Source: Escherichia coli
GTDB taxonomy: Bacteria; Pseudomonadota; Gammaproteobacteria; Enterobacterales; Enterobacteriaceae
Length of the DNA: 64,000 nt
NCBI RefSeq assembly: GCF_045037415.1
Contig: NZ_CP173438.1
Reading direction: 5' to 3' (one strand)
In this document: piece after piece, positions 1 through 64,000 of the stretch
Layout of the letters: the number at the start of each line of letters is the position of its first letter
Position numbering within the stretch: the stretch's first letter is position 1
The notes under the pieces: generated by a model
Told to the model about the DNA's origin: nothing
Database searches by the model: none
Seen by the model: the letters and a program-made list of their open reading frames with translations, nothing else
Position numbers and translations under genes: made by a program

Positions 1-1633
1 CTTCATCAATTGCCTGTTGAACAGTACGTCCGTTGCTCAACTCTTCTTTAATACGTTCGTTGATCAGTACGTTCGCATCGACCGCTACCGCAAGGGTTAA
101 GACGATACCCGCGATACCTGGCATACTCAGCGTTGCGCCTGGCAACAGCGACATAATACCGACAATCAAGATCAAGTTGGCAATCAGAGCACTGGTCGCA
201 ATCAGACCAAACTTCTTATAGAAGATGATCATGAACAGAATAGAAACCAGCAGACCGGCAAGGCAAGCCTCCAGCCCCTGCTCAATGTTCTGCATACCCA
301 GGGTTGGGCCAATGGTACGTTCTTCAACAATCTGAATCGGCGCGATCAACGCACCGGCACGCAGCAGCAGTGAAAGCTGACGCGCTTCGCTTGGGTTATT
401 GATGCCAGTAATACGGAAGCTGTTACCCAGACGAGACTGGATGTTGGCGATATTAATCACCTCTTCCTGTTTCACCAGAACCGCACGACCGTTTGCATCT
501 TTCTTACCGCTGTCTTTGTACTCCACAAACAGGGTTGCCATCGGTTTGCCGATGTTGTCCTTGGTGAAGTTAGACATGATGTTACCACCCGCGCTATCGA
601 GAGAGATGTTAACCTGCGGCTGGTTGTATTCGTCCTGGCTGGAAGTGGAGTCGGTGATATGGTCACCGGTCAGAATTACGCGTTTGTACAGCACAACCGG
701 CTGACCTTCGCGGGTCTGTTTCACTTCAGAGTCGCCCGGTACGCGACCGGATGCCGCAGCGGCCTGATCAACGTTGGTGTTTACCAGACGGAATTCCAGC
801 GTTGCCGTCGCACCCAGAATCTCTTTCGCACGCGCAGTGTCCTGAATACCTGGCAGTTCAACAACGATACGGTCAGCACCCTGACGCTGAACCACCGGCT
901 CCGCCACGCCAAGTTGGTTTACACGGTTACGCAGGATATTGATGTTCTGCTGCACCGCATATTCACGCGCTTCACTCAGACGAGCATCGCTCATTACCGC
1001 ACGCAGCTGGTTGCTGCCCTGGCTGCTAATCACCAGGTCCGGATGGCGCTTGCTCAGATACGCAATGGCTTCATCACGAGCTTTAGCATCGCGGAAAGTG
1101 ATGCTCAGGCCGTAGTTGTTTTCTTTACGAACGGTGGTATACGGGATGCCCTTTTCACGCAGGTCGCTGCGCAGGCTATCGATATTTTGTTCCTGGAGTT
1201 TGCCAAGCGCGGTGTCCATATCCACTTCCATCAGGAAGTGAACGCCGCCACGCAGGTCAAGGCCGAGCTTCATCGGCTCAGCATGAATAGCTGCCAGCCA
1301 GCGCGGCGTTGCCGGGGCAAGATTAAGCGCCACGACGTATTTGTCACCCATAACGCCCATTAATGCTTCACGAGCGCGCAGCTGGGTGTCAGTGGAGTCG
1401 AAGCGCGCAAGAATAGCGCCCTCTTCCAGTGCCACAGACTTAGCAGTTATTTTTTCTTCTTGTAACGTTTTCTGGACCTGGATCAGCGTTTGCTCACTGG
1501 CGGCGACTCCGCGCGCACCAGTGATCTGAACAGCCGGATCCTCACCAAACAGGTTGGGAAGCGCATACAGCAGACCGATGACAATCACCACGATCAGCAT
1601 GACGTACTTCCACAAAGGATAACGGTTTAACAC
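1..1633 (-). CDS. secD: Protein translocase subunit SecD, partial (N-terminal ~544 codons; 3' end runs off the window)
   Basis: Reverse-strand reading from 1633 gives GTG start and [12 protein letters not shown]..., matching SecD; lies directly downstream of yajC as in the yajC-secD-secF operon; no stop before the window edge. Confidence 0.9.
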
Positions 1634-1660
1634 GGCAATTCCCTTAGGGAAAAATTTTAA

Positions 1661-1993
1661 TTACAGCGCCTTCATGGTGCCTTTCGGCAGAACGGCAGCT
1701 ACGAAGTCACGTTTAATAACTACTTCAGTGGTGTCATTCAGTGCGATAGCAATGTAGCCGTTTTCCGCTACTTTGGTTACGCGACCGACCAGGCCACCGT
1801 TCGTCAGCACTTCATCACCTTTAGCGATGGAGTCCATCAGCTTTTTGTGTTCTTTGGTGCGCTTCTGCTGTGGACGCAGGATCATGAAATAGAAAATCAG
1901 ACCGAATACCACCAGCATCAAAATCAAAGACATCGGGCTACCTTGCGCCGGTGCACCCGTTGCCGCTACCGCATCAGAAATAAAAAAGCTCAT
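1661..1993 (-). CDS. yajC: Sec translocon accessory subunit YajC (110 aa)
   Basis: ORF 1661..2023; internal Met gives MSFFISDAVAATGAPAQGSPMSLILMLVVFGLIFYFMILRPQQKR..., the YajC sequence; start chosen at 1993. Confidence 0.93.
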   Translation of the reverse strand: MSFFISDAVAATGAPAQGSPMSLILMLVVFGLIFYFMILRPQQKRTKEHKKLMDSIAKGDEVLTNGGLVGRVTKVAENGYIAIALNDTTEVVIKRDFVAAVLPKGTMKAL

Positions 1994-2015
1994 TAAATTT
2001 CCCTCATTATTAATA

Positions 2016-3158
<1,143 letters not shown>

Positions 3159-3197
3159 TCAGAAAAACAGTCCAACGTTTAAACCAGCGCCGCGGAA

Positions 3198-4268
3198 TTA
3201 CTCCCCAACGCGCTCATTAATTGCCTGCGGATTGTACGTGATAAACATCGCATCACCGTAACTAAAAAAGCGATATTTCTCTTCTACCGCCGCTTTATAG
3301 GCATTCATGGTGTGTTGATAACCAGCAAATGCCGAAACCAGCATAATCAGCGTCGATTCCGGAAGGTGGAAGTTCGTCACCAGCGCATCGACCACTTTGT
3401 ACTGGAAGCCCGGATAGATAAAGATTTGGGTATCGTCAAAGAACGGTTCAATGAGATCGTTTTTCGCTGCCTGAGCCGCACTTTCCAGCGAACGTACTGA
3501 GGTGGTGCCAACCGCAATCACCCGGTTACCGCGCGCTTTCGCCGCCAGTACCGCGTCTACCACATCCTGCGGCACTTCAGCGTATTCCGAGTGCATGATG
3601 TGATCTTCAATGGTGTCGACGCGCACCGGCTGGAAGGTGCCCGCACCAACGTGCAACGTCACAAACGCCATCTCCACGCCTTTGGCGCGTAATTTTTCCA
3701 GCAAAGGTTCGTCAAAGTGCAGTCCGGCGGTCGGTGCTGCTACCGCGCCGGGTTTTTCGCTATAAACCGTTTGATAAAGTTCGCGGTCTGCATCTTCGTC
3801 CGGACGGTCGATGTACGGCGGCAGCGGCATATGGCCGATGCTGTTGAGAATATCCAGCACCGAACGTTGATCATTAAATTCGACTTCAAACAGTGCGCCG
3901 TGGCGCGCGGTCATTGTTGCGTTAATACTTTCGTCATCGCCCAGCAGCAGTTCTGCGCCAGGTTTTGGCGCTTTCGAGGCGCGAATATGCGCAAGAATGC
4001 GTTTGTCGTCGAGCATCCGCTCAACCAGCACTTCAATCTTGCCGCCGCTGGCTTTACGCCCAAACAGACGCGCCGGGATCACGCGGGTATTATTAAAAAC
4101 CAGAAGATCGCCGGGGTTGAGCTTATCGAGTAAATCGGTGAAAGTACCGTGCGTCAGCGCGCCCGTCGGCCCGTCCAGCGACAGTAAACGACAGCTACTG
4201 CGTTCAGGCATGGGATAGTGGGCAATCAGGGATTCGGGCAATTCAAAAGAGAAATCGGTAACGCGCAT
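3198..4268 (-). CDS. queA: S-adenosylmethionine:tRNA ribosyltransferase-isomerase, 356 aa
   Basis: ORF translation [29 protein letters not shown]...; upstream of tgt in the same orientation. Confidence 0.96.
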
Positions 4269-4360
4269 GACACTGACTCAGACTAAAATAAGAGGCGGGT
4301 AGTCTAGTGCCGGGGCGCTCTCCCTGCAACCTTTACCCCCCTTTGGATAGAATATAATCG

Positions 4361-4942
4361 ATGAATTTTTTAGCTCACCTGCATTTAGCCCATCTCGCGG
4401 AAAGCTCGCTTTCCGGCAATTTACTGGCTGATTTCGTACGCGGAAATCCTGAAGAAAGTTTTCCGCCCGACGTCGTGGCTGGCATTCATATGCATCGGCG
4501 AATCGACGTATTAACCGACAATCTGCCAGAAGTCCGCGAAGCGCGGGAGTGGTTTCGTAATGAAACGCGCCGTGTCGCGCCTATTACGCTGGATGTGATG
4601 TGGGATCACTTTCTGTCCCGCCACTGGTCGCAGCTGTCGCCCGATTTTCCGCTACAGGAATTTACCTGTTATGCCCGGGAGCAAGTGATGACTATTCTTC
4701 CAGACTCACCGCCACGCTTTATCAATCTGAACAACTACTTATGGTCAGAGCAGTGGTTGGTGCGCTATCGCGATATGGATTTCATCCAGAGCGTGTTAAA
4801 CGGCATGGCAAGCCGTCGCCCACGTCTGGATGCCCTGCGTGACTCCTGGTACGATTTAGACGCCCATTACGATGCTCTCGAAACCCGCTTCTGGCAGTTT
4901 TATCCGCGGATGATGGAGCAGGCGTCACGCAAGGCGTTATAA
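4361..4942 (+). CDS. acpH: Acyl carrier protein phosphodiesterase, 193 aa
   Basis: ORF translation [32 protein letters not shown]...; divergent from queA. Confidence 0.93.
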
Positions 4943-4946
4943 GACG

Positions 4947-6761
4947 TTAATTCATCCACACCGTAGCCGAAATGGCAGGCAAAGCCAGAATCCCGTCCGT
5001 CAGTTGCCCGTGACCTTCTTTGCGTTGCCATTGCGCGACATTAAGCAACGGCGACGCGGGTAGCACCACTTCACAGGCTTCGCCACGGTTGATTGCCACC
5101 AGTACACGCTGCTGATTCAGCACGCGGACAAATACCACCACGTTATCTTCCGCATACAGCACCTGACAGCCGCCACGACGCAACGCCTGACTTTTCTTAC
5201 GCAGCGCAATCATTCGCTGGTACAGCGCGAATAACGCCGAATCCTGCTTTTCCACCTGCCAGGGGAACGGCTTACGGCAAAACGGATCGTTTTTGCCATC
5301 CAGTCCCACTTCATCACCGTAATAAATGCACGGTACACCAGGCCAGGTGAACAGCCAGACCACCGCCAGGGGCAGGCGCGCAACATCCCGACCGAGCAGC
5401 GTTTTAAATCGCGCAGTATCGTGGCTGTCGAGCTGATTAAACATACGTAATTGTTGTTGATGAGAAAGCCCTGCGCGGTAATTATCCATCCAGGCCATAC
5501 AGGTTTGGGCGTCAATTTGCTGCGGATCGTAAGAGATATCGGTGTTGGCAAGAAATCCCCACAACGGGAATGTGAAGCCGCGATAGTTCATGGCGGCATC
5601 TTCCACATCGGCCTGTAACCATTGCCGTGCATCGCCAAAATGTTCGCCGACAATATACGCATCCGGCTGGGTTTCTTTCGCCGCTTCGGTGATCCCGGCA
5701 ACGTGCTGCAAATTATTGCGCGCCCCACCCGCTTCCCCCAGCATATGCACCACATCCAGCCGCCAGCCATCCATATTCCACGGCGCTTTCAGCCAGTGGC
5801 GGACAATACTGTCTTCCCCGCGATAAATTTCATTCACCAGACTTTCCGACTGATAATCCAGCTTCGGCAAGCTGGCATAGCCCAGCCAGTCGAGCGCCGT
5901 GCCATCATCACTAAACGAGTACCAGTCACGCCAGGGTGATTCGGGGTTGTGACAAGCTCCCCCCGTGCCACGATTGTGCCTGTCAAACCAGGCATGGGAA
6001 TCGCCACTGTGGTTAAACACGCCGTCCAGCACCAGTCGTATTCCCAGCTGCTGCGTATTGTGTCGCAAACGCAGCAACGCCCCATCACCGCCAAACTGCG
6101 GATCGACATGGCGATAATCCTCGGTATCGTATTTATGCACGCTGGGAGCTTTAAACACCGGATTGAGATACAGCGCCGTCACGCCAAGTTTTTTCAGATA
6201 CGGCAGTTTTTCACTTATCCCGTCCAGATCGCCGCCATAGAACGTTGATCCGCCAGCCTGCGCCGTGACCGGTTCATCCCAGTCACGCAATATGATCTCT
6301 TGTCCGGCTGCGTGATGGTAATAGACATGATCCTGTTCAGCTTCACGAGGAAGATTACGGGCGAAACGATCAGGGAAGATCTGATAAAAAATCTGATCCG
6401 CAGCCCATTGTGGGCCGATATCCGGTACATCGATGGCAAACTGCTCCTGTCGTGCCGGCGGCATTCGGCTGAAGCCTTGCGGTGTAAACCAACGCTGGCG
6501 ATCGTGCCACAGCAATTTGAAACTATAACGCCGCCGAGGTTGTCCGCAGGAGAGCTCGATCGCCGCCCGCCATGCGGTGACGCCAGGCTGCGGCTGACTG
6601 CGCTGCTTATGCATCGGTACTGACATTTCTTCGTTATCGTGTTCTGTACGCAGCATAATGCGCTGCGGTGGGTCTTCGCCCGTCAGCCACAGTGTAATGA
6701 GCAGTTGATCTTTGCTTTGTTTAACAAATGGGGGCACCGGCAGATGCCATGCATTTAACAT
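4947..6761 (-). CDS. malZ: Maltodextrin glucosidase, about 604 aa
   Basis: ORF 4947..6764 ([20 protein letters not shown]...); glycoside hydrolase family 13 motifs ([18 protein letters not shown]); second Met taken as start. Confidence 0.95.
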
Positions 6762-6839
6762 CATAATTCCCCTGTGATGAAAATCTGATCACCTTGCCAT
6801 AGCCTAATGCAGGATCACTCATCATCTGAAGGATATTTG

Positions 6840-6849
6840 GGGGAGGAGG
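6840..6849. promoter_or_regulatory. MalT-box-like motif (GGGGAGGAGG) in the malZ upstream region
   Basis: Sequence GGGGAGGAGG about 80 bp upstream of the malZ start matches the MalT box consensus GGGGA(T/G)GAGG; orientation and function not verified. Confidence 0.3.
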
Positions 6850-6919
6850 ACGGGGGCGGATAACTTTCGGAATAGCCGGATCAGGATTTCCTCCTGAACC
6901 GGCTTACAGAACGCAAGGA

Positions 6920-8293
6920 TTACTGGTTTTCAGCCAGCTGACGATCGTGGCGGCGCTTAAACATCCAGCCAATCAACAGCACAACAATCCACGCGAAACC
7001 AACATACAGCGAGATACGCGTATCAGGGTGATAACCAATCAACCCGATAATAAAGAGCAGGAAAATCAAACCGCCGATGGTCGTTGCTACCCCACCCGGC
7101 ACTTTAAATTTCAGCGCCTTAACTTCTTCTGGCGGCAAACGGCGACGGAAGGCGATTTGCGACAGCAGGATCATAATCCACACCCACACCGTGGCGAAGG
7201 TTGCCAGCGAAGCGATCACCAGGAAGACGTTTTCCGGCATGATGTAGTTCAGATACACCGCAAACAGCAGCGCGGTAGTCATCACCAGCACCGTAACCCA
7301 CGGAATACCGCGACGCGAGGTTTTGCTGAAAATTTTTGGCGCGCTGCCCTGCTCTGCCATACCGTGGAGCATACGGCCTACACCAAATACGTCACTGTTA
7401 ATTGCCGACAGCGAAGCGGTCAGCACAACAAAGTTAAGAATGCTGGCGGCAAAGGTAATGCCCATATGCTGGAACGTCAGCACAAACGGGCTACCGGCAG
7501 TGCCAACCTGATTCCACGGGTAGATAGACATAATGACGAACAGCGTACCGACGTAGAACACCAGAATACGCATCGGCACGGAGTTAATCGCACGCGGAAT
7601 CGATTTCTCAGGATCTTTCGCTTCACCGGCGGTAATCCCGATAATTTCGATCCCACCGTAAGCAAACATCACCATTTGCAACGACATCACCATACCAAGC
7701 CAGCCGTTACTGAAGAAGCCGCCGTTGCTCCACAGGTTATGAATACCGGTCGGTTGCCCGCCGTTGCCAATCCCCCAGATGATGATGCCGAAACCGGCGA
7801 CAATCATGATGATGATAGTGGCGACTTTAAAGAACGAGAACCAGAACTCCAGCTCACCGAATACCTTCACGCTCATCAGGTTTACGGCGCAAATGATCAG
7901 CACCACACTCAGTACCCAAATCCAGTGCGGCACCGTCGGGAACCAGACACCCATATAGATACCAAAAGCGGTCACATCGGCGATGGCGACAATAAGGATT
8001 TCAAAGCAGTAGGTCCAGCCGGTAATGTAACCTGCCAGCGGGCCGAGGTTTTCCTGCGCATAACGCGAGAAAGAGCTGGCTGCCGGGTTATGTACCGACA
8101 TTTCCCCCAGCGCACGCATAATGATATACGCCGCGATACCACCGATAATATAGGCCAACAACACGCTTGGACCGGCCATTTTGATGGCATCTGCCGAACC
8201 GTAAAACAGCCCGGTGCCAATTGCTGAACCCAGTGCCATAAAGCGTATGTGTCGGGTACTTAGCCCACGCTTTAGCTTGTTCTTACTTTCCAT
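6920..8293 (-). CDS. proY: Proline-specific permease (APC family amino-acid transporter), about 457 aa
   Basis: ORF 6920..8296, [52 protein letters not shown]...; highly hydrophobic with 12 predicted TM segments. Confidence 0.93.
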
Positions 8294-8368
8294 CAATTCC
8301 TAACCCATCAACACAATAAAAAACCACGGGGCATCGCAGCCCCGTGGTTAAAACAAATGTTCAGTGAT

Positions 8369-9688
8369 TTAGTGAGCGCTGGAGGTCACCTGACGACCTG
8401 CCGCGCGATCCCAGATAATGGCCAGAACCACCATCACCACTGTTGGCATTAACCACGCCAGACCTTGTTCGGCCAGCGGTAAACGCTGCGCCCAGGACGG
8501 TAAGATATCGCTGAATGCAGATGCCTTGATCCCGTCGAGAATACCAAAAAGCAGGCTGATAAACATCGGCGGAGCAATCACGCGGGACGAATTATGCCAC
8601 CATGAGCGTGTAAAACTTAATACAACCAGTGCGATACACGGCGGATAAATGGCGGTCAGCACCGGTACAGAGATCTGAATCAGCTGGCTCAAGCCGAGGT
8701 TAGACACCACCATCGAGAAGCCGCCGAGGATAAACACCAGCGTACGATAAGAGAGCGGTACGTACTGGGCGAAGAATTCTGCACAAGCACAGGTCAGGCC
8801 AACCGCCGTGACCAGGCAGGCGATGAAGATTAACGCCGCCAGCAGGAAGCTACCGCCGCCGCCAAAGGTATGCTGAACGTAAGCATGCAGGATCGCCGCA
8901 CCGTTTGCAGACTGATCGACCAGCGACGCGCTGTCTGAACCCAGACGGAACAGCGCCAGGTACAGCAGAGTCAGACCAACACCCGCCATCAGGCCAGCCC
9001 AGACGGTATAACGGGTCAGCAGACGCGCTTCGGTAACGCCACGAGAACGCGCCGCGTTAACAATAACGATACCAAACACCATTGCGCCCAGCGTATCCAT
9101 GGTCAGATAGCCGTTGACGAAGCCGTTAGAAAACGCAGCGTTTTGATAAGCCTCAGTCGCCGTGCTGATAGAACCCGCCGGCCAGATAATTGCGGCAACA
9201 GACAGGATGACCAGCGCGATAATTTTCAGCGGCGCAAGGAAGTTGCCCACGGTATCCAGCAGCTTGCCCGGATAGAGCGAAACCAGAATAACGATAGCGA
9301 AATAGACCAGGCTGTAAATAAACAGCGGCAGCGCGGAATCACCCGTCAGCGGCGCAATGCCCACTTCAAAAGAAACGGTAGCTGTACGCGGCGTAGCGAA
9401 AAGCGGCCCCACCGCCAGGTAACAAACTGTTGCCAGCAGTACGCCAGCGACTTTACCAATTGGCGTGCTGAGACTGTCAACACCGCCGCCAACTTTTGCC
9501 AGCGCCACTACCGTTAATACCGGTAGGCCAACGGCAGTAATGAGGAAGCCGAATGCCGCAGTCCAGACGTGTTCGCCTGCCTGCAAGCCGACCATTGGAG
9601 GGAAAATAATGTTACCTGCGCCGACGAACAACGCAAATGTCATAAAGCCCAGAGCGATGATATCGCGCGATCTTAATTGATGGGTCAT
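8369..9688 (-). CDS. brnQ: Branched-chain amino acid transport system 2 carrier (LIVCS family), 439 aa
   Basis: ORF translation [42 protein letters not shown]... Confidence 0.95.
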
Positions 9689-9931
9689 AAATCATACTGC
9701 CTGTGGATGTGGTGTTGTAACGTTAAATTTTTGTGCCAATCCCTGGGGATGATACAGCGGTATATTTAAACAATTTTAGCGGGAAATACTCCCAACCAGG
9801 CGCGGCGAAGAATAGTTTTTCGATTTACCGCGTAAATGCAGTCAGTATGACAGCACCTGAAGCGCAATTTAAACGCTTATAACGTTTTAAAGCAAGAAGG
9901 GATCTAAAAACCAGAGGTATATAGCGATAAG

Positions 9932-10015
9932 AAATCACCAACCAGTATAAAACACTATTTCAATGAAAAAGACATGGCTAATCATGCGAACAAAAAATCA
10001 CCAACCATTGTAAAA
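9932..10015. repeat. Two 21-bp imperfect direct repeats (AAATCACCAACCAGTATAAAA / AAATCACCAACCATTGTAAAA) spaced 63 bp apart, upstream of brnQ
   Basis: Seen directly: 9932..9952 and 9995..10015 share 18 of 21 positions; they lie in the phoR-brnQ intergenic region. Confidence 0.6.
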
Positions 10016-10038
10016 TCTAACGCCCGTATTTCGACTGC

Positions 10039-10067
10039 AAAGAAAATAAGCCAGCATCGGCTGGCTT
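10039..10067 (-). terminator. Putative rho-independent terminator downstream of phoR
   Basis: Inverted repeat AAGCCAGC-ATCG-GCTGGCTT at 10048..10067, followed on the minus strand by a T-rich run (ATTTTCTTT), 28 bp past the phoR stop. Confidence 0.55.
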
Positions 10068-10094
10068 ATGGCAATAAAAGATGACAAAGGCGAA

Positions 10095-11390
10095 TTAATC
10101 GCTGTTTTTGGCAATTAAACGTTCCGGGATAATAAAACTGAAACGTGTACCTTTTCCTACTGTACTCTCAATATTCAGGCGACTTTCGTGATGATTCACC
10201 GCATGTTTCACGATCGCTAACCCTAATCCGCTACCACCGGTTTGCCGGGAACGCGCTTTATCAACGCGATAAAAACGCTCGGTCAGGCGCGGAATATGCT
10301 CCGGTGCAATGCCCGGTCCGTTATCTTCAACACTAAATTCGGCACCGTGCGGCACTCGCTGCCAGCGTACGGTGATATGCGTGCCTTCCGGCGTATGATT
10401 CACGGCGTTATAGACCAGGTTCGAAATCGCACTACGTAGCTGATCTTCGTTGCCTGACACCTTGAGGCCGTTATCTATCTCAAAGGTAAATGTCTGTTTT
10501 TTCTGACTCAGAGTCTGAGCCTCGCGCTCAACGACGCGCAGCATCATCGGCACATCAACCTTTTCATTGAGCAAATGCGTCGGTGCGGCTTCTATTTTCG
10601 ACAGCGTCAGCAATTGCTTCACCAACCCTTCCATCCGCTGGGTCTGCTCACGCATGGTGTGCAACGCTTTTTCACGTACCGCGCCTTCCAGCGGTTGCTC
10701 ATCCATCATCTCCAGGTAACCCTGTAACACGGTCAATGGCGTACGTAACTCATGGCTCACGTTGGCAAAAAAGTTACGCCGCGCCCCTTCCAGTTGATGC
10801 ATTTGCGTGACATCTCGCGCCACCATCAGCAACTGTTTGTGGGTATAAGGCATGACGCGAATCTCCAGATGCCGCCCGGTATTGAGCACCAGATTGAGCG
10901 GGCGAGAGAAATCACGCGTTTTCAGATATTGCGTAAACTCCGGGTAACGCAGCAAGTTAAGGATGTTCTGCCCGTTATCTTCCGGCCAGCGCAAGCCAAG
11001 AATCTGTTGCGCCAGACCGTTGCACCAGAAAATACCGCCCTCTTCCGTGGTCAGCACCACCGCGTCGGGCAGCGACTCCGCGCCGCTACGAAAGCGTTTA
11101 ATCAGATTGCCCAGTTCACGGCGGCGTTTTTTATTTCGCAGCTGCATCTGGTGTAAGCCGTATAGTAGCGGTTCCCAGCTACCACGCCCCGGTGGCGGGG
11201 TCATACTACGATCCACCCACAGCCACCATGAAAGGCGCAATAAATTCCAGAAATGCCAGATAAGCAGTCCTGTTACCGATGCCAGCAAAAACCAGGGCAG
11301 GTAACCCAAAAATGCACCCAGGATGAAAGCCGGGAGGCAGCAAAATAGCAGCTCCAGCACCAGCCTTTTCCACGACAGCCGTTCCAGCAC
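10095..11390 (-). CDS. phoR: Phosphate regulon sensor histidine kinase, 431 aa
   Basis: ORF translation [58 protein letters not shown]...; H-box ...[14 protein letters not shown]...; directly downstream of phoB. Confidence 0.96.
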
Positions 11391-11447
11391 GTAAGATACT
11401 CCAGTTAAGAAATCATAAGCCCTGCTCTACGTCCGATGAGCAAGGCC

Positions 11448-12137
11448 TTAAAAGCGGGTTGAAAAACGATACCCTGTACCGCGCACGGTCTGCACCATGC
11501 GGTCATGCCCGCCGGGCTCCAGTGCTTTACGCAGGCGACGAATGTGGACATCGACCGTACGATCTTCCACATACACGTTGGTTCCCCATACGTGATTTAA
11601 CAGTTGCTCGCGACTGTACACGCGCTCGGGATGCGTCATAAAAAAGTGCAGCAGTTTAAATTCAGTTGGCCCCATCTCCAGCGGTTCTTCGCCCGCCATC
11701 ACCCGGTGAGATGTCGGATCGAGACTTAGCCCCTGCATCTCAATCACCTCTTCCACCGCCATCGGCGATATACGGCGCATTACCGCTTTAATTCGCGCCA
11801 CCAGCTCCTTCGGAGAAAACGGCTTGGTGATATAGTCATCCGCACCGGTTTCAAGGCCGCGCACGCGATCTTCTTCTTCCCCTCTGGCGGTCAACATCAC
11901 CACTGGAATATCCCGGGTCATCGACTCGCGCTTGAGGTGTTTGATGAACTGGATACCGGAGCCGCCAGGTAACATCCAGTCAAGGAGAATTAAATCCGGC
12001 CAGGGTTCATTCAGTTGATTCACAGCACTGTCATAATCTTCCGCTTCGACCGGCTGAAAGCCATTTTGTTCGAGCACGAAGCAGACCATTTCGCGAATTG
12101 GAGCTTCATCTTCTACGACCAGAATACGTCTCGCCAT
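11448..12137 (-). CDS. phoB: Phosphate regulon response regulator (OmpR family), 229 aa
   Basis: ORF translation [61 protein letters not shown]... Confidence 0.97.
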
Positions 12138-12190
12138 GATTTGCCCTGTTGTAATAAATAGGTTGCGATCATTAATGCGACGTCATTATG

Positions 12191-12219
12191 CGTCAGATTT
12201 ATGACAGATTTATGAAAAG
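12191..12219 (-). promoter_or_regulatory. Pho box (PhoB binding site) of the phoB promoter
   Basis: Minus-strand sequence CTTTTCATAAATCTGTCATAAATCTGACG contains tandem CTGTCAT-type repeats matching the Pho box consensus, 55-80 bp upstream of the phoB ATG. Confidence 0.85.
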
Positions 12220-12326
12220 CTCGTCGCACATATCTTCAGGTTATTGATTTCCGTGGCACAGAAAAAAGCAAATGGCACATCTGTTTGGGTATAATCGCGC
12301 CCATGCTTTTTCGCCAGGGAACCGTT

Positions 12327-13529
12327 ATGCGCATCCTTCACACCTCAGACTGGCATCTCGGCCAGAACTTCTACAGTAAAAGCCGCGAAGCTGAACATCA
12401 GGCTTTTCTTGACTGGCTGCTGGAGACAGCACAAGCCCATCTGGTGGATGCGATTATTGTTGCCGGTGATGTTTTCGATACCGGCTCGCCGCCCAGTTAC
12501 GCCCGCACGTTATACAACCGTTTTGTTGTCAATTTACAGCAAACTGGCTGTCATCTGGTGGTACTGGCAGGAAACCATGACTCGGTCGCCACGCTGAATG
12601 AATCGCGCGATATCATGGCGTTCCTCAATACTACCGTGGTCGCCAGCGCCGGACATGCGCCGCAAATATTGCCCCGTCGCGACGGGACGCCAGGCGCAGT
12701 GCTGTGTCCCATACCTTTTTTACGCCCGCGTGACATTATTACCAGCCAGGCGGGGCTTAACGGTATTGAAAAACAGCAGCATTTGCTGGCGGCTATTACT
12801 GATTATTATCAACAACATTATGCCGATGCCTGCAAACTGCGCGGCGATCAGCCTCTGCCCATCATCGCCACTGGACATTTAACGACCGTGGGTGCCAGTA
12901 AAAGTGACGCCGTGCGTGACATTTATATTGGCACGCTGGACGCGTTTCCGGCACAAAACTTTCCACCAGCCGACTACATCGCGCTCGGGCATATTCACCG
13001 CGCGCAGCTTATTGGCGGCATGGAACATGTTCGCTATTGCGGCTCCCCCATTCCACTGAGTTTTGATGAATGCGGTAAGAGTAAATATGTCCATCTGGTG
13101 ACATTTTCAAACGGCAAATTAGAGAGCGTGGAAAACCTGAACGTACCGGTAACGCAACCCATGGCGGTGCTGAAAGGCGATCTGGCGTCGATTACCGCAC
13201 AGCTGGAACAGTGGCGCGATGTATCACAGGAGCCGCCTGTCTGGCTGGATATCGAAATCACTACTGATGAGTATCTGCATGATATTCAGCGCAAAATCCA
13301 GGCATTAACCGAATCATTGCCTGTCGAAGTATTGCTGGTACGCCGGAGTCGTGAACAGCGCGAGCGTGTGTTAGCCAGCCAACAGCGTGAAACCCTCAGC
13401 GAACTCAGCGTCGAAGAGGTGTTCAATCGCCGTCTGGCACTGGAAGAACTGGATGAATCACAGCAGCAACGTCTGCAGCATCTTTTCGCCACGACGTTGC
13501 ATAGCCTCGCCGGAGAACACGAAGCATGA
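12327..13529 (+). CDS. sbcD: Nuclease SbcCD subunit D (Mre11-like phosphoesterase), 400 aa
   Basis: ORF 12285..13529; internal Met gives [31 protein letters not shown]... with phosphoesterase motifs (DWHLG, GDVFD, GNHD); start chosen at 12327. Confidence 0.95.
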
Positions 13530-16500
13530 AAATTCTCAGCCTGCGCCTGAAAAACCTGAACTCATTAAAAGGCGAATGGAAGATTGATTTCACCCGCGAG
13601 CCGTTCGCCAGCAACGGGCTGTTTGCTATTACCGGCCCAACCGGTGCGGGGAAAACCACCCTGCTGGACGCCATTTGTCTGGCGCTGTATCACGAAACTC
13701 CGCGCCTCTCTAACGTTTCACAATCGCAAAATGATCTCATGACCCGCGATACCGCCGAATGTCTGGCGGAAGTGGAGTTTGAAGTCAAAGATGAAGCGTA
13801 TCGCGCGTTCTGGAGCCAGAATCGGGCGCGTAACCAGCCGGACGGTAATTTGCAGGTGCCACGCGTAGAGCTGGCGCGCTGTGCAGACGGCAAAATTCTC
13901 GCCGACAAAGTGAAAGATAAGCTGGAACTGACGGCGACGTTAACCGGACTGGATTACGGGCGCTTCACCCGTTCGATGCTGCTTTCGCAGGGGCAATTTG
14001 CTGCCTTCCTGAATGCCAAACCCAAAGAACGCGCAGAATTGCTCGAGGAGTTAACCGGCACTGAAATCTACGGGCAAATCTCGGCGATGGTTTTTGAGCA
14101 GCACAAATCGGCCCGCACAGAGCTGGAGAAGCTGCAAGCGCAGGCCAGCGGCGTCGCGTTGCTCACGCCGGAACAAGTGCAATCGCTGACAGCGAGTTTG
14201 CAGGTACTTACTGACGAAGAAAAACAGTTAATTACCGCGCAGCAGCAAGAACAACAATCGCTAAACTGGTTAACGCGTCTGGACGAATTGCAGCAAGAAG
14301 CCAGCCGCCGTCAACAGGCCTTGCAACAGGCATTAGCCGAAGAAGAACAAGCGCAACCTCAACTGGCGGCGCTCAGTCTGGCACAACCGGCACGAAATCT
14401 TCGTCCGCACTGGGAACGCATCGCAGAACACAGCACGGCGCTGGCGCATACTCGCCAGCAGATTGAAGAAGTAAATACTCGCTTACAGAGCACAATGGCG
14501 CTTCGTGCGAGCATTCGCCACCACGCGGCGAAGCAGTCAGCAGAATTACAGCAGCAGCAACAAAGCCTGAATGCCTGGTTACAGGAACACGACCGCTTCC
14601 GTCAGTGGAACAACGAACTGGCGGGTTGGCGTGCGCAGTTCTCCCAACAAACCAGCGATCGCGAGCATCTGCGGCAATGGCAGCAACAGTTAACCCATGC
14701 TGAGCAAAAACTTAATGCGCTTGCGGCGATCACGTTGACGTTAACCGCCGATGAAGTTGCTAGCGCCCAGGCGCAACATGCTGAGCAACGCCCACTGCGT
14801 CAGCGCCTGGTCGCACTGCATGGGCAGATTGTTCCCCAACAAAAACGTCTGGCGCAGTTACAGGTCGCTATCCAGAACGTCACTCTGGAGCAGACGCAAC
14901 GTAATGCCGCACTTAACAAAATGCGCCATCGTTATAAAGAAAAGATGCAACAACTTGCCGATGTGAAAACCATTTGCGAGCAGGAAGCGCGCATTAAAAC
15001 GCTGGAAGCCCAGCGCGCACAGTTACAGGCGGGTCAGCCTTGCCCACTTTGTGGTTCCACCAGCCACCCGGCGGTCGAGGCGTATCAGGCGCTGGAACCG
15101 GGCGTTAATCAGGCCCGGCTATTAACGCTGGAAAAAGAAGTGAAAAAGCTCGGCGAAGAAGGTGCGACGCTACGTGGGCAACTGGACGCCTTAACAAAGC
15201 AACTTCAGCGCGATGAAAACGAAGCGCAAAGCCTCCGACAAGATGAGCAAGCACTTACTCAACAATGGCAAGCCGTCACGGCCAGCCTCAATATCACCCT
15301 GCAGCCACAGGACGATATTCAACCGTGGCTGGATGCACAAGATGAGCACGAACGCCAGCTGCGGTTACTCAGCCAACGGCATGAATTACAAGGGCAGATT
15401 GCCGCGCATAATCAGCAAATTATCCAGTATCAACAGCAAATTGAACAACGCCAGCAGCAGCTCTTAACGGCATTGGCGGGTTATGCACTGACATTGCCAC
15501 AGGAAGATGAAGAAGAGAGCTGGTTGGCGACGCGTCAGCAAGAAGCGCAGAGCTGGCAGCAACGCCAGAACGAATTAACCGCGCTGCAAAACCGTATGCA
15601 GCAGCTGACGCCGATTCTGGAAACGTTGCCGCAAAGTGATGAACTCCCGCACAGCGAAGAAACTGTGGCGCTGGAAAACTGGCGGCAGGTTCATGAACAA
15701 TGTCTCGCATTACACAGCCAGCAGCAGACGTTACAGCAACAGGATGTTCTGGCGGCGCAAAGTCTGCAAAAAGCCCAGGCGCAGTTTGACACCGCGCTAC
15801 AGGCGAGCGTCTTTGACGATCAGCAGGCGTTCCTTGCGGCGCTAATGGATGAACAAACACTAACGCAGCTGGAACAGCTCAAGCAGAATCTGGAAAACCA
15901 GCGCCGTCAGGCGCAAACGCTGGTCACTCAGACAGCAGAAACGCTGACACAGCATCAGCAACACCGACCTGGCGGGTTGTCTCTCACTGTGACGGTGGAG
16001 CAGATTCAGCAAGAGTTAGCGCAAACTCACCAAAAGTTGCGTGAAAACACCACGAGTCAAGGCGAGATTCGCCAGCAGCTGAAGCAGGATGCAGATAACC
16101 GTCAGCAACAACAAACCTTAATGCAGCAAATTGCTCAAATGACGCAGCAGGTTGAGGACTGGGGATATCTGAATTCGCTAATAGGTTCCAAAGAGGGCGA
16201 TAAATTCCGCAAATTTGCCCAAGGGCTGACGCTGGATAATTTAGTCCATCTCGCTAATCAGCAACTTACCCGGCTGCACGGGCGCTATCTGTTACAGCGC
16301 AAAGCCAGCGAGGCGCTGGAAGTTGAGGTTGTTGATACCTGGCAGGCTGATGCGGTACGCGATACCCGTACCCTTTCCGGCGGCGAAAGTTTCCTCGTCA
16401 GTCTGGCGCTGGCACTGGCGCTTTCAGATCTGGTCAGCCATAAAACGCGTATTGACTCGCTGTTCCTTGATGAAGGTTTTGGCACGCTGGATAGCGAAAC

Positions 16501-16669
16501 GCTGGATACCGCCCTTGATGCGTTGGATGCCCTGAATGCCAGTGGCAAAACCATCGGGGTGATTAGCCACGTTGAAGCGATGAAAGAGCGTATTCCGGTG
16601 CAGATCAAAGTGAAGAAGATCAATGGACTGGGCTACAGCAAACTGGAAAGTGCGTTTGCAGTGAAATAA
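13526..16669 (+). CDS. sbcC: Nuclease SbcCD subunit C (Rad50-like SMC ATPase), 1047 aa
   Basis: ORF translation [50 protein letters not shown]... (Walker A); long Q/E/L-rich coiled coil; CPLCG zinc-hook motif at 15041..15055; C-terminal signature LSGGESF and Walker [11 protein letters not shown]; start overlaps the sbcD stop (ATGA). Confidence 0.96.
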
Positions 16670-16794
16670 CTATTCAGCAGGATAATGAATACAGAGGGGC
16701 GAATTATCTCTTGGCCCGACTGGTCGTTATCCTGCAAGCTATCACTTTATTGGCTACGGTGATTGGTAGCCGTTCTGGTGGTTGTGATGGTGGT

Positions 16795-17979
16795 ATGAAA
16801 AAAGTTATTTTATCTTTGGCTCTGGGCACGTTTGGTTTGGGGATGGCCGAATTTGGCATTATGGGCGTGCTCACGGAGCTGGCGCATAACGTAGGAATTT
16901 CGATTCCTGCCGCCGGGCATATGATCTCGTATTATGCGCTGGGGGTGGTGGTCGGTGCGCCAATCATCGCGCTTTTTTCCAGTCGCTACTCACTCAAACA
17001 TATCTTGTTGTTTCTGGTGGCGTTGTGCGTCATTGGCAACGCCATGTTCACGCTCTCTTCGTCTTACCTGATGCTCGCCATTGGTCGGCTGGTTTCCGGC
17101 TTCCCGCATGGTGCATTTTTTGGCGTCGGCGCGATCGTGTTATCAAAAATTATCAAACCCGGCAAAGTCACCGCCGCCGTGGCAGGGATGGTTTCCGGGA
17201 TGACAGTCGCCAATTTGCTGGGCATTCCACTGGGAACGTATTTAAGTCAGGAATTTAGCTGGCGTTACACCTTTTTGTTGATCGCTATTTTTAATATTGC
17301 GGTGATGGCATCGGTCTATTTTTGGGTGCCGGATATTCGCGACGAGGCGAAAGGAAAACTACGCGAACAATTTCACTTTTTACGCAGCCCTGCCCCGTGG
17401 TTAATTTTCGCTGCTACGATGTTTGGCAACGCAGGTGTGTTTGCCTGGTTCAGCTACGTAAAGCCATACATGATGTTTATTTCCGGTTTTTCGGAAACGG
17501 CGATGACCTTTATTATGATGTTAGTTGGGCTAGGGATGGTGCTGGGGAATATGCTAAGTGGCAGGATTTCAGGACGTTATTCACCACTGCGCATTGCAGC
17601 AGTGACTGACTTTATCATTGTACTGGCACTGCTGATGCTCTTTTTCTTCGGCGGTATGAAAACAACGTCGCTTATTTTTGCTTTTATTTGTTGCGCGGGA
17701 TTATTTGCCCTTTCAGCACCTCTACAAATATTATTACTGCAAAATGCCAAAGGCGGAGAGTTATTAGGTGCCGCAGGTGGGCAAATAGCGTTTAACCTCG
17801 GTAGCGCCGTCGGCGCATATTGCGGTGGTATGATGCTGACGCTGGGGCTGGCATATAATTACGTGGCGCTGCCCGCCGCCCTGCTTTCGTTTGCTGCGAT
17901 GTCGTCGTTGCTGCTGTATGGTCGCTATAAGCGCCAGCAAGCGGCGGATAGTCCGGTGCTGGCGAAACCACTGGGGTAG
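16795..17979 (+). CDS. araJ: MFS transporter AraJ, 394 aa
   Basis: ORF 16711..17979; internal Met gives MKKVILSLALGTFGLGMAEFGIMGVLTELAHNVGISIPAAGHMISYYALG...; start chosen at 16795. Confidence 0.9.
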   Translation: MKKVILSLALGTFGLGMAEFGIMGVLTELAHNVGISIPAAGHMISYYALGVVVGAPIIALFSSRYSLKHILLFLVALCVIGNAMFTLSSSYLMLAIGRLVSGFPHGAFFGVGAIVLSKIIKPGKVTAAVAGMVSGMTVANLLGIPLGTYLSQEFSWRYTFLLIAIFNIAVMASVYFWVPDIRDEAKGKLREQFHFLRSPAPWLIFAATMFGNAGVFAWFSYVKPYMMFISGFSETAMTFIMMLVGLGMVLGNMLSGRISGRYSPLRIAAVTDFIIVLALLMLFFFGGMKTTSLIFAFICCAGLFALSAPLQILLLQNAKGGELLGAAGGQIAFNLGSAVGAYCGGMMLTLGLAYNYVALPAALLSFAAMSSLLLYGRYKRQQAADSPVLAKPLG

Positions 17980-18005
17980 ATTGCAGTCACGGTGCACGTT
18001 GCTTA

Positions 18006-18094
18006 TTGCCGGATGCGGCGTGAACGCCTTATCCGGCCTACGGGACTGTTCATTTTGTAGGCCTGATAAGACACGCCAGTGTCGCATCAGGCAT
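18006..18094. repeat. BIME/REP composite element, copy 1 (araJ-mak intergenic)
   Basis: TTGCCGGATGCGGCGTGAACGCCTTATCCGGCCTAC...GTAGGCCTGATAAGACACGCCAGTGTCGCATCAGGCAT: paired, oppositely oriented REP palindromes of the GCCGGATGCGGCG type. Confidence 0.8.
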
Positions 18095-18134
18095 CGGAGC
18101 ACCGGGGGGTTGCCGCCACTGTGCGCGTTATTTG

Positions 18135-18224
18135 TTGCCGGATGCGGCGCGAGCGCCTTATCCGGCCTACCGGACGGCTCACTTTGTAGGCCTGATAAGA
18201 CGCGGCAAGCGTCGCATCAGGCAT
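18135..18224. repeat. BIME/REP composite element, copy 2 (tandem duplicate of copy 1)
   Basis: A near-identical ~90-bp unit 129 bp downstream of copy 1 (TTGCCGGATGCGGCGCGAGCGCCTTATCCGGCCTAC...GTCGCATCAGGCAT). Confidence 0.8.
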
Positions 18225-18247
18225 GATACGCCAATTGCCTGGGTTTT

Positions 18248-19156
18248 TTACTCTTGTGGCCATAACCATGCAGCGCCGCGTACGCCGCTCGAATCACCAT
18301 GTTTCGCCTTGTGTACCGGCGTTTCACATTCTCCGCCGAAGACAAATTGTTTAATCAACTGCGGAACCGTTTGATATAAACGGTCTACATTGCTCATTCC
18401 GCCGCCCAGGACAATCACATCCGGATCGAGAATATTCACGACATGTGCCAGCGATTTTGCCAGCCGCAGCTCGTAGCGACGCAATGCCAGTTCCGCTACC
18501 GGATCGCTTTCTTCAACCAGGCGGATAATTTCACTGCCTTTCAGCGCATGTCCGCTCAAACGACGATAATCCGTCGCGAATCCCGTGCCTGAAATAAAGG
18601 TTTCAATACAACCTTGTTTACCGCAATAACAAGGGACTTCCTCGCGATAACGCAGTTCGTCTTCGTCCATCCACGGTAGCGGATTGTGTCCCCACTCGCC
18701 TGCCGTGCCATTGCCGCCGATATGCGCCCGCCCATTGAATGCCACGCCCGCGCCGCATCCCGTGCCGATAATCACGGCAAAAACCGTCTGCGCTCCCGCT
18801 GCCGCGCCATCTACCGCTTCTGAAACCGCCAGACAGTTGGCGTCATTTGCCAGCCGCACTTCCCGCTGCAACCGCGCGCTTAAGTCTTTATCGAATGGCT
18901 GACCGTTGAGCCAGGTTGAATTGGCATTCTTCACCACGCCGGTGTAGGGCGAAATCGAACCTGGAATGCCCATACCTACCGTTCCGCGCTGCCCTGTTGC
19001 CTGCTCCGCCATATCAACCAACGTGGCGATCGTTTCAATAGTCTGCCGGTAATCATCACGCGGCGTGGGCAGACGATGGCGGTACAACTGCTCCCCTGCA
19101 TCGCCCAATGCAATCACTTCAGTTTTGGTGCCGCCTAAATCGATACCTATACGCAC
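18248..19156 (-). CDS. mak: Fructokinase / manno(fructo)kinase (ROK family), 302 aa
   Basis: ORF 18248..19294; reading from the GTG at 19156 gives [36 protein letters not shown]..., the Mak sequence. Confidence 0.92.
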
Positions 19157-19280
19157 GGTACTCTCCTTATTTTTTTCAATATCAATAGCGTAGAGACGGA
19201 CAACCGGATTGGCAATGCAAGGCCGCCGACAATTCGTTATCATGCCCGCTAAATTTAACGACAAGGCCGTGGAAATTATC

Positions 19281-20192
19281 ATGCTGTGGTTCAAAAATTT
19301 AATGGTTTACCGTCTTAGCCGCGAGATTTCGCTGCGTGCAGAAGAGATGGAAAAACAGCTAGCCTCGATGGCATTTACCCCATGCGGCAGCCAGGACATG
19401 GCGAAGATGGGCTGGGTACCTCCGATGGGATCGCACAGCGATGCGTTAACGCACGTTGCCAATGGTCAAATTGTTATCTGTGCGCGCAAAGAAGAAAAAA
19501 TCCTCCCGTCCCCGGTGATTAAACAGGCGCTGGAAGCGAAAATCGCCAAACTGGAAGCGGAACAGGTGCGTAAGCTGAAGAAAACCGAAAAAGATTCGCT
19601 GAAAGACGAAGTGCTGCACTCTCTGCTGCCGCGTGCTTTCAGCCGTTTTAGCCAGACAATGATGTGGATCGATACGGTTAACGGTTTGATTATGGTGGAC
19701 TGCGCCAGCGCCAAAAAAGCGGAAGATACGCTGGCACTGCTGCGTAAAAGCCTGGGGTCGTTACCGGTTGTACCATTGAGCATGGAAAACCCGATTGAAC
19801 TGACGCTGACCGAATGGGTACGTTCCGGCAGCGCGGCACAGGGCTTCCAGCTGCTTGATGAAGCCGAGCTGAAATCGTTGCTGGAAGATGGCGGCGTGAT
19901 CCGCGCGAAGAAACAAGATCTGACCAGCGAAGAGATCACCAACCACATTGAAGCCGGAAAAGTGGTGACTAAACTGGCGCTCGACTGGCAGCAGCGCATT
20001 CAGTTTGTGATGTGCGACGATGGTTCGCTCAAGCGTCTGAAGTTCTGCGACGAGCTGCGCGATCAAAACGAAGATATCGACCGTGAAGATTTCGCCCAGC
20101 GCTTTGATGCCGATTTCATCCTGATGACTGGTGAACTGGCAGCGTTAATTCAAAACCTGATTGAAGGATTAGGTGGCGAAGCACAACGTTAA
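19281..20192 (+). CDS. rdgC: Recombination-associated protein RdgC, 303 aa
   Basis: ORF 19209..20192; internal Met gives [50 protein letters not shown]... Confidence 0.95.
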
Positions 20193-20209
20193 TTGCTGAT
20201 TTACCTTTA

Positions 20210-20248
20210 ATGCCGGATGCGACGCCTGCCGCGTCTTATCCGGCGTAC
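20210..20248. repeat. REP palindromic element downstream of rdgC
   Basis: ATGCCGGATGCGACGCCTGCCGCGTCTTATCCGGCGTAC, a REP-type imperfect palindrome. Confidence 0.7.
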
Positions 20249-20349
20249 GAAGCCACACCAGGAATATAATCGTTAGCTACAGCGGGCAATAATTCTTAGC
20301 GCAGCAATATTATGCGTTTTATGCTGTAACTTGCTCCAGGGGCGTTGTG

Positions 20350-20631
20350 TCATTGTTTTTCCTCAAGCCGGTGACGCGCTTCACTGCGAATTTTTCGCGT
20401 TGCCCCGGTTTTCACTAAATCACGTAACAGCGAAAGATCGGGTTGTTCGACAAATAAGAGTAATGATGGATCCTCTTTTAACCACGCCGTTTTCACATCG
20501 GCAGCCAGCTGTGAATTATTAATAGCCAGCGACCGCTCCTGAGGCTCAGTCAATGTCGTTAACAACAACACCGGGGTATGTGCGTTGTGCAATGCCGTTT
20601 GGCGCAAATGATCATTGCGACTTTGCAGCAA
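20350..20631 (-). CDS. Hypothetical small protein (93 aa), possibly the ykiA-position ORF; may be non-coding
   Basis: The only ORF over 80 aa in the 645-bp rdgC-ppnP gap; translation MLQSRNDHLRQTALHNAHTPVLLLTTLTEPQERSLAINNSQ... has no recognisable domain; overlapped by a 60-aa ORF on the opposite strand. Confidence 0.3.
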   Translation of the reverse strand: MLQSRNDHLRQTALHNAHTPVLLLTTLTEPQERSLAINNSQLAADVKTAWLKEDPSLLLFVEQPDLSLLRDLVKTGATRKIRSEARHRLEEKQ

Positions 20632-20800
20632 TGCACGCCACCATTCATCATCTGATTTATCTTTTATCGTCGCCAGTTCCGCAACAATATCTGGAGATCT
20701 TCGCTGATATTGATATCAACCTTGATGAATTATGAATATATCGGAAATCGAAAAAATCCCAGCAAAGGAAATATTATTATGGGTTAAAGAGAGGACATTT

Positions 20801-20832
20801 CAGAAAAATGCCCTCCCGTTCAAGGGGAAGGC
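20801..20832 (-). terminator. Putative rho-independent terminator downstream of ppnP
   Basis: Minus-strand hairpin GCCTTCCCC-TTGAAC-GGGAGGGC followed by ATTTTT, 7 bp after the ppnP stop. Confidence 0.5.
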
Positions 20833-20838
20833 GAGGAA

Positions 20839-21123
20839 TTACAGATAGCGGCACAGATAAGAGGTGGGTTCGGCAACTTGCAGATGAAACTCGCTGTGAC
20901 CGGGAACATTAAACACCGAACCGGCTTCATACACTTGCCAGTCGGTCGCGTCAGGCAGTAACACATTCAGCGCGCCACTGATTACCGTCATCTCTTCAGG
21001 CTCAGCGGTGCTGAAGGTGTATTCACCTTCAACCATAACACCCACGCTGGCGCGACCAGTGCTGCTGCTGGAAAAGCCGATCGATTTCACTTTGCCGGAA
21101 AAGTACTCATTACTTTGAAGCAT
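20839..21123 (-). CDS. ppnP: Pyrimidine/purine nucleoside phosphorylase (DUF1255, YaiE), 94 aa
   Basis: ORF translation [94 protein letters not shown]. Confidence 0.93.
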
Positions 21124-21194
21124 AAACTGGCCCTGTCTGGTAGTTGAACATCTACTTCACTATAGGGGCCAGAGGCGCTGGCTGTCACGCAAAA

Positions 21195-21872
21195 TTACAT
21201 CAGTAATTCCGCAGCCAGCCGTGCAATCAATACGTTAGAGAGCAAGACAGGAACATCGAGCTGTTTTTGCAGTAAATCGCGATGACGCTGGTTAAATCCC
21301 AAACAATCCAGCATGATGACATCTGCACCTTTTGCCAGTAATTCTTTCCCGGCATCAATGATTTTTTGTTCCGAATCATGAATGGGGTTACCCAATGAAA
21401 ATACTGGCGGTTTCTGCAAAATTTGCCATTTTTGCGCCTGAACGGTCAGCAACTCCTCAACCGGTACGATAACCCCCACCTGATGATCTTCAACAATAGA
21501 GGAAACCAGCGGTGGCAATATCCGCGACGGCTCAAGAAAGATCGTATTACGCGCGGTCATACTACTAATGTTTGCTGTACTCATTAATATAATGACGTCG
21601 TAACCCTGATTATCGAGCACTTCAACCACACCTTGCAGGTCTCGCTCAACTTTGCGACGCGAAACATGGGCCAGATGGTTGTCATTTAATAATGTGAGAA
21701 TTGTGTCTTCGCCTGCTTCTGGCGCGTACTCCGCCATCACTTCTTCGCGGCTTAACTTCCCCAGCAGGCTATGATGGGAAATATTATCTTCGTCAATGTA
21801 TTCTGTCAGGAGCGGCAAAACTTCCTGCATAGGTACAATGCCGATAGTCAGGATCGCCAACGACGCACTCAT
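21195..21872 (-). CDS. aroM: Protein AroM, 225 aa
   Basis: ORF translation [55 protein letters not shown]...; last gene of aroL-yaiA-aroM. Confidence 0.93.
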
Positions 21873-22129
21873 TGTTCTTCCACCTTACTTTTATTTCGTC
21901 GTTAATTACCGGGCAAGTGTTAAGCACCACTGCTGACACTTACTTGTGCTACAAATGACAAAAAGCGTAGCAGCAGACCTGCACTGCATAATGTAAAGAT
22001 TCCAAATGATTCCAGTAATGGATTGTTATTGTTTAATATTCTAATTATTTGAAAAACATGAATTGTGAAAAATGTGACGCAGATCCCTTGTGGCGGCACT
22101 CAGAATCCCTTCCGAGCGGTCTGATGCGG

Positions 22130-22330
<201 letters not shown>

Positions 22331-22370
22331 TTATTTCACGGGATGAACGTTAAGTATAGGCGCTCGAAAA

Positions 22371-22895
22371 TCAACAATTGATCGTCTGTGCCAGAGCGCT
22401 GCGAATTTCAGAAATCACCTGGCTGGGTTCGTTTGTTGCGTCGATGATAATATGCGCAACTTCGCGATATAGCGCATCGCGTTCTTCCAGCACTTCCTGA
22501 ACTTCTTCGCTCAGTGGTTTTCCCGTTAAGGTTGGCCGTAAATCTTCTTCCGGTGCAGCTTGCAGTCGGTTAACCAGGACTGATACTGGCGCACACAAAT
22601 AAACCACGATCCCGTTATTTTGCATGAAGTGACGATTAAATTCCGTCAGAATAATGCCGCCGCCCGTGGCGATAACGGTGGATGGCGCAGTTACCGCTTC
22701 CAGTGCCGCCGTTTCTCTGGCGCGGAATCCCGCCCACTCTTCCCTTTCGACGATCTCCGCGACCGTCATATTGAGCTGTGATTGCAACCACTGGTCGGTA
22801 TCGACAAACCGACGGTTAAGCGAATCGGCAAGGGCCATTCCGACCGTTGTTTTACCACAGCCCCGAGGCCCGATCAGAAAAAGAGGTTGTGTCAT
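22371..22895 (-). CDS. aroL: Shikimate kinase 2, 174 aa
   Basis: ORF translation [38 protein letters not shown]... (P-loop GPRGCGKTT). Confidence 0.96.
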
Positions 22896-22964
22896 CGTGG
22901 GTTTTCCCCAATAGGTCGCAATGCGGCGAAAGCCGGTGTCATGAGAATGGCGATCATACCATCA

Positions 22965-22974
22965 AACTAGTACA
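22965..22974. promoter_or_regulatory. TrpR-operator-like CTAG core (AACTAGTACA) in the aroL upstream region
   Basis: ACTAGT-type core 70 bp upstream of the aroL ATG; aroL is known to be TrpR/TyrR regulated; the match is partial. Confidence 0.35.
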
Positions 22975-23058
22975 ATTTCGATTGTAAAGAAAAAATTCCA
23001 CTTAAAGTGAAAATCTCAATACATCCCTTACTATACCAATAAATATTCAAGAATGAAG

Positions 23059-23076
23059 TGTAAATAATAAATTACA
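23059..23076. promoter_or_regulatory. TyrR box (TGTAAATAATAAATTACA) upstream of aroL
   Basis: Matches the TyrR box consensus TGTAAA-N6-TTTACA at 5 of 6 plus 6 of 6 positions; about 165 bp upstream of the aroL ATG, immediately downstream of the yaiI stop. Confidence 0.5.
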
Positions 23077-23077
23077 T

Positions 23078-23536
23078 TTAGCCACGACTACGTTGCACTT
23101 CCAGCCACCACTTCTCCAGCTCCGCAGCAAAAGCCTGGCGGTCACGTTGTGAAAGACTATCTGGTCCTCCGGTCTGGATCCCACTGGCACGTAAGGTATC
23201 CATAAAATCGCGCATCGTCAGGCGCTCACGAATGGTCGCTGGCGTATAACGTTCGCCGCGCGGATTAAGCGCCGCCGCGCCTTTCTCAATGGCTTCAGCA
23301 GCCAAAGGTATATCTGCGGTGATCACCAAATCGCCCGCTTCACACTGCCGAACAATTTCGTTATCGGCAACGTCGAAACCTGCCGCGACGCGCAGCGTAC
23401 GAATAAATCGTGATGGCGGCACGCGTAAACTCTGGTTTGCTACCAGTACCAGCGGCATCTGCATACGTTCCGCCGCGCGATACAAAATCTCTTTAATTAC
23501 ATTGGGACACGCGTCGGCATCCACCCAAATTGTCAT
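23078..23536 (-). CDS. yaiI: UPF0178 protein YaiI, 152 aa
   Basis: ORF 23078..23656; internal Met gives [50 protein letters not shown]...; start chosen at 23536. Confidence 0.9.
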
Positions 23537-23655
23537 AAAGTCATCCTTTGTTGGGTAATCCTCTATTGTGTCGCGCTTTTGCCTTCCGGCATAGTTCTGT
23601 TTATGCTTCTGCCAGCGATTATCAAAACAATGAATTTCACGGCAGGAGTGAGGCA

Positions 23656-24465
23656 ATGGAAAAGAAAATCGGTTTTATTGGCTGCGGCAATATGGGAAAA
23701 GCCATTCTCGGCGGTCTGATTGCCAGCGGTCAGGTGCTTCCAGGGCAAATCTGGGTATATACCCCCTCCCCGGATAAAGTCACCGCCCTGCATGAACAGT
23801 TCGGCATCAACGCCGCAGAATCGGCGCAAGAAGTAGCGCAAATCGCCGACATCATTTTTGCCGCCGTTAAACCAGGCATCATGATTAAAGTGCTTAGCGA
23901 AATCACCTCCAGCCTGAATAAAGACTCTCTGGTCGTTTCTATTGCTGCAGGTATCACGCTCGACCAGCTTGCCCGCGCGCTGGGCCATGACCGGAAAATT
24001 ATCCGCGCCATGCCGAACACTCCCGCGCTGGTTAATGCCGGGATGACCTCCGTAACGCCAAACGCGCTGGTAACCCCAGAAGATACCGCTGATGTGCTGA
24101 ATATTTTCCGCTGCTTTGGCGAAGCGGAAGTGATTGCTGAGCCGATGATCCACCCGGTGGTCGGTGTGAGCGGTTCTTCGCCAGCCTACGTCTTTATGTT
24201 TATCGAAGCGATGGCCGACGCCGCCGTGCTGGGCGGGATGCCACGCGCCCAGGCGTATAAATTTGCCGCTCAGGCGGTAATGGGCTCCGCAAAAATGGTG
24301 CTGGAAACGGGAGAACATCCGGGAACACTGAAAGATATGGTCTGCTCACCGGGAGGCACCACCATTGAGGCGGTACGCGTACTGGAAGAGAAAGGCTTCC
24401 GTGCCGCAGTGATCGAAGCGATGACGAAGTGTATGGAAAAATCAGAAAAACTCAGCAAATCCTGA
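23656..24465 (+). CDS. proC: Pyrroline-5-carboxylate reductase, 269 aa
   Basis: ORF 23548..24465; internal Met gives [41 protein letters not shown]... (NADP Rossmann GxGxxG). Confidence 0.95.
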
Positions 24466-24481
24466 TGGCTTTTGCCGGACG

Positions 24482-25597
24482 TCAGGCCGCCACTTCGGTG
24501 CGGTTACGTCCGGCTTTCTTTGCTTTGTAGAGCGCCAAATCTGCCGATTTCAACCACTCGCGATAGTGACTCATTTGTGGATTCAGCGGCGCAACCCCCA
24601 CACTAATCCGTAAAGTTACCTGTGGCGTATTCGGCAAGCGTAACGTGTTTAGCCCTTCATGCACCCGTAACATGGCGGTGATGGCGCTCTCAGCTGGCGT
24701 ACCGGACATGATTACTGCAAACTCATCGCCGCCAAACCGACCAATCACATCGCTACCGCGCAGGGTAATTTGTAACTGTCGGGTAAGCGCCACAATCGCT
24801 TCATCACCCACATCATGGCCCCAGGTATCGTTGATGCTCTTGAAATGGTCGATATCGATAATCAGTAACGTTGCATCGCGATTATGCCGCCGACAGTTAT
24901 CAAATTCATTGCGTAACATAGTTTCCCAATGACGTCTGTTATACACGCCCGTCATACCGTCGCGGGTACTCATGACCTGCAACCTGCGTTTATGTTCCGC
25001 CAGTTTAGTCGCCGTCTGGTAGCTGACCCAGCCAAACAGCAGAGGATAAATGACAATAATGGGAAGGGAGAGCCACCATTCCAGCGGTGCGCTATTGAAC
25101 GACACGGTGATGCCCGTCAGTTCGAGGGTGACAAGGCAGGAAACCACCATCAACACCAGACCCGCAACAAACAGACGGGGGCCGCCTGCCCCCATCAAAT
25201 TCAGACACATAATCATCAACATCGCGGTGGAAGGCAGCACGTTTACGCCCATTACGCCTACCCACATTCCCGCTAATACTGCATCGGTTTTTAAGTTGTA
25301 AATTTCCCGGCTAAGCGGATCGACGGCCCTGCTCGCTATCTGCCAGGCTAAATGCGGCCAGACGAACGCCCAGCCGACCAACACCAGCCACCACCAGCCC
25401 GGCGGCGGGTGCGAAACCAGCGTTGAAGCAATCGGTAAGAACATGCCAGCCAGACCAACCGCGCGGGGTAGTCTGACGCGACGGGCGAAGCGCAGCCCGG
25501 ACCGCTGATGTTCGTTTTGAGGAGTTAAAGGAGGTTCCTCCCCATGCGCCGCCGCTTTTTTGAAAAAGTTTTCATCATTCATTATTTTTGGGAACAT
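24482..25597 (-). CDS. dgcC: Diguanylate cyclase DgcC (AdrA/YaiC) with MASE2 membrane domain and GGDEF domain, 371 aa
   Basis: ORF translation with hydrophobic N-terminal half and C-terminal ...RDGMTGVYNRRHWE...DIDHFKSINDTWGHDVGD...RFGGDEFAVIM... (GGDEF active site). Confidence 0.95.
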   Translation of the reverse strand: MFPKIMNDENFFKKAAAHGEEPPLTPQNEHQRSGLRFARRVRLPRAVGLAGMFLPIASTLVSHPPPGWWWLVLVGWAFVWPHLAWQIASRAVDPLSREIYNLKTDAVLAGMWVGVMGVNVLPSTAMLMIMCLNLMGAGGPRLFVAGLVLMVVSCLVTLELTGITVSFNSAPLEWWLSLPIIVIYPLLFGWVSYQTATKLAEHKRRLQVMSTRDGMTGVYNRRHWETMLRNEFDNCRRHNRDATLLIIDIDHFKSINDTWGHDVGDEAIVALTRQLQITLRGSDVIGRFGGDEFAVIMSGTPAESAITAMLRVHEGLNTLRLPNTPQVTLRISVGVAPLNPQMSHYREWLKSADLALYKAKKAGRNRTEVAA

Positions 25598-25655
25598 TCA
25601 GAAACAATTTTCCCAAATTATAGAGACGGGACTAAAGGCAGAAGTATGAAATTTC

Positions 25656-25681
25656 GGGTGAGCCATTTTCGTAGCTCACCC
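25656..25681 (-). terminator. Putative terminator hairpin downstream of psiF
   Basis: Inverted repeat GGGTGAGC-N10-GCTCACCC, 18 bp past the psiF stop; the flanking T-run is weak. Confidence 0.4.
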
Positions 25682-25698
25682 GTTAGCACTATCAGGTA

Positions 25699-26019
25699 TC
25701 AGGCGGCTTTCTTGAGGCAGGCACTCATAAACTTATTACGATCATCCCCTTTCAGAGATTGTTGTGTTGCTTGATTATTACATTCGCGCATCTTTTGCTG
25801 CTGTGGCGTCAAACTTTTTTCACCAGGCGCAGATTTGCTGTTCTTCAGGCAATCACTCATGTAGGTCTTACGAGCATCCCCTTTCAACGCCTGCGCCGTC
25901 GCCTGCTGATTACAAGAGGTCATACGCTGTTGTTGTGGGGTTAAGGTTCTCTCGGCAGCGCCGACGGTGGTTAAAAAAACCAGACCGAAAAGCAAGGTAA
26001 CCAGTAATGTAATTTTCAT
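25699..26019 (-). CDS. psiF: Phosphate starvation-inducible protein PsiF, 106 aa
   Basis: ORF 25699..26037; internal Met gives MKITLLVTLLFGLVFLTTVGAAERTLTPQQQRMTSCNQQATAQALKGDARKTYMSDCLK...; directly downstream of phoA. Confidence 0.9.
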   Translation of the reverse strand: MKITLLVTLLFGLVFLTTVGAAERTLTPQQQRMTSCNQQATAQALKGDARKTYMSDCLKNSKSAPGEKSLTPQQQKMRECNNQATQQSLKGDDRNKFMSACLKKAA

Positions 26020-26093
26020 CGCACCATCCCTCTTCATGTTTTAACCATGAGCGTATGCGCCCGTGATCTGTCATTAAGTCTGGTTGCTAACAG

Positions 26094-26130
26094 CAAAAAA
26101 ACCACCCGGCAGCGAAAATTCACTGCCGGG
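26094..26130 (-). terminator. Rho-independent terminator downstream of phoA
   Basis: Minus-strand hairpin CCCGGCAGTG-AATTTTCG-CTGCCGGG followed by TGGTTTTTTT, 8 bp after the phoA stop. Confidence 0.65.
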
Positions 26131-26137
26131 CGCGGTT

Positions 26138-27553
26138 TTATTTCAGCCCCAGGGCGGCTTTCATGGTGTAGAAGAGATCGGTCTGGTCGGTCAGTCCAAC
26201 AACATTGGCGGCATGCGGGCCATACGCCGCAATACGCAACTGACTGCCGGTATGTTCTTGTGAATCCTCTTCGGAGTTCCCGTAACTCATCACCATCACT
26301 GCGCCATCTTTGGTATTTAGCGCCTGGGTGAGGCCCGGAGCTTTGGTATCTGGCGCAACTATCTGGCTGGCATGGGCGTGATCAGCGGTGACTATGACCA
26401 ACGTGTTACCATCCTTTTTAGCGAATTCCAGCGCCCGTTGTACGGCTTCATCGAGATCGACCGTCTCGCCAATTTGCCCACAAGGATTCGCAGCGTGATC
26501 CTGTTTATCGATTGACGCACCTTCAACTTGCAGGAAAAAGCCTTTCTCATTTTTACTCAACAATTCAATGGCTTTGTCGGTCATCTGCGCCAGGGTCGGT
26601 ACACTGTCATTACGTTGCGGATTAGGCGTACAGGTGACTGCGGGCTTATCTATATTACCGTGGTACGTTGCTTTCGGTCCTTGCCAGCGCACTGGCATAT
26701 TGCCGTCAGCAAACAGTCCTAATAGGGGTTTTTGCTGATTCGCTTCCGTCACCGAATTCAGTGAGGCAGCATCGCTCACCAACTGATAACCACGCGCCTG
26801 TGCCTGTTCACGCAGCGTTTTTCCCTGCCATTCACCGGCGGTTGCCGTTTCAGCAAAGGTTTTTGCACCGCCGCCAAGCGTAACATCGGCACGGGCGTTA
26901 AGCAGCTGTTCGGTAATCGATCCTTTTCCGCCTTTTTCCAGAGCGTTACCCGGACATTTTTCACTGGTCGCACTTGGACCGTAGCATTTGCGCGAGGTCA
27001 CATGCGCCACCAGCGCAGCGGGCGTGGCATCCTGCAACTCTGCGGTAGAAACGTTACCGGTCGCCAGACCTGCGGCTTTTGCCATTTCCAGAATCGTTGG
27101 GTGATCTTTTTCGTGAATATCGACGCCCAGCGCGCCGTTATAGGTTTTGACACCAGTTGACCAGGCGGTTGCTGATGCAGCCGAGTCGGTGACGTAGTCC
27201 GGTTTGCCGGTTTTTTTATTCAGCGCATAGTGAGTGTATTGCCCGGTAAGCGGTAAGGCATCGATACCTTTAAAAAAGCCGCCCGCACCTTCGGCATAAT
27301 TGCGTGCGGCAGTAATTTCCGAGTCCCCCATCCCATCGCCAATCAGCAAAATAATATTTTTTGCAGGTTTATCGCTAAGAGAATCACGCAGAGCAGCGGT
27401 CTGATCACCCGTTAAGCGGCGAGCACCGCCGGGTGCAGTAATATCGCCCTGAGCTGCCCGGTTTTCCAGAACAGGCATTTCTGGTGTCCGGGCTTTTGTC
27501 ACAGGGGTAAACAGTAACGGTAAGAGTGCCAGTGCAATAGTGCTTTGTTTCAC
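26138..27553 (-). CDS. phoA: Alkaline phosphatase, 471-aa precursor with signal peptide
   Basis: ORF 26138..27622; reading from the GTG at 27553 gives [43 protein letters not shown]... with active-site region DSAASATAW. Confidence 0.97.
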
Positions 27554-27613
27554 TTTATTTTCTCCATGTACAAATACATTAAAAAATAAAAACAAAGCGA
27601 CTATAAGTCTCGG

Positions 27614-27633
27614 CCGTGACAACTTTATGACAG
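27614..27633 (-). promoter_or_regulatory. Pho box of the phoA promoter
   Basis: Minus-strand CTGTCATAAAGTTGTCACGG, the classic phoA Pho box, 60-80 bp upstream of the phoA GTG. Confidence 0.85.
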
Positions 27634-27653
27634 CTGTTGAAAAGATTAACTTT

Positions 27654-27914
27654 TTACTGACGAGGATGCCTCAATAACTTCTTTACGTAATCGCGCAGCA
27701 GCTCCGTATCGTCGTCAGGAATGCTGGCATCGGGCTTTACCTCGTACAGCGCCCCCTCTACCTGATCAATCAACCGCTGTTGATCATTTTGCGCCATATT
27801 GCGAAGCATTGCCGTGACGATAATCTCCAAAGCTTCTACCTGCGCACACAGTTCTTTCGACTCTTCTTCTTTTTGGGCAAGCTTAAATAACAACTCAGCA
27901 ATGAGATTTTTCAT
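27654..27914 (-). CDS. iraP: Anti-adapter protein IraP (YaiB), 86 aa
   Basis: ORF translation [86 protein letters not shown]. Confidence 0.93.
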
Positions 27915-28376
27915 GTCTGTATTTCCTTATCCAAAGTATGGAGAAGTTAACATTATGTTTCACAACTTCATAGTGTCTGGAAGTATTATTTTTATGACAA
28001 AGGAAATACTTTGCGCAAATATTTTTTGTTTGATTACCAGCGAAACGTTTCTCTTATTTAAATAATTACCCACATAAAATATAGGTCTTTAATTATCAAC
28101 CTTTATTATAAATAAAAGTTATGAAATATATTCTCTTCGTTATCTTATAATTAAGAGAAAAAAACTCACCACATGGTCATTTAAGCCAGGAATAAATTAG
28201 CTTCCCGTTCATCATTTTTGTGATCTTGCACACATCTTTGAGATAACGCACTTTCTTCACCAGTACGTTGCTCGCTTTGTCAGCAGAAGATTGCAACATT
28301 CTGTCAGAAGGCCGCGAATCCCCCGTTTTGTCGTGGTAATGTATGCACTTTGTGTTAGACGGGATAGGTTTTTAAG

Positions 28377-29471
28377 ATGGAAAAACTGCGGGTAGGAATC
28401 GTTTTTGGTGGTAAATCAGCGGAACATGAAGTGTCTCTGCAATCGGCAAAAAACATTGTCGATGCCATTGATAAAAGTCGCTTCGATGTTGTGCTGCTGG
28501 GCATTGATAAACAAGGGCAATGGCACGTCAGCGATGCCAGCAATTATCTGCTAAATGCAGACGATCCTGCCCATATTGCGTTGCGTCCTTCGGCGACCAG
28601 CCTTGCGCAGGTGCCAGGTAAACATGAGCATCAGCTTATCGACGCACAAAACGGTCAGCCGTTGCCGACGGTGGATGTCATTTTCCCGATTGTCCACGGT
28701 ACGCTGGGCGAAGATGGTTCCTTGCAGGGAATGCTGCGGGTCGCCAATTTACCGTTTGTAGGTTCTGATGTTCTGGCTTCAGCGGCCTGTATGGATAAAG
28801 ATGTCACCAAACGTCTGCTGCGCGATGCCGGGCTGAACATTGCGCCATTTATTACCCTGACGCGCGCTAATCGTCACAACATCAGTTTTGCCGAAGTGGA
28901 GTCTAAACTGGGGTTACCGCTGTTTGTAAAACCGGCTAATCAGGGCTCTTCTGTTGGTGTCAGCAAAGTAACCAGTGAAGAACAGTACACAATTGCCGTC
29001 GATCTGGCGTTCGAGTTCGATCATAAAGTGATCGTTGAGCAAGGGATCAAAGGTCGTGAAATCGAATGCGCAGTTCTTGGCAACAATAACCCGCAAGCAA
29101 GCACCTGTGGCGAGATCGTACTCACCAGCGATTTCTATGCCTACGACACCAAGTACATTGACGAAGATGGCGCGAAAGTGGTAGTTCCGGCAGCCATTGC
29201 GCCAGAAATCAACGATAAGATCCGGGCGATTGCCGTTCAGGCTTATCAGACGTTGGGATGCGCAGGCATGGCGCGTGTAGACGTGTTTTTAACCCCAGAG
29301 AACGAAGTGGTGATCAACGAGATCAACACCCTGCCTGGCTTCACCAACATCAGTATGTATCCGAAGCTGTGGCAAGCCAGCGGTCTGGGTTACACCGACC
29401 TGATCACGCGTTTGATTGAGCTGGCGCTGGAGCGTCACGCTGCGGATAACGCACTGAAAACCACAATGTAA
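28377..29471 (+). CDS. ddlA: D-alanine--D-alanine ligase A, 364 aa
   Basis: ORF translation [50 protein letters not shown]... (ATP-grasp). Confidence 0.96.
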
Positions 29472-29476
29472 TATTC

Positions 29477-29515
29477 AAACGCCCGGTAATATTCTTATTG
29501 GGCGTTTTCAGTTTC
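29477..29515 (+). terminator. Putative rho-independent terminator of ddlA (overlaps the 3' end of convergent yaiZ)
   Basis: Hairpin AAACGCCC-N15-GGGCGTTTT followed by a T-rich tail, 6 bp after the ddlA stop. Confidence 0.5.
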
Positions 29516-29707
29516 TTCATCGCGACGACGAATAATCAATCCCGCCAGCCAGAAACTAATCACCCACGTCACCAGACCGACGGCATAGGTCTGCCAACCT
29601 TTTGCTTCAAATCCCAGTAACCCCACCACGCCATTAAGAATGAATATAAGGCCAATGGCGAACGCATAGTAGTGCCAGTCACGGCGGATTTTTACAGGCA
29701 GATTCAT
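29495..29707 (-). CDS. yaiZ: Small membrane protein YaiZ, 70 aa
   Basis: ORF 29495..29839; internal Met gives MNLPVKIRRDWHYYAFAIGLIFILNGVVGLLGFEAKGWQTYAVGLVTWVISFWLAGLIIRRRDEETENAQ (two TM helices). Confidence 0.8.
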   Translation of the reverse strand: MNLPVKIRRDWHYYAFAIGLIFILNGVVGLLGFEAKGWQTYAVGLVTWVISFWLAGLIIRRRDEETENAQ

Positions 29708-29966
29708 GGCAGCTCCGTTAACGAAAAACAACATCTTTTCATATTCTGTAACAACTGTCTGTGGTGTAGACAACACTTTCGCAATTGTTAATAAATTTAA
29801 CTTAAGGTTGCTATTTTGTGACTCGCAACGAAGATTCACGCTTCGGGAATATTCCCAACATCAATTTACCATGATTCTGATATTGACAATCTAAATGACC
29901 TGTCAGACTTGCCATAAGCCGCTGGTATCACACCAGAAGAGAAGCAGATGACTTCCGGAGGTTTTT

Positions 29967-30275
29967 ATGGCTGATTTCACCCTGTCAAAATCGCTGTTTA
30001 GCGGAAAATATCGCAATGCCTCTTCAACGCCTGGCAATATTGCCTATGCGTTGTTTGTGCTGTTTTGCTTTTGGGCTGGGGCACAATTGCTGAACCTGCT
30101 AGTGCATGCGCCCGGCGTCTATGAGCGTTTAATGCAGGTCCAGGAAACAGGTCGCCCACGGGTGGAAATTGGTTTAGGTGTCGGCACCATTTTTGGGCTG
30201 ATCCCGTTTTTAGTAGGCTGCCTCATTTTTGCAGTAGTGGCGCTATGGCTGCACTGGCGACATCGCCGCCAGTAA
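29967..30275 (+). CDS. yaiY: Inner membrane protein YaiY, 102 aa
   Basis: ORF translation [59 protein letters not shown]... Confidence 0.9.
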
Positions 30276-30283
30276 GATTTACG

Positions 30284-30317
30284 TTGCCAGATGCGGCCTA
30301 AAACGCCTTATCTGGCG
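30284..30317. repeat. REP-like palindrome / bidirectional terminator between convergent yaiY and yaiW
   Basis: TTGCCAGATGCGGCCTAAAACGCCTTATCTGGCG: inverted repeat GCCAGAT...ATCTGGC with REP-like core. Confidence 0.5.
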
Positions 30318-30333
30318 TGACATTCCTGTTTGA

Positions 30334-31428
30334 TCACTGTTTCATACAACGCGCCCGCCGTTCGTCTACGCGCTTCGCAAACCAGGCCGTAGTCAGATTG
30401 CGGGTGATTTTCGGGCTTTCCAGTTGAATGCCAGGCAACATTTCGCGGGGTAGTGATTTACCGGTTTTCGCTTCGGCAAGTTGATAAACTTTCTTGTACA
30501 GCGCCGTCTCCTCAAAAGAGAAGCTGTCCCCTTTCTCTAACTGACGGCGAATTTCGCTGTCACTCATCCCCAGTTTTCCCGCCAGTTTGCGCGTTGCCAG
30601 TTCGGTTTTCCCGGGCTCTTTACTGTCGTAACGAATTAAATCACCGTCCAGTGCCAGCTTCACGCCGCTGGCCTTACTGACCGCGTTCTGAAACGCGGCA
30701 TTACGGCTGGCGTACCAGCCAGCGTTAAAATCAGCAAAACGGTATATCGGCGCGCTATAGCTGGCGGGATAATTCAGTAAATGGTAAGTACCAAACCACA
30801 ACCCGCCGCGGCGACTGAAGACTTCCTGACGGACTGTACCGTCCATTTTCCACGGATACCCTTTGGTATGCTGTTCGGCAAAAGCAATACTGACCTGCAT
30901 CGGCCCACCGGTGCGCACCGGATTGAGCGAACCAAACAGCGTCTGCCCCATTGGCACCATGCTGATCAGATCGTCAAAAATCGCGCTCAATTGCTTTTCT
31001 GTACGCACCGAATCTAACCGTTCGCTATAGCTTTTGCCGTTTGGCGATTTGATTTTTAGCGCGGTATGCACCAGAAAAGCAGGAATGTGCATCCGTTCAG
31101 CACGACGGTCAATCTCTTGCCAGGCGATCTTGCTTAAGCCCGGAACGGCCGGATCTGCCTGATAATTTGACTCCTGCTGCGCCACCGCCAGCACCGAGCA
31201 GACGTTTTCCAGCGTCGGTGCCAGCCCCTGACTTTCAAAGGTGGTGGCGAGATCTTTCGCCCAGGCATCGCGGTCTTTCACGCTCGCAGGCATCTTCTGC
31301 CGCACGACGCTCGCCACATCTATCGCTTTTTCGCCCTTTTTCAACGGTTGCGGAGCCTGACTACTACACCCCGCTAAAACCAGAACCGCCAACAATGACA
31401 GCGAAGATAGAGGATTGACGCGCGACAT
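30334..31428 (-). CDS. yaiW: Lipoprotein YaiW (DUF1615), 364 aa
   Basis: ORF translation MSRVNPLSSLSLLAVLVLAGCSSQAPQPLKKGEK... (lipobox LAGC); immediately downstream of sbmA. Confidence 0.93.
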   Translation of the reverse strand: MSRVNPLSSLSLLAVLVLAGCSSQAPQPLKKGEKAIDVASVVRQKMPASVKDRDAWAKDLATTFESQGLAPTLENVCSVLAVAQQESNYQADPAVPGLSKIAWQEIDRRAERMHIPAFLVHTALKIKSPNGKSYSERLDSVRTEKQLSAIFDDLISMVPMGQTLFGSLNPVRTGGPMQVSIAFAEQHTKGYPWKMDGTVRQEVFSRRGGLWFGTYHLLNYPASYSAPIYRFADFNAGWYASRNAAFQNAVSKASGVKLALDGDLIRYDSKEPGKTELATRKLAGKLGMSDSEIRRQLEKGDSFSFEETALYKKVYQLAEAKTGKSLPREMLPGIQLESPKITRNLTTAWFAKRVDERRARCMKQ

Positions 31429-31440
31429 TACTTCTCCTTT

Positions 31441-32661
31441 TTAGCTCAAGGTATGGGTTACTTCCTGAATTTTGTCACCATCCAGCTCATGTTCAAAGCT
31501 GCGCAGACGTTTGTAGATAGACATCAACTCAACCAGTGTGGTCCATGAGTTAATCAGGTACTGGAAAGCACCGCGAACCTGACCAAAAACGTTAGTAATC
31601 TGCGTCATCAGGCCGAGTGTAATCGTACCGGCAACAATTGACGGAAACAGCAAGAACAAACCGAAAACGTTATCGACCTGCAAATAGAGAATGCGGGCGA
31701 TATTGAAATACATATAGTGAAAATAGAGGCGGAAATAGTTTTTCCGTACGGCGCTAAAAAGCTCGCGTACCGTAGGCGGCGTCACGCGCGTGGCATCGTC
31801 TTCACCATAAACCAGTTCTTTACGGTAGGCAGCCTCTACACGCTGGTTTTTAAACTCCAGCCCCGGCAGTTTGATCCCTACCACTGCCAGTAATCCGGTC
31901 CCCATCAGCGACCAGACGATAGCGGCAATCACCAGACCATACGGAATGTGCCCGACAATCGGCAGCTCCGGCACATGTGCGGAGAGCGTTACCAGCACCG
32001 GCAGGAAGGCGATCAACGTCATGATAGCGTTGATAAAGCTGACGCCCATATTCTCCAGCGTTGAAGCAAAACGCATGGTGTCTTCCTGCACACGCTGCGC
32101 GGCCCCTTCGATATGACGCAGTTGTTGCCAGTTCGCCATGTAATATTCGTTCATCGCCGTACGCCAGCGGAACACGTAGTGACTGACAAAGAAGTTGTTC
32201 AGCACACTGATCACCACCGCGATCAGCGCAATCCCCAGAAAGACGCCCACTTCGCGGTAAAATTGTTCGATGGTGACTTTATGCGGCGAACTTAGCGCCG
32301 TTTGAATCAGATCATAGAACGGCGCATACCAGGCGTTGACGGCAACCCCGACTTCCACCAAAAACCAGGTGACGAAGATAATCAGCGCAGTACCGAGTAT
32401 TGACCAGTATTGCCAACGGTGCGGGCTATAGATAAACCAGAACAATGCAAAAAGTCCTACGCAAACAATGTAGTAAGCGTAAAAAATCAGGAAATCCAAC
32501 GACCAGAAACGCGCGGCGCTAATCGGGATCTGCCCGGAAGCGCCGGTGATACGCGCCACCCAATCACCCCCACCGACTTGCCAGAAGATAACGGCAATCA
32601 ATGCCCAAACAAAGGCCGAGAGAAAAAACATTCCCGGCTTTGGGAAAAAAGACTTAAACAT
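31441..32661 (-). CDS. sbmA: Peptide antibiotic transporter SbmA, 406 aa
   Basis: ORF 31441..32667 ([30 protein letters not shown]...); start chosen at the Met of MFKSFF. Confidence 0.95.
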
Positions 32662-33012
32662 ATGCACTCCTGCTAACTTCTTATCGTTTTAACAACTGCT
32701 GTGTATTAACCGCATGACCGCTACAAAGCGTCAGCCAAATGAAACCGCCCATTGTGACCCATAGCAAGGCGCTTAGTTCGCCAGCCTGACCATAAGAATT
32801 GTTTCGACGGGTTTCACAAACCAAAGATTGTTTACATAAGCGGATTAACACGCGCAGGATCACAAATGCAGGCATTGGTGAGCAGGAAAAAGATCGTGTT
32901 TACGCGCCGTTACGTTTTTAACACTATTATTGCACTAATTCGCCCTTTGCAATCCATCAATGAGTAGTATAAATACGCTCAGTTACCTTCATTCAATCTA
33001 TGGACACCACCG

Positions 33013-34170
33013 TTGAAACGTAGTCTGCTTTTTTCTGCCGTGCTGTATTCGGCGTCATTGACCTCCGTCCATGCGGCTCAGCCGATCACTGAACCGGAGT
33101 TTGCCTCTGATATTGTCGATCGTTATGCCGATCATATTTTTTACGGCAGCGGTGCCACGGGGATGGCGCTGGTTGTTATCGACGGTAACCAGCGCGTCTT
33201 TCGCAGTTATGGCGAAACGCGACCTGGTAATAACGTTCGCCCGCAGCTGGATTCCGTCATACGTATTGCTTCCCTCACCAAGTTAATGACCAGTGAGATG
33301 CTGGTAAAATTGCTCGACCAGGGGACCGTGAAGTTAAACGATCCGCTAAGTAAATATGCTCCGCCAGGCGCACGCGTACCGACCTACAATGGGACGCCCA
33401 TTACGCTGGTGAATCTGGCAACCCATACCAGCGCCCTGCCCCGTGAACAGCCCGGTGGCGCGGCACATCGTCCGGTATTTGTCTGGCCAACGCGCGAGCA
33501 ACGCTGGAAATACCTTTCCACTGCCAAACTAAAAGCCGCGCCGGGCAGCCAGGCCGCGTACTCCAACCTCGCATTCGATCTGCTGGCAGATGCACTGGCG
33601 AATGCGTCCGGCAAGCCTTATACCCAGTTGTTTGAAGAGCAGATTACCCGTCCGTTGGGGATGAAAGACACCACCTACACCCCCTCACCGGATCAGTGCC
33701 GCCGTTTAATGGTTGCTGAGCGCGGTGCCAGTCCGTGCAATAACACGCTGGCGGCAATTGGCAGCGGCGGCGTCTATTCCACGCCAGGCGATATGATGCG
33801 CTGGATGCAGCAGTATTTGTCATCTGATTTTTATCAACGCAGTAACCAGGCTGATCGCATGCAGACGTTGATTTATCAGCGCGCGCAGTTTACAAAAGTG
33901 ATTGGCATGGATGTCCCCGGCAAAGCGGATGCGCTTGGTTTAGGCTGGGTATATATGGCCCCGAAAGAGGGTCGTCCGGGGATTATTCAGAAGACAGGTG
34001 GTGGTGGCGGTTTCATTACCTATATGGCGATGATCCCGCAGAAGAATATTGGTGCGTTTGTGGTGGTCACTCGTTCGCCGTTGACGCGCTTTAAAAATAT
34101 GAGCGATGGCATCAATGACCTGGTGACCGAGCTAAGCGGGAATAAACCGTTGGTTATCCCCGCATCCTGA
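33013..34170 (+). CDS. ampH: Penicillin-binding protein AmpH (class C beta-lactamase fold), 385 aa
   Basis: ORF translation MKRSLLFSAVLYSASLTSVHAAQPITEPEF... with SxxK motif (IASLTKLM) and signal peptide. Confidence 0.95.
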   Translation: MKRSLLFSAVLYSASLTSVHAAQPITEPEFASDIVDRYADHIFYGSGATGMALVVIDGNQRVFRSYGETRPGNNVRPQLDSVIRIASLTKLMTSEMLVKLLDQGTVKLNDPLSKYAPPGARVPTYNGTPITLVNLATHTSALPREQPGGAAHRPVFVWPTREQRWKYLSTAKLKAAPGSQAAYSNLAFDLLADALANASGKPYTQLFEEQITRPLGMKDTTYTPSPDQCRRLMVAERGASPCNNTLAAIGSGGVYSTPGDMMRWMQQYLSSDFYQRSNQADRMQTLIYQRAQFTKVIGMDVPGKADALGLGWVYMAPKEGRPGIIQKTGGGGGFITYMAMIPQKNIGAFVVVTRSPLTRFKNMSDGINDLVTELSGNKPLVIPAS

Positions 34171-34857
<687 letters not shown>

Positions 34858-34858
34858 T

Positions 34859-37867
<3,009 letters not shown>

Positions 37868-38392
37868 TTGTCATCCCTCCTCAGGGACGTAATAAGTTGA
37901 TCCATCAATTATCAATGCATAGAAAACATATTATGTTTCGCGTTTACGATTATGCGGCGTTATAGAGGAATGGTTCAATTATTCTTTCCCCTAAGTCCGA
38001 TTGCGGACATATATAAAGCACGTGAACACACACACAGAAATAAATAACAAAAACACAATATTTCAATACGTTAATGAAAGCGTTAATTTTAAAACATAGA
38101 CCATAAAAATATAAAACAGCTAAAACAGACAAATAATGTATCAATAAGCAATGAACTTTAAGTTATTCACTTTTTGAAAACGTCACCAAATCCCCAAAAA
38201 CAATAATCTATGGCTATAAATAAAAATTAAAAATATTTTCAGTGAATATGAAATTATTGCTATTTCTATTACAAAGATGTCCTGACCTCTTTTTCATTCT
38301 CTTCTTGTCAACATCGCGACAACTTTCGTAAAACACACCCAGCCTGCTTCAGGTATACTATGCCCCTCGATTCCACAAACATCAGGCAGACC

Positions 38393-39367
38393 ATGACAGA
38401 CTTAATCCAACGCCCTCGTCGCCTGCGCAAATCTCCTGCGCTGCGCGCTATGTTTGAAGAGACAACACTTAGCCTTAACGACCTGGTGTTGCCGATCTTT
38501 GTTGAAGAAGAAATTGACGACTATAAAGCCGTTGAAGCCATGCCAGGCGTGATGCGCATTCCAGAGAAACATCTGGCACGCGAAATTGAACGCATCGCCA
38601 ACGCCGGTATTCGTTCCGTGATGACTTTCGGCATCTCTCACCATACCGATGAAACCGGCAGCGATGCCTGGCGGGAAGATGGACTGGTGGCGCGTATGTC
38701 GCGCATCTGCAAGCAGACCGTGCCAGAAATGATCGTTATGTCAGACACCTGCTTCTGTGAATACACATCTCACGGTCACTGCGGTGTTCTGTGCGAGCAT
38801 GGCGTCGACAACGACGCGACTCTGGAAAATTTAGGCAAGCAAGCCGTGGTTGCAGCTGCTGCAGGCGCAGACTTCATCGCCCCTTCTGCCGCGATGGATG
38901 GTCAGGTACAGGCGATTCGCCAGGCGCTGGACGCTGCGGGCTTTAAAGATACGGCGATTATGTCGTATTCGACCAAGTTCGCCTCCTCCTTTTATGGCCC
39001 GTTCCGTGAAGCTGCCGGAAGCGCATTAAAAGGCGACCGCAAAAGCTATCAGATGAACCCAATGAACCGTCGTGAGGCGATTCGTGAGTCACTGCTGGAT
39101 GAAGCCCAGGGCGCAGACTGCCTGATGGTTAAACCTGCCGGAGCATACCTCGACATCGTGCGTGAGCTGCGTGAACGTACTGAATTGCCGATTGGCGCGT
39201 ATCAGGTGAGCGGTGAGTACGCGATGATTAAGTTCGCCGCGCTGGCGGGTGCTATAGATGAAGAGAAAGTCGTGCTCGAAAGCTTAGGTTCGATTAAGCG
39301 TGCGGGTGCGGATCTGATTTTCAGCTACTTTGCGCTGGATTTGGCTGAGAAGAAGATTCTGCGTTAA
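38393..39367 (+). CDS. hemB: Delta-aminolevulinic acid dehydratase (porphobilinogen synthase), 324 aa
   Basis: ORF 38360..39367; internal Met gives [55 protein letters not shown]... Confidence 0.96.
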
Positions 39368-39406
39368 TGATCATTATGCCGGGTTATCCAACCCGGCATT
39401 TCCCCC

Positions 39407-40258
39407 TTACCCCGCCCGATAAAACGGAATATCCCCAAGAATCGTCGCCCGATGCATAATCCGCCGCTGTGGCAGGTAATCCGCATTGGCATAGTGCTGA
39501 GTCACTCGGTTATCCCAAATCGCAATATCATTCGGTTGCCAGCGCCAGCGCACCTGAAACTCCGGTTTAGTGATATGGGCAAACAAAAAACCTAACAAGG
39601 CTTCGCTCTCTTTCTCGCTGACATCAACAATTCGTGTGGTAAAACCTTCGTTCACAAACAGTGCCTGTTTACCGGTCACCGGATGCGTTCGCACCACCGG
39701 ATGTAGCAACGGTGGATTTTTCGCGACCGCCTCACGCCAGCGTTGATGCTCAGCCTCGGTTTTGCGGTACTTGTATTCCGGGAACGATTTACGGAAATCA
39801 TGCTCCGCACGCAACCCGCTCAACAGCTGGCGGAAGGGAACAGAGAGCGCCTCATATGCGGCAATACCACTGGCCCAGAGCGTATCGCCGCCGGTCGAGG
39901 GTAACTCTTTCGCCGCCAGAATCGCCCCTGCGGGTGGCGTTTGAATAAATGTCACATCGGTGTGCCAGTTGTCGTTATCCGGCGGATTATCATTATGGGT
40001 ATCCAGGACGATGATCTCGTCAACCCCTTCAGCATGAGGGTAAACAGGGTGAATATGCAGCTCGCCAAAACGCTGGGCCAGCGCGCGTTGCTGCTGCGGC
40101 GTGATAGCTTGATCGCGCAGAAACACCACCTGATGGCGCAGCACCGCATGGTAAAGCTGTTCAAACTGATTATCGCTTAACGGGCGCGTTAAGTCGGCCC
40201 CCGTAATTTGTGCGCCAATATACGGCCCCAGCGGGGTAATGCTCAGACGTTCACTCAT
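39407..40258 (-). CDS. tauD: Taurine dioxygenase (alpha-ketoglutarate dependent), 283 aa
   Basis: ORF translation [50 protein letters not shown]... Confidence 0.96.
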
Positions 40259-41082
40259 TGTACTTCTCCATGCCAGGGCGTCAGGCGGCGCTGTAACGCG
40301 CGCAGACCCAGTTCTAAAAGAAAGGCGATAATCGCAATCACCGCGATCCCCGCCAGCACCACGTCAGTCGCGAGAAATTCACCCGCTGACTGAACCATAA
40401 ATCCTAAACCGCGCGTTGCGGCAATCAGCTCCGCCGCCACCAGCGTAGACCAGCCCACACCCAGACCAATGCGTAATCCGGTGAGGATTTCCGGCAGCGC
40501 GCCGGGCAAAATGACAAACCACAGCACCTGCGCACGGCTGGCACCCAGCGACTGGGCGGCACGAATGCGAACCTGCTGCGCGCTTTTCACCCCCGCCAGC
40601 GCCGACATCGCCACCGGCGCAAAAATCGCTAAATAGATCAGCAAGATCTTCGAGGTTTCGCCAATACCAAACCAGATCACCATCAGCGGCAAATAAGCCA
40701 GCGGCGGCACCGGACGATAAAGCTCGATTATCGGATCCAGAATGCCGCGCACCGTCGGGCTTAGCCCCATGGCGATCCCGACCGGAATACCGATCAACAC
40801 CGCCGCGAGTAGCGCCAGCAAAATGCGCGTCAGGCTGGCTGCCAGATGCTGCCACAGCGTGGCGTCCATAAATCCCTGCGGCCCGGCAATGGTGAGCAGT
40901 TTTGCCAGTACCTGTTGCGGTGGCGGCAAAAACAGCGGGCTAATCAGTTGCAGCGCCGCGACTGCCCACCATACAGTGAGCAAAACCGCTAACGTACCAA
41001 TGCTTAAGGTCACCTGACGCGAGAGCGGCCAGCGCCATTTCAGCCGATGCGAATGCAGTATTTCATTAATGAGCACACTCAT
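40255..41082 (-). CDS. tauC: Taurine ABC transporter permease, 275 aa
   Basis: ORF translation [59 protein letters not shown]...; 4-bp overlaps with tauB and tauD. Confidence 0.95.
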
Positions 41083-41846
41083 GAGAACGCCTCCCGTTGC
41101 TCAAATACGCGGCTTAAAACATATTCGCGCATGGCGATGAATTGTGGATCGGACTTGATGCTGCGGCTCGACTCTCCCGCAACAAAGCGGCGAGCAAAGT
41201 TGAGCGGCAGCCGCTCCAGCACACGGCCTGGGCCGGGTGAAAGCAAAACCAGTTCAGTCGCCATAAACACCGCTTCTTCTATATCGTGGGTAATCAACAG
41301 CACCTGCTTTCCCGTCTCCTGCCAAAGTTTCAGCAGCAGGGTTTGCATCTGGTCGCGGGTGAAGGCGTCCAGCGCACCAAACGGTTCGTCGAGTAATAAC
41401 AGCTGGGGATTTGCCGCCAACGCGCGGGCAATCCCCACCCGCTGACGTTGACCACCGGAAAGCTGCCAGATGTAGCGTTTTTCTGCGCCTTCCAGCCCGA
41501 CTTTTTTCACCATCTGGTGTGCGATTTCCAGTCGCTGCATTTTCTCTACACCTGCCAGTTGCAGGCCGAACGCCACGTTGTCCTGTACATTGCGCCACGG
41601 TAACAACCCTTCATTCTGAAAAACTACGCCACGCTCTGCTCCCGGTCCCTGAATACCCTTACCCGCCAGTTGAATGCTGCCATGCTGATAAGGCACAAAA
41701 CCAGCAATCAAATTCAGCAACGTAGTTTTGCCGCAGCCAGACGGCCCCAGAACTACCAGAAGCTCGCCGCTTTCCAGCGTCAGGTTGATATCTTCCAGTG
41801 CCGGTTTGCCGCCATAATCGGCGTAAAGATGAGAAATTTGCAGCAT
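41079..41846 (-). CDS. tauB: Taurine ABC transporter ATP-binding protein, 255 aa
   Basis: ORF translation [50 protein letters not shown]... (Walker A, LSGGQRQR signature). Confidence 0.95.
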
Positions 41847-41858
41847 CTGCGCCTCCTT

Positions 41859-42821
41859 TTATTGCACGAAGCGCGAGGTAACGTACTGGCTGTAATCATT
41901 CGCTACAGCCGGGACTTTGCCCTGCTCTTTCAAAAACTGCGCGGTGTCGATGATCGCTTTGTTCACCGGTCCGGTCAGTTCTGCCGTTTGTTGCTGCGGC
42001 GTCAGATAGGTATTCCCCTTCACCAGCCCCGGAACGTCACCTTCCGGCACGCCGCTTAACCGCGCCAGTTTGCTGATGTTTTCCGGCTGTTTCAGCCACG
42101 CGTCTGGGTTAGCAATGTACGGTTGCTGAGCATCGATGGCGCTTTTAGCGAACGCTTTCACGACCTCAGGATGTTTCTCGGCAAAATCTTTCCGCACGAC
42201 CCAGACGTCCAGTGTCGGCGCGCCCCACTGCCCGACCTGTTCAGAATCGGTCAGCACCTTGCCATCTTTTTCCAGGGCGTTAACCGCCGGTGCCCATACA
42301 TAAGCACCATCAATATCTCCCCGCTGCCATGCGGCGATAATTGCGGGCGGCTGCAGGTTCACAATCTCAACTTGCCCAGGTTTAATACCCCAGTGTTTCA
42401 GCGCCGCCAGCAGGCTGTAGTGGGTGGTGGAGATAAACGGTACGGCGATGCGTTTACCAATCAAGTCTTCCGGTTTACTGATAGTTTTCTTTACCACCAG
42501 CGCTTCGGAGTTACCCAGTTTTGACGCCAGCAAGAAGACTTCAATCGGCACCTGTTGGCTGGTTGCAACCGCTAACGGGCTGGAACCGAGGTTGCCGATT
42601 TGCACATCGCCCGAAGCCAGCGCCCGCACGATGCTGGCTCCACTGTCAAACTTACGCCAGTCCACGGTTGCTCCGCTTTCTTTAGCAAAGGTGTTGTCGG
42701 CCTGAGCCACTTTCGCCGGTTCGGCGGAGGTTTGATACGCCACGGTGACGTTCACCGCTTGCGCCTGAAAAGCGATGAATGCCAGTGCGGCAAGAAATGT
42801 GTTACGCGATGAAATTGCCAT
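41859..42821 (-). CDS. tauA: Taurine ABC transporter periplasmic binding protein, 320 aa
   Basis: ORF translation MAISSRNTFLAALAFIAFQAQAVNVTVAYQTSAEPAKVAQADNTFAKESGATVDWRKFDSG... Confidence 0.95.
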   Translation of the reverse strand: MAISSRNTFLAALAFIAFQAQAVNVTVAYQTSAEPAKVAQADNTFAKESGATVDWRKFDSGASIVRALASGDVQIGNLGSSPLAVATSQQVPIEVFLLASKLGNSEALVVKKTISKPEDLIGKRIAVPFISTTHYSLLAALKHWGIKPGQVEIVNLQPPAIIAAWQRGDIDGAYVWAPAVNALEKDGKVLTDSEQVGQWGAPTLDVWVVRKDFAEKHPEVVKAFAKSAIDAQQPYIANPDAWLKQPENISKLARLSGVPEGDVPGLVKGNTYLTPQQQTAELTGPVNKAIIDTAQFLKEQGKVPAVANDYSQYVTSRFVQ

Positions 42822-43051
42822 GATTGTCTGCTCCCCCGTCTTGTTATGGGAGCAGTATTTCGTTGCGGGTAAGTTTGATAAAGGAATTAAAACGTCTTGT
42901 TAATAACAAAGCGTTTTTAGAAAAAAATCGGCAATGGTTAGCGAGTTTGCGCATTTTGCTACTTTTAACAAACATCGCCTGATGTGACGCTCACGCCTCT
43001 TATCATGCCTACAAATACTGGGGCCGGATAAATTTTATTCTCCAGTGTTAT

Positions 43052-43100
43052 ATACTATAGGGGGGTATGCATTGACATATAGCATACCCCCCTATAGTAT
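43052..43100. promoter_or_regulatory. FrmR operator: perfect 19-bp inverted repeat with G6/C6 tracts flanking an 11-bp spacer, overlapping the frmRAB promoter
   Basis: ATACTATAGGGGGGTATGC-ATTGACATATA-GCATACCCCCCTATAGTAT; arms are exact reverse complements; 27 bp upstream of the frmR ATG; the spacer contains TTGACA. Confidence 0.75.
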
Positions 43101-43126
43101 ATTGCGTGCAGATGATGAGGTGCGAA

Positions 43127-43402
43127 ATGCCCAGTACTCCGGAAGAGAAGAAAAAGGTCCTTACTCGAGTTCGTCGTATTCGGGGGCAGATTGATGCTCT
43201 GGAACGGTCGCTGGAGGGTGATGCCGAATGCCGTGCCATACTCCAACAGATCGCTGCCGTTCGGGGCGCGGCTAACGGACTGATGGCAGAAGTGCTTGAA
43301 AGCCATATCCGGGAAACGTTTGACCGAAATGACTGCTACAGCCGTGAAGTCAGCCAATCCGTTGACGACACTATTGAACTGGTTCGTGCCTATCTTAAAT
43401 AG
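43127..43402 (+). CDS. frmR: Formaldehyde-responsive repressor FrmR (CsoR/RcnR family), 91 aa
   Basis: ORF 43106..43402; internal Met gives [65 protein letters not shown]... Confidence 0.93.
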
Positions 43403-43406
43403 CTGA

Positions 43407-44546
<1,140 letters not shown>

Positions 44547-44638
44547 TTTCCCGCTGGTTTACCCCGTCCAGTTCAGATGGGGTTCTTAATACTCTCCCCG
44601 GGCAGCCGTCCGGGGGATTAACCGTGAGATAATGACTG

Positions 44639-45472
44639 ATGGAACTCATTGAAAAACATGCCAGCTTTGGCGGCTGGCAAAATGTGTATCGGCATTATTC
44701 CCAATCACTGAAATGTGAAATGAATGTCGGCGTCTATCTCCCCCCAAAAGCCGAGAATGAAAAATTGCCGGTGTTGTACTGGCTTTCAGGCCTGACCTGC
44801 AACGAGCAAAATTTCATTACTAAATCGGGGATGCAGCGTTACGCGGCTGAGCACAACATTATTGTTGTTGCGCCGGACACCAGTCCGCGAGGCAGTCATG
44901 TCGCAGATGCTGACCGTTACGATCTCGGGCAAGGTGCCGGGTTTTACCTGAACGCGACGCAAGCGCCGTGGAATGAACATTACAAAATGTATGACTATAT
45001 CCGCAACGAGCTGCCGAATTTAGTGATGCATCATTTTCCGGCAACGGCCAGAAAGTCAATCGCAGGTCATTCTATGGGCGGGCTGGGCGCGCTGGTGCTG
45101 GCGTTACGTAACCCAGATGAATATGTCAGCGTCTCGGCGTTTTCGCCCATTGTCTCCCCATCGCAAGTACCGTGGGGACAGCAAGCCTTTGCCGCATATC
45201 TTGGTGAAAATAAAGATGCCTGGTTGGATTACGATCCGGTGAGTCTTATTTCACAAGGTCAACGCGTTGCGGAAATCATGGTTGATCAGGGGTTGAGTGA
45301 TGATTTTTACGCGGAACAACTGCGGACTCCAAATCTTGAAAAGATCTGCCAGGAGATGAATATCAAGACGTTAATCCGTTATCACGAGGGTTATGATCAC
45401 AGCTATTATTTTGTCTCCAGTTTTATTGGCGAGCATATTGCCTACCACGCCAATAAACTGAATATGCGTTGA
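44639..45472 (+). CDS. frmB: S-formylglutathione hydrolase (esterase D family), 277 aa
   Basis: ORF translation MELIEKHASFGGWQNVYRHYSQSLKCEMNVGVYLPPKAENEKLPVLYWLSGLTCNEQNF... with GHSMGG catalytic serine motif. Confidence 0.95.
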   Translation: MELIEKHASFGGWQNVYRHYSQSLKCEMNVGVYLPPKAENEKLPVLYWLSGLTCNEQNFITKSGMQRYAAEHNIIVVAPDTSPRGSHVADADRYDLGQGAGFYLNATQAPWNEHYKMYDYIRNELPNLVMHHFPATARKSIAGHSMGGLGALVLALRNPDEYVSVSAFSPIVSPSQVPWGQQAFAAYLGENKDAWLDYDPVSLISQGQRVAEIMVDQGLSDDFYAEQLRTPNLEKICQEMNIKTLIRYHEGYDHSYYFVSSFIGEHIAYHANKLNMR

Positions 45473-45486
45473 GCATCCGCGCACGC

Positions 45487-45577
45487 ATGCCGGATGCGGC
45501 GTAAACCTTATCCGGCCCACATTTCGCTCGTAAACCGTAGGCCTGATAAGACGCGAAAAGCGTCGCATCAGGCATCT
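45487..45577. repeat. REP/BIME palindromic element cluster (frmB-yaiL intergenic)
   Basis: ATGCCGGATGCGGCGTAAACCTTATCCGGCC...GTAGGCCTGATAAGACGCGAAAAGCGTCGCATCAGGCAT: two oppositely oriented REP units. Confidence 0.75.
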
Positions 45578-45596
45578 GCACACGATTTATCAATGT

Positions 45597-46136
45597 TTAC
45601 CACATCAAATCATCAGGCACTTTGAAGTCGGCATACGGATCGTCTTCATCCTGCTCTTCGGCGCTGAGCGCGCTGTGCAACACAATACTGCTGGCATCAC
45701 GCTGAGCAATTTTATCGGCAACGCTGGCGGGAATAATGGCGTATTCACCTTCGCTATTGTTATCGACCAACAAGCGGGCAATCGCCAGACGACCATTAAT
45801 CAACTGCGTTTGCGTGAGCTTATCGACAAAAATCTTCTTAATCAGATTGCCGTCAGTGAAGTTAAAACCAATATCGCCATTGGCAATGGTAATTCGGTTC
45901 ATTTCAATGAGCTGCTTCACCTGGGCTTTATATTCTTTCGCCAACGCCGCTTGTTTTTGTTGCTCGCTAAGCTGTTTATCACGCTCAAGCTGTGCCTTTT
46001 TATTTTCTTCTACCGCCGCCCGTGCTTCACGCGCCTGAACACGCGATTTTTTCGCCGTTCTCTCGACCTTCGCCGCTTTTTTGCTGGTGACTAGTCCCGC
46101 TTTGAGCAACTGCTCTTGTAAGGTAAGTTTTGCCAT
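45597..46136 (-). CDS. yaiL: DUF2058-family protein YaiL, 179 aa
   Basis: ORF 45597..46253; internal Met gives MAKLTLQEQLLKAGLVTSKKAAKVERTAKKSRVQAREARAAVEENKKAQLERDKQL...; start chosen at 46136. Confidence 0.85.
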   Translation of the reverse strand: MAKLTLQEQLLKAGLVTSKKAAKVERTAKKSRVQAREARAAVEENKKAQLERDKQLSEQQKQAALAKEYKAQVKQLIEMNRITIANGDIGFNFTDGNLIKKIFVDKLTQTQLINGRLAIARLLVDNNSEGEYAIIPASVADKIAQRDASSIVLHSALSAEEQDEDDPYADFKVPDDLMW

Positions 46137-46237
46137 CTTTGTTTCCAAACCCGCTGAATAATTTTTAGCGAGTATACCTGTAAACGCCGTAGGTGTATTG
46201 GGGGCAAGTCCCTTTCGCCCCTGCTTAATAAGGCGCG

Positions 46238-47449
46238 TCAGGCATCGGCACACGGCTGCATTCTTGATCTCCGACTCATCAAAATAAACACCGCCAACCC
46301 AGCAACAAGAATACCCGGTGCAGAAGCGGCCATTACGCCGACCGTGCCAGTGCCTAATGCCAGCATTTTCCCGGCCAGTAACGGACCGCTCATAGCCCCC
46401 AGACGCCCTACCGCCACGGCTGTTCCCACACCTGTTGCGCGGATCTGCGAACTGTAAAACAACGGTGCCAGAGCATACAAAACGCTTTGCCCACCTGTCG
46501 CAAACAACCCCGCGACAAATCCCGCCAGCAACATACTGTTAAATGACGACACCGTTCCCAGCGCCAGCAGCGAAGCTAACATGCCGCTATAAATCAGTAG
46601 CGACATGGTTACTGGACGCAGTTTATCCATCAATGCGCCCAACATTAACGTCCCGCTTGCCGCCCCCATTTGCAGTGCAAACATCACCCCTGCCGCCTGC
46701 GATGGCTGGAATCCTTGCTCCACCAAAAGCAGCGGCAGCCAGTTGATCAACATGTAGACCACCAGCAGAGTGAAAAAATAACACAACCACAGCAGCAGCG
46801 TCGCGGTTGCCGTTTCTGGCGCAAATAACGCACGCAGTGGTGGCGCAGCCTGTTTTTCGCCAGCGAAAACCGTCGACTCCGGCAGCCAGCGCATTAATAG
46901 CGGCACCAGAATCAACGGCACCACACCACCTACCCAAAACACCGTTTGCCATGCTAAGTTTGCCCCCGCGAAACCCAGCGTCGCCGCCAGCGCCGCGCCA
47001 ATGGGAACACCGCAATACATCAGGCTCACTGCCGTCCCACGAAAACGTGGTCCCGCGGCTTCAGACGTCAGGGCGATAAGATTCGGCAACGCCGCCCCCA
47101 GCCCGACACCGGTCATCAGCCGCGCAAAGACCAGTGAGGGGAAATCCCATGCAATCGCCGTTGCCAGCGAGAACAAACCAAACAGCGCAACTGAGCCAAT
47201 CAAAATACGCTTACGCCCATAACGGTCTGCCAGCATCCCGCCAACCAGCGCGCCGGGTAGCAAACCGAGTATTCCGGCGCTAAATATCCAGCCCATTTGC
47301 ATTTTATCGAGTGCGAAAGCCTGGGCGATGCCACCCGCCGCAATGCCAGCCGCCTGAAGATCCAGCCCTTCCATCAGAGCGACCAAAAAACAAAGCCCGA
47401 TGGTCAGCATCAGGCGGGATGAAGATGATGAAGGGGTACGAGTCGACAT
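46238..47449 (-). CDS. mhpT: 3-(3-hydroxyphenyl)propionate transporter (MFS), 403 aa
   Basis: ORF 46238..47494; internal Met gives MSTRTPSSSSSRLMLTIGLCFLVALMEGLDLQAAGIAAGGIAQAF...; MFS motif GMLADRYGRKR. Confidence 0.9.
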   Translation of the reverse strand: MSTRTPSSSSSRLMLTIGLCFLVALMEGLDLQAAGIAAGGIAQAFALDKMQMGWIFSAGILGLLPGALVGGMLADRYGRKRILIGSVALFGLFSLATAIAWDFPSLVFARLMTGVGLGAALPNLIALTSEAAGPRFRGTAVSLMYCGVPIGAALAATLGFAGANLAWQTVFWVGGVVPLILVPLLMRWLPESTVFAGEKQAAPPLRALFAPETATATLLLWLCYFFTLLVVYMLINWLPLLLVEQGFQPSQAAGVMFALQMGAASGTLMLGALMDKLRPVTMSLLIYSGMLASLLALGTVSSFNSMLLAGFVAGLFATGGQSVLYALAPLFYSSQIRATGVGTAVAVGRLGAMSGPLLAGKMLALGTGTVGVMAASAPGILVAGLAVFILMSRRSRMQPCADA

Positions 47450-47527
47450 AAGATGAACCTCATTGCGAGTGCAGGTGAATCGCGACTGATACATTGCCAG
47501 CCGCGTAATCAGAACTATTTAATGACT

Positions 47528-47578
47528 GCCTACGGGCGAAATGTAGGCCGGATAAGGCGTTCACGCCGCATCCGGCAG
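47528..47578. repeat. REP palindromic element (mhpT-mhpE intergenic)
   Basis: GCCTACGGGCGAAATGTAGGCCGGATAAGGCGTTCACGCCGCATCCGGCAG. Confidence 0.75.
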
Positions 47579-47624
47579 TCGTGCTGGGATGGGCATACAA
47601 AATGCACGTTCTCGGCAGTCAATA

Positions 47625-48634
47625 TTATTTGTTGTTGCGCAGATCCAGCGCCACGTCGACGATCATATCCTCCTGGCCGCCAACCATCCGGCGTTTGCCC
47701 AGCTCAACGAGAATATCCACCGCGCTTAAGCCATAACGCGCCGCCGCCGTTTCACAGTGACGCAGGAAGCTGGAGTAAACACCAGCGTATCCCAGCGCCA
47801 GCGTTTCGCGATCGACTCGTACCGGTCGATCCTGCAACGGACGCACCAGGTCGTCAGCGGCATCCATTAACGCATAGAGATCGCCCCCATGCTGCCAACC
47901 CAGTTTATCCGCGGCGGCAATAAATACTTCCAGCGGCGCGTTACCTGCGCCCGCGCCCATTCCCGCGAGGCTGGCGTCGATTCGGTCGCAGCCCTCTTCC
48001 ACCGCCGCGATAGAATTCGCCACGCCAAGACTCAGGTTATGGTGAGCGTGCATGCCGGTTTGCGTTTCTGGTTTCAGCACTGCTTTCAGGGCGCGGAAAC
48101 GGTCACGGATATCGCTCATGTTCATCGCACCGCCAGAATCCACCACATAAATACAGGTCGCACCGTAGCCTTCCATCAGCTTTGCCTGCTTTGCGAGATT
48201 CTCCGGCGTGGTCATATGGCTCATCATCAGAAAACCAACGGTGTCCATTCCGAGCTCGCGGGCATACTGAATATGCTGGGCGGAAACATCAGCCTCGGTA
48301 CAGTGCGTTGCCACACGAACCACCCGCGCGCCAGCCTGCCAGGCATTTTTCAGATCGTGAATAGTGCCGATTCCTGGCAGCAACAACGTCGCGATTTTGG
48401 CGTGCTTCACCACATCCGCCGCCGCTTCAATCCATTCAAGGTCGCTATGTGCGCCGAAACCATAGTTAAAGCTGGAACCCTGCAAACCGTCGCCGTGGGC
48501 CACTTCAATCGAATCCACGCGGGCATCATCCAGTGCTTTGGCAATCTGGCGGACATTTTCCAGCGAATACTGATGACGAATGGCGTGCATACCGTCACGC
48601 AACGTGACGTCCGAAATATAAAGTTTTTTACCGT

Positions 48635-48638
<4 letters not shown>
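47625..48638 (-). CDS. mhpE: 4-hydroxy-2-oxovalerate aldolase, 337 aa
   Basis: ORF translation [52 protein letters not shown]... Confidence 0.95.
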
Positions 48639-50400
<1,762 letters not shown>

Positions 50401-51267
50401 TTAAGGGCGTGCGAGGAAATTCAGCACCAGTTGATTGAAAGCGTCGGCATGTTCCCACTGCGCCCAGTGACCACAGTCGCGGAAGATATGCAGTTCAGAA
50501 CCGGCAATGCCGGACAGCAGACGCAGACCCGCATCCATCGGCACAAAGCGGTCGTTGCGCCCCCAGACAATCAGGGTTTGCGCTTTGATTTCCGCCAGAC
50601 GTGGGCCAAAATCCGGGAACTGTTTCGGATTGGCTTCCAGGCTCTTAACGAAGTTTTCCAGGTGATCGCGGCGCGACAGCATATTATTCAGGCGCGCTTC
50701 AAACAGGGCGTCGGTCAAATCGCTGGTATCAAAAACGAAGATATCCATCATCAGCTTCAGGTTTTCGATAGTCGGCTGACGATAAAGCTGATTCAGTCGC
50801 TTAATACCTTCGGTTGGCATCGGCGTAAACAAACTCATGCCGCCCGTACCGCCGCCCATCAGCACCAGTTTGCCGACGCGCTCCGGCCAGTTAAGAGTGA
50901 ACGCCACAGAACTGTGGCCACCCATCGAGTTGCCCAGCAGGTGGATTTTGGCGATATCCAGTTGATCCACCACGCTTTTCAGGATTCGCGCATTAAGATC
51001 CGATCGCGAACCACTATTAACGATCGAATCGCTCTTACCCCAACCCGGACAATCCAGCAGGATCACCCGATAGCCCGCCTCTACCAGCGGATCGATATTG
51101 CGGCTGAAGTTCGCCCAGCCAGTAGCACCCGGGCCGGAACCATGCAGCAGGACAACGGTTTCGTCGCCTTGTCCGCAGTCATTAAAATGGATGCGCAGCG
51201 TTTTACCCGCTTCTTCTACATTCAGAAAACGGCTGGTGGCGGCTTCGGTTTGTGGCTGATAACTCAT
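50401..51267 (-). CDS. mhpC: 2-hydroxy-6-ketonona-2,4-dienedioate hydrolase (alpha/beta hydrolase), about 288 aa
   Basis: ORF 50401..51330; [54 protein letters not shown]... with GNSMGG nucleophile elbow; start uncertain (alternatives at 51282 or 51330). Confidence 0.9.
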
Positions 51268-51284
51268 CATCTTCTCCTGCATAT

Positions 51285-52229
51285 TCAGTTCTCTGTTCTG
51301 GCGCTTAACGAGCCAAATCCGGCAATCCACTCCGGGATTGGGCGGTAATAACGCCCTTCGCTACGCCAGTTGCCAAACGCAGAAATAGCGGCAAAAGCGG
51401 CGACCCAGGTTTTGATTTCATGTGTCGACTTTCCGGCAATGGCGGAAAGCTCTTCGTTACTGACGGCATCCAGTTCCTGTATGCGTCCCTGCTCCAGCAA
51501 AGTCATGAACTGGTTATCCCAAATCGGGTTGAGCGGATGCAGCGTTCTCTGATCCTCAACAAACTTCTCAGCGGCGCTAATCACCCGTTGCTGACGCAAT
51601 TCGCGCTCACTGGCGGGTAAATCTTTCCCGCTCCCCAACAGACGGTCGCGCATATGGGCATCGGCTTTCGCCAGTTCGGGCACCGGCGGCTGATGGGAAA
51701 GCCCACCGGAACCCAGGAACAGCACGCGTTTATTGAGAGTACTGGTGAAACGTCCAATGGCTTCCCCCAACATGCGGGTACGCTGGAAACCGGGCAGCGG
51801 CGTGGCGACACCGTTGATGAACACCGGCAGTACTGGCACCTTATCCAGCCCACCGAGCAGGAACTCCAGCGGCTGGGCGAACCCGTGGTCCACCTGCATA
51901 CAGTAAGAAACGGCAAGATCGATCCCGCTCTTCATGACGGCATGCGCACAGGCCTCCGCCAGCTCCACAGGCACGGGCAGCTCTCCTGCCGCACTGCCGA
52001 AATCACCAATTGCCGTCGCTCCAACGCCTAAACAGAACGGTGGCATCACGTCATAGAAAAAGCCGTTGTAGTGATCTGGCGCAAACAGCACCACCAGTTC
52101 AGGGGAGAAAGCCGCAATACGCTCGCGGGCGCTGGCAATCACGCCATTGACCTCATCGAGTACCTCTTGTGCCGGGTCGACATACCCCACCAGCGGCGAG
52201 TGGGAAAGACAGTGAAGATAAGCGTGCAT
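51285..52229 (-). CDS. mhpB: 3-(2,3-dihydroxyphenyl)propionate 1,2-dioxygenase (extradiol), 314 aa
   Basis: ORF translation [65 protein letters not shown]... Confidence 0.95.
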
Positions 52230-52230
52230 A

Positions 52231-53895
52231 TCAGGCTACCTTTTCGACAGAAACGTCGGCATCAGGGCGGGTCAGCGTCATCACCGACGCCAGTTTATTC
52301 AGGGTCTTGCCCAGGGTTTGCGGAATGGCGGTGGCGGCAACAAAGCGATCCGGGCGCATCACCACCAGCGAAGCATTGTGTTGCGCGAACCAGCTACGCA
52401 GGCGACCTTGCGTATCCCCCACGCGTAGTACGCCGTCGTGGTTATCCTGTGCGGTATGAATTTGCACTTCCGGCACCACCTGAATGAAGCGTGTGCCCAA
52501 CGCGCGCCACTGCTGGATTTGCTCGTCGCTCATCCCCCACAGTGGATTGCATCCCCAGCCAATTACCGCGAAGTTCGCGCCGATCGCGTTATCGAGTAGC
52601 GTCACGTCGCCGTTTTCCAGCGTGACTTTCGGCTGAATAAACATCTTGCCGACCGGAGAGTGCTTCGCTTCGCCCTCACGCACCAGCGCACCGCCGTAAT
52701 ATTGCGGCATCGGCTTGAAGCGCATTTCGAGGAAGTAGCGTTTTACTGGCGGCAGATAATTCAGCAGCCAGGAAACGCCGTCACGTAACGTACCCTGCCA
52801 GCGTTTCGGCGGAGCCAGCACGTTGCCCGCCGTCACGGACAGGTCAATCATCGCTTTGGCGTGATCGCGACGTTCTTGTTGATAGGTATCGAGCAGCGCA
52901 TCGCGGGCTTTCCCCTGGATAACCAACGCCAGTTTCCATGCGAGGTTAAAGGCGTCGCGCATACCACTGTTATAGCCCTGCCCCTGCCACACCGGCATGA
53001 TGTGCGCGGCATCGCCCGCCAGCAGTACGCGATCAATACGAAAACGTTGCGCCAGTCGCGCGTTGTGGGTGTAGACACGCTGGCGAATCAATTCAACATT
53101 GTCCGGATTAGGCAGCACTTTGCTTAACAGCTTGCGCATATTTTGCGGCTCACGCAGCTGTTCTTCGGTTTCTCCCGGCATCACCATAAATTCAAAGCGA
53201 CGTACCGCATGAGGCAGCGCGGCAGAAACATACGGGCGCACCGGATCACAACACAAATAGATATGCGGCGTACTTAACGGATCGTTGGCGATATCTACCA
53301 CAATCCACTGATTTGGCGCAGTTTTACCTTCAAACGGCACATTCAGGGTGCGACGGACAAAACTTGCCCCACCATCACAGGCCACCAGCCACTGGGCTTT
53401 GACCGTTTCCCGCTGCCCTTCTTCCGTTTTCAGGTGCAAGGTCACTTCGTCATCTTGCTGGCTGAAGGCCTCCAGCTCGCGGGAAAACAGGCAGCGCACA
53501 TTCGGAAAACGCGACAATCCTTCCAGCATCACCGCATCGACCTGAGGCTGAATAAAGGCGTTACGGCGCGGCCAGCCAAATTCATCGGTCATTGGCTGAA
53601 TATCAGCAAAACAGCGACCTTTTGGGGTGAGAAAACGCATCGCGTGCCACGGCGTAGTGTGCGGCAGAACATTATCGACCAGGCCAACCGACTGCATGGT
53701 GCGCAGCGCCTCGTCATCAATACCAATCGCACGCGGGTAGTCGATCAACTTATCGAGTTTCTCCACCACCAGCACGTCAATGCCCATCTGGCCGAGATAG
53801 TTCGCCATCATCAGCCCGACCGGACCGGCACCAGCGATCGCCACCTGAACGCTATGGTTAACAGCAGGCTGGATGTCAGGGTGTTGTATTGCCAT
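52231..53895 (-). CDS. mhpA: 3-(3-hydroxyphenyl)propionate hydroxylase (FAD monooxygenase), 554 aa
   Basis: ORF translation [47 protein letters not shown]... (FAD-binding GxGxxG). Confidence 0.95.
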
Positions 53896-54036
53896 TTCAG
53901 TACCTCACGACTCGGACAAAATGCCGTTGCGCGCACAGTACAGCGCAACTTATTTTGTTAAAAACATGTAAATGATTTTTTATTGTGCGCTCAGTATAGG
54001 AAGGGTGTTTTCGGCTACAATCAAAACATGCCCGAA

Positions 54037-54053
54037 TGTGCACCAGGTGCACA
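54037..54053. promoter_or_regulatory. 17-bp palindrome TGTGCACCAGGTGCACA, candidate MhpR operator in the mhpR-mhpA divergent region
   Basis: Perfect inverted repeat (8-bp arms around a central base) between divergent mhpR and mhpA; consistent with an IclR-type activator site. Confidence 0.55.
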
Positions 54054-54085
54054 ACGTTGTTTTAACTATATAAATGTCAATTAAT

Positions 54086-54919
54086 ATGCAGAACAATGAG
54101 CAGACGGAATACAAAACCGTGCGCGGCTTAACCCGCGGTCTAATGTTATTAAATATGTTAAATAAACTTGATGGCGGTGCCAGCGTCGGGCTGCTGGCGG
54201 AACTCAGCGGCCTGCATCGCACCACTGTGCGGCGACTGCTGGAGACGTTACTGGAAGAGGGATATGTCCGGCGCAGTACCTCCGATGACAGTTTTCGTCT
54301 GACCATCAAAGTGCGGCAATTAAGCGAAGGATTTCGTGACGAACAGTGGATTTCTGCACTGGCGGCCCCGCTGCTGGGCGATCTGTTGCGCGAAGTGGTA
54401 TGGCCGACAGATGTGTCCACGCTGGATGTTGATGCAATGGTGGTACGCGAAACCACCCATCGTTTCAGCCGCTTATCTTTTCACCGGGCAATGGTCGGGC
54501 GACGGTTACCGCTTCTGAAAACCGCCTCGGGCCTGACCTGGCTGGCCTTTTGCCCGGAACAAGAACGCAAGGAATTAATCGAGATGTTAGCCTCCCGCCC
54601 CGGTGATGACTATCAACTGGCACGAGAACCGTTAAAGCTGGAAGCCATTCTGGCGCGCGCGCGCAAAGAGGGGTACGGACAGAACTACCGCGGCTGGGAT
54701 CAGGAGGAGAAGATCGCCTCTATCGCCGTACCGCTGCGCAGTGAACAACGGGTGATTGGCTGTCTGAATCTGGTGTATATGGCGAGCGCAATGACCATCG
54801 AACAGGCAGCGGAAAAGCATCTTCCGGCGCTGCAACGGGTGGCAAAACAGATCGAAGAAGGGGTTGAATCGCAGGCTATTCTGGTAGCGGGAAGGCGAAG
54901 CGGCGTGCATTTACGCTGA
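54086..54919 (+). CDS. mhpR: IclR-family transcriptional activator of the mhp operon, 277 aa
   Basis: ORF 54074..54919; internal Met gives MQNNEQTEYKTVRGLTRGLMLLNMLNKLDGGASVGLLAELSGLHRTTVRRLLETL... Confidence 0.93.
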   Translation: MQNNEQTEYKTVRGLTRGLMLLNMLNKLDGGASVGLLAELSGLHRTTVRRLLETLLEEGYVRRSTSDDSFRLTIKVRQLSEGFRDEQWISALAAPLLGDLLREVVWPTDVSTLDVDAMVVRETTHRFSRLSFHRAMVGRRLPLLKTASGLTWLAFCPEQERKELIEMLASRPGDDYQLAREPLKLEAILARARKEGYGQNYRGWDQEEKIASIAVPLRSEQRVIGCLNLVYMASAMTIEQAAEKHLPALQRVAKQIEEGVESQAILVAGRRSGVHLR

Positions 54920-54995
54920 CACCATCGAATGGCGCAAAACCTTTCGTGGTATGGCATGATAGCGCCCGGAAGAGAGTCAATTCAGGGTGGTGAAT

Positions 54996-56078
54996 GTGAA
55001 ACCAGTAACGCTATACGATGTCGCAGAGTATGCCGGTGTCTCTTATCAGACCGTTTCCCGCGTGGTGAACCAGGCCTGCCACGTTTCAGCGAAAACGCGG
55101 GAAAAAGTGGAAGCGGCGATGGCGGAGCTGAATTACATTCCCAACCGCGTGGCACAACAACTGGCGGGCAAACAGTCGTTGCTGATTGGCGTTGCCACTT
55201 CCAGTCTGGCCCTGCACGCGCCGTCGCAAATTGTTGCGGCGATAAAATCTCGCGCCGATCAACTGGGTGCCAGCGTGGTGGTGTCGATGGTAGAACGAAG
55301 CGGCGTCGAAGCCTGTAAAGCGGCGGTGCACAATCTTCTCGCGCAACGCGTCAGTGGGCTGATCATTAACTATCCGCTGGATGACCAGGATGCCATTGCT
55401 GTGGAAGCTGCCTGCGCTAATGTTCCGGCGTTATTTCTTGATGTCTCTGACCAGACTCCCATCAACAGTATTATTTTCTCCCATGAAGACGGTACGCGAC
55501 TGGGCGTGGAGCACCTGGTCGCATTGGGTCACCAGCAAATCGCGCTGTTAGCAGGCCCATTAAGTTCTGTCTCGGCGCGTCTGCGTCTGGCGGGCTGGCA
55601 TAAATATCTCACACGCAATCAAATTCAGCCGATAACAGAACGGGAAGGCGACTGGAGTGCCATGTCCGGTTTTCAACAAACCATGCAAATGCTAAATGAG
55701 GGCATCGTTCCCACTGCGATGCTGGTTGCCAACGATCAGATGGCGCTGGGCGCAATGCGCGCCATTACCGAGTCCGGGCTGCGCGTTGGTGCGGATATCT
55801 CGGTAGTGGGATACGACGATACCGAAGACAGCTCGTGTTATATCCCGCCGTTAACCACCATCAAACAGGATTTTCGCCTGCTGGGGCAAACCAGCGTGGA
55901 CCGCTTGCTGCAACTCTCTCAGGGCCAGGCGGTGAAGGGCAATCAGCTGTTGCCCGTCTCACTGGTGAAAAGAAAAACCACCCTTCCGCCCAATACGCAA
56001 ACCGCCTCTCCCCGCGCGTTGGCCGATTCATTAATGCAGCTGGCACGACAAGTTTCCCGACTGGAAAGCGGGCAGTGA
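54996..56078 (+). CDS. lacI: Lactose operon repressor, 360 aa, GTG start
   Basis: Reading from the GTG at 54996 gives (M)KPVTLYDVAEYAGVSYQTVSRVVNQ...VSRLESGQ, the LacI sequence; ORF track starts 9 bp upstream. Confidence 0.97.
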   Translation: MKPVTLYDVAEYAGVSYQTVSRVVNQACHVSAKTREKVEAAMAELNYIPNRVAQQLAGKQSLLIGVATSSLALHAPSQIVAAIKSRADQLGASVVVSMVERSGVEACKAAVHNLLAQRVSGLIINYPLDDQDAIAVEAACANVPALFLDVSDQTPINSIIFSHEDGTRLGVEHLVALGHQQIALLAGPLSSVSARLRLAGWHKYLTRNQIQPITEREGDWSAMSGFQQTMQMLNEGIVPTAMLVANDQMALGAMRAITESGLRVGADISVVGYDDTEDSSCYIPPLTTIKQDFRLLGQTSVDRLLQLSQGQAVKGNQLLPVSLVKRKTTLPPNTQTASPRALADSLMQLARQVSRLESGQ

Positions 56079-56091
56079 GCGCAACACAATT
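56071..56091. promoter_or_regulatory. lac auxiliary operator O3
   Basis: GGCAGTGAGCGCAACACAATT, centred 92 bp upstream of the O1 centre, overlapping the lacI 3' end; matches O3 with one substitution relative to my memory of K-12. Confidence 0.7.
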
Positions 56092-56114
56092 AATGTGAGT
56101 CAGCTCACTCATTA
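56091..56114. promoter_or_regulatory. CRP (CAP) binding site of the lac promoter
   Basis: TAATGTGAGTCAGCTCACTCATTA: TGTGA-N6-TCACT palindrome-like CRP site. Confidence 0.85.
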
Positions 56115-56126
56115 GGCACCCCAGTC

Positions 56127-56156
56127 TTTACACTCTATGTGTCCGGCTCGTATGTT
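56127..56156 (+). promoter_or_regulatory. lac promoter -35 (TTTACA) and -10 (TATGTT) hexamers
   Basis: TTTACA at 56127..56132 and TATGTT at 56151..56156 with 18-bp spacer, as in the lacP1 promoter. Confidence 0.85.
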
Positions 56157-56162
56157 GTGTGA

Positions 56163-59275
<3,113 letters not shown>

Positions 59276-59281
59276 TAATAA

Positions 59282-60580
<1,299 letters not shown>

Positions 60581-60589
60581 GCAATCAAT

Positions 60590-60620
60590 GTCGGATGCGG
60601 CGCGAGCGCCTTATCCGACC
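60590..60620. repeat. REP palindromic element between lacY and lacA
   Basis: GTCGGATGCGGCGCGAGCGCCTTATCCGACC (inverted repeat GTCGGAT...ATCCGAC). Confidence 0.7.
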
Positions 60621-60645
60621 AACATATCAGGGCGGAATGATCGCA

Positions 60646-61257
60646 ATGAACATGTCGATGACAGAAAGAATAAAAGCAGGCAAGCTATTTACCGATATGT
60701 GCGAAGGCTTACCTGAAAAAAGACTTCGTGGAAAAACGTTAATGTATGAGTTTAATCACTCGCATCCATCAGAATTTGAAAAAAGGGAAAGTCTGATTAA
60801 AGAAATGTTTGCCACGGTAGGGGAAAACGCCTGGGTAGACCCCCCCGTCTATTTCTCTTACGGTTCCAACATCCATATAGGCCGCAATTTTTATGCAAAT
60901 TTCAATTTAACCATTGTCGACGACTACACGGTAACGATCGGTGATAACGTACTGATTGCACCCAACGTTACTCTTTCCGTTACGGGACACCCGGTACACC
61001 ATGAATTGAGAAAAAACGGAGAGATGTACTCTTTTCCGATAACGATTGGCAATAACGTCTGGATCGGATGTCATGTGGTTATTAATCCAGGCATCACCAT
61101 CGGGGATAATTCTGTTATTGGCGCGGGTAGTGTCGTCACAAAAGACATTCCACCAAACGTCGTGGCTGCAGGCGTTCCTTGTCGGGTTATTCGCGAAATA
61201 AACGACCGGGATAAGCAATATTATTTCAAAGATTTTAAAGTTGAGTCTTCAGTTTAA
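60646..61257 (+). CDS. lacA: Galactoside O-acetyltransferase (hexapeptide-repeat), 203 aa
   Basis: ORF 60595..61257; internal Met gives MNMSMTERIKAGKLFTDMCEGLPEKRLRGKTLMYEFNHSHPSEFEKRESLIKEMFATVG... Confidence 0.95.
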   Translation: MNMSMTERIKAGKLFTDMCEGLPEKRLRGKTLMYEFNHSHPSEFEKRESLIKEMFATVGENAWVDPPVYFSYGSNIHIGRNFYANFNLTIVDDYTVTIGDNVLIAPNVTLSVTGHPVHHELRKNGEMYSFPITIGNNVWIGCHVVINPGITIGDNSVIGAGSVVTKDIPPNVVAAGVPCRVIREINDRDKQYYFKDFKVESSV

Positions 61258-61269
61258 ATAAGCAAAATT

Positions 61270-61350
61270 GCCTGATGCGCTCCGCTTATCAGGCCTACAA
61301 TTTCAGTGATCTACGTAGGCCGGATAAGGTGTTCACGCCGCATCCGGCAT
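61270..61350. repeat. REP/BIME palindromic element cluster filling the lacA-codA gap
   Basis: GCCTGATGCGCTCCGCTTATCAGGCCTAC...GTAGGCCGGATAAGGTGTTCACGCCGCATCCGGCAT: two oppositely oriented REP units between the convergent lacA and codA stops. Confidence 0.75.
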
Positions 61351-61377
61351 AAACTACGCTCGCGGTAACCCAGCCGA

Positions 61378-62661
61378 TTACCGTTTGTAATCGATGGCTT
61401 CTGGCTGCTCCAGATATACGGTGGTTTGTGCCGGTTTTGTGCTGGCAATCACCTTGCCGCCACGTACCGAATAGCGCACCGGAACCTGACGGCGCAGCGC
61501 GTCAAACCCATTTTCAGCCGGCAGGATAATCAGGTTGGCGCTGTTTCCGGCGGCAATGCCGTAATCCTGCAAATTCAACGTTCTGGCACTGTGGTGGGTG
61601 ATTAAATTCAGGCCGTCGTTAATCTGCCCATAGCCCATCAGCTGGCAAACATGCAGCCCCATATGCAGCACTTGCAGCATATTCGCCGTTCCCAGCGGAT
61701 ACCACGGATCGAAGACATCATCGTGACCAAAGCAGACGTTAATGCCGGACTCCAGCATCTCTTTAACGCGCGTGATGCCGCGACGTTTTGGATACGTATC
61801 GAAACGTCCTTGCAGATGAATATTGACCAACGGGTTGGCGACAAAGTTAATACCGGACATTTTCAGCAAACGAAACAGGCGCGAAGTATACGCCCCGTTA
61901 TAGGAGTGCATTGCCGTAGTATGGCTGGCGGTGACTCGCGCGCCCATGCCTTCACGGTGCGCCAGGGCAGCAACGGTTTCGACAAAGCGTGATTGCTCAT
62001 CATCAATCTCGTCACAGTGAACATCGATGAGACGGTCGTATTTTTGCGCCAGGGCGAAGGTTTTATGCAGCGACTCCACGCCATATTCACGGGTAAATTC
62101 AAAATGCGGAATCGCCCCAACAACGTCTGCCCCTAAGCGTAACGCCTCTTCCAGCAACGCTTCACCATTGGGATACGACAAAATCCCTTCCTGCGGGAAG
62201 GCGACGATTTGTAGATCAATCCACGGCGCAACTTCCTGTTTCACTTCCAGCATTGCTTTCAGCGCAGTCAGCGTTGCGTCCGAAACATCGACATGGGTAC
62301 GCACATGCTGAATGCCGTTGGCAATCTGCCATTTCAGCGTTTGCCATGCGCGTTGTTTCACATCGTCATGAGTTAATAACGCTTTGCGCTCGGCCCAGCG
62401 TTCAATGCCTTCAAACAGCGTGCCGGACTGATTCCAGTTCGGTTGTCCGGCGGTTTGCGTGGTGTCCAGGTGAATATGCGGCTCCACAAACGGCGGTAAA
62501 ACTAAACCTTGTTCGGCATCCAGGCTGTTTTCAGTTACGGGCATCACGCCGGATTGCGCATCAATGGCGCTGATTTTTCCGTCGTGAAAATGAATCTGCC
62601 ACAGCCCCTCTTTGCCGGGTAACCGGGCGTTAATAATTGTTTGTAAAGCATTATTCGACAC
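61378..62661 (-). CDS. codA: Cytosine deaminase, 427 aa, GTG start
   Basis: ORF 61378..62676; reading from the GTG at 62661 gives [72 protein letters not shown]...; overlaps the codB 3' end by 11 bp. Confidence 0.96.
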
Positions 62662-63910
62662 TGTTAGCCTCCACATGCGTCATTGCTGCTGTCGTTTTAC
62701 GATTCAAAATCGGGTTAAGGATCAGATAGCTCAGCGCGCCACCTAATACCGCGTTGACCGGAACAATTCCCGGTAACCAGTGGCCTGCGGCAATCCCCAG
62801 CGCGACAGCCAGAATCGCCACCCAATTGACACTCATCATACGCGTGGTCGCAAAGTGCTCATAGCGGCGACGGTTCATCAGATAATCAGCGATGATCACG
62901 CCGCCCACCGGAGGAATAGCTGCCGAAAGGAAGGTCAACCAGCCGACAAAATTGTTATACAGCCATAATGCGCAGACCGTACCGATAATACCGTTAATCA
63001 CCGAAAGGGTTTTGCTCGACATACCGGTAATGTTGGCGAAACCTAAACCCGACGCATAGAGCGCGTTATCGTTGGTGGTCCAGATATTCAGCCCCAGCAC
63101 CACAATCGCAGGCAGCAGCAGGCCCTGAGCAATCATCACATCAGAGATATCCGCCATCCCCAGTGCCGCCGCGCCCGCTGCACCGAAAATAAACATCAAC
63201 GAGTTGCCGAGGAAAAAGGCCACCATCGCCACCAGCACCGCCAGTTTGGCATTACGACCAAACCGGACAAAGTCAGCGGTGAGCGTGCCCGCACTGATAA
63301 ATGACCCCACAACCAGCGCCAGCGCGACATTGAAATCTAACGGTTGTGCGGGAACGACCGCTTTTAATGCGTCCAGGCCGCCCATGCCGTTAACGGCCAG
63401 CCACACGGAATAACCGCCAAGACAGGCGATAGCCGGAACCGCAATCACCGAAAGAACTGTCAGCGCCGAAATGCCAAAGAAGACGGTGACGGTCATCAGT
63501 AAACCGGAGACGGCAATCAGCAAATTAATATCCAGCCCGGTTGCCTTGCCCACCGGAATAGCAAACATCGCCACGCCAACGCCAAACCAGCCAACCTGGG
63601 TGCCGCCCAGCAGCAGTGAAGGCAACCATGAGCCTTTAACACCAAACGAGAAGCGAGCAAGAAGATGGGTGGTCAGGCCGGTTTTTGCGCCAATGTAACC
63701 AAGAAATGAAGTGTAAATACCGAGGAGAAGATTACCGATGAGAACTGCGAGGAAGAAATCATGATAGCTAAGACCGGTTCCGAGAGTGCCGCCGGTCCAC
63801 ATACTGGCGGAAAAGAAGGTTAATCCCAGCATGACGAACGTCAATGCCAATACCCCTTTCCGCGCCGACTGCGGGACTGGCCCCTGGCTAAAGTTGTTAT
63901 CTTGCGACAC
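62651..63910 (-). CDS. codB: Cytosine permease (NCS1 family), 419 aa
   Basis: ORF translation [64 protein letters not shown]...; the first codon reads GTG in this sequence. Confidence 0.96.
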
Positions 63911-63976
63911 GAAATTCCCCCTTTTTGCTGTTTGAAACCCAAAAAATCCGCCGCATTCTATTCATCTGAAGATAAA

Positions 63977-63992
63977 AAGCAATCGTTTTCGT
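63977..63992. promoter_or_regulatory. PurR-box-like palindrome (AAGCAATCGTTTTCGT) upstream of codB
   Basis: 15 of 16 matches to the PurR operator consensus ANGCAAACGTTTNCNT, about 70 bp upstream of the codB start at the window edge; codBA is a known PurR target. Confidence 0.45.
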
Positions 63993-64000
63993 ATGGGGAT

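Follow-up and report, generated by a model that had tools for sequence, protein, structure and literature searches.

A direct-repeat pair upstream of brnQ in Escherichia coli: sites for a regulator or similar linkers?

Introduction

The window analysed here, a stretch of 64,000 nt of Escherichia coli DNA (contig NZ_CP173438.1), contains phoB, phoR (11390-10095), brnQ (9688-8369) and proY, in that order and all on the minus strand, with phoR and brnQ separated by an intergenic gap (9689-10094) that, as first described, is 406 bp long. The gap is present in 5424 of 5426 complete genomes at 95-100% identity, and has no annotated feature within it, either among the RefSeq rows listed or in MG1655. 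Two similar short sequences in this gap, upstream of brnQ, had been noticed by inspection, and the first-pass annotation proposed that they bind a regulator cooperatively, with Lrp as a reasonable guess, or that they are a duplicated promoter element or a small-RNA feature. The question raised by this locus is therefore whether the two copies function as a pair, and if not, how a promoter region came to have two such similar sequences.

Results

The repeat pair

Both repeats were found where they had been placed (9932-9952 and 9995-10015), but 19 of their 21 bases are identical, rather than 18 as originally counted, and the similarity extends over 24 nt, with 21 of 24 positions matching between 9929-9952 and 9992-10015. 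Numbered from the brnQ transcription start site (TSS), the distal copy A (9992-10015, minus strand; -157 to -134) has the sense sequence TTTTACAATGGTTGGTGATTTTTT and the proximal copy B (9929-9952, minus strand; -94 to -71) the sense sequence TTTTATACTGGTTGGTGATTTCTT. The spacing of 63 bp from start to start, about six helical turns, was confirmed. With the 21-nt coordinates, copy A is 307-327 nt and copy B 244-264 nt upstream of the brnQ ATG (9688). The pair has an exact 13-nt core, AAATCACCAACCA; the repeated core shared by copies A and B is GGTTGGTGATTT, both copies carry the stretch GGTTGGTGA, which is separate from the -92 box described below, and the repeat can be written in motif form as TGGTTGGTGATTT. 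In K-12, the two repeat cores are at U00096.3 419264-419287 and 419327-419350, and copy A has the sequence TTTTACAACGATTGGTGATTTTTT.

Of 1000 dinucleotide shuffles of the 406-bp gap, none reached a match of 21/24 and 4 contained an exact 13-nt repeat. In the 64-kb window this is the sole pair with at least 21/24 identity at a distance of 24-120 bp, and only 1 of 100 block shuffles generated one. Given this rarity, the repeat is real, beyond chance under a random-sequence model. Outside the 24-nt core, however, the likeness of the 63-nt units is at chance level, the remaining 27 nt per unit downstream of the core scoring 8.0 versus a shuffle mean of 7.8. A diverged or ancient tandem duplication of a 63-bp unit was therefore rejected, as the similarity is confined to the core. 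A dispersed repeat family was also rejected: within the window, the 13-mer has five other near-matches, each inside a long ORF. The 90-nt region that includes the pair is found at one place per genome in 5423 genomes. To our knowledge, the core has no convincing resemblance to the motifs of NtrC, Fis, IHF, CRP, PhoB, TyrR, TrpR, MetR or PurR, or to Chi.

Location relative to the brnQ promoter

A single brnQ TSS, at NC_000913.2 418645 with 54 reads, is listed for MG1655 in the supplement of Kim et al. 2012 (PMC3415461), with a 170 nt 5′-UTR and an upstream sequence that ends ...TTGCTTTAAAACGTTATAAGCGTTTAAATTGCGCTTCA. In the same study, the brnQ TSS of K. pneumoniae is at the homologous promoter, followed by a 179-nt 5′-UTR (PMC3415461). 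The Cappable-seq GTF of Ettwiller et al. 2016 (PMC4782308) lists 418645 independently, the next start being 418738, and its list has no sense-strand TSS between 416464 and 418645. This TSS, documented by two published maps, corresponds to 9858 (minus strand) in the window and is the only mapped start upstream of +94. It is preceded by a sigma-70 core promoter (9866-9895, minus strand), with a -35 element TTGCTT at 9895-9890 (-37 to -32) and a -10 element TAAATT at 9871-9866 (-13 to -8). On the distal side, the hairpin of the phoR intrinsic terminator (10046-10069, minus strand; -211 to -188) lies upstream of both copies and is the region's only helix with strong covariation; when the whole gap was screened with RNAalifold and a column-pair covariation scan, this terminator alone was supported. 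In K-12, both copies are thus untranscribed DNA upstream of the brnQ promoter.

Several additional features are apparent within the promoter and the transcribed leader. The promoter spacer has an invariant palindrome-like sequence, AAACGTTATAAGCGTTT (9871-9887, minus strand; -29 to -13), with 5-bp arms AAACG/CGTTT, within a ~30-nt stretch, TTGCYTTWAAACGTTATAAGCGTTTAAATTG, that is almost invariant in 44 diverse Enterobacteriaceae. TTGCYTTWAAACGTTATAAGCGTTTAAATTG is unique in the window and, at blastn sensitivity, single-copy in E. coli genomes. As this constraint is far above that needed for a core promoter, AAACGTTATAAGCGTTT and the surrounding stretch look like an operator for a repressor. 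A Dam site, GATC at 9900-9903 (-45 to -42), within TAGATCCC, is directly upstream of the -35 element and is retained in nearly all of the 44 aligned species.

At the extreme 5′-end of the brnQ mRNA there is a hairpin, GTGCTGTC-ATACT-GACTGCAT (9836-9856, minus strand; +3 to +23). Some of its pairs covary across genera, for example as AU:15, GC:12 and GU:5 at one pair, and 62% of cells are paired in a fixed register because the register of the stem moves between genera. The second sense-strand Cappable-seq start, at 9765 (minus strand; K-12 v2 418738), is within the 5′-UTR, 77 nt before the brnQ ATG, and could reflect a second promoter or a processing-resistant end. Further downstream, the sequence TGGCACAAAAATTTAA (9723-9738, minus strand) is similar to a sigma-54 promoter in its -24 half, but its TGGCAC is not conserved beyond Escherichia. 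In genomic SELEX, RpoN holoenzyme plus NtrC is reported to give a peak in the phoR>brnQ spacer, at ~418832 (PMC8743547). Positioned 11-29 nt before the ATG, the C/A-rich and nearly invariant CAACACCACATCCACAGGC (9699-9717, minus strand; +142 to +160) is very probably a GcvB pairing site, as PMC9299463 lists brnQ among the targets of GcvB R1, with verification in Salmonella and conservation in E. coli.

Conservation of the intergenic region

To place the repeat in an evolutionary context, one genome per species was scanned, which provided 80 Enterobacteriaceae brnQ loci, none of them from Salmonella. phoR is upstream of brnQ in nearly all 80 loci and, despite variable linkers, the gap is ~404-417 bp long in most, which suggests that the spacing between conserved blocks matters. 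The alignments are mosaics in which nearly invariant blocks are separated by variable linkers. The blocks are TTTTTTGTTCGCATGATTAGCCATG, TCTGGTTTT..GATCCC, the ~30-nt promoter core, GGTAAATCGAAAAACTATTCTTCGCC and the leader sequence CAACACCACATCCACAGGC. Per-column conservation is 90-100% in the blocks that flank the repeat cores and 30-60% in the cores themselves, which fall in the least conserved columns of the 80 loci. Located between the two copies, TTTTTTGTTCGCATGATTAGCCATG (9973-9997, minus strand; -139 to -115) is nearly invariant across genera, is non-coding on both strands, does not resemble Lrp sites and has CTAAT on the opposite strand; the same is true, as regards near invariance and lack of likeness to Lrp sites, of the block GTTCGCATGATTAGCCATG (9973-9991, minus strand; -133 to -115).

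Identity between copies A and B, out of 24 positions, is 21 in the strain that provided the window, 19 in K-12, 19-20 in seven other sampled E. coli, and 17 in E. albertii and three other Escherichia species. At the 75 other loci the mean is 8.4, equal to that at other offsets and similar to the 8.2 of a cross-species control. In Citrobacter, the closest outgroup, the value is 12-14/24, mainly through shared T-runs. The similarity, at 17-21/24, is therefore a property of Escherichia, with background values elsewhere, and the non-conservation in related species by which the first-pass annotation had proposed to judge its reading is what was observed outside this genus. Copy A also behaves as a variable site within E. 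coli. Of the 9 differences that separate the window from K-12 over the 406-bp gap, 2 are inside the 24 nt of this copy, and among 5423 genomes the 90-nt region occurs as the exact window allele in 912 and as the K-12 allele in 344. Insertions occur in this gap. In an E. coli genome (NZ_CP136025.1), IS1A is inserted at the phoR-terminator side, with the query match stopping at window position ~10044, and in a cryptic-clade strain (Escherichia sp. MOD1-EC7003) the gap is 1147 bp long, with a REP-like insert upstream of the terminator. The repeat region is intact in both.

Lrp-like boxes

Lrp operator arrays, for example those of ilvIH and pap, contain multiple 15-bp boxes about three helical turns apart. 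PMC4474525, citing Cho 2008, includes brnQ-proY in the Lrp regulon, and the Lrp motif is described in bioRxiv 10.1101/276808. Neither Adams 2021 nor the ROSE paper mentions brnQ in its supplements, and PMC12708883 and PMC12617562 contain nothing on brnQ regulation. [quoted passage not shown] Matches with three or fewer mismatches cluster at two homologous positions, with centres at -92 and -61; this separation of 31 bp, or three helical turns, is the classical Lrp arrangement. The -92 box (9943-9957, minus strand; -99 to -85) has three or fewer mismatches in 27 of the 80 species; in E. coli it is TAGTGTTTTATACTG, with two mismatches (13/15). At the -61 position (9912-9926, minus strand; -68 to -54), 59 of the 80 species have three or fewer mismatches, the best matches having one, and the column profiles of these boxes retain the terminal TRG...CTR/TCTG and an A/T centre. 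In Escherichia, the -61 box is degenerate, CGCTATATACCTCTG having five mismatches, and the -92 box is better than that of Citrobacter. Decay at -61 with improvement at -92 is ordinary binding-site turnover.

The repeat only partly coincides with these boxes. The first 10 nt of copy B (TTTTATACTG) coincide with the last, proximal 10 nt of this -92 box, the remainder of the copy (GTTGGTGATTTCTT) is linker toward the -61 box, and the shared core GGTTGGTGATTT is outside the Lrp-like box. In the same register, copy A matches the consensus at 9 of 15 positions, and neither this register nor the -123 position is Lrp-like in any lineage among the 80 orthologous regions. The guess that Lrp acts at this promoter is supported in part, in that brnQ-proY is cited in the Lrp regulon and there are conserved boxes at -92 and -61, one of them overlapped for 10 nt by copy B. 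The repeat as a pair of cooperative sites is not supported, as copy A is a poor match and the two phased boxes, with their separation of 31 bp, do not correspond to copies A and B. An IUPAC scan of the 64-kb window found Lrp matches at a total number expected by chance, so the assignment to Lrp is based on positional conservation and the literature, not on the strength of the motif. With its invariant blocks and two Lrp-like boxes, the region from -40 to -190 constitutes a conserved regulatory platform of fixed length that Lrp probably binds.

Is the pair a pair of sites?

The alternative that survives best, and one we nevertheless consider unlikely, is that the two copies function in Escherichia, and there only, as a pair of same-face sites bound by one oligomeric regulator. 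In the most plausible model, the copies would occupy the first and third positions in an Lrp array spaced by ~31 bp (at about -154, -123, -92 and -61) and would help to wrap or loop the upstream DNA and so set the leucine/Lrp response of brnQ. The distance of 63 bp is 2 x 31.5 bp and is strictly kept in Escherichia, all species of which have at least 17/24 identity at exactly this spacing, again about six helical turns. Copy B overlaps a 13/15 consensus match, the conserved boxes at -92 and -61 are separated by 31 bp and precede a reported Lrp target, and it is specifically in Escherichia, the genus in which A and B are similar, that the -61 box is degenerate. Relative to Citrobacter, both segments have shifted toward the same 10-mer, TTGRTGATTT. 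This parallel change, the fixed 63 bp and the rarity of such a repeat in shuffled sequences fit the gain of two like sites for one factor, and so count against the explanation that we prefer. The motif alone predicts Lrp binding poorly, according to bioRxiv 10.1101/276808, and the weak consensus at copy A is thus compatible with Lrp binding. Against a same-face pair, copy A has only its 9/15 match and no Lrp-like counterpart in other genera, the -123 position is not Lrp-like, the shared core GGTTGGTGATTT is not part of the box, copy A is, within E. coli, a hotspot of polymorphism, and matches to the consensus occur window-wide at the frequency expected by chance. A conserved operator pair was rejected, as the two copies are not both conserved at orthologous promoters, and the cooperative pair first proposed does not accord with their lack of conservation outside Escherichia and the polymorphism of copy A.

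A more elaborate scenario, to which we give little credence, is that the Lrp array of brnQ was rewired in Escherichia. The ancestral -61 site would have decayed and copy A would have been gained, by copying part of the box plus linker, as a new same-face site 63 bp upstream of a strengthened -92 site. This would change the wrapping by Lrp, and hence the sign or leucine sensitivity of the response, with copy A alleles (19-21/24) tuning it between lineages.

It is comparably improbable that the similarity reflects DNA curvature or UP-like contacts with alpha-CTD, and so a need for phased T-tracts rather than for a specific sequence. Within each copy, a T4 tract and a T5-6 tract are indeed separated by about two turns, T-tracts are centred at -186.5, -155.5, -136.5, -110, -92.5 and -50, and the Fourier power at a 21-bp period is above that of 98.5% of shuffles. 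There is, however, no power at 10-11 bp, the 21-bp signal is lost once the ten periods tested are corrected for, conservation of the tract inside copy B is weak, and phasing of T-tracts leaves the identical G-rich core unexplained.

The prospects are slimmer still for additional upstream promoters, based on the -10-like hexamers TACAAT in copy A and TATACT in copy B. In the window strain, TCGAAA-16-TACAAT (9/12; 10034-10007, on the brnQ strand) was identified by the promoter scan and could start a ~310-nt leader, the differences from the K-12 allele being TACAAC to TACAAT and TCAAAA to TCGAAA. Most sampled E. coli have, however, TACAAC, without the critical final T, copy B has no usable -35 element, the hexamers are not conserved outside Escherichia, and one promoter-like match is within the shuffle expectation of 1.6. 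In K-12 there is no TSS at or between the copies by either of the two mapping methods, and their location upstream of the mapped TSS removes the duplicated promoter for K-12, and also the small-RNA and 5′-UTR readings.

An RNA-level role, whether through phoR read-through or as an antisense RNA, leader peptide or small RNA, is very improbable and largely refuted. Base pairing of the sense sequence, which is rich in G/U, to the CA-rich site close to the ribosome-binding site of brnQ is conceivable, and short ORFs overlap the region. The copies are, however, between a covariation-supported terminator and the mapped TSS, have no Rfam match and no conserved structure by RNAalifold, and are overlapped on both strands by unconserved ORFs of 7-55 codons. 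The Rfam scan, at a permissive E-value, returned only noise, namely MicC at 17.9 bits (gathering score 90) and a tmRNA fragment, and the small-RNA feature first suggested was accordingly abandoned. A leader peptide or small protein was rejected on the basis that ORFs on both strands, anchored on invariant ATGs, vary from 7 to 55 codons across species. Hairpins seen by eye in the variable segments were also rejected; they have no column-wise support and are upstream of the TSS.

Discussion

The repeat pair is most likely an ordinary by-product of evolution rather than two sites dedicated to a regulator. Specifically, we favour, with a confidence that is modest, an Escherichia-specific similarity of two weakly constrained linkers of a probably Lrp-bound platform, with no demonstrated role for the two copies as a pair. 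This explanation builds on direct observations, namely the position of the copies relative to the TSS, their non-conservation, the polymorphism and the positions of the Lrp-like boxes. The repeated core GGTTGGTGATTT occupies the least constrained linker segments of the platform, with only the first 10 nt of copy B belonging to a conserved element, the -92 box. The likeness of A and B presumably arose in the Escherichia lineage, by ordinary substitution or short-patch copying, from two T-rich backgrounds that, to judge from Citrobacter, were probably already about 55% alike. As a pair, the copies would then be dispensable for brnQ regulation, and their similarity most likely neutral. Regulation of brnQ would most likely be exerted through the conserved boxes, probably by Lrp, through the invariant promoter core, and by GcvB pairing at the CA-rich site.

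If the repeat is functional, it would be one more upstream pair of transcription-factor sites, and a small example of recent site gain within the array of a global regulator at the promoter of an amino-acid transporter gene. Its value is, however, mainly cartographic, in that the repeat is now placed on a map of brnQ control that includes the terminator, the Lrp-like platform, the promoter core, the 170-nt leader and the GcvB site. It also illustrates that a statistically striking short repeat can occupy the least constrained part of a conserved region; the promoter-spacer palindrome, the -124 block and the CA-rich GcvB site are the more constrained features of this gap.

As in the Lrp operator arrays of ilvIH and pap, the brnQ site is upstream of a sigma-70 promoter, here that of a gene for amino-acid transport that has been reported to be a target of Lrp, there are two conserved consensus-like boxes 31 bp apart, one of which is overlapped by copy B, and the 63-bp spacing of A and B is a multiple of the Lrp spacing. 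Unlike in these arrays, the repeated core at brnQ is not the Lrp box, copy A is neither consensus-like nor conserved, and the arrangement is known here from sequence. The region also resembles other enterobacterial promoters with turnover of transcription factor binding sites, in having a fixed length, conserved blocks and fast-changing linkers; compared with Citrobacter, Escherichia has a deteriorated -61 box and a better -92 box. Typical drift of spacers, however, produces less similarity than the 21/24 match, at a fixed phase, of the brnQ pair. As a short repeated sequence in an intergenic region, the pair is reminiscent of the REP/BIME, ERIC/IRU, Box C and RSA elements but, in contrast to these, it has only two copies, at one locus, and no palindromic structure, and unlike dispersed repeats it has no other intergenic copies in the window and occupies one place per genome.

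Follow-up and report, generated by a model that had tools for sequence, protein, structure and literature searches.

An apparently flank-derived insert in a probable BIME-2-class palindrome cluster between the convergent genes araJ and mak of Escherichia coli

What occupies the space between the convergent genes araJ and mak of Escherichia coli, and how did it come to hold two similar palindromic units side by side? Within the window, by which we mean the whole stretch of 64,000 nucleotides analysed, the araJ/mak intergenic spacer spans 17980–18247 (268 bp) and holds four REP hairpins arranged in two units. The names and limits of the two genes were taken from the RefSeq annotation of genome OV24, which is 100% identical over 801 bp, and the list of open reading frames agrees with them; this annotation also confirms the placement, made in an earlier note on this DNA, of the repeats between araJ on the plus strand and convergent mak on the minus strand. 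The araJ stop codon TAG lies at 17977–17979 (plus strand) and the mak stop codon TAA is the reverse complement of 18248–18250. Along the araJ–mak stretch no REP features are annotated in the K-12 RefSeq record. As a separate observation, in strain AVS0193 an IS1 element splits the araJ 3' region (record L009, 377–1074; near window position 17760) and the rest of the query is 100% identical to the window.

We propose that the spacer very probably holds a BIME-2-class cluster in which two Y-linker-Z2 units occupy the shared 3' region of the convergent araJ and mak genes. The features of the locus are as follows.

16795..17979, plus strand: araJ CDS (MFS transporter), from the OV24 RefSeq annotation and the ORF end; its 3' UTR enters the REP cluster.
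17981..18006, plus strand: flank copy 1, TTGCAGTCACGGTGCACGTTGCTTAT, the 26 nt from the araJ stop to the first Y REP, bearing an S-like CGGTGCAC motif.
18007..18041, plus strand: first Y-type REP, TGCCGGATGCGGCGTGAACGCCTTATCCGGCCTAC, a match to the Y pattern.
18042..18056, 15 nt: first tail-to-tail linker, GGGACTGTTCATTTT; similar 13–16-nt linkers occur at other BIME-2 loci.
18057..18093, minus strand: first Z2-type REP (minus strand TGCCTGATGCGACACTGGCGTGTCTTATCAGGCCTAC), a match to the Z2 pattern.
18094..18135, 42 nt: atypical head-to-head linker, consisting of S-left, C, GGGGGG and flank copy 2.
18136..18170, plus strand: second Y-type REP, TGCCGGATGCGGCGCGAGCGCCTTATCCGGCCTAC, a match to the Y pattern.
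18171..18185, 15 nt: second tail-to-tail linker, CGGACGGCTCACTTT, identical to the first at 11/15 positions.
18186..18223, minus strand: second Z2-type REP (minus strand TGCCTGATGCGACGCTTGCCGCGTCTTATCAGGCCTAC), a match to the Z2 pattern, whose loop received IS1397 in two other genomes.
18224..18247, 24 nt: right flank, TGATACGCCAATTGCCTGGGTTTT, kept across Escherichia in the alignments, with a T-run adjoining the mak stop.
18248..19156, minus strand: mak CDS (fructokinase), convergent with araJ, from the OV24 RefSeq annotation; its 3' UTR enters the REP cluster.

The assignment to the REP family follows from several properties of the hairpins. Each of the four matches either the Y pattern (GCCGGATGCGGCG...CCGGCCTAC) or the Z2 pattern (GCCTGATGCGACGC...GCGTCTTATCAGGCCTAC), and each is an imperfect palindrome of 35–38 nt with GTAG/CTAC at its foot and Y- or Z2-specific stems, and 100 shuffles contained 0 matches to the REP consensus pattern. 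All four are extragenic, lying between the araJ and mak stops, and they belong to a dispersed family, with the 801-bp query matching a median of at least 39 places per genome and at least five further REPs found elsewhere in the window. These other elements are a tail-to-tail Z1(+)/Y(−) pair joined by 16 nt (61270–61348), a lone Y on the minus strand (47543–47576), a lone Z2 on the minus strand (45537–45573) and a degenerate Z-like element on the plus strand (42977–43012). As RNA, the first Y hairpin folds at −21.3 kcal/mol on the plus strand and −20.9 on the minus strand, and the second Y hairpin has the same values (−21.3/−20.9 kcal/mol); the first and second Z2 hairpins give −20.4/−19.9 and −21.8/−21.3 kcal/mol, respectively. 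The z-scores of the REP hairpins run from −3.2 to −6.1, and the intergenic region as a whole is much more structured than its shuffles (z = −5.0 on the plus strand and −4.2 on the minus strand). Among the collected REP variants the stems are nearly invariant save for one compensatory pair: the inner stem of the first Z2 is GACAC/GTGTC, compared with GACGC/GCGTC in the second and in most Z2 copies (window 18071–18080 versus 18200–18210), a compensatory change between A:T and G:C. The half-step GACGC/GTGTC (G:T, or G:U in RNA) is seen in strain L028, and E. whittamii has GACAC/GTGTC.

Two classes of composite element bear on this cluster. BIME-1 is a solitary element made of a Y and a Z1 REP joined by a long L linker, often with an IHF site in it, while BIME-2 consists of tandem copies of Y and Z2 with short linkers (PMC3333891; PMC1187871). 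The order here is Y(+) Z2(−) Y(+) Z2(−), that is, alternating inverted REPs with the composition of BIME-2 (2–12 copies). The tail-to-tail motif also agrees with BIME-2, since like linkers of 13–16 nt are found at tldD-yhdP, where the linker is GGTTATGTTCCGTTT, and at thiQ-yabI and iscR-trmJ, the match being one of shared sequence and not of placement within s, l or r. A 45-nt query made of Y tail, linker and Z2 tail finds full-length matches at a median of 4 places per genome. The short S linker of BIME-2 is the one property that the window lacks and the K-12 allele has, as the 42 nt found here represent S-left plus a 29-nt insert, and the allele would rank as 'atypical' under the published scheme in its head-to-head linker only. 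Judged by its REPs and linkers, the cluster is of the BIME-2, gyrase-associated class and not BIME-1.

We infer function from published work on the BIME family. At the RNA level, the hairpins would end the araJ and mak mRNAs and guard their 3' ends against 3'–5' exonucleases. Strong GC-rich hairpins on both strands between convergent genes, together with a conserved run of six to seven T residues at 18243–18249, could instead let the cluster act as an intrinsic (Rho-independent) terminator in both directions, serving araJ and mak, which we regard as unlikely, given that the terminator scan of 17700–18500 finds 0 sites on either strand where 1.3 are expected in shuffles, and that no hairpin stands directly before a U-tract, the T-run lying ~20 nt past the second Z2 on the plus strand. 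As there is no canonical intrinsic terminator on either strand, the hairpins of the proposed BIME-2 cluster are likely to serve as 3'-end determinants and exonuclease barriers for both mRNAs. The stems begin 28 nt past the araJ stop and 25 nt past the mak stop, and they are therefore beyond the 15-nt range that is tied to REP-dependent translational control.

At the DNA level, Y REPs would act as preferred sites of gyrase binding and cleavage, and such sites could absorb or insulate the positive supercoils that arise from convergent transcription. Gyrase is documented to act on BIME-2 elements, preferring Y REPs, and tldD-yhdP is heavily cleaved in gyrase Topo-seq (PMC6379681); BIME-2 elements have also been implicated as barriers to supercoil diffusion, or topological insulators. 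The araJ–mak cluster is likely to be a gyrase site, and a role as a supercoil barrier would suit a position between convergent genes. In the supplements of the Sutormin 2019 gyrase Topo-seq study that were examined, neither araJ nor mak is named.

How the second unit arose is a separate question, for which the extent of the repeat is informative. The direct repeat search aligns 17981–18078 with 18110–18207 at 85% identity and an offset of 129, and the repeat resumes at 18075–18094 versus 18205–18224 with an offset of 130, the shift being due to a 1-nt indel in Z2. In full, 17981–18094 and 18110–18224 are 85% identical over 115 aligned columns. The earlier note had placed two composite REP units at 18006/7–18094 and 18135/6–18224, 129 nt apart from start to start, and these hold. 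It had called them near-identical; the repeat is real, but identity was overstated, at 80/90 (88.9%) over the 90-bp units 18006–18094 and 18135–18224. Its description of a tandem duplication of an ~90-bp unit likewise stands insofar as the units are locally related, but a clean 90-bp tandem is not what is present, as the period is 129–130 bp and the flank was copied too. The REP hairpins are 92–94% identical between the units (Y 33/35, Z2 35/38), and the non-REP parts are 73% identical (tail-to-tail linker 11/15, flank 19/26). Tandem Repeats Finder gave no output at the araJ–mak cluster because two copies at 85% identity fall under its score threshold.

The two units might be independent insertions of dispersed BIME units, with their likeness due to membership of the REP family and not to local duplication. 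REPs are a dispersed family, and hence the similarity of the hairpins (92–94%) by itself is no proof of local copying; the tail-to-tail linker type is also common to many loci, so that the clean part of the repeat would fit either origin. It is the flank that decides. The repeat reaches 26 nt further left, into sequence with no further copy in the genome, and the 26 nt to the left of each Y REP (17981–18006 and 18110–18135) match in register at 19/26 positions. Only 4 of the ~128,000 26-mers of the window, the true copy included, reach 19/26 (binomial P ~4e-7 to 9e-5). The second flank copy occurs nowhere else in the genome, and the two copies co-vary in strain L028, where GCGCGTTGCTT is common to both. 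Independent insertion is thus improbable and, as judged from the in-register match, the head-to-head linker of the second unit contains a further, diverged version of the 26 nt next to araJ. The araJ-side 27 nt (17980–18006) are 76–93% identical among E. coli, compared with 97–99% for the flanking genes. Some variants of the first flank (GCGC, and TTGT in LF82) equal the second copy and suggest that the copies have undergone gene conversion.

The 42-nt linker can be divided into S-left (TCGGAGCAC, 18094–18102), C plus GGGGGG (18103–18109) and flank copy 2 (TTGCCGCCACTGTGCGCGTTATTTGT, 18110–18135). The earlier note had put the G-run at 18114..18119, inside a duplicated spacer. It actually lies at 18104–18109, 10 positions to the left, and falls in the 15 nt (18095–18109) that form a non-repeated junction, the duplicated part of the spacer being 18110–18135. 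At the other loci read, head-to-head linkers are 5–13 nt long. Those of djlA-rluA, yafJ-lpcA and rayT-yafL have 12–13 nt in the form TCGG[T/C/A]GCACAAT, and TCGGAGCAC matches these S linkers; the ettA-nadS linker differs from the TCGG form and that of tldD-yhdP is 5 nt. At araJ–mak in K-12, a 13-nt TCGGAGCACTTAT stands in place of the 42-nt linker.

Two simpler schemes were tried and set aside. A clean 130-bp tandem duplication from inside araJ (17965–18094/18095–18224) would read CGGAGCAC as a relic of the araJ end ...CGAAACCAC, a reading that was dropped as the TCGGNGCAC motif within it is the generic S linker of djlA-rluA, yafJ-lpcA and rayT-yafL. Simple tandem duplication is also a misfit, in that CGGAGCAC after the first Z2 is not homologous to GATACGCC after the second. 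It may be that only the stretch from CAC-(T/C)GGGG onward was copied from the araJ end. In strain BH100N the junction reads GCAC-TGGGGGG-TTGCC, which is nearer to the araJ end (CCAC-TGGGG-TAGA-TTGCA) than is the window junction, and the likeness of the junction to the last araJ codons is too short for significance alone.

We suggest that a cluster of two units joined by the canonical short S linker, the state seen in K-12 and E. whittamii, gained a templated insertion of ~29–31 nt that copied the araJ stop codon and flank. The likely route would be template switching or unequal gene conversion, with one junction falling at a microhomology (CAC) and the second within the Y hairpins, which are almost identical. 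Change in the opposite sense could also apply, the K-12 form having lost 29 nt from the long form; outgroups show both the one-unit state (E1V33, SCPM-O-B-8794 and MOD1-EC7003) and a two-unit remnant (E. whittamii). One-unit alleles would have arisen by recombination between units, or would represent an older state. As proposed by Ton-Hoang et al. (2012), flanking sequence can be sequestered by RayT-type cleavage, and the insert might be the footprint of such flank capture in the course of BIME amplification, RayT having cut at a distant C-T in the last codons of araJ, although we hold this to be doubtful. To name RayT (TnpA-REP) cleavage as the cause, and not ordinary replication slippage or gene conversion, is a conjecture to which we give little credence, and the CT dinucleotide at the boundary of the insert is too common to serve as evidence for RayT. 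If it were true, flank capture, which has rarely been traced, could be followed here at a small, datable locus where the alleles preceding and following the event both segregate within a single species.

The structure of the central unit raises another possibility, namely that on the mak strand the Y-linker-Z2 unit is the gene for an naRNA4-type nucleoid-associated RNA that bridges cruciform DNA with HU. naRNA4 is known as a Y/Z2 two-hairpin RNA, with an HU-dependent role demonstrated for REP325 only (PMC4550694). In the K-12 allele, the central Y-S-Z2 unit (record L001, 1635–1714, mak strand) scores 79.8 bits against the naRNA4 gathering score of 59.5, and the window gives matches below this threshold, the best being 40.5, 38.3 and 37.3 bits. 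The low score of the window unit (38–40 bits) is explained by the 29-nt insert, which splits it. Moreover, the model in effect matches any Y-S-Z2 pair and hence says little on function, which suggests that the Rfam naRNA4 model captures generic BIME-2 units and not one specific RNA gene. With a function demonstrated for REP325 only, we consider an naRNA4-type gene at araJ–mak to be quite improbable.

The earlier note had also invoked IHF binding, which belongs to the L linker of BIME-1 (PMC3333891). A BIME-1 or RIP-type element whose main role is to bind IHF would have in common with this cluster its Y REPs and its inverted-pair layout. The partners here are Z2 and not Z1, however, the tail-to-tail linkers, at 15 nt, are unlike the long conserved L motif, and the IHF consensus WATCAANNNNTTR has no match in the cluster even with up to 2 mismatches, making this reading very improbable. 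The subtype should hence be read as gyrase-associated BIME-2 in place of IHF-binding BIME-1. That the true locus has one unit and the second is an assembly artefact of a collapsed or expanded repeat, which along with a single copy on resequencing had been named as grounds for refutation, is hardly conceivable, for although short GC-rich palindromic repeats are prone to misassembly, many independent complete genomes contain the 801-bp stretch in identical form, the diagnostic long junction is found exactly once in each of 1037 genomes at an identity of at least 93%, and the two copies differ at ~15% of positions, which makes duplication at the level of reads impossible.

The BIME-2 cluster at araJ–mak takes several forms within the species. 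Of 5426 complete E. coli genomes, 1037 (19%) have the 45-nt junction of the window allele (18093–18137), once each and at 93–100% identity, and in the same 5426 genomes the 29-nt insert was seen at one place per genome and at no other locus. The K-12 junction is found in 1377 records at an identity of at least 99% (25%). Alleles were further sampled as evenly spaced records out of 5470 matching, as follows.

Window-type allele, long linker: 12 sample records, 268 bp intergenic.
K-12-type allele, short linker: 15 sample records, 244–246 bp.
One-unit allele: 32 sample records, one of them disrupted by IS1397, 127–142 bp.

The sample and the junction searches give matching proportions. In approximate terms, 55% of the 5426 complete genomes have the one-unit, 25% the short two-unit and 19% the long two-unit allele, these being frequencies among sequenced complete genomes, a biased sample. 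The claim that BIME copy number varies between strains is thus borne out at this very locus. The long form is present in LF82 and ATCC 25922, the short form in K-12 and B derivatives, and O157:H7 has one unit. The mosaic linkers of the alleles point to recombination, among alleles as well as among units.

Relatives of E. coli add further states. Outside typical E. coli, one unit is present in Escherichia sp. E1V33, in MOD1-EC7003 and in SCPM-O-B-8794, the last of which is labelled E. coli, yet its flanking genes are only ~90% identical. The two-unit remnant of E. whittamii is joined by the short linker TCTGAGCACAA and has the same diagnostic variants as the window in the first Z2 and second Y REPs. 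In E. albertii (record L015), where araJ is missing between sbcC and mak, there is one degenerate Y-like REP, and in Citrobacter braakii and C. portucalensis (records L019 and L021) araJ and mak are present with no REP at the site. C. koseri (record L022) has its own four-unit array beside mak, of a different REP type and with an 82-nt period, and the site appears to have been colonised independently in this species. Two observations stand apart from the allele series. Just upstream of the mak stop in MOD1-EC7003 (record L025), the Z2 head has grown into a (CATCAGG)x6 heptanucleotide microsatellite, GCATCAGGCATCAGGCATCAGG..., and in the ettA-nadR region of O157:H7 strain MB9-1 (record L013, 257–424) an annotated RefSeq CDS ('NadS family protein') overlaps a REP pair of the Z2-linker-Y form.

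The element would also serve as a substrate of the RayT (TnpA-REP) nuclease, and it is a target of IS1397, an IS3-family element that is BIME-specific and inserts in the REP loop (PMC1525189; PMC3333891). Two genomes have IS1397 in the mak-proximal Z2 loop at the araJ–mak locus, namely those of strain 98200 (record L008, 2880–3860) and BH100N (record L030, ~395–545), at the equivalent of window positions 18203–18208, which corroborates the assignment of the cluster as a BIME. The two insertions differ in loop position, in orientation and in host allele (one-unit and long two-unit), and, given their differing position and orientation, they were independent events.

The biology of the cluster is already known, in that it is an ordinary, common allele of a known type of E. 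coli palindrome cluster, and the presence of a flank-derived insert in an allele this widespread is the only point of mild novelty. The locus is nevertheless a possible small natural experiment. Three high-frequency alleles lie between the same convergent genes, and they would allow REP number and spacing to be tested against mRNA 3'-end stability, gyrase cleavage and supercoil insulation. The copied flank itself offers a modest handle on how BIME arrays grow.

Compared with known systems, the araJ–mak cluster shares with BIME-1, RIP and RIB elements an inverted REP pair with a Y REP, and differs from BIME-1 in being without Z1, a long L linker or an IHF consensus. With naRNA4/REP325 (Rfam RF02564) it shares the two-hairpin Y plus Z2 unit, but REP325 has six units. 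Its REPs resemble the substrates of RayT (TnpA-REP), as each has the RayT-recognised GTAG/CTAC beside the hairpin foot and the Z2 REPs carry the TGCC-TGAT type I site; unlike in a REPtron, rayT is absent from the window, and these REPs are putative RayT substrates. The K-12 MG1655 allele (411,053–411,296, 244 bp) matches the window in its four REPs with their order and orientation, in S-left TCGGAGCAC and in the right flank. It differs in its canonical 13-nt head-to-head linker, in its 16–18-nt tail-to-tail linkers of another sequence variant and in the greater resemblance of its two units to each other, and between K-12 and the window the intergenic region is far more diverged than the flanking genes (97–98% identical). 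Close relatives in kind are BIME-2 clusters such as those of tldD-yhdP and sucB-sucC, which are likewise intergenic, with alternating inverted Y and Z2 REPs and a number of units that is polymorphic between strains, as is also stated for BIME-2 loci in PMC1187871, citing Bachellier 1997. The 15-nt tail-to-tail linker at tldD-yhdP is of the same GG..TGTTC..TTT type, whereas the head-to-head linker is 42 nt at araJ–mak but 5 nt at tldD-yhdP and 12–13 nt in the common TCGGNGCACAAT form. The extra 29 nt at araJ–mak are locus-specific, a copy from the araJ side, which is why the period is 129–130 nt and not ~96–103 nt.

Follow-up and report, generated by a model that had tools for sequence, protein, structure and literature searches.

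What does the DNA between rdgC and ppnP encode in Escherichia coli? The question arises from a window of 64,000 nucleotides of one E. coli genome (RefSeq assembly GCF_045037415.1, contig NZ_CP173438.1), in which an initial annotation, made from the letters, singled out this interval as gene-poor, with a 93-aa minus-strand ORF, an overlapping 60-aa plus-strand ORF, and a REP element, at the position of ykiA in K-12. A degenerate gene, a small protein, and a non-coding RNA locus were offered as options, and the first proved to be the correct one of the three. Very probably, an AT-rich insert of two genes was once acquired by horizontal transfer between ppnP and rdgC, and the interval is what remains of it as it decays. 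The basis of this reading is homology, deletion junctions, an intermediate allele, allele frequencies, and relaxed constraint, which are considered in turn below.

The Interval and Its Flanks

The interval is bounded by the stop codons of rdgC (20190..20192; plus strand, ending at 20192) and of ppnP (20839..20841; minus strand, ending at 20839), positions that bear out the limits 20193..20838 and give a length of 646 bp. It is 100% identical to the corresponding DNA of strain SK1144 and of an O25b:H4-ST131 strain, and the allele is of the ST131/B2 type. Its content is an old promoter region, the ykiA pseudogene, a 26-codon mini-ORF, and a REP element (Table 1). Both of the ORFs described initially are present in the ORF list, and the K-12 record confirms the position of ykiA; the 26-codon minus-strand ORF had been missed. 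The claim that this is the only multi-hundred-bp gene-free stretch of the window does not hold, as the iraP-ddlA spacer (~27915..28376) also extends over ~460 bp.

This spacer is without a sizeable ORF, and phoA, iraP, and ddlA can be identified by their translations. A crude scan of the window also picked out 9692..10094, 29861..30333, and 37871..38251, which are 380–470 nt long and lie outside all stop-to-stop frames of 110 codons or more. In E. coli 2014C-4423 (L018 1..464), the annotation gives the neighbouring mak gene (fructokinase) as a pseudogene that has an internal stop.

Table 1. Features of the rdgC-ppnP interval, in window coordinates; sites and deletions are listed in the direction of ykiA transcription
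Feature	Position	Strand	Remarks
ppnP terminator hairpin	20832..20810	minus	terminator-like site
Upstream region kept from the ancestral large gene	20697..20838	minus	95.7% identical to the DNA upstream of the O157 start codon
Candidate BglJ-RcsB half-site TTTTCTGA	20807..20800	minus	putative; matches the published wwTTCykA core
Candidate -10 CATAAT	20734..20729	minus	putative
Deletion 2a	junction 20696/20697	minus	~1,070 nt lost, including the ATG; leader 1 nt before the ATG joined to codon 357
18-nt island TCTCCAGATATTGTTGCG (SPDIVA)	20680..20697	minus	codons 357–362 of the intact gene; between junctions 2a and 2b
Deletion 2b	within GATATTGTTGCG, 20691..20680	minus	870 nt lost, in frame, between two repeat copies
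ykiA pseudogene	20350..20691	minus	last 113 codons and stop of a 759-aa DUF2773/LRV-repeat protein
93-aa ORF inside the ykiA pseudogene	20350..20631	minus	TTG start, at codon 21 of 113
Antisense 60-aa ORF	20553..20735	plus	spans the deletion junction 20691..20697
ykiD-like mini-ORF	20273..20353	minus	26 codons and stop, MTQRPWSKLQHKTHNIAALRIIARCS; PGAP CDS in 100%-identical genomes
Deletion 1	junction 20323..20331	minus	372 nt (124 codons) of the SF0329 gene lost, in frame
REP element	core 20212..20244		convergent 3' region common to rdgC and the ykiA-ykiD remnant

The ykiA Frame Is the Tail of a Longer Gene

The 93-aa ORF was said to have no recognisable domain. A profile search refutes this: the Pfam family PF10971 (DUF2773; gathering cut-off, 25 bits) matches it with 147.6 bits (E = 1.2e-43) over the full profile (1–81 of 81, residues 13–93). 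A search of the four small ORFs against NCBIfam returned nothing beyond noise (E above 0.02, scores far short of the cut-offs). The ykiA fragment aligns to residues 646–759 of intact proteins and is without an ATG or GTG start, a signal peptide, and the N-terminal domains. A full-length member of the DUF2773/LRV family is recognised by its start, its signal peptide, a beta-solenoid, and an alpha-solenoid of ~570 aa; the fragment fails on this definition, and the ykiA frame is a fragment or pseudogene and not a member gene of that family. Intact orthologues at the same site, three deletion junctions, and relaxed constraint (the last being suggestive, with 22 changes) all mark it as a pseudogene. 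In genomes that match the window exactly or almost so, PGAP labels 20350..20691 as a "DUF2773 domain-containing protein", incomplete and missing its N-terminus, and the K-12 record gives ykiA (b0392) as a pseudogene.

The K-12 ykiA-ykiD locus lies at the same ppnP-rdgC site and agrees with the window in gene order and in all three deletion junctions; the two intervals are ~96% identical. The YkiA fragments share 109 of 113 residues, the window differing from K-12 by R35H, A41V, D52E, and P59S (113-residue numbering).

The Intact Two-Gene Module

In O157:H7, a 2,280-nt gene occupies the same rdgC-ppnP site and encodes a 759-aa protein (WP_120795310.1), the last 81 residues of which are DUF2773. 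It is followed by a 450-nt gene of the SF0329 family (WP_001303823.1, 149 aa), which overlaps it by 4 nt so that its ATG lies over the stop of the large gene. The two loci are orthologous, with the same flanks, and the remnants in the window are 95% identical to this module at the DNA level; the module is intact in O157:H7, whereas the window is without 1,939 nt and 372 nt of it. Both genes are also present in a divergent E. coli, with a large protein that is 90% identical, and Escherichia sp. E4930 has the large gene only (73% identity), without SF0329. The large gene is likewise found without SF0329 in another enterobacterium.

An exhaustive profile search returned 169 relatives of the large protein, of which ~40 are full length (750–820 aa, 18–35% identical). 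In the parent-family alignment of 44 sequences, nearly all of them full length, LRV_2 was found in 16, HEAT in 14, and LRV in 11. The AlphaFold (AF2) model built on this alignment has a mean pLDDT of 91 and comprises an N-terminal hydrophobic helix, a beta-solenoid (~67–176), and a continuous alpha-solenoid (186–759); the helix, read from MNRINILVICMVLFFMTGNACA, is a putative Sec signal peptide. When the model was compared with the PDB using Foldseek, generic HEAT/ARM scaffolds were found, with PP2A-A, importins, and designed armadillo proteins as the best and TM-scores of 0.12–0.30; PDB sequence searches with both parent proteins gave no significant match. The likeness to the alpha-solenoids of LRV (PF01816/PF25591) and HEAT proteins is that of a long solenoid of two-helix repeats. 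The O157 protein nevertheless differs from these in falling below the HEAT threshold and in having an N-terminal beta-solenoid for which Pfam has no model, and no function is transferable from them. Family searches found no catalytic or toxin domain in the large protein, which is probably an exported solenoid scaffold.

Placed in the parent model, the ykiA fragment would be just the final few helical repeats of a long solenoid. DUF2773 is therefore not a domain of its own but the end of an LRV/HEAT-like solenoid belonging to a probably exported protein of ~760 aa, and its Pfam model seems to be based on pseudogene fragments. The beta-solenoid (residues 60–180 of the O157 protein; L005 2031..4310, minus strand) recurs at 30–43% identity in proteins of 120–1,200 aa with quite different architectures and may be an uncatalogued domain family.

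The large gene has a G+C content of 42%, compared with 52% for the window, and in other taxa it stands alone in unrelated contexts; among its remote homologues, no conserved neighbour was found across genomic contexts. The G+C content and these solitary contexts fit a horizontally acquired accessory gene. The idea that the long O157-type gene is a recent fusion was also considered and is contradicted by full-length homologues in other bacteria with 25–49% identity.

Three Deletions and the Spectrum of Alleles

Comparison of the window with the O157, K-12, and other alleles (BLAST segments and alignment) gives three colinear blocks, and the junction sequences reveal three deletions, each between short direct repeats. 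The copies that flank deletion 2b are GATATTGTTGCG (codons 359–362) and GATATTTTTGCG (codons 647–650), both forms of the solenoid motif GATATT(G/T)TTGCG. The island left between junctions 2a and 2b matches O157:H7 (L005 3225..3242) exactly, at 18 of 18 positions. Together, deletions 2a and 2b cost the large gene its start codon and 646 codons. The intact SF0329 gene has the direct repeat AGTTACAGC at nt 22 and again at nt 394 (positions read in the O157, L012, and MS145 alleles); deletion 1 lies between these copies and has left a single one.

Such a series of deletions predicts an intermediate, and Shigella flexneri and one metagenomic E. coli indeed carry the same ykiA fragment together with an intact SF0329 gene. 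The existence of this allele means that the deletions in the large gene preceded that in SF0329. Decay has gone further in other alleles: in one type, a frameshifted SF0329 gene is all that is left, and in another, IS1 has replaced everything. A survey of 5,426 complete genomes of E. coli finds at least 80% of the interval of the window in 4,500 (~83%, K-12 included) and at least 80% of the intact module in 444, mostly of the O157/O55 lineage; roughly 480 genomes have other allele states.

The ancestral module would have consisted of one promoter followed by the gene for the 759-aa exported protein and by the overlapping SF0329 gene (149–151 aa), and it survives in O157:H7/O55:H7 and a few other lineages. 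In a first step, ~1,070 nt would have been lost, beginning immediately ahead of the ATG and reaching codon 356; in a second, the 870 nt between the two copies of the solenoid motif; and in a third, later step, the 372 nt between the two AGTTACAGC repeats inside the SF0329 gene. The proposed outcome is a still active promoter, a ykiA tail of 113 codons that has no start, and a chimeric ykiD mini-ORF of 26–27 codons. The remnant products would be without function, although transcription under a specific regulator and the production of YkiD in K-12 speak against this, and the REP hairpin would end the transcript.

Promoter and Transcription

Salscheider et al. showed that the ppnP-ykiA intergenic fragment of K-12 drives a lacZ fusion, the start of which they mapped by 5'-RACE; BglJ activates the ykiA promoter in an RcsB-dependent manner via a site centred 79 bp upstream (PMC3950696). 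In the window, the candidate -10 and the candidate BglJ-RcsB half-site would fit the published -79 spacing. The upstream region has 11 variable sites in 147 nt among nine strains.

VanOrsdel et al. detected chromosomally SPA-tagged YkiD in K-12 in rich medium (PMC6001520). Transcription in K-12 and the detection of YkiD are both as expected had the deletions spared the ancestral promoter and the ribosome-binding site of SF0329.

YkiD, a Translated Deletion Product

The ATG of the mini-ORF overlaps the stop of ykiA (ATGA), with a Shine-Dalgarno sequence, GAGGA (20364..20360), 6 nt upstream of it. In the K-12 record, ykiD (b4732) encodes a 27-aa protein, and PGAP names YkiD in K-12-like strains. 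The mini-ORF of the window is its homologue: 23 of its 26 residues are identical, and it has the same ATGA overlap and the same GAGGA, the differences from K-12 being R11H, K20R, R25C, and a stop one codon earlier. Its residues 1–10 match residues 1–10 of SF0329, and its residues 7–26 match SF0329 131–150. K-12 YkiD (MTQRPWSKLQR followed by KTHNIAALKIIARRSE) corresponds exactly to residues 1–11 and 136–151 of the 151-aa Shigella/E. coli SF0329 protein. YkiD thus derives from an SF0329-family gene for 151 aa through an internal deletion that kept the frame, 124 of the 151 residues being gone. A Pfam search with the 26-aa and 27-aa peptides gave no match, including to the SF0329 family HMM.

Could YkiD be a functional micro-protein, the rest of the interval serving as its leader? 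This is very improbable. Its translation in K-12, its annotation in the K-12 record and by PGAP, and the conservation of the Shine-Dalgarno sequence and ATG in all alleles compared are in its favour. However, these start signals are the original ones of the SF0329 gene, so ykiD is still translated, and an inherited ribosome-binding site suffices to explain the tagged protein; the peptide itself is the exact product of an in-frame, repeat-mediated deletion, and the lack of a Pfam match also counts against a function. Moreover, it is poorly conserved: eight strains show variation at 4 of 27 positions, with stops that lie one codon apart in different phylogroups, and at least 4 of the 8 variable sites in its 81 nt alter the protein. 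Since YkiD, a validated small protein, is a deletion product, detection of the tagged protein does not show a function.

Selection on the ykiA Fragment

A second possibility is that the DUF2773 ORF of 93 or 113 aa is a functional, stand-alone, small cytoplasmic protein, kept after the deletions. This is very improbable, and most of the evidence for and against it comes from sequence variation, for which omega and piN/piS were estimated by the Nei-Gojobori method. Between intact genes, omega is 0.12–0.19 over the full length and 0.23–0.28 over the last 113 codons. Six alleles of the fragment type have a piN/piS of 0.54 (14 non-synonymous to 8 synonymous changes), compared with 0.02 for rdgC (1 non-synonymous to 16 synonymous) and 0 for ppnP. 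With these 22 changes, 0.54 does not differ from neutrality (p = 0.21), is incompatible with an omega of 0.05, which is roughly the level of the flanking genes (p = 1e-7), and is marginally above the level of the intact gene itself (p = 0.016 against 0.19 and p = 0.09 against 0.25). The variation fits relaxed selection, 22 changes being a small sample, and the value below 1 that favours a stand-alone protein makes a weak residual constraint possible. The density of variable sites is ~10% in the fragment, ~10% in ykiD, and 7.5% in the adjacent non-coding DNA.

The across-strain dN/dS analysis proposed in the initial annotation therefore detects no purifying selection on the 93-aa frame. The same annotation held that the absence of expression, together with the absence of such selection, would speak against both ORFs. 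The two parts come out differently: transcription and the translation of ykiD are documented in K-12, but selection on the 93-aa frame is not detectable.

A stand-alone protein also draws on the 113-codon frame being open in all eight alleles, on the near-fixation of the allele in E. coli, and on the regulated promoter (PMC3950696). However, ~5% of substitutions create a stop, and the probability of the frame remaining open by chance is 0.16–0.29, so that eight open frames out of eight are weak evidence. Against it also stand the six distinct amino-acid sequences of the fragment in eight strains, when PpnP is the same protein in 12 of 12 annotated RefSeq genomes (including K-12, for which there are zero non-synonymous differences); the loss of the signal peptide and of 85% of the parent; the deletion of the locus, or its replacement by IS1, in some strains; and the pseudogene status in the curated K-12 record. 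The only start is the TTG at codon 21. This TTG (20631) has a GGTGG 6 nt upstream of it, which makes a degree of translation of the 93-aa ORF conceivable. Decay of an acquired two-gene insert remains the preferred reading.

A variant of these ideas concerns the near-fixed triple-deletion allele as a whole, which might keep its BglJ-RcsB-controlled transcript because either YkiD or the TTG-started, leaderless 93-aa LRV fragment has gained a role. We consider this very improbable. YkiD would in that case join the first and last helices of the SF0329 protein, itself possibly of an immunity type, and, if a remnant product had indeed gained a role, this would be a documented functional micro-protein born from a deletion scar.

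The REP Element and the Antisense ORF

The REP element noted initially between rdgC and ppnP is borne out. REP elements are extragenic imperfect palindromes of ~35 nt, repeated in the genome, of the GCCGGATG...CTTATCCGGC type, and 20212..20244 has these properties. Its hairpin has a folding energy of -25.5 kcal/mol (z = -4.8), the pattern GCCGGAT-N12-24-ATCCGGC occurs in six copies in the window and in none in shuffled sequences, and the REP-derived Rfam family naRNA4 gives a partial match at 20209..20244. An inverted-repeat search with a 9-nt seed found nothing, mismatches in the stem leaving stretches that are too short. The element is probably a shared hairpin or terminator for rdgC and the remnant transcript. 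Five more REP palindromes lie in the window at 18008..18037, 18137..18166, 45489..45516, 47547..47576, and 61319..61348; the first two are close together downstream of mak and have the appearance of a BIME-like pair (clustered REP).

The 60-aa plus-strand ORF crosses a deletion junction and therefore cannot pre-date the deletion. It is open in the window but interrupted in K-12, where, as in TUM9812, L65, and 2014C (three of the four other strains compared), there is an in-frame stop at codon 40; Pfam and NCBIfam contain no family that matches it. It is a chance ORF, not a gene. A non-coding or antisense RNA encoded in the interval, or a real gene in the form of this ORF, is extremely improbable: some gene callers call the ORF and a promoter-like hexamer pair lies on the plus strand at 20492..20519, but the number of such promoter-like matches is within ~1.5 sd of the shuffled expectation, and Rfam, which gives nothing at gathering score in the whole window, yields for the interval, at E up to 1, only the partial naRNA4 match to the REP element, which gives no support to the RNA option raised initially.

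The SF0329 Family

The second gene of the module belongs to a widespread family. The intact O157 and Shigella proteins match PF25753/NF049912 with 81.4 bits (cut-off 27) and 93.7 bits (cut-off 60), and the family's proteins are 55–68% identical across Proteobacteria, Bacteroidota, Firmicutes, and others. This cross-phylum conservation suggests mobility. In three of seven non-Escherichia contexts (which represent six distinct loci, as two share neighbours), SF0329 genes lie in same-strand arrays of small genes with Imm10, SUKH_6/SMI1_KNR4, or SUKH-3. SF0329 thus shares the array neighbourhood of polymorphic-toxin immunity genes (SUKH/SMI1_KNR4, Imm10), with the difference that a toxin partner was not identified; this association suggests an immunity-type or similar "orphan" role. 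The AF2 model of SF0329 has a pLDDT of 77, and a Foldseek comparison with the PDB gave nothing below E = 0.25. PADLOC and PHROGs returned no matches, giving no support for an origin in a defence system or a phage, and literature searches on SF0329 and DUF2773 found nothing relevant.

It was also considered whether the large protein and SF0329 form a toxin-immunity pair. This idea was rejected as a claim: the large gene occurs alone in E4930 and three other taxa, and its product has a Sec signal peptide, as predicted, and no toxin-like domain. Since the large gene is found without SF0329 in several taxa, the pair is not obligate.

Two of the arrays are of interest in themselves. On a metagenome contig (L022 387..10483), at least ten small, same-strand, unannotated genes surround an SF0329 homologue, among them Imm10, a weak Macro-domain match, and DUF7716, and the array adjoins a phage-type integrase. 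In L023 (900..6945), at least ten small same-strand genes, including SMI1_KNR4/SUKH_6 and UPF0167, surround another homologue. These arrays resemble poly-immunity islands, of which SF0329 may be an unrecognised immunity-type family. A separate observation concerns O157:H7 itself: compared with L012 5277..5732 and P0007, its SF0329 gene (L005 1585..2034) has one extra A in an A-run near the 3' end, which turns the last residues, ...LKIIARRSE in the family-consensus frame, into ...LKNYCPP and leaves a shorter protein of 149 aa. Even this "intact" copy may therefore be slightly damaged.

Implications

The locus is already known, as a curated ykiA pseudogene and a catalogued ykiD, and is a case of ordinary gene decay with no new gene. 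The main value of the analysis is in this correction: a stretch that seemed possibly novel should not be pursued as a new gene. Beyond annotation, it provides a history of three deletions, an account of YkiD as a translated deletion scar, and the identification of DUF2773 with the end of an LRV/HEAT solenoid. The more interesting object lies outside the window: it is the intact module, in which a large protein, probably exported and predicted to combine a beta- and an alpha-solenoid, is encoded together with SF0329.

Follow-up and report, generated by a model that had tools for sequence, protein, structure and literature searches.

The locus studied here raises a simple question: how do two convergent genes end their transcripts when no DNA lies between them? 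In the window, a stretch of 64,000 nt of Escherichia coli DNA, ampH (33013..34170, + strand), encoding a DD-carboxypeptidase/endopeptidase of 385 aa, faces iprA (34171..34794, − strand), encoding a Crp-like winged-helix regulator of 207 aa. The plus strand reads ...gca tcc TGA|TTA ata ctc... over 34162-34179. The TGA that closes the 385-aa ampH reading frame (34168-34170) and the TAA of iprA (the complement of TTA at 34171-34173) therefore abut, with a spacer of 0 nt. A first-pass annotation, which used the old gene name yaiV for what is now iprA, had noticed the adjacent stops and argued that they leave no room for separate intergenic terminators. From this it concluded that the two transcripts must overlap at their 3′ ends or share a bidirectional terminator inside coding sequence, with possible transcriptional interference, unless the frame or end of yaiV was wrong. 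The adjacency itself was borne out by the sequence and by two RefSeq annotations with identical ends, those of strain SK1144 (100% identity over the 2.1 kb compared; ampH 33013-34170, iprA 34171-34794) and of K-12 MG1655 (iprA 394506-395129, +; ampH 395130-396287, −), and with it the absence of room for terminators between the genes. Relative to K-12, the window runs in reverse complement, and positions convert as window = 34171 + (395129 − K-12 coordinate).

Both genes could be assigned with confidence. The 385-aa plus-strand reading frame carries a Beta-lactamase domain (Pfam PF00144, E 1e-67), and its RefSeq name and its named orthologues, which are 85-92% identical, identify it as AmpH, a class C-like penicillin-binding protein. 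The minus-strand frame has a C-terminal winged-helix domain, HTH_46 (PF15977, E 6e-31, residues 153-220 of a 222-aa frame), a length of about 207 aa and 98% identity to proteins named IprA. The 222-aa frame is the longest one at this position, and its 5′ end lies beyond that of the real 207-aa gene; IprA homologues start at the methionine of the 207-aa form. Across 16 genera, homologues can be aligned gap-free as far as the final residue (...GKLVxINRLPSEY*), the ending ...NRLPSEY* is kept across about 77 orthologous loci, and the AmpH C-terminus ...VIPAS* is common to most genera. Conservation of the two C-termini right up to their final residues, in many genera, shows that both gene ends are real. 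The ampH-iprA locus was found in 5387 of 5426 complete E. coli genomes.

To see how tight and how old the junction is, we searched one genome for each species, which yielded 80 IprA loci from Enterobacteriaceae, of which 76 were interpretable; at the other four the locus was rearranged or interrupted. ampH was convergent and directly downstream of iprA in all 76. The stop-to-stop spacer fell between −4 and +5 nt in 68 of the 76: it was −4 nt in 15 loci, where TTAA is shared, 0 nt in 14, and 1-5 nt in 39. Six loci had spacers of 13-17 nt, and single loci had 39 nt (Buttiauxella) and 44 nt (Salmonella diarizonae). The Cronobacter spacer, fetched separately, is 34 nt. Judged from this distribution of spacers across Enterobacteriaceae sequences, the tight packing of ampH and iprA is ancient. 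Within the ten convergent pairs of this window, our sample for comparing spacers, the distances were 0, 4, 16, 23, 39, 58, 77, 80, 120, and 124 nt, and the zero spacer is the extreme of a continuum and not an outlier.

Immediately beyond the ampH stop, the plus strand encodes a stem-loop of 37 nt, termed here hairpin A (34180..34216, +), which we identified by folding, covariation, and codon entropy as a candidate ampH terminator. It starts 9 nt 3′ of the stop and consists of an 8-bp core helix (34183-34190 with 34206-34213; GGCAAAC/GUUUGCC, extended on either side), an inner stem (34191-34195 with 34200-34204), a loop of 4 nt (34196-34199), and a bulged A (34205); besides the bulge, the stem carries a U-G pair. 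A U-rich tail, UUUAUUCAUUU, occupies 34213..34223 (+; recognized from the sequence and from per-species U counts), its first three U also being paired. Hairpin A is encoded by DNA that, on the opposite strand, forms iprA codons 193-204 (N K G K L V A I N R L P) and specifies IprA residues N193-P204, NKGKLVAINRLP. On the ampH strand the hairpin folds at −20.9 kcal/mol (z −4.85) and accounts for 73% of the ensemble, none of 200 shuffled sequences folding as well; it is a stable, G+C-containing stem-loop. Read on the iprA strand, the same segment reaches −14.8 kcal/mol (z −3.0). The 14 nt counted from the last stem pairs hold eight U in Escherichia (UUUAUUCAUUUCGA), six to nine in Citrobacter, Salmonella, and Kluyvera, and three to five in the Enterobacter clade. 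Two features of this tail count against hairpin A as a terminator, namely that UUUAUUCAUUU is interrupted and that the Enterobacter clade is U-poor (3-5 U of 14). A search of Rfam over 33700-34600 returned no match at E ≤ 1. A simple promoter and terminator scan, whose total matches were no more numerous than in shuffled sequence, found only the inner 5-bp stem and missed the full hairpin because of the bulge.

Published transcript data place the end of the ampH RNA at this structure. The TRS study, an RNAtag-seq and Term-seq analysis of K-12 (Nat Commun 2023, PMC10687069), lists a 'Primary' ampH 3′ terminus at K-12 395076-395085 with its peak at 395079/395078 (Supplementary Data 2 and 3), which corresponds to 34215..34224 on the plus strand of the window, with a peak at 34221/34222. 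This end lies downstream of the same-strand stop codon by 51-52 nt and follows the stem by 5-6 nt, inside the U-rich tail; the TRS table prints hairpin A itself, at −20.9 kcal/mol. The ampH mRNA thus has a 3′ UTR of 51-52 nt antisense to iprA, and the overlap postulated by the first-pass annotation holds on the ampH side. Clean Term-seq termination upstream of the overlap, the result that it had named as refuting its proposal, was in effect looked for in this data set, and the mapped 3′ end lies inside the overlap. Its idea of a terminator inside coding sequence also stands for ampH, the element lying within the last 15 codons of iprA, though not in the form of a shared bidirectional element (see below). 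The same study gives read starts per nucleotide of 0.29-0.48 in the 52-nt 3′ UTR and 0.12-0.14 in the coding sequence. It also lists a second 3′ terminus on the ampH strand (K-12 395127-395135, peak 395130; window 34165..34173, peak 34170), whose peak is the last base of the TGA, at the abutting stops. By SMRT-Cappable-seq (Yan 2018), ampH is transcribed monocistronically from starts at 396318, 396319, and 396363.

Other data sets are less favorable to a tight terminator. The Term-seq tables of Adams et al. 2021, covering three conditions, list no 3′ end at hairpin A, which counts against it, and TERMITe holds no entry for ampH-iprA 3′ ends. Adams et al. 2021 also called a Rho termination region on the ampH strand at K-12 395316 (window 33984), a borderline call (p 5.5e-5, threshold 1e-4) with a resolution of 800 nt. 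Their DirectRNA-seq coverage of the ampH strand in 800-nt windows was 56 upstream and 57 downstream of this position without bicyclomycin, and 98 upstream and 247 downstream (2.5 times more) with the drug. Because downstream coverage was undiminished, termination at hairpin A may be leaky, or antisense transcripts may start within iprA. RNA antisense to iprA accordingly exceeds what a tight terminator would leave, through read-through or separate antisense starts.

Further evidence on hairpin A comes from its evolution. We aligned the last 26 iprA codons from 77 distinct Enterobacteriaceae species sequences (alignment A2). Read on the ampH strand, 614 of 616 cells of the 8-bp core are paired, and read on the iprA strand 597 of 616 are; these cell counts overstate the number of independent events, as the 77 species are related. 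One pair is AU in 54 species, GC in 20, and GU in 3, reflecting a synonymous exchange of AAA..CGU for AAG..CGC; another is AU in 43 and GC in 32; and in Pluralibacter GGU..UUA replaces GGC..UUG. Cells changed on both sides numbered 85, compared with 39.6 ± 6 in shuffles, none of 500 of which reached 85. On a neighbor-joining tree built from the remainder of iprA, the AAA/CGU to AAG/CGC pair switched jointly at least seven times.

The changes are also biased between the two strands. Almost all single-sided changes yield a G-U pair in ampH-sense RNA and, on the iprA strand, a C-A mismatch; ampH-strand wobbles in the core number 18, compared with 1 for the iprA strand, where pairing is lost in 19 of 616 cells. 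In 58 of the 77 species the ampH strand gives the more stable hairpin. A nonsynonymous replacement of R by H, which on the ampH strand preserves pairing as G-U, arose about five times independently, and the synonymous CTG-to-TTG change that would break a pair on that strand was never seen among the 77 species. Codon choice is constrained as well: normalized codon entropy is 0.44 in the hairpin codons and 0.83 elsewhere in iprA (p = 5e-5), with GGC kept by 74 of 76 and TTG, a rare codon, by 67 of 76, and only 2 of 3000 synonymous recodings of the hairpin peptide fold equally well. Within the species, 5389 of 5411 E. coli records share an identical 51-nt hairpin segment, compared with 1041 of 4675 for a control segment of iprA located 125 nt further in. 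Two other readings of the inverted repeat were rejected. A DNA palindrome or protein-binding site is excluded by the strand-specific G-U wobbles and the compensatory changes, which are signatures of RNA. A feature of the iprA message is excluded as well, the hairpin lying inside the translated region and ending 9 nt before the stop, and single-sided changes disrupting its pairing on the iprA strand.

Natural controls point in the same direction, with one exception. Cronobacter and Buttiauxella have their own bidirectional terminator in the spacer, and their hairpin A has weakened to −9.9 and −5.6 kcal/mol, respectively. Citrobacter farmeri/amalonaticus carries, elsewhere in the genome, a second pair consisting of an autotransporter and an iprA-like gene; in this paralogue, which does not adjoin ampH, the hairpin folds at −9.1 and −5.8 kcal/mol. 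The peptide is largely retained in all of these cases where the hairpin decays. The weakest hairpin A among species with a tight junction, by comparison, is −14.1 kcal/mol. Salmonella counts against the pattern: a spacer terminator is present, and hairpin A is still kept (−16.1 kcal/mol). Decay thus occurred in two of the three lineages having a spacer terminator.

We consider it likely that the ampH 3′ end is set by hairpin A, embedded inside iprA, and that iprA has no part in its use. With no spacer between the genes, the end signal of ampH would have been accommodated inside its neighbor. In the mechanism that we propose, RNA polymerase transcribing ampH would pass the TGA, go on for 9 nt, make the 37-nt hairpin (34180-34216) and then UUUAUUCAUUU, and the RNA would end at about 34221. 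Hairpin A resembles a Rho-independent terminator, and we infer that the 34221 end arises through intrinsic termination; the hairpin would also leave a stable 3′ stem-loop on the message. Selection would act on both readings of the DNA, keeping the amino acids and either fixing the synonymous positions or allowing them to change in compensating pairs, with the hairpin serving ampH alone. Transcripts of iprA would run beyond their own stop into ampH antisense, where they would meet first a lineage-restricted hairpin and then a stretch suited to Rho. When both genes are on, the RNAs would overlap by at least about 50 nt. The arrangement (in the reference annotation) and the ampH 3′ end (in the published table) were already on record; what is new here is the proof, by sequence comparison, of selection on the embedded hairpin.

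On the iprA side, the candidates are weaker. Hairpin B (34136..34163, −; −14.6 kcal/mol, z −2.3), the lineage-restricted hairpin of the mechanism above, is a candidate 3′ structure for iprA transcripts that lies 7 nt past the iprA stop, within the last 11 codons of ampH, and has no U-tract. It is predicted in Escherichia and some Citrobacter only. As a conserved iprA terminator it was rejected in general, being lineage-restricted with a z of only −2.3, and the two strands fold equally across 77 species (−14.8 and −14.4 kcal/mol). Farther on, 120-280 nt past the iprA stop on the iprA-sense RNA, a C-rich, G-poor stretch (33891..34050, −; C/G 1.8-2.5) is a candidate Rho loading region; its composition would suit Rho loading on iprA read-through RNA. 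Transcripts of iprA would end past their stop, in ampH antisense. No iprA 3′ terminus appears in the tables searched (Adams 2021 and TRS), where only ampH-strand ends are listed, probably because the gene was silent under those conditions. The iprA promoter region is bound by H-NS, and either cysteine or the loss of H-NS induces the gene; this fits its low G+C content (37-43%). Given H-NS binding at the iprA promoter region and the weak expression of ampH, the transcriptional interference raised in the first-pass annotation is probably small under laboratory conditions.

Among the alternatives, the one that survives best, possible though clearly less likely than intrinsic termination at hairpin A, is that the hairpin is a protective stem-loop: Rho would terminate ampH transcripts further on, where the antisense of iprA goes untranslated, and 3′ exonucleases would trim the RNA back to the hairpin. 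This overlaps in part with our preferred explanation, in that hairpin A would still serve the ampH 3′ end. The Rho region called on the ampH strand near the gene end, with undiminished coverage downstream, speaks for trimming, as do the U-poor tails of Enterobacter, where the stem is nonetheless conserved and stronger. The excess of read starts in the 52-nt 3′ UTR (0.29-0.48 per nt, compared with 0.12-0.14 in the coding sequence) is likewise as expected for a stable end fragment. However, in Escherichia, Citrobacter, Salmonella, and Kluyvera the stem is directly followed by a tail with 6-9 U in 14 nt, and the mapped end, 5-6 nt past the stem and within the tail, has the usual geometry of intrinsic termination; the Rho call, moreover, is borderline (p 5.5e-5 against 1e-4) and resolved only to 800 nt.

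A second alternative takes the tail-to-tail overlap to be a regulatory device, a cis-antisense coupling of cell-wall remodeling to an oxidative-stress regulator, which we judge improbable. Equally doubtful in our view are its specific forms, in which the abundant 52-nt ampH 3′ UTR fragment would act as a cis-antisense RNA setting IprA levels, or induced iprA read-through would lower AmpH. If it were true, peptidoglycan remodeling would be linked to a peroxide-resistance regulator across the Enterobacteriaceae. Conservation of the arrangement in 76 of 76 interpretable loci speaks for coupling, as do the perfect complementarity, over at least ~50 nt, that joint transcription of the two genes must produce and the greater abundance of the 3′ UTR fragment relative to the coding sequence. 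Yet conserved synteny of neighboring core genes is the norm in Enterobacteriaceae, and a link between ampH and iprA expression is predicted from the arrangement only. Hairpin A, furthermore, is lost without replacement where a spacer terminator exists, and 3′-end overlap, seen in 75% of convergent E. coli operons, has no known function there.

Slightly less credible again is the proposal of the first-pass annotation that the genes share a bidirectional terminator, which here would be hairpin A. The inverted repeat does fold on the iprA strand too (−14.8 kcal/mol, z −3.0), the spacers of Cronobacter and Buttiauxella hold bidirectional hairpin terminators, and overlapping bidirectional terminators are common among E. 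coli convergent pairs, to go by the SEnd-seq work of Ju et al. 2019 as summarized in bioRxiv 10.1101/2022.10.23.513370. Against this, the core-helix wobbles favor the ampH strand by 18 to 1, that strand folds the more stably in 58 of 77 species, and on the iprA strand 19 of 616 cells lack pairing, which is not the pattern of a helix maintained on both strands. A U-rich tail exists on the ampH side only: the iprA-side tail, CAGAGUAUUAA, is not U-rich, and the A-tract/U-tract pair of a bidirectional element is lacking. No iprA 3′ terminus was present in the data sets searched (Adams 2021 and TRS). The stem also ends 9 nt before the iprA stop, and termination 7-9 nt past it would therefore yield iprA messages that lack or barely include their stop codon. 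The shared element is thus not supported, and a hairpin that serves ampH is preferred.

Finally, an annotation artifact, with a mistaken frame or end for iprA (yaiV) or no translation of the gene, can be dismissed on the sequence evidence: although iprA is AT-rich (37-43% G+C) and H-NS bound, as are many doubtful genes, and its longest reading frame (222 aa) exceeds the real gene at the 5′ end, it encodes a 207-aa protein whose HTH_46 domain extends to the last residues, its ending GKLVxINRLPSEY* is constant in length and sequence in 16 genera and about 77 loci, which refutes the suspected error in its frame or end, and, to judge by the title of one paper, it has reportedly been functionally characterized in Salmonella.

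Convergent pairs commonly have embedded terminators and overlapping 3′ ends, and ampH-iprA is a case of ordinary genome compaction in which the spacer has been dispensed with and the terminator of one gene is written into the codons of the opposite one, with little wider biological import. It does offer a worked example of dual constraint, with a protein on one strand and an RNA structure on the other, and has practical consequences. Synonymous recoding, deletion, or tagging of the iprA 3′ end would probably disturb 3′-end formation of the ampH mRNA, and an iprA knock-out extending as far as the stop codon takes the ampH terminator with it. Embedded elements such as hairpin A escape any terminator predictor that masks coding sequence, and 'silent' sites at convergent gene ends may not be neutral.

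Hairpin A is best compared with the intrinsic terminators of E. coli, with which it shares a stable stem-loop a few nucleotides past the stop, a tail that is U-rich in E. coli, and a 3′ end 5-6 nt after the stem. It differs from the usual ones in lying wholly in the antisense of its neighbor's last 15 codons, and therefore evolves under a double constraint; its U-tract is interrupted and its stem carries a bulge and a U-G pair; termination by polymerase alone is putative. In the model of Dar and Sorek 2018 (as cited in Adams 2021), transcripts terminated by Rho keep a protective stem-loop at the 3′ end; hairpin A resembles these in being a stable hairpin at the mapped 3′ end with a Rho region called nearby. 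It differs in having a U-rich tail in E. coli, and Rho dependence of the 34221 end is putative. The bidirectional terminators of Ju et al. 2019, as relayed in the bioRxiv account, also sit in convergent pairs, with a hairpin where the transcripts would overlap; hairpin A, however, points to a single direction by its strand-specific wobbles and its one-sided U-tail, and lies inside coding sequence and not in a spacer. The true bidirectional type is found at this same junction in Cronobacter and Buttiauxella.

Convergent transcripts that overlap are themselves widespread. Conway et al. 2014 found overlapping 3′ ends in 276 of 370 (75%) convergent E. coli operons, with a mean overlap of 286 nt. 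As in those operons (for example, ilvA-ilvY), the transcript of one gene runs into its convergent neighbor, but the ampH-iprA overlap is forced by the absent spacer and not by leaky termination, and is short and precise (51-52 nt). Tail-to-tail overlapping genes go one step further: in 15 of the 80 loci (Kluyvera, Pseudocitrobacter, Leclercia, some Enterobacter, and others) the stops share a TTAA palindrome and the genes overlap by 4 nt, whereas in E. coli the coding sequences of ampH and iprA touch with 0 nt shared and do not count as overlapping. The nearest likeness within the window is proC-adrA, another tight convergent pair, with a spacer of 16 nt. Its strong proC terminator hairpin (−27.9 kcal/mol, followed by UUUCUUUGCUU) extends into the last codons of adrA and is thus embedded only in part, whereas the hairpin at ampH-iprA lies wholly within its neighbor's coding sequence.

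Among the RNA 3' termini mapped in K-12 (PMC10687069), one on the ampH strand falls at window positions 34165-34173 (+), peaking at 34170, the final base of the ampH stop codon. This terminus lies 8 nt past the ampH-sense form of hairpin B, the hairpin within the last codons of ampH, and is not accompanied by a U-tract. Termination, a collision or pause, cleavage at the stop codon, or an exonuclease stop are all candidate origins. Data collected with and without bicyclomycin place a borderline Rho termination region within ampH, at window 33984 (+) (K-12 395316; score 2.5, p 5.5e-5), and the drug raised iprA-antisense reads 2.5-fold relative to the ampH body (Adams 2021).

At the other end of iprA, the yaiT-iprA spacer contains a strong 13-bp hairpin at 34808-34841 (- strand; stem UAAUGCCCGUCAA, loop GGAU, stem UUGACGGGCAUUA). 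An RNA 3' terminus mapped at K-12 394492, corresponding to window 34808, is very strong and carries the label "5' UTR iprA" (PMC10687069); it precedes the iprA start codon by only 14 nt. An H-NS-associated promoter, TTCACT-18-TTTAAT, lies just upstream (Shimada 2014). The hairpin may serve to terminate yaiT transcripts or act as an attenuator in the iprA leader. The longest iprA ORF is extended by 15 codons, and these encode the hairpin, so the extension is non-coding.

In Citrobacter farmeri and C. amalonaticus, a second autotransporter and iprA-like gene pair resides elsewhere on the chromosome (loci L083 and L084, 30-3624), followed by a lacI-type gene rather than ampH. The product of this second gene shares ~60% identity with IprA, and the hairpin embedded in its codons, the counterpart of the ampH terminator stem-loop, has decayed. 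In C. amalonaticus S646 (locus L009, around 4122-4284), the match to the ampH 3' end extends only ~30 nt past the iprA stop before diverging. The iprA frame is interrupted early in Salmonella arizonae and Enterobacter chuandaensis (L063 and L066), and these copies are possible pseudogenes. A metagenome-derived protein of 259 aa (P0073) matches ~60% of IprA at 99% identity and also has a Beta-lactamase (PF00144) hit; this protein probably represents a chimera spanning the ampH-iprA junction, created during assembly or gene calling.

Besides ampH/iprA, the window holds further tight convergent pairs: acpH/malZ (3507-3512), separated by 4 nt and lacking a strong hairpin; proC/adrA (24465-24511), with a 16-nt spacer and a proC terminator (-27.9 kcal/mol) that extends into the final codons of adrA; and ddlA/yaiZ (29471-29495), whose 23-nt spacer is occupied by a single hairpin. 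The araJ-mak interval carries an insertion of IS1397, an IS3-family element (16622-17970). The autotransporter gene yaiT (34880-37867, - strand; 995 aa) is intact in this strain, in contrast to its K-12 counterpart, a pseudogene split by IS3.

Follow-up and report, generated by a model that had tools for sequence, protein, structure and literature searches.

The 525 bp that separate hemB from a divergently transcribed autotransporter gene in Escherichia coli are probably an ancestral divergent control region, common to the hemB/upaC/ehaB/yaiT locus and built in three layers, with an AT-rich middle that is the likely platform for H-NS. On the adhesin side, some 150 bp would hold a sigma-70-like promoter, an operator-like palindrome near -60 and a leader of about 75 nt with a hairpin; on the hemB side, about 75 bp would hold hemB's own conserved promoter blocks; and the intervening 200-300 bp or so are very AT-rich DNA that is free in sequence and kept in composition and approximate length. 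This tract is most probably where H-NS binds, from where it would spread or bridge over the adjacent adhesin promoter, the adhesin being kept off under laboratory conditions and hemB, on the far side, staying on. UpaC, EhaB and SeaB are adhesins that are silent in vitro and under consideration as vaccine antigens, and work on them could make use of the precise, testable map of the predicted promoter and operator given here.

Layout of the locus and its conserved, predicted promoter elements

The window analyzed here is a stretch of 64,000 nucleotides of E. coli DNA that differs from E. coli TUM13064, from which we took the gene annotation, at 5 of 64,000 positions. A preliminary description of this DNA had singled out positions 37868 to 38392 as an AT-rich region upstream of yaiT, and these coordinates proved to be those of the exact 525-bp divergent intergenic region, the start codon of the autotransporter gene ending at 37867 on the minus strand and the hemB ATG lying at 38393 (Table 1). 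The interval is equally the promoter region of housekeeping hemB, a point that the description overlooked.

Table 1. Features of the hemB-adhesin locus, in window coordinates
Feature	Position	Strand	Remarks
iprA (formerly yaiV)	34171..34794	-	39.4% GC; winged-HTH product, weak cNMP-binding-like N-terminus
Autotransporter adhesin gene, type Va	34880..37867	-	Intact ORF, 995 aa; 45.7% GC
Intergenic region	37868..38392		525 bp, divergent; 33.1% GC
Hairpin over Shine-Dalgarno (predicted)	37873..37888	-	GUCCCU-GAGG-AGGGAU, then GACAA-AUG
Inverted repeat	37897..37908		TTGAT-CC-ATCAA, within predicted 5' leader
Predicted sigma-70 promoter, adhesin	37949..37978	-	-35 TTGAAC (37978-37973), 18-nt spacer, -10 CATAAT (37954-37949)
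Palindrome	37995..38008		GTCCGATTGCGGAC; 14 bp, GTCCG-N4-CGGAC
AT-rich core	38016..38215		27.5% GC; sequence unconstrained, composition and approximate length conserved
(AC)5 repeat	38026..38035		ACACACACAC; proximal edge of hypervariable core, ~84-93 bp upstream of predicted adhesin start
Predicted hemB promoter	38320..38359	+	Block CAACTTTCGTAAAACA (38320-38335, weak -35 AAAACA), -10 TATACT (38354-38359)
hemB (porphobilinogen synthase)	38393..39367	+	54.1% GC

The autotransporter protein matches the Pfam families Autotransporter (E = 5.5e-47), Pertactin and AC_1, and the locus has all the parts that define one encoding a type Va (AIDA-I-type) adhesin: signal peptide, passenger, autochaperone, C-terminal beta-barrel and the position between hemB and iprA. 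Compared with c0478 (UpaC) of strain CFT073, the protein differs at 10 of 995 residues (99% identity) and the intergenic region, which corresponds to NC_004431 464953-465477, at 9 of 525 bp (98.3% identity). The gene is thus the UpaC gene of CFT073, and it is the positional ortholog of EhaB, of SeaB and of the K-12 pseudogene yaiT, which is split by IS3; the O157 counterpart is annotated as ehaB. Among E. coli strains the passenger domain (window 35868-37768) is hypervariable, at 13-80% identity per 100 bp, with signal peptide and beta-barrel kept at 95-100% identity. Beyond hemB, the gap to tauD (39368-39406) measures 39 bp in this and other B2-type strains and 106 bp in K-12, O157 and O104, a difference of one indel of ~67 bp that is possibly a REP-type element.

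A degenerate hemB pattern, run against a single genome of each species, yielded 119 loci. Upstream of hemB and in divergent orientation, 55 species from more than 14 genera of Enterobacteriaceae encode an autotransporter signal peptide, with Escherichia, Citrobacter, Enterobacter, Lelliottia, Trabulsiella, Superficieibacter, Pseudocitrobacter, Phytobacter, Pluralibacter, Kosakonia, Yokenella, Huaxiibacter, Silvania and one Kluyvera represented. Across these species the intergenic region is 404-626 bp long (median 489) and has a GC content of 30.6-38.5% (median 34.4%), against a median of 57% for hemB.

To footprint the region we aligned 22 intergenic regions of about 17 genera and then counted the resulting motifs in all 56. 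From Escherichia to Kosakonia there is almost no variation in the ~150 bp that adjoin the adhesin gene, 37868 to about 38015. Within this stretch, GCATAAT, which contains the predicted -10 element, occurs in 56/56 regions and [A/T]TTGAAC, the predicted -35 element, in 54/56; their 18-nt spacing is identical in 53 of those 54, and a consensus scan independently selected the same pair. Transcription of the adhesin gene is accordingly predicted to start near 37942, which would give a leader some 75 nt long. Upstream of this putative promoter is a palindrome whose consensus, GTCYR-N4-YRGAC, was found in 51 of the 56 regions. It lies 29 nt upstream of the -35 block in all 50 regions that could be scored, which would put its centre some 60 bp ahead of the predicted start. 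Across the window the motif is at chance level (9 occurrences against 5.6 +/- 2.2 expected). The palindrome looks like an operator, a candidate binding site for a dimeric regulator.

Conservation extends into the predicted leader. The sequence TCCCTGAGGAGGGAT is identical in 54 of the 56 regions, spanning more than 14 genera, and puts the Shine-Dalgarno sequence inside a hairpin of 5-6 bp, 5 nt before the ATG, which the minimum-energy fold of the predicted leader contains. When folded, the 105-nt autotransporter leader gave a z-score of -1.74, which is not significant. The hairpin over the ribosome-binding site may control translation. A further conserved block in the cross-genus alignment, GTTG(A/G)TCCATCAA, coincides with the inverted repeat of Table 1. 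Collectively, the putative -35 and -10 elements, the palindrome and the Shine-Dalgarno hairpin form a promoter-like module that is unchanged across genera and newly described here. On the opposite flank, the blocks of the predicted hemB promoter are likewise conserved across genera in the alignment, and the ~75 bp next to hemB appear to carry that gene's own promoter.

Base composition and reported repression by H-NS

The marked AT-richness that had drawn attention to the region is real. Its GC content of 33.1% compares with 52.0% for the window, a level reached by only 0.24% of the window's 525-bp sliding windows. Among the window's 40 intergenic regions it is the longest and the third lowest in GC, after two short ones that flank iraP; TpA steps are twice as frequent as the window average, and the central 200 bp are poorer in GC still (Table 1). 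A second AT-rich trough, at 33% GC, spans window positions 27544-28299 around iraP and an annotated pseudogene, and the H-NS signal of iraP is also raised (about 12) in an MG1655 ChIP table.

The more specific signs of silencing that had been read into the sequence did not hold. Instead of long A/T runs, we found homopolymers of 5 nt at most, and the 15 runs of at least 4 nt do not exceed what dinucleotide shuffles yield (11.9 +/- 2.3; p = 0.13). Nor are A-tracts phased: Fourier power of AA/TT at 10-11.5 bp falls short of the mean of the shuffles (p = 0.71). Curvature, which had been proposed as a check, was calculated with a wedge model, and by this measure the intergenic mean is unexceptional, ranking near the 83rd percentile among 525-bp windows. 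One local maximum, near 38129, reaches the 98.9th percentile, and 46 peaks elsewhere in the window top the 99th. The sequence TCGATAAATT is a published 10-bp high-affinity H-NS motif, and searching the intergenic region for this motif with up to 2 mismatches gave 2 matches against 1.7 expected, which is no enrichment.

UpaC is reported to be repressed by H-NS in uropathogenic E. coli (Allsopp 2012, as cited in PMC5012682), and H-NS regulation is also given for autotransporters (Allsopp 2012, as cited in PMC6956023). In our literature search we found no paper that links yaiT with H-NS under the name yaiT, and searching for hemB together with yaiT returned nothing relevant. A per-gene table of CFT073 ChIP-seq (PMC9765446) lists average H-NS IP/input values by gene, the intergenic region not being reported separately. 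In this table c0478 has a value of 6.71, averaged over the 3-kb gene and not called bound, which is ~8-10x that of background genes (0.5-1), and its RNAP value is low (1.11). The value for iprA is 34.47, called "H-NS bound", and that for hemB is 2.2, not bound. Given that araC is called bound at 7.72, the cutoff must lie between 6.71 and 7.72. MG1655 shows the same pattern, at 4.67 for yaiT and 27.51 for iprA (PMC9765446). Taken together, these values indicate that the 3-kb adhesin gene is partly covered by H-NS and that the strongest local target is iprA.

Of the marks of an H-NS-silenced promoter, then, the AT-rich DNA and, through secondary sources, the reported repression of UpaC stand; a nucleation motif or curvature, common at such promoters but not required, was not found, nor was the phasing that had been described. 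Silencing by H-NS is the mechanism with the best support; it would act through base composition and not by way of one site or a bend. At the adhesin locus it is moderate in strength, and for the intergenic region itself we infer it. The AT-rich core would probably be the platform on which H-NS nucleates and from which it spreads, or else an insulating spacer. What was correct in the preliminary description was already in print, UpaC being cited as H-NS-repressed and the locus being known to be ancestral.

The upaC promoter region of CFT073 is the closest comparison, since it is the same locus, with H-NS repression of UpaC on record in secondary sources; it differs in having (AC)4AA where the window has (AC)5, and in nothing substantive. 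The H-NS-silenced genes for upaH, upaG/ehaG, F9 fimbriae and sslE, which show little or no expression in laboratory culture (PMC5012682, PMC13248724), similarly combine AT-rich upstream DNA with a surface adhesin gene. The adhesin studied here departs from those systems: it is ancestral to the family and not confined to a lineage, its gene has only an intermediate ChIP signal, and it shares its control region with a housekeeping gene.

Divergent core haplotypes and a possible link to iprA

Closer inspection of positions 38016-38215 revealed an unconstrained AT-rich core with deeply divergent, trans-specific haplotypes, which is also new. Among 8 E. coli alleles, 104 of the 200 sites are variable, with almost no indels and no codon periodicity, and between genera the core cannot be aligned. 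The p-distance between B2 and K-12 cores is 36.4%, against 11.8% at the four-fold sites of six flanking genes; distances reach 37%, and core divergence is ~3-4x that of local four-fold sites. The plateau of 35-40% may in part reflect saturation in AT-rich sequence. Identity of intergenic regions to the window allele is bimodal: 1515 genomes are at 95% or above, 15 at 90-95% and 3875 at 80-90%, K-12 among the last at 83.3%. hemB, by comparison, is 97.8% (the lowest full-length row) to 100% identical in the rows sampled, and only 2 of 5425 records fall below 95%.

E. coli holds at least four deeply divergent classes of core haplotype, whose length is conserved within 4 bp. The B2 core differs by 20% from that of E. 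whittamii and by 36% from that of K-12, and the O157 core by 9.5% from that of Escherichia sp. E1V33. Distances in hemB run the opposite way, at 1.3-1.8% within E. coli, 2.1% to E1V33, 5% to E. whittamii and 9% to E. albertii. Core haplotypes thus conflict with the species tree and cross species boundaries. They also assort independently of passenger alleles, as in strain RIVM_C036569, which combines a B2-type intergenic region with an EhaB-type passenger, and allele-level exchange of both passenger and core is likely. With at least two alleles of less than 90% identity between the same conserved gene pair, the locus belongs with the 'switched' intergenic regions attributed to horizontal regulatory switching (Oren et al. 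2014, cited in Thorpe et al. 2018, PMC5890482). It departs from them in that only the central 200 bp are switched and both core promoters are present in every allele; the main difference between strains lies in an upstream cassette of 200 bp and not in the core promoter. Because both promoters and the length are retained, the regulatory consequence of such switching is not obvious.

Much of this would also be expected if the core were a neutral spacer that had drifted to the AT mutational equilibrium, any H-NS binding being incidental. The failure to align across genera, the 104 variable sites and the excess over four-fold divergence all suit such a spacer, as do the lack of motif enrichment, phasing and curvature and the fact that c0478 is not called H-NS-bound by ChIP-seq; the AT-richness of an unconstrained spacer could indeed be purely mutational. 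The length of the region tells against it. Given the deletion bias of bacterial genomes, a useless spacer would be expected to shorten, yet the intergenic length stays within 404-626 bp in 55 species. Moreover, hns-dependent repression of UpaC is reported in the secondary sources named above, and divergence at 3-4 times the synonymous rate, together with haplotypes that cross species, needs more than relaxed constraint. Considering both sides, we regard a purely neutral spacer as unlikely and retain the AT-rich core as the probable H-NS platform.

The preliminary description had paired the adhesin with neighbouring yaiV, a putative regulator, in a small silenced module. As to the putative regulator, the iprA product is indeed a winged-helix DNA-binding protein (Pfam HTH_46, E = 5e-31; NCBIfam IprA equivalog match), and its gene adjoins the adhesin gene downstream across genera, wherever the retrieved DNA extends far enough. 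Telling against a module, published accounts give iprA roles elsewhere, in peroxide resistance and in fim expression, and the gene persists in species without the adhesin. On the coding strand between the adhesin gene and iprA (34795-34879) no intrinsic terminator was predicted. Where the adhesin has been lost, in Kluyvera genomosp. 1 and S. enterica subsp. diarizonae, the promoter module survives upstream of iprA with its spacing intact, and the latter also keeps the palindrome there. Given the lack of a predicted terminator and a promoter module that comes to lie directly upstream of iprA after the loss, the two genes are possibly co-transcribed, which lends the module indirect support.

A more direct connection would exist if the palindrome were an operator. 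Class I activator sites of the Crp/Fnr family are 5-N4-5 palindromes centred near -61.5, and GTCCG-N4-CGGAC has the same 5-4-5 geometry, lies ~60 bp upstream of the predicted start and has a Crp-like regulator gene, iprA, as its conserved neighbour. Unlike those sites, its half-site matches no regulator known to us, and a second copy near iprA, looked for with autoregulation in mind, was not found. We therefore propose only as a speculative and rather improbable reading that the palindrome is an operator at which IprA, or another dedicated regulator, counters H-NS, with the core a shuffled cassette that tunes silencing. Were it true, the adhesin gene and iprA would form an ancient regulator-target pair, and core haplotypes common to Escherichia species would set how tightly each lineage silences its adhesin.

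Ancestry, coding potential and the (AC)5 repeat

The region had been likened to the promoters of horizontally acquired surface-protein genes. That its AT-rich DNA marks a recently gained adhesin island is highly improbable and, for the locus as a whole, already refuted. The low GC of the autotransporter gene and of iprA, both under the window average, and the recombination mosaics seen in the passenger domain and the intergenic core are what such an island might leave behind, but 5423 of 5426 complete E. coli genomes carry the locus, and the order hemB, intergenic region, autotransporter gene, iprA recurs in 55 species and more than 14 genera, including Citrobacter, Enterobacter, Trabulsiella, Superficieibacter, Pseudocitrobacter, Kosakonia and Lelliottia. 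We found neither a patchy distribution nor absence from the same locus in relatives. Size and AT-richness, being conserved in 55 species, are old properties of the region and no mark of foreign DNA. A 2026 study of the Salmonella ortholog SeaB likewise concluded that the locus is syntenic and ancestral (PMC13248724). An origin of the core from a repeat or mobile element was rejected as well, the intergenic region being single-copy in those 5423 genomes (median 1 place per E. coli genome).

It is extremely improbable that the core encodes a small protein or small RNA. The window allele has a 64-aa ORF (TTG start, minus strand), K-12-type alleles have an ATG ORF of 85-91 aa across the core on the hemB (plus) strand, and one RefSeq genome annotates a hypothetical protein in the core; no ORF is conserved between alleles, however, and the variable sites are spread over codon positions without periodicity (35/32/37, p = 0.83). 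The K-12-type ORF, which corresponds to about 37952-38220 of the window and is missing from B2 alleles, is probably spurious. As for RNA, positions 37000-39500 have no Rfam match at E <= 1, and the fold of the autotransporter leader, which does not include the core, is unremarkable as noted above.

The (AC)5 repeat is located as first described and is the sole (AC)5/(GT)5 in the window, but any role for it fails, as the repeat is allele-specific and such repeats are at chance level: dinucleotide repeats of at least 5 units number 2 in the window against 1.2 expected. It lies upstream of the palindrome, and the K-12, O157, O104 and GN03551 alleles lack it, as do other genera; CFT073 has (AC)4AA by substitution and PM06121 has (AC)4 by a 2-bp deletion. 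A BLAST census with 60-nt flanks across 5426 E. coli genomes found (AC)5 in 872, (AC)4 in about 9 and (AC)6 in 0. A phase-variable switch, in which slippage of the tract shifts the spacing of an upstream element and toggles adhesin expression, is close to refuted: copy number does vary, even among seemingly close isolates, but the tract has 5 units only, lies outside the -35/-10 spacer and well upstream of the predicted start, shows no expanded allele in the census and is found in only some alleles, against the long tract, coding or -35/-10 placement and many length alleles of phase-variation repeats. We conclude that (AC)5 is an incidental, allele-specific and ordinary short repeat. A terminator-like hairpin involving it was rejected for its weak G-T pairing and lack of conservation. 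Among apparently related isolates that seem to belong to one study series, strain 4/0 has (AC)4 and strains 4/1-1, 4/4 and 2/0 have (AC)5, which suggests recent slippage within the series. The longest dinucleotide repeat in the window is (GC)6, at 54653-54664 inside the coding region of mhpR.

Follow-up and report, generated by a model that had tools for sequence, protein, structure and literature searches.

The window, by which we mean the whole stretch of 64,000 nucleotides of Escherichia coli DNA that was analysed, carries the taurine transport gene tauA and the repressor gene frmR in divergent orientation on either side of a short spacer. The two genes and the features that we assign to the spacer between them are the following.

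41859..42821, minus strand: tauA, taurine ABC transporter periplasmic binding protein, 320 aa (open reading frame list and RefSeq annotation of AVS0343)
42822..42859, minus strand: tauA leader, common to all three alleles of the site; homology to K-12 and ATCC 25922 ends at 42859
42860..42959, minus strand: tauA upstream (promoter/activator-site) region of probable ancestral type, shared with OI-20, E1V33 and E. albertii
42960..43023, no strand: segment of the unoccupied allele only, the slot for yai or OI-20; no significant match in the ends of either islet
42977..43012 (36 bp), plus strand: decayed REP copy GCCTGATGTGACGCTCACGCCTCTTATCATGCCTAC, the REP consensus with 2 substitutions
43022..43031, plus strand: decamer GGCCGGATAA, straddling the right yai junction (homology resumes at 43024)
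43050..43070 and 43082..43102, plus strand: predicted FrmR operator, a perfect 21-nt inverted repeat with its arms 11 nt apart
43127..43402, plus strand: frmR, formaldehyde-responsive repressor, 91 aa, with its ATG at 43127

By the open reading frame coordinates the spacer measures 305 bp (42822..43126), and the RefSeq gene calls of AVS0343, a near-identical genome with 3 SNPs relative to the window across the first 59 kb, agree with this; the initial annotation, which had placed the starts of tauA (42821, minus strand) and frmR (43127, plus strand) only about 300 bp apart, was right on this point. The empty arrangement is contiguous in 595 complete genomes and is therefore real and not an artefact of assembly. 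A 106-bp junction is 100% identical in EC958 and in genomes labelled O25b:H4-ST131, and a 25-kb stretch of the window is found at 100% identity in several further genomes; from the exact matches to EC958 and the ST131-labelled genomes, the window is, as typed by sequence, ST131-like and of phylogroup B2 type. Its tauA is 99.5% identical to that of ATCC 25922 and 96.9% identical to that of K-12, and its FrmR protein is 100% identical to those of E. albertii and E. whittamii. Two divergently oriented control regions lie in the spacer, one on the tauA side (42822-42959) and one, comprising Pfrm and the operator, on the frmR side (43050-43102). We propose that the two would work independently of each other, with a short slot between them (about 42960-43034) that here holds only the decayed REP.

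The operator arms, ATATACTATAGGGGGGTATGC and GCATACCCCCCTATAGTATAT, each consist of ATAC, 9 G/C-rich bp, and GTAT, and a promoter scan places Pfrm in the operator, with the -35 element TTGACA at 43072-43077 and the -10 element TAGTAT at 43095-43100. Pfrm of E. coli has tandem type-1 sites that overlap the promoter, and both the binding of FrmR to K-12 Pfrm and its release by formaldehyde have been shown in vitro (Denby et al. 2016, PMC5146963). The promoter scan, the inverted repeat, and the published Pfrm agree, which bears out the earlier description of this spacer as a compact divergent control region with the FrmR operator, and on these grounds we assign 43050..43102 as a predicted FrmR type-1 operator (CsoR/RcnR family, DUF156). 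The operator is intact in all three states of the site, and the segment that contains it, 43024-43126, is 98-99% identical to K-12, ATCC 25922, and E. whittamii (98.1% to K-12). An Rfam scan of 42300-43700 gave no match to a known RNA family; the microRNA-hairpin matches that it returned on the operator palindrome are far below the gathering thresholds and were set aside as spurious.

DNA homology of ~83% to the frmRAB genes of Providencia, an Edwardsiella plasmid, Enterobacter, Pantoea, Aeromonas, and Morganella covers window 43046-45463; its left end, at 43046..43052, coincides with the left edge of the operator, and its right end is near the frmB stop. In none of these genera does tauA adjoin frmRAB. 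By its sequence, frmRAB appears to be a self-contained unit that has spread horizontally, and because the cross-genus homology starts at the operator edge, the variable slot would directly abut the edge of that unit. We speculate that this seam at the frmRAB edge may be why the spot is permissive.

On the tauA side, the leader contains an 8-bp stem, CTGCTCCC/GGGAGCAG (42828-42835 / 42848-42855), which lies over the ribosome-binding site and has been kept in every allele; we infer that the hairpin may have a role. Beyond the leader, the region 42860..42959 is 97% identical to EDL933 (the OI-20 allele), 98% to E1V33, and 92% to E. albertii. It contains a 14-nt inverted repeat, AAAACGTCTTGTTA/TAACAAAGCGTTTT (42889-42902 / 42904-42917), 68-96 bp upstream of tauA, which is a candidate LysR-type (T-N11-A) site. 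The Cbl/CysB sites presumably fall in 42860..42959, such sites having reportedly been described by van der Ploeg 1997, and the leader stem and the 14-nt repeat may both be linked to Cbl/CysB control. One ST131 genome, Ecol_AZ161 (L094), has an IS1 at the window equivalent of 42888-42896, inside the 14-nt repeat, with a 9-bp target duplication, TAAAACGTC.

The REP consensus reads GCC[G/T]GATG..CG ... CG[C/T]CTTATC[A/C]GGCCTAC. The segment 42977-43012 matches this consensus, is extragenic, and belongs to a multicopy family, as the strict REP pattern has 11 matches in the window and a looser pattern has 20, compared with 2.2 in shuffles. When folded, however, it reaches a minimum free energy of only -3.7 kcal/mol (z -0.85) and forms no REP-type hairpin, and since it has no hairpin we call it a decayed REP relic. 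A REP stands at the same position in E. albertii and is also in place in E1V33, and in NY1601 11 bp of the copy have been lost. The initial annotation had seen a REP-like fragment at the junction; a REP does exist there, just upstream at 42977..43012, but the decamer GGCCGGATAA itself cannot be demonstrated to be REP, and E. albertii has GACAGAATAA in its place, so that REP ancestry of the decamer is not supported. Elsewhere in the window, well-preserved REP/BIME clusters lie at 18008-18222, 45489-45573, 47543-47576, 60590-60623, and 61315-61348, and among these clusters is a REP pair just downstream of frmB.

We then compare the window with other E. coli. In K-12 MG1655 (NC_000913.3) the order is frmR, yaiO, yaiX split by IS2A, yaiP, ykiC, yaiS, tauA, which agrees with the map given in the initial annotation (yaiO, IS2-split yaiX, yaiP, and yaiS between frmR and tauA). 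Alignment with K-12 and other phylogroups confirms that the spacing differs, as 5,209 bp of K-12 (379985..385193) stand in place of 164 bp of the window (42860..43023). ATCC 25922, which belongs to phylogroup B2, has the yai block without IS2. EDL933 has neither the yai genes nor the short spacer and carries an 8,024-bp block where the window has 75 bp (42960-43034). This block codes for a response regulator, a MASE1 histidine kinase, a uhpC-like gene, and an ABC transporter, and it is O-island 20 (OI-20), that is, FusKR, the uhpC-like gene, and AfuABC; in OI-20, AfuABC lies beside the FusKR two-component system (Sit et al. 2015, PMC4546632). This third state, the OI-20 of O157, was absent from the account given in the initial annotation. 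The yai islet has 33-50% GC compared with 53-58% in the flanks, and OI-20, at 51-57% GC, is not atypical in base composition. The comparison of O-islands with K-islands reportedly originated with Perna et al. 2001.

The frmR-proximal junction was typed in 5,426 complete E. coli genomes, and this census gave the following counts.

yaiO-frmR junction: 4,278 genomes (79%)
afuC-frmR junction (OI-20): 451 genomes
Empty junction: 594-595 genomes (11%)
None of the three junctions: about 100 genomes, by subtraction

Most empty-site genomes belong to ST131 and the rest to a few further lineages, E2348/69 among them, and some of the unclassified genomes are IS-disrupted, for example DDG206, with IS1 and ISEc20 at the site. 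This survey of occupancy across the pan-genome finds yai, OI-20, or an empty spacer between tauA and frmR, and the proposal that the site is a variable islet thus holds: the content differs between the same conserved flank genes in K-12 and ATCC 25922, in EDL933, and in the window and AVS0343. The variation at tauA-frmR is ordinary accessory-genome variation and is already known, the O157 occupant having long been catalogued as OI-20. Literature searches on yaiO/yaiP/yaiS found nothing about the function or variability of the islet, and a search on OI-20 together with ST131 found nothing useful.

The exact limits of the three alleles can be read from the alignments. Compared with the yai allele (K-12 and ATCC 25922), homology to the window stops sharply at 42859, or at about 42937 if diverged homology is included, and resumes at 43024; compared with the OI-20 allele, it runs to 42959 and is back from 43035. 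The breakpoint had been placed near 42,980..43,050, and both pairs of limits replace that estimate. The interval 42860..42959 is common to the window and OI-20 and has no BLAST match in the yai alleles, and 43024..43034 is common to the window and the yai allele and is absent from OI-20. From 64–164 bp of the empty spacer, including the decayed REP, are missing from the occupied forms, and the segment 42960..43023 is kept in E1V33 (98.4%) and in E. albertii (89.8%). We also considered that OI-20 might have replaced exactly the REP, as there is weak similarity to 42973 and again from 43018, but shuffled sequences match the scores in 60/500 and 367/500 cases, so the sharp OI-20 limits of 42959 and 43035 stand.

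The ends of both islets were searched for target-site duplications and terminal inverted repeats, and neither was found at the ends of either islet; no repeat of at least 7 bp abuts both junctions. The yai allele does contain a 10-bp ATTTTATTCT repeat, but this is 30 bp and 8 bp off the ends and is probably due to chance in AT-rich DNA. The loose REP pattern finds no REP remnants near the junctions of the occupied alleles, so that the two kinds of trace for which the initial annotation had recommended a search, target-site duplications and REP remnants, are both missing from the junctions of the occupied alleles. Secondary IS insertions aside, no integrase or transposase is annotated within either islet at tauA-frmR, and the combination of a recombinase with abutting direct repeats that characterizes an integrative mobile element is not found there.

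The left-hand limit of the yai allele has a further consequence for tauA. Beginning 38 bp before the start codon, the yai alleles have a diverged counterpart of 42860-42937, which is ~55-60% identical and contains indels. When the segments L003:5138-5215 and L011:6017-6094, both from yai-type alleles, were compared with window 42860-42937, the similarity was reached by 0/500 shuffles for E. whittamii and by 4/500 for ATCC 25922. The similarity is therefore significant but diverged, and this indicates that a separate version of the tauA upstream region comes with the yai allele. The tauA promoter was reportedly characterized in K-12, in the 1997 tauA promoter work. As the yai-type upstream region, K-12 included, is only ~55-60% identical to that of the window, O157, and E. 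albertii, the promoter studied in K-12 is not the window's.

To decide which of the three states is the older type, we turned to outgroups, with a scan that covered one genome per non-coli species and from which E. fergusonii, E. marmotae, and E. ruysiae were absent. E. albertii NBRC 107761 has a collinear, gap-free 305-bp spacer that is 90.5% identical to the window end to end, with flanks at 87-92%; the E. albertii spacer has thus diverged in step with its flanks. Escherichia sp. E1V33 has the same collinear 305-bp spacer at 98% identity. The empty allele occurs on B2-type flanks in ST131, A42, E2348/69, and 382634_2f, and on clearly different flanks in NY1601 and E1V33, where the divergence of the flanks is of matching extent. 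A collinear outgroup spacer with flank-like divergence, as expected of an ancestral allele, is therefore what we observe, with one genome for each non-coli species. In the 21 non-Escherichia frmR loci tauA is never nearby (0/21), so these distant loci say nothing on the ancestral state of the spacer. We conclude that this site in Escherichia is variable, with three states, and that the 305-bp spacer is very probably its unoccupied allele of ancestral type. The initial annotation had allowed for either an ancestral or a deleted state of the islet; the first is favored by the collinear 305-bp spacers of E. albertii and E1V33, and the second fails because part of the spacer sequence is absent from the occupied alleles.

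This last point bears on the view that an ST131 ancestor lost a K-12-like yaiO-yaiS block by intrachromosomal deletion, so that the spacer would be a scar. The block is present in other B2 strains on flanks 99-100% identical to those of the window, and most E. coli genomes (79%) are occupied, both of which would fit such a loss. A scar, however, holds only sequence of the occupied allele, and this is not what the junction contains: the 164 bp at 42860-43023 are not in yai, save for the ~55-60% remnant of 42860-42937, and they are present and collinear in E. albertii and E1V33. Because sequence of the spacer is absent from both occupied alleles, a simple deletion is effectively ruled out, and we give it almost no credence. 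We consider it just as improbable that the empty form derives from the OI-20 allele by excision of OI-20 followed by insertion of the REP. It is true that 42860-42959 is common to the window and EDL933 (97%) and absent from yai alleles, and that elsewhere the OI-20 module adjoins a tyrosine recombinase, but the REP stands at the same position in E. albertii and therefore predates the diversification of E. coli. Moreover, no att-like repeats flank OI-20 at tauA-frmR, 43024-43034 is shared by the window with yai and not with OI-20, and what similarity is left at the ends of OI-20 is not significant when compared with shuffles.

Allelic replacement is a different matter, as it concerns only the route and is compatible with the reading of the spacer as the ancestral-type allele, which would then be ancestral in type and secondarily acquired. 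Here a B2 ancestor would have been occupied by yai, and the ST131 and E2348/69 lineages would have received the empty allele by homologous recombination from an unoccupied donor. We hold this to be possible, if somewhat doubtful. The divergence of yai parallels the phylogeny, pointing to vertical inheritance from an E. coli ancestor that was occupied; the empty allele is uncommon (11%) and scattered in its distribution; and the empty-specific segment is 98% identical between the window and E1V33, compared with 95-96.5% for the flanking genes. No imported tract is seen, however, as tauA, frmR, and frmA are 98.7-99.5% identical to those of a yai-bearing B2 strain right up to the junctions; the donor must have been another B2 strain, or the tract under about 300 bp; and the data are accounted for just as well if an old polymorphism was retained. 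Since ST131 is nested in B2 and yai-bearing B2 strains (ATCC 25922 and 536) have flanks 99-100% identical to those of the window, a gain, a loss, or an allele swap took place inside B2. Between B2 and K-12 the yai islet shows 94.6% identity, and the islet of E. whittamii matches at 92%, values that track the divergence of the flanks, so the yai allele is old as well. On such sequence comparisons, the common ancestor of E. coli may have been yai-bearing, or the site may have been polymorphic. ST131 could thus have come by its empty allele as a retained old polymorphism or through a short allelic replacement. The anatomy, the census, the junctions, and the states of the outgroups are shown by the sequences, whereas which way the change went inside B2, and recombination as its route, are what we infer.

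Our preferred reading, that the window has the ancestral-type allele, leads us to propose the following course. In most E. coli, the slot and part of the tauA upstream region would have been replaced by the yaiS-yaiP-yaiX-yaiO module, with an extra IS2 in K-12, and in O157 and its relatives the slot would have been replaced by the 8-kb OI-20 (FusKR, the uhpC-like gene, and AfuABC). The window would carry the allele that never received either cargo. As the cargo at the site has no integrase, terminal repeats, or target-site duplication, lineages would most likely swap alleles through homologous recombination within the tau and frm flanks, which are conserved.

Both modules also occur away from this site. 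An intact yaiS-yaiP-yaiX-yaiO module, ~90% identical, lies near cobU in the empty-site ST131 genomes OZ040091, E20, DA33135, and S14, and in NZ_OZ040091.1 (L087:7944-11150) this cobU/cobS-proximal yai island is located beside ibrAB-like genes and IS remnants. The cobU-type yai variant is found at >=99% identity (that is, at least 99%) in 831 genomes, and strain 536 has both yai copies, one at the tauA-frmR site and one of the cobU type. The statement that the yai block is missing thus applies to the tauA-frmR locus but probably not to the strain: since the empty-site ST131 genomes that were checked have the cobU-island copy, the yai genes would be absent from the locus of the window's strain and not from the strain itself. 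The afu (OI-20) module is found in another strain, at 94% identity, beside a tyrosine recombinase at the ula locus, and yai and OI-20 modules are also found on plasmids. From their presence in other islands and on plasmids, both modules appear to be portable cargo. At the site itself, IS elements are present in K-12 (IS2), DDG206 (IS1 and ISEc20), and Ecol_AZ161 (IS1), and the edges of the slot are a place of IS accumulation. In DDG206 (L092, 5782-6978), which is of the yai type, ISEc20, a member of the IS110 family, lies between yaiO and frmR, and IS1 lies between tauA and yaiS.

The window contains a second variable region, the mhp (3-hydroxyphenylpropionate) cluster from mhpT to mhpR at about 46238-55000, which is absent from further B2 genomes, among them ATCC 25922, IHE3034, and E2348/69; in B2 genomes without mhp, lacI directly follows yaiL, or query coverage falls to about 60%. 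The window's lacY encodes the standard 417-aa LacY, and AVS0343 has a 6-bp deletion in a TTCTTT repeat at 59376, at the 5′ end of lacY. The locus is rearranged in Escherichia sp. MOD1-EC7003 (L010): a tauD fragment and hemB, in inverted orientation, adjoin frmR and a truncated frmA, and no tauABC genes were detected within the part of the contig examined.

It follows from the preferred reading that K-12 is not the reference state for tauA-frmR; the arrangement of ST131, E2348/69, and E. albertii would be the original one, and the yai block of K-12 and the OI-20 of O157 would be alternative fillings of one slot. Because of the diverged copy in the cobU island, ST131 genomes that lack yaiO-yaiS at the locus should not be counted as having lost these genes. 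The junction sequences could provide a simple marker of lineage with three states. Transcription running on from yaiO or afuC, which point the same way as frmR, could alter frmRAB expression in occupied strains only. Findings on the K-12 tauA promoter may not carry over to strains with the ancestral-type upstream region, and if Cbl/CysB or sulphate starvation acts differently on the two promoter alleles, islet content would make taurine regulation differ by lineage. A broader claim, that the seam is a long-lived trans-species three-allele polymorphism in which a swap of cargo also swaps regulatory DNA of a core operon, we rate as rather unlikely. The finding matters little beyond bookkeeping, and the difference in the tauA upstream region between the K-12 type and the type of ST131, O157, and E. 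albertii is the point possibly worth testing.

Each part of the locus can be compared with a known system. The putative operator of the window has the same tandem ATAC-N9-GTAT architecture over the promoter as the K-12 FrmR type-1 operator, and nothing material differs, except that in the window it lies ~230 bp from the tauA start codon and not downstream of yaiO. Like the REP/BIME elements of E. coli, the copy in the spacer is extragenic and fits the consensus with 2 substitutions, and there are 10 other REPs in the window; unlike them, it is a single, decayed copy without a hairpin and not a BIME pair, and no function is implied. When the window is compared with OI-20 (EDL933/Sakai) and with the K-12 yaiO-yaiS segment, the site is the same, the flanks are conserved, and the FrmR operator is intact, but the window is without either cargo, with 75 bp in place of 8,024 bp and 164 bp in place of 5,209 bp. 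The site resembles the integration hotspots of the E. coli pan-genome in that the core genes stay fixed while the cargo between them changes, the cargo modules are found in other islands and on plasmids as well, and IS elements build up. Unlike such hotspots, the tauA-frmR site is without a tRNA, an integrase, or an att site, its islets are small (3.8 and 8 kb), and the yai allele also replaces part of the neighboring tauA promoter region.

Follow-up and report, generated by a model that had tools for sequence, protein, structure and literature searches.

The promoter of the formaldehyde-detoxification operon of Escherichia coli, Pfrm, has been described as carrying two type I sites for the repressor FrmR, each of the form ATAC-N9-GTAT, which together form a large inverted repeat (Denby 2016, Sci Rep 6:38879, PMC5146963). 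FrmR binds Pfrm DNA specifically, with a Kd of ~220 nM by bio-layer interferometry, and is dissociated from it by formaldehyde; in vitro transcription demonstrated FrmR-dependent repression that formaldehyde relieves, the underlying mechanism being a Pro2-Cys35 methylene bridge between FrmR subunits (PMC5146963). Two FrmR tetramers were modelled on the E. coli dyad (Fig. 6, PMC5146963), and the alternative of one tetramer bridging the two sites via both of its faces was also raised by Denby et al. (PMC5146963). The transcription start of E. coli Pfrm is termed 'predicted' in the same study, which reports no footprint of FrmR on Pfrm (PMC5146963). Two ATACN9GTAT sites transplanted into the constitutive promoter J23100 rendered it FrmR-repressible, and in one study a truncated PfrmR, with both sites kept and the upstream DNA removed, lost repression (PMC11127321), so the palindrome alone may be insufficient in its native context.

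Two further systems are close to Pfrm. The frmRA operon of Salmonella Typhimurium is likewise repressed by FrmR and induced by formaldehyde (Osman et al. 2015, 2016; PMC4528141, PMC5016687), its operator consisting of a C6 tract with T/A-rich flanking inverted repeats. Mutation of one flanking inverted repeat abolishes FrmR binding, the flank thus being required, and a 33-bp operator probe binds two FrmR tetramers (PMC5016687, PMC4528141). Unlike Pfrm, it has a single C6 site, without a mirror second site or a long dyad, in an operon that lacks frmB; Salmonella-like single-site promoters were found here in Tatumella, Brucella/Ochrobactrum and Pasteurellaceae. The RcnR operator of E. coli rcnR-rcnA resembles Pfrm in combining a G6 tract with short AT-rich inverted repeats and in carrying two sites per promoter, namely two type I sites TACT-G6-N-AGTA with one tetramer per site (Iwig and Chivers, cited in PMC5146963). 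RcnR and FrmR belong to the same DUF156, CsoR/RcnR repressor family, and the FrmR encoded in the window analysed here (the whole 64-kb stretch of E. coli DNA) scores 68 bits against the RcnR model. The two operators differ in the distance between site centres (19 bp for RcnR versus 32 for Pfrm) and in their flanks (TACT/AGTA versus ATAC/GTAT), and the effector is Ni/Co for RcnR versus formaldehyde for FrmR (PMC5146963).

The long dyad at window positions 43050-43102 is almost certainly the operator-promoter (Pfrm) of the frmRAB formaldehyde-detoxification operon, with two FrmR sites bracketing the -35 hexamer, and no result of the analysis spoke against this assignment. With the site motif defined as ATAC-N9-GTAT per Denby 2016 (PMC5146963) and PMC11127321, two exact copies were located on the + strand, one with G6 and one with C6, as in a type I operator of the CsoR/RcnR family. 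Site 1, the distal one, spans 43052-43068 (ATAC-TATAGGGGG-GTAT), and site 2, the proximal one, spans 43084-43100 (ATAC-CCCCCTATA-GTAT). The sites lie in mirror orientation with their centres 32 bp apart, and no third ATAC-N9-GTAT site was detected within <=3 mismatches across the 64-kb window.

The promoter elements are interleaved with these sites. The -35 hexamer TTGACA of the frmRAB promoter (43072-43077, + strand) and the -10 hexamer TAGTAT (43095-43100, + strand) make up TTGACA, 17 nt, TAGTAT (10/12), the sole sigma-70-like match in 42700-43500; these positions therefore place the -35 hexamer in the dyad spacer and the -10 hexamer in the right arm. Site 1 ends at its 3' side 3 nt before the -35 hexamer, while site 2 covers most of the -35/-10 spacer plus the entire -10 hexamer. 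The core promoter is accordingly overlapped, with the -35 hexamer between the FrmR sites, the -10 hexamer in site 2 and frmR as the first gene. Transcription is predicted to start in the region 43105-43108 (+ strand), 5-8 nt past the -10 hexamer. The original prediction of a FrmR operator of the CsoR/RcnR family is borne out by two exact sites over the frmRAB promoter that match the published Pfrm (PMC5146963), and its proposal that more than one tetramer binds agrees with the room that two sites give and with the two tetramers modelled in PMC5146963.

The inverted repeat has perfect 21-nt arms with 100% complementarity, as located by a repeat finder and an exhaustive scan. The left, promoter-distal arm (43050-43070, + strand; ATATACTATAGGGGGGTATGC) contains the G6 run at 43060-43065, and the right, promoter-proximal arm (43082-43102, + strand; GCATACCCCCCTATAGTATAT) contains the C6 run at 43087-43092, the two being separated by an asymmetric 11-nt spacer (43071-43081, + strand; ATTGACATATA). 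A palindrome at 43052-43100 with G6 and C6 tracts had been reported from the letters, and the letters match, the arms extending 2 nt further on each side; the 11-nt spacer with TTGACA at 43072-43077 is likewise present as claimed. No other perfect inverted repeat in the 64-kb window (loop <=60 nt) is as long, the runners-up having 13-nt arms. When the window was shuffled 100 times with dinucleotides preserved, the longest such repeat reached 9-13 nt, and the analytic expectation for arms >=21 nt is ~9e-7 per window. The dyad is real and not a chance product. The view of it as an unusually long operator holds for its length, which is exceptional, and fails for its unity, the element being two 17-bp mirror sites plus a few flanking bases and not one operator. 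Its length and perfection follow from two like sites being set face to face, and the dyad as such is not a functional unit.

The gene downstream, frmR (43127-43402, + strand), encodes the formaldehyde-responsive repressor of 91 aa and is identified by NCBIfam NF008464 with 189.2 bits (cut-off 133), also being supported by the RefSeq annotation of identical DNA. The placement of the dyad upstream of frmR was correctly called, with the ATG at 43127 and the protein at 189 bits against the FrmR equivalog cut-off of 133. As an autoregulated, operon-leading gene, frmR starts 25 nt past the dyad and is followed by frmA, encoding S-(hydroxymethyl)glutathione dehydrogenase (43437-44546, + strand; TIGR02818, 743 bits), and by frmB (fghA), encoding S-formylglutathione hydrolase (44639-45472, + strand; TIGR02821, 398.5 bits). 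The upstream neighbour of frmR is the divergent tauA, with further tau transporter ORFs beyond. The dyad precedes the predicted transcription start and tauA is divergent, and therefore no annotated unit transcribes it.

Comparison with E. coli K-12 Pfrm (PMC5146963) indicates the same locus and the same element, with both 17-bp sites identical, two sites around the -35 box, and frmR, frmA and frmB downstream. K-12 differs from the window in carrying A instead of C at the equivalent of 43083 and A instead of G at 43106. The A at 43083 makes the K-12 dyad imperfect, its arms being perfect for 19 nt and then mismatched, whereas the window allele is perfect over 21 nt. The upstream context is yaiO in K-12 versus tauA in the window, and the centre-to-centre spacing of the sites, measured here as 32 bp, is stated as 31 in PMC5146963. 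Experiments on E. coli in the literature were done with MG1655 (K-12) or with DNA of unspecified E. coli, and it is the K-12 allele that differs at 43083. FrmR binding, release by formaldehyde, in vitro repression and the sufficiency of transplanted sites are taken from the literature, where the Kd, the dissociation by formaldehyde and the in vitro transcription refer to the K-12 Pfrm fragment (PMC5146963). Pfrm as an element, the two sites in it, the repressor and the way formaldehyde is sensed were all already published; the anatomy in this window, the identity of the flanking genes, the near-universal conservation in E. coli and the conservation of the core motif in Proteobacteria were observed directly here.

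The proposed mechanism of Pfrm follows the published model. Each FrmR site would consist of ATAC/GTAT flanks around a 9-bp core of TATA plus a G/C tract. Without formaldehyde, tetrameric FrmR would occupy both sites, probably with one tetramer per site as in the published model, and would keep RNA polymerase off the promoter, presumably by steric occlusion. Formaldehyde would cross-link Pro2 and Cys35 between FrmR subunits, causing FrmR to leave the DNA, and its release would allow transcription of frmR-frmA-frmB, frmR itself included. The stoichiometry of the two-site E. coli operator, either two tetramers or one bridging tetramer, is modelled only.

Within E. coli the element is nearly universal, an 81-mer around the dyad being present in 5415 of 5426 complete genomes with a median of 1 place per genome and a maximum of 2. 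The exact 61-mer of 43046-43106 occurs in 3551 records (~65%), and a further 1814 depart from it at 1-2 positions; the K-12 allele, with A for C at 43083, accounts for 1025 records (~19%). Across seven aligned E. coli alleles, base substitutions are confined to 43069-43083, which covers the spacer plus the two innermost bases of each arm. Both 17-bp FrmR sites are free of substitutions in these alleles, one of which has a C5 tract, and site 1 (43052-43068) is invariant in all seven. Perfect 21-nt symmetry is the majority state, neither fixed nor required. The reading of this symmetry as a sign of strong selection does not stand, given an arm mismatch in ~19% of E. coli records (K-12 included), 1-4 arm mismatches in E. 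albertii and most other genera, and the direct orientation of the sites in Erwinia endophytica.

Conservation across species was assessed in 80 loci, obtained by scanning one genome per species for FrmR relatives. In 65 of the 80 proteobacterial species the 160 nt ahead of the frmR homologue contain an exact ATAC-N9-GTAT, compared with a background rate of 0.0025 per 160 nt in the remainder of these loci; the motif is thus conserved upstream of orthologous repressor genes, as a FrmR operator should be. Two exact sites occur in 18 of the 80 species, with a spacing of 32-35 bp in 17 of these 18 and with TTGAC between the paired sites in 15. By genus, the paired sites are 32 bp apart in Escherichia and Deefgea, 33 bp in Erwinia, 34 bp in Edwardsiella, Enterobacter, Providencia, Aeromonas, Serratia and Morganella, 35 bp in Pantoea, and 23 bp in Paraburkholderia. 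A single site only, in the proximal position, is present in Brucella/Ochrobactrum, Tatumella, Pasteurellaceae and beta-proteobacteria.

The remaining features of the E. coli dyad vary among genera. The G6 run is not conserved, being replaced by GTGGAG, GTGGGG and similar sequences, and GTGGAG occupies both arms in a group with ~90%-identical FrmR (an Edwardsiella anguillarum plasmid, Enterobacter, Morganella), where the arms are perfect over 18-21 nt. In E. albertii, whose dyad is less symmetrical than that of E. coli, the right arm carries CTCCCC, and the Klebsiella/Citrobacter-type promoter has a natural N10 distal site. Arm mismatches of 1-4 are usual across genera. In Erwinia endophytica (1922-1971 of the compared locus), two ATAC-N9-GTAT sites stand 33 bp apart in direct orientation around TTGACC, a natural case showing that a two-site frmR promoter does not need the palindromic super-structure. 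Judged by these comparisons, the conserved functional unit is the 17-bp site, joined in enterobacteria by a second copy spaced about three helical turns from the first. The long palindrome is a consequence of the two-site layout. ATAC-N9-GTAT is the part conserved across Proteobacteria, and natural promoters manage without the G6 run, perfect symmetry or mirror orientation.

Concerted evolution, in the form of gene-conversion-like homogenisation of the arms, was also considered. A permutation test on nine mirror-type lineages, comparing mean within-locus with mean cross-locus arm distance, returned 1.67 within versus 2.11 across loci (p = 0.07); the difference is not significant and this candidate was rejected.

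Unrelated hosts carry FrmR homologues with ~84-91% identity to the E. coli protein, and these fall into two promoter groups. The first comprises the Edwardsiella anguillarum plasmid, Pantoea, Enterobacter and Morganella, with perfect arms of 18 nt (21 in Morganella) and GTGGAG in place of G6, and the second comprises Citrobacter, Klebsiella and the marine Maribrevibacterium, with the N10 distal site. Promoter sequences are near-identical inside each of these host-crossing groups, and the pattern suggests that frmR together with its own two-site operator may be a horizontally mobile module.

The upstream border of the locus is variable in E. coli. Homology to most E. coli genomes begins at ~43024, 26 nt upstream of the dyad, with 42822-43023 before it; at this junction, genomes of the K-12 type have yaiO, yaiP and a gene for an acetyltransferase, and fbpC is present in another strain. 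The tauA-frmR adjacency of the window is found in only 594 of 5426 genomes and is common to E. albertii (88%) and Escherichia sp. E1V33 (96% identity), over 1272 nt. Because these two share it, the adjacency is probably the ancestral arrangement, and the upstream border of frmR probably an insertion hot spot. In E. coli Ecol_AZ161 (NZ_CP019012.1), an IS1 (777-bp length difference) is inserted between tauA and frmR, ~150 nt before the dyad, at the equivalent of window ~42900 (~125-900 in the compared locus), in the expected tauA promoter region.

The G6 and C6 runs could in principle act as a contingency switch, with ±1 slippage altering N9 and heritably toggling frmRAB between repressed and derepressed states, a reading that is very unlikely. 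Alleles of the required kind do exist on the window-type background, namely C5 (10 records), G5 (5 records), G7 (7 records, strain 536 included) and C7 (16 records at >=99% identity, including three independent MRE162 assemblies), and their occurrence in unrelated strains is what recurrent slippage would give. One arm is altered in each case, and the affected FrmR site therefore becomes N8 or N10; the natural N10 distal site of the Klebsiella/Citrobacter-type promoter implies that altered spacing is viable. At least some of these tract-length alleles look genuine, and some may be long-read homopolymer miscalls, which weakens the case for a switch. Together they amount to ~38 of ~3,590 window-type records (~1%), with G6/C6 in ~99% and 3551 records holding G6/C6, a distribution unlike that of a contingency tract. 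Typical contingency tracts are longer than six-base runs, and those seen here are short for such a role. The lack of conservation of the G-run in other genera further argues against a selected slippage function. The original suggestion that the runs are potential slipped-strand sites has modest support in the existence of ±1 alleles, which fit occasional slippage; at only ~1% of records, they do not make this a phase-variable tract, and the comparison of tract length across strains revealed only rare variation.

The dyad might alternatively work as a DNA hairpin or cruciform, either a supercoiling-sensitive structure or an invertible promoter with a flipping spacer, which is extremely unlikely in comparison with the two-site operator. 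As single-stranded DNA the region is predicted to fold at -21.5 kcal/mol (z = -7.4) into a stem of 21 bp closed by an 11-nt loop, in keeping with such a structure, and the architecture of a -35 hexamer between perfect repeats fits an inverton. One genome displays the flipped state. In E. coli FJ_Ec_21 (NZ_CP143627.1), the 15 nt between the K-12-type 19-nt arms, equivalent to window 43069-43083, are exactly reverse-complemented (2533-2547 of the compared locus; dyad at NZ_CP143627.1 3528785-3528837). The arms are mirror images that each contain TAGTAT, and this precise inversion consequently relocates the whole promoter consensus: TTGACA-17-TAGTAT moves to the opposite strand, directed away from frmR, and a 9/12 match is left toward frmR.

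The flipped state was found in this one genome of 5426, where an inverton would show both orientations in natural populations; a query with the inverted allele on both K-12 and window backgrounds returned no second spacer-inverted genome, and none on the window background. The flanking genes examined (tauA, the other tau ORFs and frmRAB) include no recombinase gene. A segment of 11-15 nt is too short for recombinase-mediated inversion. The mirror orientation is itself not conserved, as the direct sites of Erwinia endophytica and the arm mismatches of most genera attest, and the likeness of arms within a locus does not significantly exceed that across loci in the permutation test above. The FJ_Ec_21 inversion has the pattern expected from hairpin-mediated template switching and could be a real event or an assembly artefact. 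Seen in one genome of 5426, it is either an artefact of assembly or a mutational oddity, and does not amount to a switch.

A last reading takes the dyad for a hairpin in RNA (terminator, attenuator or small RNA) or for what is left of a mobile element or dispersed repeat (terminal inverted repeats, REP, MITE). It has next to no probability and is effectively refuted: the strong stem-loop and its position 26 nt from the synteny junction at 43024, at which extra genes are present in most E. coli, speak for it, and against it stand the location of the dyad upstream of the predicted transcription start, its single-copy state (median 1 place per genome, highest 2, across 5415 genomes), which does not fit a dispersed repeat or insertion-sequence ends, and its travelling with frmR in distant genera regardless of upstream context. 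Past the stem come TGCGTGC (+ strand) and AACACTGG (- strand), with no T-run on either side, and no terminator-like sites were detected on either strand of 42700-43500. An Rfam scan of the same interval (E <= 1) yielded only sub-threshold matches to eukaryotic microRNA hairpins, at <=27 bits against gathering scores of 73-100, the best being 27 bits against a gathering score of 90.

For the two-site operator itself, there is a small chance that the mirror duplication of the FrmR site makes Pfrm a mutational hot spot for rare heritable expression variants. Two routes would be involved, hairpin-mediated spacer inversion as in FJ_Ec_21 and slippage from N9 to N8 or N10 as in 536 and MRE162. Were such alleles to alter frmRAB expression, whether basal or induced, and to arise repeatedly and independently, the operator would also serve as a low-frequency switch of formaldehyde tolerance. 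Pfrm is widely used as a formaldehyde biosensor part. The natural alleles, encompassing the K-12 GA form, G5, G7, C5 and C7, and the flipped spacer, constitute a ready panel for relating operator geometry to repression.

Among the shorter inverted repeats of the window, the joint second-longest perfect one lies at 56156-56190, with 13-nt arms (TGTGTGAAATTGT then GAGCGGATA then ACAATTTCACACA). It corresponds to the lac operator O1 region, and the lac operon is therefore also within the window. Another perfect 13-nt inverted repeat, TAATGCCCGTCAA, with a 4-nt loop, is located at 34812-34841.

What the first reader, a model, noticed from the sequence alone, without database searches (positions are those of the whole stretch)
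54037..54053. Perfect 17-bp palindrome between divergent mhpR and mhpA
TGTGCACCAGGTGCACA sits in the 190-bp mhpR-mhpA control region and is the obvious candidate for the MhpR (IclR-family) activator site. A TGTAAATGA motif about 40 bp away might be a degenerate CRP half-site.
Basis: partly seen in the sequence, partly recalled or inferred. Interest (0 to 1): 0.2.

Follow-up and report, generated by a model that had tools for sequence, protein, structure and literature searches.

The report
Known MhpR operator of mhp promoter
The palindrome is the already published DNA site where the regulator MhpR binds to switch on the E. coli genes for degrading 3-hydroxyphenylpropionate, so it is real and functional but ordinary.

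Summary
TGTGCACC-A-GGTGCACA lies at 54037-54053, in the 190-bp spacer between mhpA (- strand) and mhpR (+ strand) of an E. coli window.

It matches the published MhpR operator of K-12, GGTGCACCTGGTGCACA (Torres 2003, as cited in PMC8222616), at 16 of 17 bases. One SNP at 54053 makes this strain's copy perfect. The perfect form is the majority E. coli allele: at least 2829 genomes, against 1504 with the K-12 type.

In 77 of 80 mhpR orthologue loci, from Escherichia to Pseudomonas, a GTGCAC-N3-GTGCAC core (69 exact) sits in front of mhpR. It lies 25 bp from a conserved TTG (-35). A TATACT-type -10 pointing into the catabolic genes follows 16-18 bp further on. The operator centre therefore falls near -58/-59 of the mhpA promoter.

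The stems never show compensatory changes, which fits protein readout rather than a hairpin.

TGTAAATGA is 62 bp away, not 40. It is one of seven equally weak CRP-like matches (6 of 10 core bases). It also lies downstream of the inferred mhpA transcription start.

Verdict: already known, low interest.

The parts
54037..54053 (.). MhpR operator: the dyad TGTGCACC-A-GGTGCACA. The constrained core is two GTGCAC hexamers (54038-54043 and 54047-54052) 9 bp apart.
   Evidence: Searches give the sequence. Searches show a 16 of 17 match to the published K-12 operator. Searches show the core conserved in 77 of 80 orthologue loci.
54015..54020 (-). Inferred -35 hexamer of the mhpA promoter Pa (TTGTAG on the - strand).
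   Evidence: TTG lies at a fixed 25-27 nt from the operator centre in 72 of 77 loci. It is invariant in the enteric alignment A2.
53993..53998 (-). Inferred -10 hexamer of Pa (TATACT on the - strand), 16 nt downstream of the -35.
   Evidence: A TATACT, CATACT, TAGAAT or TATAAT hexamer lies 16-18 nt after the -35 in 75 of 77 loci; the other two have TAAAAT and TATCCT. It is invariant in A2.
53986..53987 (-). Inferred Pa transcription start, which places the operator centre at about -58/-59.
   Evidence: Inference from the position of the -10 hexamer. It agrees with my recollection of -58 in Torres 2003. It was not measured here.
54072..54093 (.). Weak candidate CRP site AAATGTCAATTAATATGCAGAA, centred at 54082.5 (about -95.5 of Pa). 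It overlaps the mhpR ATG.
   Evidence: It has 6 of 10 core matches. TGTCA is conserved in Escherichia, Citrobacter and some Kluyvera. The position matches my recollection of the published CRP site. CRP binding needs MhpR. Not verified.
54057..54064 (+). Conserved flank TTGTTTTA next to the operator, at +12 to +19 from its centre. Role unknown.
   Evidence: Information content is 1.0-1.8 bits at seven of the eight positions across 77 loci (0.7 bits at +15), and the block is visible.
54086..54919 (+). mhpR, encoding the IclR-family regulator.
   Evidence: Searches give the annotation. One search finds HTH_IclR (E 2.5e-13) and IclR_C (E 1.2e-12).
52231..53895 (-). mhpA, first gene of the regulated catabolic operon.
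   Evidence: A divergent mhpA lies next to mhpR in about 60 of 80 orthologue loci.
53967..53975 (+). It sits in a conserved enteric block in the inferred mhpA leader and is not shown to be a CRP site.
   Evidence: 6 of 10 core matches, centre 53974.5. (TGTRAAT invariant in enterics).

Best explanation
The palindrome is the operator of MhpR, the IclR-family activator encoded by the adjacent mhpR gene.

Proposed mechanism:
- An MhpR dimer (or a dimer of a tetramer) reads the two GTGCAC hexamers arranged as the dyad tGTGCACy-n-rGTGCACa.
- The site is centred about 58-59 bp upstream of the start of the weak mhpA promoter Pa (-35 TTGTAG, 16-bp spacer, -10 TATACT).
- With the inducers 3-hydroxyphenylpropionate, dihydroxyphenylpropionate or phenylpropionate, operator-bound MhpR activates Pa.
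- MhpR is also needed for cAMP-CRP to occupy a poor CRP site next to it, most likely upstream at about -95.5. This makes mhpABCDFE both inducer-dependent and glucose-repressible.

Status of each step:
- Taken from the literature: operator identity, inducer dependence, and the MhpR requirement for CRP binding.
- Shown here: identity with the published sequence, the one-base difference from K-12, allele frequencies, cross-genus conservation and the fixed promoter geometry.
- Inferred: the exact transcription start, the dimer-per-dyad readout and the position of the CRP site.
For: - Published operator GGTGCACCTGGTGCACA (Torres 2003, quoted in Table 1 of PMC8222616) equals the K-12 sequence at this position. 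The window differs only at 54053.
- MhpR has HTH_IclR and IclR_C domains.
- Aromatic inducers stimulate MhpR binding to its operator in the mhpABCDFE promoter (PMC11237407).
- MhpR is a 3HPP-dependent activator of Pa and is essential for CRP binding (PMC8753852).
- The GTGCAC-N3-GTGCAC core lies upstream of mhpR in 69 of 80 loci exactly and 77 of 80 relaxed. All 12 hexamer positions are at 1.76-2.0 bits.
- Only 4 further exact copies occur in 447 kb of locus sequence. The one I checked precedes mhpB.
- TTG lies 25-27 nt from the centre in 72 of 77 loci, and a -10-like hexamer lies 16-18 nt further on in all 77 (TATACT, CATACT, TAGAAT or TATAAT in 75).
- Where mhpA is not the neighbour, the divergent gene is still an mhp gene: mhpB or mhpD.
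- A Burkholderia MhpR group has ATGTGCATagaATGCACAc at -41 of mhpR. The E. coli centre-to-ATG distance is also 41.
- The flanking preferences (T at -8 with A at +8; Y at -1 with R at +1) fit dyad symmetry.
Against: - The primary papers (Torres 2003, Manso 2009) are not held. The footprint limits, the -58 position and the CRP position rest on secondary citations and my memory.
- No transcription start data could be retrieved, so the Pa start is inferred from hexamers. The generic promoter scan found no sigma-70 consensus match in the spacer, as expected for a weak, activator-dependent promoter.
- Binding of MhpR to the perfect allele has not been measured.
- Two Vibrio orthologue loci (L022, L030) lack the motif.
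Confidence: 0.93

Rival explanations
1. The palindrome is, or is also, an NtrC binding site that links nitrogen status to mhp or mhpR expression.
For: - NtrC genomic SELEX gave a strong peak (88% relative intensity) assigned to the mhpR/mhpA spacer at map position 367,650 (PMC8743547). By my conversion of older K-12 coordinates, which is my own knowledge and unverified, that is about window 54080, roughly 35 bp from the operator centre.
- The NtrC consensus TGCACCAnnnTGGTGCA shares its half-sites with the palindrome: TGCACCA on the + strand and TGCACCT on the - strand.
Against: - No match to the 17-bp NtrC consensus with 3 or fewer mismatches exists in the spacer. The half-sites are 1 nt apart here, not 5.
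- The evidence is in vitro only, and the array resolution is coarse.
- Conservation tracks mhpR and mhp catabolic promoters rather than nitrogen genes.
Confidence: 0.1
2. The palindrome acts as an RNA hairpin, either a terminator or attenuator or a leader structure in an mhpR transcript that starts upstream of it.
For: - The terminator-like scan flags TGTGCACCAGGTGCACA followed by ACGTTGTTTT on the + strand.
- The operator is always within about 30-50 nt of the mhpR start in most loci, so an mhpR transcript may well include it.
Against: - The hairpin is only -9 kcal/mol, with z = -0.72 against shuffles.
- The stems are invariant, with no compensatory changes in 77 loci, while the outer pair (positions +/-8) is often non-complementary. 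That is the signature of base-specific protein readout.
- No gene ends here on the + strand.
- No Rfam family matches.
- The mhpR promoter is reported as constitutive and independent of MhpR and inducers.
Confidence: 0.03
3. It is a chance palindrome with no function.
For: One perfect 8+1+8 palindrome per 64 kb is what chance predicts: observed 1, expected about 1.06.
Against: It is identical to a published operator. It is also conserved in 77 of 80 orthologue loci, against a chance expectation of about 3e-5 per locus.
Confidence: 0.01

Closest known systems
MhpR operator of the E. coli K-12 mhp Pa promoter (Torres, Porras, Garcia and Diaz 2003, J Biol Chem 278:27575)
   Same: Same locus, same position in the 190-bp mhpR-mhpA spacer, and 16 of 17 bases identical. 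The same regulator gene lies next door.
   Different: K-12 reads GGTGCACCTGGTGCACA, with 7 of 8 arm positions complementary. The window reads TGTGCACCTGGTGCACA on the mhpA strand, a perfect dyad, through one SNP at 54053. The perfect form is the commoner E. coli allele and matches the cross-genus consensus.
Predicted MhpR-group motif of Burkholderia xenovorans (Bxe_B2330), from the IclR comparative genomics study PMC8222616
   Same: A TGT-N11-ACA type dyad, ATGTGCATagaATGCACAc, at -41 of mhpR and also upstream of the divergent gene. Position and overall shape are the same.
   Different: The half-site core is GTGCAT/ATGCAC rather than GTGCAC/GTGCAC.
Operators of other IclR-family regulators of aromatic catabolism (PobR, PcaU, PcaR, HmgR)
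   Same: Dyad-symmetric sites of 15-21 bp in divergent regulator/catabolic-gene spacers. PMC8222616 groups them with MhpR.
   Different: The half-site sequences differ (for example GTTCGAT, GTCCGAT). PcaU, PobR and HmgR have an extra external direct half-site repeat, and no such GTGCAC third copy is seen here. The conserved flank here is TTGTTTTA, which is unrelated to the half-site.
NtrC enhancer sites (TGCACCAnnnTGGTGCA)
   Same: They share the half-site hexamers TGCACC and GGTGCA. An in vitro NtrC SELEX peak falls in this spacer.
   Different: The half-site spacing is 1 nt rather than 5. There is no consensus match with 3 or fewer mismatches.

Membership tests
MhpR operator (IclR-family activator site of the mhp catabolic promoter) | Sequence matches the experimentally defined operator GGTGCACCTGGTGCACA. 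| tested here: met
   16 of 17 bases identical. The K-12 sequence at the homologous position is the published string.
MhpR operator (IclR-family activator site of the mhp catabolic promoter) | Lies in the spacer between mhpR and the divergent mhp catabolic operon. | tested here: met
   It lies in the 190-bp spacer between mhpA and mhpR. The arrangement is the same in orthologues.
MhpR operator (IclR-family activator site of the mhp catabolic promoter) | Positioned upstream of the -35 of Pa, at an activator position near -58. | tested here: met
   The centre lies 25 bp upstream of the conserved TTG, with a -10-like hexamer 16-18 bp further on. The transcription start is inferred, not measured.
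MhpR operator (IclR-family activator site of the mhp catabolic promoter) | The cognate regulator has an IclR-type winged helix-turn-helix and effector domain. | tested here: met
   HTH_IclR at 50 bits and IclR_C at 48 bits, both above the curated cut-offs.
MhpR operator (IclR-family activator site of the mhp catabolic promoter) | Co-conservation of the site with regulator orthologues. | tested here: met
   Present in 77 of 80 loci, and extra copies precede mhp genes.
MhpR operator (IclR-family activator site of the mhp catabolic promoter) | Direct, inducer-stimulated binding by MhpR protein (EMSA or DNase I footprint). | not testable with these tools
   Known only from the literature, as summarised. 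The primary papers are not held.
   The best register, ACATGTAAATGATTTTTTATTG, has 6 of 10 core matches: left half TGTAA 4 of 5, right half TTTTA 2 of 5. Seven sites in the spacer score the same.
   The centre, 53974.5, lies about 12 bp downstream of the inferred Pa start. Its position relative to the mhpR promoter cannot be judged, because that start is unknown.
Intrinsic terminator | A GC-rich stem followed by a U-run at the 3' end of a transcription unit, with a stem maintained by pairing. | tested here: not met
   Flagged by the pattern scan. However, the T-run is interrupted, no + strand gene ends here, the fold is not better than shuffles, and there is no compensatory variation.
NtrC binding site | Match to TGCACCAnnnTGGTGCA. 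| tested here: not met
   No match with 3 or fewer mismatches in the spacer. Only overlapping half-sites at the wrong spacing are present.

The most novel reading that the evidence does not exclude
The functional site may be larger and more variable than the published 17-mer. Three observations point that way:
- The invariant flanks (TTGTTTTA at 54057-54064 and the A-tract at 54023-54026) could be extra contacts for an MhpR tetramer or a partner protein.
- The perfect-dyad allele carried here and by most E. coli could bind MhpR more tightly than the K-12 laboratory allele, changing inducibility between strains.
- The strong in vitro NtrC SELEX signal could reflect real competition or co-regulation by NtrC at the same hexamers.
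Probability: 0.15. Interest if true: 0.3.

Novelty: already known. Interest (0 to 1): 0.08.

Why it matters
This is a textbook-type operator that was characterised in 2003, so it changes nothing fundamental. The work here adds three small points:
- The laboratory K-12 operator is the minority, slightly imperfect allele. Most E. coli, and the cross-genus consensus, carry the perfect dyad.
- The constrained core is GTGCAC-N3-GTGCAC at a fixed 25 bp from the -35 TTG, from Escherichia to Pseudomonas. This gives a clean model for MhpR-based biosensor design.
- The CRP site that MhpR helps to fill must be very weak by sequence.

Tried and rejected
- Reading the primary papers (Torres 2003 by DOI; Manso 2009 as PMC2755845; Ferrandez 1997 as PMC179006; Tropel and van der Meer as PMC515250): none is held.
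- Retrieving measured transcription starts for mhpA or mhpR from the Cappable-seq and SMRT-Cappable-seq supplements, and from Thomason 2015: nothing found or not held.
- Full-text search for the candidate CRP-site strings: only the operator string is found, in PMC8222616.
- The generic sigma-70 promoter scan of the spacer found nothing. The promoter was instead inferred from cross-species conservation.
- A CRP consensus scan found no site better than 6 of 10 core matches, so the CRP site cannot be fixed by sequence alone.
- NtrC consensus search: no match in the spacer.
- Rfam scan: only sub-threshold noise.
- RNA hairpin and terminator reading: rejected on energy and the lack of covariation.
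- I could not locate the mhpR promoter Pr. TACAAT at 54016-54021 looks like a + strand -10, but across genera the conserved part is CAA (TTG on the - strand). That fits the Pa -35 better.
- RNAalifold on the mhpA leader alignment gave no consensus structure, although the single-sequence folds do.

Full report
**Observation**

The window is E. coli, 100% identical over 801 bp to several non-K-12 strains. The locus is present in 4896 of 5426 complete genomes. mhpA runs on the - strand (52231-53895). mhpR runs on the + strand from ATG 54086, giving 277 aa as annotated in K-12. lacI and lacZ follow. The spacer 53896-54085 is 190 bp.

TGTGCACCAGGTGCACA is at 54037-54053. It has two 8-nt arms, 100% complementary, around a central A at 54045.

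The window contains exactly one perfect 8+1+8 palindrome, and about 1.06 are expected by chance in 64 kb. The palindrome alone is therefore not statistically remarkable. What matters is where it lies, an expectation of about 0.003 for one 190-bp spacer, and how it is conserved.

**Identity**

Table 1 of the IclR-family comparative study PMC8222616 lists the experimentally determined MhpR motif of E. coli as GGTGCACCTGGTGCACA, citing Torres et al. 2003. Aligning the window spacer with K-12 MG1655 shows that this string is the K-12 sequence at exactly this position. The window differs by one base: A at 54053 where K-12 has C on the + strand. This turns a 7-of-8 dyad into a perfect one.

Allele-specific 39-mers find the perfect form exactly in 2829 complete E. 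coli genomes (3247 including near matches) and the K-12 form in 1504.

The neighbouring gene product has HTH_IclR and IclR_C domains. No MhpR structure has been solved. The nearest PDB relatives are generic IclR-family proteins.

**Independent evidence from related loci**

A scan of one genome per species returned 80 loci encoding MhpR relatives at 54-98% identity. They come from Escherichia, Citrobacter, Kluyvera, Pseudomonas, Azotobacter, Marinobacterium, Nitrincola and others.

- An exact GTGCAC-N3-GTGCAC lies within 450 bp upstream of mhpR in 69 loci. A one-step-relaxed form is present in 77. Only two Vibrio loci truly lack it.
- All 12 hexamer positions carry 1.76-2.0 bits. The central three bases vary. 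Position -8 is T in 52 of 77 loci and position +8 is A in 56 of 77. Positions -1/+1 are mostly T/A or C/G.
- GTGCAC is self-complementary, so the core is both a direct and an inverted repeat. The flanking preferences are complementary across the centre, which fits dyad symmetry.
- No compensatory changes occur within the stems, and the outer pair is often non-complementary. This is the pattern of base-specific protein readout, not of a maintained hairpin.
- In 447 kb of locus sequence the exact core occurs 73 times: 69 in front of mhpR and 4 just after it. In Marinobacterium sediminicola the extra copy precedes mhpB.
- About 60 loci have mhpA divergent from mhpR. Where they do not, the divergent gene is still an mhp gene, mhpB or mhpD.
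- The supplement of PMC8222616 already reports a related dyad, ATGTGCATagaATGCACAc, at -41 of Burkholderia mhpR. The centre-to-ATG distance in E. coli is also 41.

**Promoter geometry**

I stacked the loci on the operator. On the catabolic side this shows a TTG at a fixed 25-27 nt from the centre in 72 of 77 loci. The hexamer is TTGTAG in E. coli (window 54020-54015 on the - strand) and TTGTCG, TTGATG or TTGCTG elsewhere. A TATACT, CATACT, TAGAAT or TATAAT hexamer lies 16-18 nt further on in 75 of 77 loci, and the other two carry TAAAAT and TATCCT (window 53998-53993). Both elements are invariant in the enteric alignment.

This defines a weak sigma-70 promoter reading into mhpA, with a start near 53986/7. 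The operator centre then falls at about -58/-59. That agrees with my recollection, which I could not verify, that Torres et al. place the site at -58.

The generic promoter scan finds nothing in the spacer. That is expected for a 3-of-6 -35 hexamer with a 16-bp spacer that depends on an activator.

**Mechanism**

The literature held here supports the following:
- Aromatic inducers (3HPP, PP, DHPP) stimulate MhpR binding to its operator in the mhpABCDFE promoter, while the mhpR promoter is constitutive (PMC11237407).
- MhpR is a 3HPP-dependent activator of Pa and is essential for CRP binding there (PMC8753852).

My scan finds no CRP-like site better than 6 of 10 core matches anywhere in the spacer. 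That fits a site needing help to be occupied. One of these weak candidates, AAATGTCAATTAATATGCAGAA, is centred at 54082.5, exactly 37.5 bp beyond the operator centre. That corresponds to the -95.5 I recall from the paper. Its TGTCA half is conserved in Escherichia, Citrobacter and some Kluyvera. I regard this as the probable CRP site, but it is unverified.

TGTAAATGA is at 53967-53975. It is 62 bp from the palindrome edge, not about 40. It belongs to another 6-of-10 candidate centred at 53974.5. It lies at about +12 to +20 of the inferred mhpA transcript, which is the wrong side for activating Pa. It is conserved in enterics as TGTRAAT, and as TGTGAAT in several Citrobacter. Something constrains it, but I cannot say what.

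**Rivals**

- NtrC. Genomic SELEX gave a strong peak (88%) in this spacer, and NtrC half-sites (TGCACC and GGTGCA) are embedded in the dyad. However, no consensus match with 3 or fewer mismatches exists, the spacing is wrong, and conservation follows mhp genes.
- Hairpin or terminator. The pattern scan flags it, but the fold is -9 kcal/mol with z = -0.72. There is no covariation, no Rfam match, and no + strand gene ends here.
- Chance. Excluded by the conservation.

**Verdict**

This is the already known MhpR operator. Interest is low. The small additions are the allele survey, the cross-genus core and geometry, and the correction of the CRP remark.

Noticed in passing
window 54053 (also 54071 and 53924): One SNP relative to K-12 makes the operator a perfect dyad. 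The perfect allele is exact in 2829 complete E. coli genomes and the K-12 type in 1504. It also matches the cross-genus consensus, with A at +8 in 56 of 77 loci.
   Followed up: yes
window 54057-54064 and 54023-54026: The flanks TTGTTTTA (right of the operator) and AAAA (left) are nearly as conserved as the operator across Enterobacteriaceae and Pseudomonas. They are not symmetric about the dyad. Their role is unknown; candidates are extra MhpR contacts, DNA bending or an UP-like element.
   Followed up: partly
window 53926-53949 (- strand, mhpA 5' UTR): The mhpA leader contains a stem-loop, GTTGCGC...GCGCAAC (-12 kcal/mol, z = -2.6). In 12 of 14 enteric species a hairpin folds at the same place with different stem sequences, for example AATTGC/GCAATT and GCGCG/CGCGC. 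RNAalifold on the MAFFT alignment found nothing, probably because the alignment is out of register.
   Followed up: partly
Its function is unknown. It could belong to the unmapped mhpR promoter region or to the mhpA leader.
   Followed up: partly
window about 54080 (K-12 map position 367,650 in older coordinates): Published NtrC genomic SELEX lists the mhpR/mhpA spacer among its strongest peaks, at 88% (PMC8743547). The operator contains NtrC-like half-sites at non-canonical spacing, and there is no consensus match.
   Followed up: partly
L041 ~2678, L046 3300-3316, L058 ~3330, L080 ~3350: A second exact copy of the operator core lies just downstream of mhpR in Marinobacterium and in one Pseudomonas. 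In L046 it precedes mhpB and a flavin-type monooxygenase gene.
   Followed up: partly
L022 and L030 (Vibrio cincinnatiensis, V. furnissii): These MhpR relatives (69-74% identity) have no GTGCAC-N3-GTGCAC within 450 bp upstream and no adjacent mhpA. They may have a different operator or a different role.
   Followed up: no
window 54074-54088: mhpR has no obvious Shine-Dalgarno sequence before ATG 54086. An in-frame ATG at 54074 would give 281 aa. The ATG at 54086 is invariant in enterics.
   Followed up: no
window 56299-56316: An 18-bp perfect palindrome, TTTCGCCAGCTGGCGAAA, lies inside the 5' part of lacZ. It is probably chance.
   Followed up: no
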